Assembly (NCBI RefSeq): GCF_001186125.1
Contig: NW_014039682.1
Location: forward strand, 1 to 34,763
From: Sphaeroforma arctica JP610
Lineage: Eukaryota
Length of the DNA stretch: 34,763 bases
Reading direction: 5' to 3'
Below, piece by piece: positions 1 to 34,763 of this stretch (position 1 is its first letter; every line of letters begins with the position of its first letter). Below the pieces are notes generated by a model, which was not told the origin of the DNA, searched no databases, and was given only the letters and a program-made list of their open reading frames with translations. The translations under genes and the position numbers were made by a program.

Positions 1-24129: not shown

Positions 24130-25950
24130 TATAAAGGTCTTTCTGAAGAAAAGTTAAATAATATTTAAAAAGACATACTGGATTCTAGAGATTGGCCTCG
24201 GGGGAAAAGCGGTTTCCAGGCCACCAAGTAGTAGTTCATATTAATATTATTTAGTATATAAATTCCTAAATCTATGTCGTGAGTAGGACAAAGATATTTG
24301 ATTCGTATAACCGTATACGCAGGCTATAGTAGAAATCAACCATACCTCTTGAGTTAGCTATTTTTATTCACATACTCAGACTATTAATGCAATCAAAATG
24401 TATCTAATACAACACTTTAAAGCTATTGCAAAAAGAACTTATATTCAGTTCTAAAAGATATAAATTAAAACCAATGTCTTATTTCATTTGAACTTAATTG
24501 AAATAAGATTTTTTGAACTACCACACGGAACCAAAGGTACGACTTTCTCAGAGGAAAACACTCAGAGGCCAACACAGCGGTAAAGCGGCTTTCTACATTA
24601 ACATGATTGAATAGTTATTTTATCAATGCCCAAGGCGGGTTCGCCCATCCTTTGTATATTTTCGGACCATTATTGAATTCGTCAATTTTGAAGGGTGAAT
24701 AGAGGACCTGCAGTCCGGTAGTTGTGCGCTGTGTAACGTCGCAAACATGTTCATTTTATGTTCGCTCTATGTTTTTTGAGCTAGTATGAATAAGCAAAGG
24801 TGTAGCCTCCAATCGGTAGCTAACAACTCTCAACAGCCTTTAAATAGTCTGGTAACATCACCGTCATTTGTTTACCAATATTTGGTATAGTATAGCTAAA
24901 GGGCGTGTCGATTACAGATTGACTCGTCACAGGAACAGACTATGCAGAGATCTTAATTTTTTTGTATGCGACTATATAATCAGCTGTCTAAAAATATTTT
25001 AGATTACCATAGTGTAACTGGAAGTGTCGCTAGATGAGGTACTTCATTTAAAGTCATAAACCCGCAATGGCTGTTGACATTCGTGGAGGCAATCTAATCT
25101 AGAACTTGTTCGACTTTCCTGCACAGGATCTATCTCTATACCATGTCCGAATATCATATATTCTAATGTGATACTTTGTCTATTTCCGACTCACAGTTAC
25201 CTTCATTTATTATGAAGCTGTGTGTATTTAGTCGTGTACGTGACTATATGTGAGTGTTCTTCGCGTGTAACGGTAAAGGTAATCAAGTAATATCATCCCA
25301 GTATACCCTTGCTTGTGGCAATTTGTAAACAGACCCACCTGTAGCCCAAAAGGTGCATCTCTGAACATATACTGGCTACCTTTCTACGTTCTACGCAAAA
25401 GAGAAGTGGGATACTTTCGAAGTATCTTAATTGGGTGATAACCTTTTGCATGGTTTATCTTGGGAATACTTTGGCACCTCCCAAAAAGGGTAACATCTCG
25501 TTTATACGAGATAATCTTAAGTTCTTTGTGGGTAACATCCTGTAATAAATTATGTGAATGACTTGAAACCCCAATAACAAAAATATCCCATGACAAGATC
25601 TGAACTCGCGACTTTTCGGTTTAGTCATTCACTTTATTCATTACAATCCTATTTTAATATGCTTCTTGTCCAAATATACTCGAACTTCCTTTAATTAAAA
25701 GTATCGTCAGAGTTAAGCCAGTCAGCTGTTGAATGTGCCAAATTAGAAGGTGTAGGTTCGTAGTTCAATTCCAACGACTTTTGCAATGGCATAGTCGCCA
25801 CATCAGTATGTGTGTACGACATACAATAGTTCCATTTAGTGTTGTAATTTTGTCACATTGTGATACAACACAACAACGGTGCTAATATAAAAATATGGGA
25901 TAAGCTGAGTGGCTGCGGGTGTAAGTGGAGACAAATACGAGATACGGGAT
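24130..25950 (-). mobile_element. Degraded Ty3/gypsy retroelement (element B): RT - RNase H - adenine methyltransferase - (integrase core deleted) - GPY/F-like - chromodomain
   Basis: Minus-strand translation across stops and frameshifts: TTLNGTI and SWDIFVIG...ELKII...VTLFG (RT-like); KYLI*RHFQL and FSYTI...LPDYL (RNase H end); ELLATDWRLH...MNMFATLHSAQLP (from 24829 down); GWANPPWALI (WANPPW at 24647-24630); KYLCP...LGIYILNN; YYLVAWK (24233-24213)...PEANL. Confidence 0.75.
24590..24829 (-). pseudogene. Dam-like DNA N6-adenine methyltransferase domain remnant of element B
   Basis: ELLATDW...NMFA...QLP...HP followed by KGWANPPWALIK*LFNHV. It aligns by eye with the domain at 30073-30460. Confidence 0.8.
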
Positions 25951-26991
25951 GGTGACTACTATCATCGTCTCTTTAGATACGAAAGATTTAGTTATGTTTA
26001 AAATAGGACTTAGAGTAGGATATATTCCATTCTAGCGCATTCGACCTGTTTGTTCTACAAGAGTATGCTGGCGGTGCCAACTGATCGGTGCTGTTAAGTC
26101 TTAACAGAAATTTTGATGCAACAGCGCAATAATATATGCTACAGACCTAACTACTATCTACTTGCAACATACAGATACATACAACATACATATAGTGTTG
26201 CAGCACAGTTCGGTACCTCTGAGTATGATTTATTGATTTTGAATTCGAGAATGCCGTAGCGGACGGTACAGTGATCTAGGACAGGACAGGACAGTCCAGT
26301 CCTAAGCAACGGACATAGGACAGCCCTAAACCCTAGTCACGAGGACAGCCATGGTCAGACAGTTCACATGTCATCGGAAGGCAAGTCAACCAGGAGACAG
26401 AGACTCCCGGTTAAGATTAGCAAGCTAGCCCTCGGGCTGACTGTTTTGTAAACTGGTTGTAGCAAAGCTAGACCAACTAGCTCAGTTTGCTGACTGTAAA
26501 CAACGTACTACAACTAAGCTCCACTAGGCAACCTAGGGTAAAATCCTAAGAGCCTTCGAACAGTATCATCAATTTACAACACAGCAGTTCATCAATTTAA
26601 TAATTTTTACTGAGTATTCGTAACCCCACAATAGTCAGTGTGTTTTGCGCAGTTTAGTTCTACTTCGGTGGTTCAGTCTCTCCACATCTACTACACATGT
26701 TCTTATTCTTCTCCCTATAGGACAAGGGAAAGTTGTCCAGCGGGTACAACACACACGCATCCTCCCGGATGATGCTCGAGTCGATTTCTCACTTCTGCAA
26801 TTTGATCAAGCTATCCAGATCAAGATGACGATGGAGCTCGGTTTCGGTGCCACGGTAGCCATGATTCAAGGCTACCTTATAGCACCTTATAGTATACTAC
26901 GGTGCTGCCCACTTCTGTCGCCCTGAGAATGTACTCAAGCTCCTCGACCACGAGAAACGCCTAAACACAGCACACTACCGTGACGACCATA

Positions 26992-27732
26992 CCAAGCTGA
27001 TCTACTTGTCTGATTTCGAGAAGAACGGCGTCCTGTCAATCGTATACCGTCTAGTTGAGAAAGCTGGCCCGGTGGTGCAGTACCAGTTTTACCAGTAAGG
27101 TAATATGCACTAGCACTCACCCAGTGACCGTGTCCGACAGCGTCACCGGTCGCTACTCCACAGATCACACACTACTGGTCAATGTTTCAGTTGCTCGTTC
27201 AACAACAGTTCTGCCGTCTTGCCGCCCTGGCTAGGAATCCTAAACGCTTGAAGCTACACTGAACGCACCGACCGCCGCCTCCACGAGTACGCAACATCAA
27301 GATACTACTGACTGAGGATGTGAACGATACCGTAGGCTCAAGAGCCACACCCTAATCAAGATCGTGGCCTATACAACTGTCACTCCAGTACCCATAGCAG
27401 CACATCATCCCAAGCTGATCTACTTGTCTGATTTCGTGAAGAACAGCGTCCTGTCAATCGTATCCCGTCATACCGTCTAGTGGAGAAAACTAACCCAGTA
27501 GTGCAGTACCAGTTTTACCAGCAAGGTAATAAACACCAGCACTCACCCAGTGACCGTGTCCGACAGCGTCACCGGTCGCTACGATATAGATCACACACTA
27601 CAGGTCAATGTTTCAGTTGCTCGTTCAACAACAGATCTGCCGTCTTGCCGCCCTGGCGAGGAACCCTAAACCCTTGAAGCTACACTGAACGCTCCGACCG
27701 CCGCCTCCACGAGTACGCAACATCAAGGTACT
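26992..27732 (+). repeat. Tandem duplication inside element C (copy 1 26992-27404; copy 2 27410-27732, continuing at 29230-29481)
   Basis: ccaagctgatctacttgtctgatttcg...gagtacgcaacatcaag occurs twice, and 27318-27404 matches 29395-29481. Confidence 0.9.
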
Positions 27733-29225
27733 CATGTGGATACTTATAAACAAAATTTTGACAATTGGATACGTTTTAAAATATGTATTTAGAGAGCAAA
27801 GCATTGCCCGGACAGACATGAGCAATGCGTCATCGTATTCAGCGTAAAAAATTGGATCAGGATCATAATGGACAAACACCGAAAACATTAGTGACGGTTG
27901 GTAACAGGAAGTGGGCTTAAAATAGCCCCAATACCACATTTTACGGTTGCTAGTTAGATATGATTTTCAAACACACATATAATCGCTTCTAATGCACTTT
28001 AAACTTAGTGGTTTCGTGCACAGTGATCCTTAAGAGTATATTTTTATGTCAGTATATGGTTTTTTTAAGAAAGAACTAATAAATACAATGTATAGTATCG
28101 TAAAAAAATTCGAGATCACTAGATGTTGATTCAATTTGTCGTGTGTGCAACAAATGTTTTTCACGCCATCAGATGGCGCTGTTTTTAGGTTATAGAAGAA
28201 TTTAATATGAGAAACGTAGTGCACATCACACATAGGATACCAAGGTGAACAACTACAGTATGAGCGACGCTGATTGGAACAGCCAGCGGCTTTGCAGACC
28301 CTCTTTCGGTACATTGTTGTACCAGGTTTCACCTTGATCCATTGATTCGATTCATTTAACACTCCAGTTGTTCCGACTGGTCATTGCATCGGCCTGTGAT
28401 CATTCAAAGGTACTGCTGTGCGAGTTGTAACACCCTCTCCATGACAGTACAGCTATTTCACTTCAAGCTGCACCTCCCTGTGAGCTTCATGCATACTTCT
28501 GGGCTTCTGTTTGAATATATGTTGGTGTGCTAGTACAGCATTGGCCACGTATCCACTACGTAATGATACATTCTGGTCGACCATTTCTTCGTCTTGATCC
28601 CTGTTTCAAGACACACGGATCCACCCCTAACTTGATTATTTAAATCGACCGCATTCCGTCCCTTATGGTGATAGTGACTTACTGTAGGAGGATATCGAAA
28701 AGTGGTTTTAGTAACGATAGATCTGCTTGCCCTTTCGTTTTGATGTGCCATATTTGGCTGCAAAAAATCCTGTGTATAGCTGATCTTTGTGGTCGTACGA
28801 ATCCCTTTCTGTGTATCGTAATCGAACAATGGCTTGGAGGCCATGTGCTCTTTAAGTGCATCGCCTGGCACACCTTTCGGCCAATACTTCCTCTTCTTGA
28901 TTACAAACATTTCAAAAAGACCAACCAACAGCAGCTCATAAAGTAGCTACAGGATACAAAACCCCGAATGGGACTATCTTGATTTGACATAAAAAAACCC
29001 CATTATTTGTTCCAAACGCGAAAATACCTCAAAAATCGGCCAATTTTTAAGGTATTTTGGTGTTTGGACCGGAAATATGGGAAATAACGTAAATAAATCA
29101 GTAGCTTCGCACCCCGAATCCATGACAATAACACGGCTTGTATGCTGTATAGATTCAGATAGCCGCATAACAAGAACCCGTCTTGCCAAACTCGTCATAG
29201 CGCTATGGTGATGGATGTGGAGTAC
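27733..29225 (-). mobile_element. 5'-truncated piggyBac-like (DDE_Tnp_1_7 / PGBD-type) transposase pseudogene inserted in element C
   Basis: EFGKTG/LVMRL...RVIVMDSG|FCIL...IKKRKYWPKGVPGD...RNAVDLNNQVR...KTKKWSTRMY, and a C-terminal Cys-rich domain CKAAGC...SYCSC...MCDVH. Contains stops and frameshifts. No intact TIR or TTAA pair seen. Confidence 0.82.
28970..29110. mobile_element. 141-bp insertion with 9-bp TSD (Mutator-like MITE candidate) inside the transposase
   Basis: ACCCCGAAT at 28961-28969 and 29111-29119. Removing the insert plus one repeat restores VMDSGFCIL. TIRs are only weakly similar. Confidence 0.78.
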
Positions 29226-29664
29226 GTACTTTACCCTCGACTAAATCAAGAGCAAAGACGACATATAATTTGCAGCACGCTATAGTTTAAAATTCATTAC
29301 CAAAAGACCACGGTTTACGTGGACAGCGGAGACATACTTTCGTCGACACAGCACTTCCAACTAGGCGAGAAGACTCGTTGCATATTCCTGGAGAATGTGA
29401 ACGATACCGTAGGCTCAAGAGCCACACCCTAATCAAGATCGTGGCCGACACAACTGTCACTCCAGTACCCATCGCAGCACACGTAGTGGAACGCATGAAT
29501 ACCGTAACCCGCAGTACCCAGAGCTCAAGCTACACCACTCATCCACCGATGCCAAGCGAATTCGAATATTCTGGCACGAGTACGGCATTGAAATTGAAGA
29601 AATCGAACCTCGGTCCAAAACAGTGGTTCAACAAGCCCCAGTAGTCCAGCCACCACAAGATGGA

Positions 29665-30027
29665 GTACCCTTCATGGTGACTACAGACGCATCCAACATG
29701 GCGTCGGGAGGTATTCTGTATCGAATGATTGACAGGAAACCGAGATACGTGCAGTACTTTAGCAGAGCTATGAACTCGTCACAAAACAATTTTCCGACTA
29801 TGCAGCAAGAGCTATTAGCTATTGTGACCGTACTCACTCGTTTTAAGGATTACTTATACGGTACACATTTTAATGTACTGTGTGATCAGAAATTGTTGCA
29901 ATATTTAAAAGATATGAAACCAAATTCACAATTGGTCAGTCAATGGCACGATACGATCGCAAAGTTTTCTTTTAGTATTACACATATACCGGGTATACAC
30001 AATCACTTACCGGATATACTGTCACGC
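29665..30027 (+). pseudogene. Ty3/gypsy-type RNase H domain of element C
   Basis: PFMVTTDAS...GGILY...YFSRAM...QELLAIV...YLYGTHFNVLCDQK...QW...ITHIPGIHNHLPDILSR. Confidence 0.93.
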
Positions 30028-30072
30028 TTCGTACCGGATTTCAACAAGGTGGTTCGGGAATTGCTAGCTACG

Positions 30073-30460
30073 GATTGGAAGGCCAATCCTAGGTGGTTTA
30101 AAATTGCAGACAACATACATGGACCACATTCCATCGATATTTTTTTTGCAGCACATCACAATGCACATATGCCGCTATACCGTACTCTGGAACACCCAGA
30201 CGGTGATGGGTTTTAAATCGATTTATCCGATGAGAACGCATGAGCGAATCGACCGTGGTTGTTGATACCACAGTTGCTAAATTATGTTCATTTACAAGAT
30301 GCTACCATCACTCATTCAGATAAATGGCCACCACAGTTGATATCGATGATACAATGTGAGCCCATATATGTGGATAGAGAGGTAGATACTGTCCTCTACC
30401 AGGGTACCCGTGCAGTCCAGAAGACTCCTTGGCGACATACGATAATATGTCGAATAGGTC
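30073..30460 (+). pseudogene. Dam-like (DIRS-MT / phage Dam family) DNA N6-adenine methyltransferase domain of element C
   Basis: DWKANPRWF...HGPHSIDIFFAAHHNAHMPLY...DGF*IDLSDENA*ANRPWLLIPQLL. Motif I-like DxFA and motif IV N(R)PW (30247-30258). Same frame as RNase H and integrase, with two in-frame stops. Confidence 0.82.
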
Positions 30461-30894
30461 GAGTTGGTACAACCAAATGGACACCATTCGTCACCTTCAA
30501 ACATAAAGTCGACGAATCCAAGATTCCACTCTTGACACCTAAGTTTCAACGAGAGGCTGGGGCGACACACGCACCTGCAGTATGCGTTACTTAGGTACAA
30601 GCTGATCATAAGGATGCAAAGAGGAACTCATCACTATCGAAGGCATTTTACAAAAAGATATGTCCTGATAAAGAAACTACATACGAAGCCGAGACTAGGC
30701 TACTCAAACAGTTCATGAATAACTATCCAGATGTATACGACCATGTATCTCAACCAATGAACAAAGAGAACAATAGTAGAATTCACACGGCCGATCTTTC
30801 AGGCGAGATTGGACGAGGCGAGTTTTCGAGTCCGGGTGATGAAGTAGTAGAATCCTCACTTCCAGATTTTGATATAGCAAGATCAACGGAGGGT

Positions 30895-31560
30895 GACATT
30901 CTAAAGTGGTTAAGGCAGAATCATGCACTTGAACACATGGATAAGGTTAGGACTGAGAAAGATTGCAAGAGGTACGGGATTGTACACCCAAAGCTCAAGC
31001 AATATATATCTCAGGTGTATCACGAATTTAACGATTGCGAAGTTAACCGGATCAAGCGCTATGAATATGCCCCATTGCGGAGTGTATCAGAAAACGAGCC
31101 ATGTCGCAGGGCTATCATTGATTTGGTTGAGCTACCCACGTCCGAACACATGAAAGATAAATATGTCTGCCACGTTTTTGATGTCGCTTCAAGATATAAT
31201 GTATTATATCCTTTGAAAGACAAATCAACACAAACGGTGGCTGAGTGCATTTATAAGTGTTTCGTAGATTTCGGCTGGCCAGCTTTAGTACGTACCGATA
31301 ACGGTAGTGAGTTTACAGGAGACGTCATGACGACGCTGTTACTCGTTCCGGGATCATGCCACAAAATGGGTGTACCTTATAAGCCTCAGACACAAGGTGC
31401 AAATGAAGTGCGACACAGAAAGATAAAGGAGTTCATGCGTGGAGCGTTGCTAGACGATGCTGACTTGTAGCCATACTTAATTAACTGGGTACAGACACAC
31501 ATGAACGAGACACCGGATTCAGTCACTGGTACAACACCCGCCCACTATTTCAGGGGCCGT
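30895..31560 (+). pseudogene. Retroviral-type DDE integrase (HHCC remnant plus rve core)
   Basis: HALEH...FNDC. IIDLVE (D at 31120), RTDNGSEF (D at 31297), PYKPQTQGANE (E at 31405), giving D-x35-E. TGTTP motif. In-frame stop at 31468-31470. Confidence 0.93.
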
Positions 31561-31719
31561 TATAGTGGATTAGAAATACCTTTCAACAAGGATTCTCAAG
31601 ATCATGTGTTACTATGGTTAGAGAAGATGCGTCGTACCTTTCCTTGTTTGAGAGAGATGAAGGACATCGCACTCAAGAAGAGACAAAGCGATGGAATGAT
31701 TCAAAAATAAATAAATAGT

Positions 31720-32206
31720 CGAGTTTGAGGTAGGCGATATAGTCAACATTATGGCTCGCAACTCCGATACAACTGTGCTTACGGCTAAATACATTAGATC
31801 ATTCAAGATTTCAGTAGCCGATAAGAAGAGCGGAATTTACGAAGTCAACAATGTTGACGGGTCAAGTGCTCTTAATATCGGATCCCATCGAATTCCAACG
31901 ACGAAAATCATCCTTCGTCGCACACGTGAAGCTACTACACCTTGTATGTTTTATGAGTTTAAGAAAATTCTGGGGAAATACAAACATGAGGATATCACTT
32001 ACTACACTACGGAGTTTGCAGATGGCGTACAATACGATCTACCTCCATCGTCATTCGATGATCTTGATGTATTGAAAGCTTTTAATAAGAAGTTTCGTAA
32101 GCGTCTACATAAGAACAAGGTAGACACCGACGCGATCTTACTTACAAACAATCGTCCGGAAGTAGTCAAGTTTTATCCCCAGACATCATTCATTCCAAGT
32201 TCCTAA
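31720..32206 (+). pseudogene. Integrase C-terminus: GPY/F-SH3-like module plus chromodomain-like domain (~31949-32095)
   Basis: FEVGDIVNI...AKYIRSF...GIYEV, then FYEFKKILG...YYTTEFADG...LPPSSFDDLDVLKAF. Confidence 0.65.
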
Positions 32207-32597
32207 GAACATGGAATGTATGTACCTCCGAAAGGCACTAAGAACCGTTCCATTCACCATCGGGGACCTTAAGGACCTAAACCCGAACGTAATAGAATAA
32301 CCAGGTAACTTATAAAGTCTAAGTATACTTTGTCTAAGAGAGTATAATATGAGCATTGAGGCCATTTTATATGATCGAAACCCGTTTCTTCTTTTCGCTT
32401 GTACAATTCATGTGAGATATTTGAGTCTATGTGCTTCAAAACACATATAAGCCAACATTGGAATTTTCAAGCTGGAAGGGGGGGGGGGGGGGGGGGGGGT
32501 GCGGTGTAAAATCAGCGGGTTCCTATCGTAGAAGCACATGTTAACGTATATTATAAATGTAANNNNNNNNNNNNNNNNNNNNGGGGGGGGGGGGGGT

Positions 32598-32777
32598 TGT
32601 GGCGGTGTAAAATCAGCGGGTTCCTATCGTAGAAGCACATGTTAACGTATATTATAAATGTAATAACGTTTATACGCTATTGCGGCTATGAAAACTGGTA
32701 TACGTTGAAACGCAATTGTAGATAATTGTATCTGTATAATAATCAAATAATCTAATTAAAGGTATATTGAATTTACA
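32598..32777 (+). repeat. Putative 3' LTR (180 bp, TG...CA) of element C, preceded by a poly-G polypurine tract
   Basis: G-run, then TGTGGCGGTGTAAAATC...ATTGAATTTACA. No second full LTR in the window to confirm the right end. Confidence 0.6.
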
Positions 32778-33910
32778 GAAAACAAACAAACAAATAATCT
32801 AATTGGGATATTGGGAACTACAATTGTATACTACAGAGGCCTGAGACCCTATTGATATTGATATGATGGTTTTTCTACACTGAAGTGTTTTCCATCAGAA
32901 TATTGGGATACAACACTGAGTGAGTCTCAGGTGATATTGACACTTGAAACATGTTGTAGTACCAAATGCACTCAGCGCGAGGTAGCCTGTGGTACCCGAC
33001 GCCTTTGTGTGGAAGCGAGTGAGTCTTGCGACCACCGAGCTGTCTTACTGCCATCGTATGCGAGCCCTTGTCGTGCCTCACTGCCTCTAACAGTCCCAGA
33101 GTAATGAGGACAGCGAGCGTCGGATCGTACCACACTGTTGGCTGCATGCGCCGCGACAGATGCACCAACCGTCCATAATCATCGCGGTGGAACCATTTGT
33201 AACGTCTTTCATAAACACTGCTACAACAGCCAAGTACCTGCTTATAAGTTCTCCGAAGGAGCTTCCCACACCATCCACACATCTTCGTTGACACATGCCT
33301 CGACCCATGTTGACGACGACGACGACGATCTAACGAGACTCCCCTCAATCGCACCGTCTCCGACCCGACCGCTGTTGCCGTCAACACTAACACTACTGAC
33401 GACCTCCTACCTCCTGCGCGACCTCTGCCCAACGCTGCCAACCTTAAGCTCACACTCGGCGCACAACCAGCACCCGCAAATTTCAAAGCCCTCCAGAAAA
33501 AAAAAAGAAAAAAAGGAAAAAAAAGTAGGAGGAATGTGTCAAATAGGTGACACAAAAACACTACAAGAGCAAGAGAATCAGAAAAGAGATAAATAAATAC
33601 ATATTTAGAGTAAATATCTGACTATCCGTCGTGATGAACTGATTTTTTGATGACATATTTATAACATGTATTTACACAATTTATGATGTGCTGGATATAC
33701 ATAGTAGTGCCTTGTGGATAACAGACATTACGGTAGTATGCATGCACGTATGTTGTGCATACGAGCGCTGGATAAGGACTTACTGTAGTGTCGTACCGTG
33801 CAAAGATGAATTAGACAATCGTTCAGATAAAAAAATCCACAAGCACACCACACATAGTAGCGTACAAAGTTAGAAATTAATTCGTATCCGGGAATCATCA
33901 TTCTTGCGCC

Positions 33911-34189
33911 ATGAATTCACAAGAGCGAGCCCTGCTAGCTGCAGCCAGGGCTGAACGAGCTGCCTCTGCGAAGACACGGTTCACCAAATTAAATACGTCG
34001 CATAAAAATTTACAGCCAACGCCCAGTGTGTCTACTGAGAATGCATCTAATACCGAACAGATGGATGGCAAGAGGTTGCCGAGTGTCGTTGCTAATAGTA
34101 GTGCTACTAAGAATGCGAACAAGCTGAGGAGAAACGAAACAGTCAGTGCGCAACCGTCCGAGTTCATTGCTGATAATATCCTCACTCTG
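33911..34189 (+). CDS. Probable first exon (93 codons) of an uncharacterised gene continuing to the right
   Basis: GCCATG start, hydrophilic protein-like sequence MNSQERALLAAARAERAAS..., ending at the donor CTG|GTATGC. No recognisable domain. Confidence 0.55.
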
Positions 34190-34677
34190 GTATGCTGTGT
34201 TGGGACGATGCTTCATTTGGTGATTATATCTGGTGTGGTTTGTGATGCGATTGTTGTGTGTAAACTGCATGCTTTCATTTACCAATAAATTCGATGTGGT
34301 ATACTTGCCAGTGTTTATATCGAGAAAACTGTGACGAATTGAGTACATGTAATAGATTGCTCCTTCTGAGGGATGATACCTGAAAGAACAGTGATCGTTC
34401 GCGGATAAGTAGAGCGATATACAAGTGCACACAGCCACAAAACATATTATATATCTCTCGGTTTCTCCGATAGAGTCCAATTAATGGTGAATAGGCTGTT
34501 TTGCATACTTTCATATGCTCAGTAAAGCATAGCTATGCTACATTACATGTGCACAAACAGTTGCACATATATTGTTAACGAAGATACAAGTGTCTAATCC
34601 ACTCGTTCTCTTCTTGTAAACAAGTTGTACCCTCGCTCATGTACAGAGTGATCGAATATATTTGAACACTCAGTATT

Positions 34678-34695
34678 ACACACACACACACATGC

Positions 34696-34763
<68 letters not shown>
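34678..34763. repeat. (CA)n microsatellite
   Basis: Read directly at the window end. Confidence 0.95.

What the first reader, a model, noticed from the sequence alone, without database searches (positions are those of the whole stretch)
29665..32095. Ty3/gypsy LTR retrotransposon with a DNA N6-adenine methyltransferase between RNase H and the DDE integrase
Seen in sequence: about 15 codons after the RNase H end (LPDILSR), the same frame reads DW...F...GPHSIDIFFA...N...Y...DGF...*ANRPWLLIP. It then continues to an HHCC/D-D35-E integrase, a GPY/F-like module and a chromodomain-like end, followed by a PPT and LTR. Established knowledge: this DW/DxFA/NPP(W/F/Y) pattern marks the phage-Dam-like MT domain (Pfam Dam) that follows RNase H in DIRS elements, which use a tyrosine recombinase. 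Canonical Ty3/gypsy pol has no such domain. Inference: a gypsy lineage that encodes its own 6mA (or N4C) writer, perhaps to mark its cDNA or integrated copy as active chromatin or to protect it from host defence. I cannot exclude earlier reports in other eukaryotes.
Basis: partly seen in the sequence, partly recalled or inferred. Interest (0 to 1): 0.9.

Follow-up and report, generated by a model that had tools for sequence, protein, structure and literature searches.

The report
Broken methylase-carrying gypsy retrotransposon copy
This is a broken, truncated copy of a gypsy-type jumping gene in the protist Sphaeroforma arctica that carries a Dam-like domain, predicted to be an adenine methyltransferase, between RNase H and integrase; a 2026 preprint already described this design in the same species, so it is an ordinary extra example.

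Summary
Fifteen codons after RNase H, 30070-30462 encodes a Dam-like domain. It misses Pfam Dam itself, but 60 of its 66 homologues hit it, and a profile built without it scores it 104 bits against at most 9.4 for 1000 shuffles. Its model best matches class I methyltransferases. An intact 1376-aa RT-RH-Dam-IN protein (P0003) is colinear with the segment, so this is no chance DIRS junction. The host is Sphaeroforma arctica. The design was published as 'Ichthyosporean DAM-LTR' (bioRxiv 10.64898/2026.05.21.726589), with 6mA data from this species. This scan's earlier notes report the same design on other DNA. This copy is dead: no RT, five in-frame stops, a frameshift, NPPW read as NRPW. The LTR is unproven. 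Two small additions: a degenerate chromodomain-fold tail, although the preprint says the lineage lacks chromodomains, and PCIF1 (an RNA-cap methyltransferase) as nominally closest solved fold, so the substrate is open. Already known; low interest.

The parts
29611..30027 (+). RNase H of gypsy-type pol, with a short piece of the connection region; no RT upstream
   Evidence: PF17917 E 7.7e-25; tblastn with P0003 starts at 29611 = P0003 residue 432; 67% identical to P0003
30070..30462 (+). Dam-like (DIRS/PCIF1-clade) N6-adenine methyltransferase-fold domain, pseudogenised: stops at 30214 and 30241, 6-residue deletion, one extra residue at the DxFA motif (30136), NRPW at 30247-30258
   Evidence: 60 of 66 homologues hit PF05869; 104 bits vs 9.4; model pLDDT 89.8, class I methyltransferase matches; 64% identical to P0003
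30463..30882 (+). Poorly conserved linker between the Dam-like domain and integrase; stop at 30592
   Evidence: 36% identical to P0003; 30379-30840 is 75% identical to S. arctica P0004
30883..31062 (+). Integrase zinc-finger region: two His at 30922 and 30934, first Cys lost, second Cys at 31036
31084..31572 (+). Integrase DDE core (D 31120, D 31297, E 31405); stop at 31468
   Evidence: PF00665 E 2.1e-11; spacing 35 and 57% identity to P0003
31715..31933 (+). SH3-like (GPY/F-type) integrase C-terminal module, frameshifted; GPY degenerate
   Evidence: 54% to P0003 over 31724-32140; model residues 1-74 match the foamy virus integrase C-terminal domain, Z 6.9, rmsd 2.6, 62 aligned
31946..32113 (+). 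Degenerate chromodomain-fold tail, aromatic cage incomplete
   Evidence: model residues 78-133 match the MPP8 chromodomain, Z 7.3, rmsd 1.5, 56 of 60 aligned; sequence profile only 3.9 bits, reached by 3 of 1000 shuffles
32478..32499 (+). Poly-G tract, candidate polypurine tract
   Evidence: sequence; position only
32606..32777 (+). Candidate 3' LTR (TGTAAAATC...GAATTTACA), unproven; its first 58 nt are repeated at 32505-32562 on the other side of the N gap 32563-32582
   Evidence: shuffle fraction 0.0755; no second full copy in the window
24507..25831 (-). Second, more decayed copy of the same family: RT remnants, start of the connection region, Dam-like domain with NPPW intact; many stops and frameshifts
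   Evidence: tblastn with P0003, six pieces, E 1e-12 to 2e-5; Dam profile hits in two minus frames, E 6e-6 and 5e-5

Best explanation
This is a dead, 5'-truncated copy of a Ty3/gypsy retrotransposon of Sphaeroforma arctica whose intact relatives encode RT, RNase H, a Dam-like domain and integrase in one protein, and whose Dam-like domain likely methylates adenines on the element's own new DNA. Shown here: domain order, colinearity with an intact relative, methyltransferase fold (as a prediction), conservation of NPP[W/F] in relatives, and inactivation of this copy; identity about 0.95. Inferred: the domain stays attached to RT-RNase H inside the virus-like particle, because the spacer to RNase H is 14 residues and 64% conserved while the linker to integrase is about 140 residues and 36% conserved, and DIRS proteins end in RT-RH-MT. 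It would put N6-methyl on the cDNA or RNA:DNA intermediate. After integration the host enzyme AMT1 would maintain the mark and keep the copy transcribed (the preprint's model, untested here). The mechanism is about 0.55.
For: P0003 aligns over 29611-31686 (48% of 761 columns) and 31724-32140 (54% of 139) as one open RT-RH-Dam-IN protein. 9 of 66 homologues show RT, RH, Dam and an integrase family in that order in one protein. Window and P0003 pair in the Dam, RH and IN trees (100/99, 99/99, 100/100). The Dam domain sits in a 16-row clade (98/85) with three Abeoforma whisleri proteins and no row I labelled DIRS-like. It is as conserved as RNase H (64% vs 67%). 53 of 62 homologue rows keep NPP. 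A host gene at 6620-6856 is 99% identical to an S. arctica protein. The preprint reports more 6mA and more expression on DAM-LTRs in S. arctica and A. whisleri.
Against: No activity is shown: the preprint's dam- E. coli assay was negative, and Iyer et al. (PMC4738411) judged DIRS MTases likely inactive. The 6mA enrichment is a correlation that host AMT1 alone could produce. The nominally closest solved fold is an RNA enzyme (PCIF1, Z 8.3), with E. coli Dam at Z 6.2 and T4 Dam at Z 6.0. Foldseek gave no match at E<=0.001, and a Dam-only profile found no PDB sequence. The model was built from an alignment of homologues, so it shows the family fold and not that this copy folds. This copy has no RT, so the RT-based gypsy test rests on relatives.
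Confidence: 0.55

Rival explanations
1. Same element, but the domain is an RNA methyltransferase: like PCIF1 it would methylate the cap-adjacent or another adenosine of the element's RNA, stabilising it or easing translation or packaging; DNA 6mA on copies would then be a by-product of transcription and host AMT1.
For: Top six Foldseek rows and the top VIA row are PCIF1/CAPAM. The next VIA rows are mostly RNA methyltransferases (DIMT1, ErmE, KsgA). Weak PCIF1_WW Pfam hits on 2 of 66 homologues at E<=0.01. PMC4738411 places DIRS MTases in the PCIF1 clade. The DNA assay in E. coli was negative. The preprint's main text never mentions PCIF1.
Against: Z 8.3 is tied, within 1, with rows at 7.7, 7.5 and 7.3, and a shared fold shows no function. 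Homologues hit Pfam Dam far more often than PCIF1_WW (60 vs 2 of 66). The domain is about 130 residues and matches only the methyltransferase part of PCIF1 (chain range 492-651).
Confidence: 0.2
2. Same element, but the domain is a non-catalytic nucleic-acid or SAM-binding module that aids reverse transcription, packaging or recruitment of host factors.
For: PMC4738411 proposes this for DIRS MTases. Negative heterologous assay, and loss of part of the Dam fold, in the preprint. Earlier scan notes report families with the motif lost but the domain kept (unchecked).
Against: NPP is kept in 53 of 62 homologue rows together with the D-x-F-A and N positions, and in the second copy in this window; that pattern is expected of catalysis (inference).
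Confidence: 0.22
3. A DIRS RH-MT fragment lies by accident next to an unrelated integrase (nested insertion or assembly chimera).
For: The copy is truncated and lies on a repeat-rich scaffold with three N gaps. The linker is poorly conserved.
Against: One intact protein is colinear across all parts including the linker. RH, Dam and IN trees give the same closest relative. The RNase H scores 87.5 bits on RT_RNaseH, against at most about 35 bits for the proteins I labelled DIRS-like. No Pfam family, tyrosine recombinase included, was found in six-frame scans of 20001-29701 and 32602-34652 (such long X-read frames are insensitive).
Confidence: 0.01

Closest known systems
Ichthyosporean DAM-LTR lineage (Fernandez-Moreno et al., bioRxiv 10.64898/2026.05.21.726589; Pirum, Abeoforma, Sphaeroforma)
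   Same: Same host species, same Dam-like domain in a Ty3/gypsy pol with DDE integrase; the domain groups with Abeoforma proteins.
   Different: This copy is a truncated pseudogene. The preprint says the lineage lacks chromodomains, whereas this copy has a degenerate chromo-fold tail and Abeoforma P0010 scores 43.9 bits on a chromodomain profile made from relatives. I could not see the preprint's figures or supplements, so I cannot say whether this insertion is in its lists.
DIRS1-type retrotransposon MT domain (RT-RH-MT; Pfam Dam PF05869)
   Same: Homologous domain directly after RNase H with DW, D-x-F-A and NPP[W/F] motifs.
   Different: Here it is followed by a DDE integrase and SH3/chromo tail rather than a tyrosine recombinase, and the RNase H is gypsy-type.
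PCIF1/CAPAM cap-specific adenosine N6-methyltransferase
   Same: Nominally closest solved fold (Z 8.3, rmsd 3.0, 124 aligned, 9% identity); same clade according to PMC4738411.
   Different: Only the methyltransferase part matches; no WW hit above cut-off; substrate not shown.
Chromoviruses (chromodomain-bearing Ty3/gypsy)
   Same: Integrase followed by an SH3-like module and a chromo fold; 7 of 13 relatives hit Pfam Chromo at E<=0.5.
   Different: The window and P0003 have no Pfam Chromo hit and lack most cage aromatics.

Membership tests
DAM-LTR, ichthyosporean lineage | Dam (PF05869-type) domain in the retrotransposon pol | tested here: met
   No direct Pfam hit, but 104 bits on a profile of homologues, 60 of 66 of which hit PF05869
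DAM-LTR, ichthyosporean lineage | DDE integrase in the same pol, not a tyrosine recombinase | tested here: met
DAM-LTR, ichthyosporean lineage | Ichthyosporean host and Dam clade shared with Abeoforma/Sphaeroforma elements | tested here: met
   Host S. arctica; clade 98/85 with P0006, P0008, P0010.
DAM-LTR, ichthyosporean lineage | Absence of a chromodomain (as described in the preprint) | tested here: inconclusive
   No Pfam Chromo hit, but chromo fold in the model and marginal profile score
DAM-LTR, ichthyosporean lineage | Intact NPP[W/F/Y] catalytic motif | tested here: not met
   NRPW after a stop in this copy; NPPW in P0003 and in the second copy. Decay of this copy, not a family trait
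DAM-LTR, ichthyosporean lineage | 6mA on the insertion; methyltransferase activity | not testable with these tools
   No modification data or assay available
Ty3/gypsy LTR retrotransposons | pol order RT-RH-IN | tested here: met
   RH before IN in the window; RT-RH-Dam-IN in colinear P0003
Ty3/gypsy LTR retrotransposons | RT grouping with Ty3/gypsy references | not tested
   This copy has no RT and no reference RT set was on hand. Indirect only: a profile of the homologues, driven by their RT/RH parts, has Ty3 as best PDB match
Ty3/gypsy LTR retrotransposons | Paired LTRs with TG...CA ends, PBS, PPT, target-site duplication | tested here: inconclusive
   Poly-G tract and one candidate LTR only; shuffle fraction 0.0755; no 5' LTR in the window; no genome held
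DIRS1 (tyrosine-recombinase retrotransposons) | Tyrosine recombinase instead of a DDE integrase | tested here: not met
   DDE integrase follows in the same pol; no recombinase hit in flanks

The most novel reading that the evidence does not exclude
Ichthyosporean DAM-LTRs are in fact cryptic chromoviruses, pairing a writer and a divergent chromatin reader in one pol, and their 'Dam' is a PCIF1-like enzyme acting on the element's RNA or RNA:DNA hybrid. That would explain why it failed on E. coli DNA and would revise the published account of these elements.
Probability: 0.15. Interest if true: 0.55.

Novelty: already known. Interest (0 to 1): 0.15.

Why it matters
If intact elements write their own adenine methylation, they exploit a host mark of active chromatin. 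That idea and its first tests are already in the May 2026 preprint, for this species. This dead copy adds no new system. What remains useful is an intact close relative (P0003) as a test protein, the hint that RNA or hybrid substrates should be assayed, and a likely overlooked chromo-fold tail in the lineage.

Tried and rejected
Direct Pfam and PHROG scans of the X-read segment: no methyltransferase hit. phmmer against PDB: one irrelevant hit at E 0.57. Dam-only profile against PDB sequences: 0 hits. The whole-alignment profile was dominated by RT/RH and says nothing about Dam. Word-based homologue search of residues 120-330: 0 of 1190 candidates; it covered only 376-1199 aa, which excludes P0003. 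The first Dam profile ran into integrase columns, so it was rebuilt on Dam columns only. Foldseek gave no match at E<=0.001 for either model. The wide structural search of the C-terminal model did not run; only a re-alignment of Foldseek's 1000 best chains was obtained. The metagenome scan with P0003 gave 2 loci from 25 stretches; both are Dam-less gypsy elements with about 160 nt between RNase H and integrase, useful only as controls. No whole genome or read data were available, so copy number, LTR ends, target-site duplication and expression remain open. Six-frame Pfam scans upstream and downstream found no gag, protease, RT or recombinase (insensitive, it also missed the decayed second copy). 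tblastx between the two copies gave nothing. RH and IN trees did not resolve deeper relations: the window's only starred group in each is the pair with P0003. 'DIRS-like' and 'LTR' labels are my own, from domain content. dN/dS could not be computed without P0003's DNA.

Full report
Observation. Frame +1 from 29653 reads an RNase H (PF17917, E 7.7e-25), then 15 codons after LPDILSR the DW...GPHSIDIFFA...DGF*...*ANRPWLLIP segment, then an integrase core (PF00665, E 2.1e-11) with D-35-E spacing. Stops interrupt the frame at 30214, 30241, 30592, 31468 and 31708, and the tail continues in frame +2 at 31715-32206. The segment, read with X at its stops, hits nothing in Pfam or PHROGs on its own.

Is it a Dam-like domain? 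A phmmer search of 1.84 billion representatives gave 66 hits at E<=0.001. All 66 were scanned; 60 hit Pfam Dam PF05869 at E<=0.01 (27 of 30, 33 of 36), many below Pfam's curated cut-off. Three of the six misses match only the end of the query. A profile of 61 of these, without the window and without P0003, scores the window segment 104 bits; the best of 1000 shuffles scores 9.4. These homologues were found with the window as query, so the control shows real homology, while the Dam label rests on their independent Pfam hits. The AlphaFold model (pLDDT 89.8) matches class I SAM-dependent methyltransferases. PCIF1/CAPAM is first (Z 8.3, rmsd 3.0, 124 aligned), tied with DIMT1, a putative RNA methyltransferase and ErmE; E. 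coli Dam is at Z 6.2 and T4 Dam at Z 6.0. Foldseek ranks PCIF1 first too but only at E 0.013.

Is the arrangement real? P0003, an open 1376-aa RT-RH-Dam-IN protein from an unnamed source, aligns over 29611-31686 (48% of 761 columns) and 31724-32140 (54% of 139). Nine of the 66 hits show RT, RH, Dam and an integrase family in this order in one protein. Window and P0003 are sisters in the Dam, RNase H and integrase trees. Identity by part is 67% RNase H, 64% spacer, 64% Dam, 36% linker, 37% zinc finger and 57% integrase core. Two Dam-less gypsy relatives have only about 160 nt between RNase H and integrase. An accidental DIRS junction is therefore rejected.

Host and family. A host alcohol-dehydrogenase exon at 6620-6856 is 99% identical to a Sphaeroforma arctica protein on a contig of the window's length. 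Three of the homologues are S. arctica proteins and three are from Abeoforma whisleri (only 20 of 66 were looked up). In the Dam tree the window falls in a 16-row clade (98/85) with the Abeoforma proteins. The preprint bioRxiv 10.64898/2026.05.21.726589 defines an 'Ichthyosporean DAM-LTR lineage' in Pirum, Abeoforma and S. arctica, reports more 6mA and expression on these elements, and found no activity in dam- E. coli. I read its outline, parts 1-4 of 5 of the text and a term search. Its figures and supplements were not seen and may list this insertion or treat the C-terminal tail. From PMC4738411 I saw passages only; it places DIRS MTases in the PCIF1 clade and thinks them likely inactive. 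Other papers were seen only as search listings. Earlier notes of this scan describe the same design on other DNA (23 findings in at least 3 genomes) and none in this genome; I had found the preprint before reading them.

State of this copy. It starts at about P0003 residue 432, so protease and RT are missing. In the Dam domain the motif reads NRPW where 53 of 62 homologue rows have NPP and none has R; the aromatic residue two places before is a stop; six residues are deleted. The first Cys of the zinc finger and the GPY motif are lost. It cannot make an active protein. A second, more decayed copy lies on the minus strand at 24507-25831 with RT remnants and an intact NPPW.

C-terminal tail. The model of 31715-32203 (pLDDT 72) has an SH3-like barrel matching the foamy virus integrase C-terminal domain (Z 6.9) and a second domain matching chromodomains (MPP8 Z 7.3, rmsd 1.5, 56 of 60). 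That model used an alignment holding clear chromodomains, so it is not independent. By sequence, a profile from eight relatives gives the window 3.9 bits (3 of 1000 shuffles reach that), P0003 less, but Abeoforma P0010 43.9 and P0008 16.5 bits. P0003 shares the loss of the conserved Trp positions, so the degeneration predates this copy's decay. The preprint's 'lacks chromodomains' may reflect Pfam sensitivity (inference).

PPT and LTR. A poly-G run at 32478-32499 is followed by TGTAAAATC at 32505, a 20-N gap, and a repeat of the same sequence (TGTAAAATC at 32606), most simply an overlap at the scaffold gap. An 8/9 inverted match ending in CA at 32777 would close a 172-nt LTR, but 7.55% of shuffles give such a match and no second copy is in the window. 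The LTR is unproven.

Mechanism. In intact elements the domain most likely travels with RT-RNase H in the particle and methylates adenine on the new cDNA or hybrid, after which host AMT1 would maintain 6mA and transcription (0.55; attachment inferred from spacer conservation, the rest from the preprint's model). Rivals are a non-catalytic binding module (0.22) and a PCIF1-like RNA methyltransferase (0.2). No activity has been shown for any member in what I read.

Verdict. Real, well spotted, but already described in the same species, and this copy is dead. Novelty: already known. Interest 0.15.

Noticed in passing
window 24507-25831 (-): Second, heavily decayed copy of the same Dam-LTR family with RT remnants and NPPW intact, about 3.8 kb upstream and in the opposite orientation.
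   Followed up: partly
window 26988-27732 and 29391-29481: A 327-nt unit duplicated in tandem (90% identical), and a 91-nt piece (27314-27404) repeated just upstream of the truncated RNase H (96%); probably another repeat or the element's rearranged 5' part. No Pfam hit.
   Followed up: partly
window 6266-7368 (+): Host zinc-binding alcohol dehydrogenase gene in exons; identifies the host as S. arctica.
   Followed up: yes
window 9207-11519 (-): Exons with a GATA zinc finger (PF00320, E 2.9e-14) and weak ankyrin-repeat hits, possibly one transcription factor gene.
   Followed up: no
protein P0042 (2144 aa, unnamed source): Unusual order: endonuclease/exonuclease/phosphatase domain, Dam, RT, RNase H, integrase zinc finger; may be the LINE/gypsy chimera type mentioned for Euglena in the preprint.
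   Followed up: no
proteins P0012, P0048, P0059 (unnamed sources): RT-RH-Dam-IN elements outside the window's 16-row Dam clade; P0012 and P0059 have clear chromodomains, and P0048/P0059 group with DIRS-like rows in the Dam tree but with Dam-less gypsy loci in the IN tree, consistent with separate captures.
   Followed up: partly
window 32482-32663: 81-nt duplication flanking the 20-N gap, likely an assembly overlap.
   Followed up: yes
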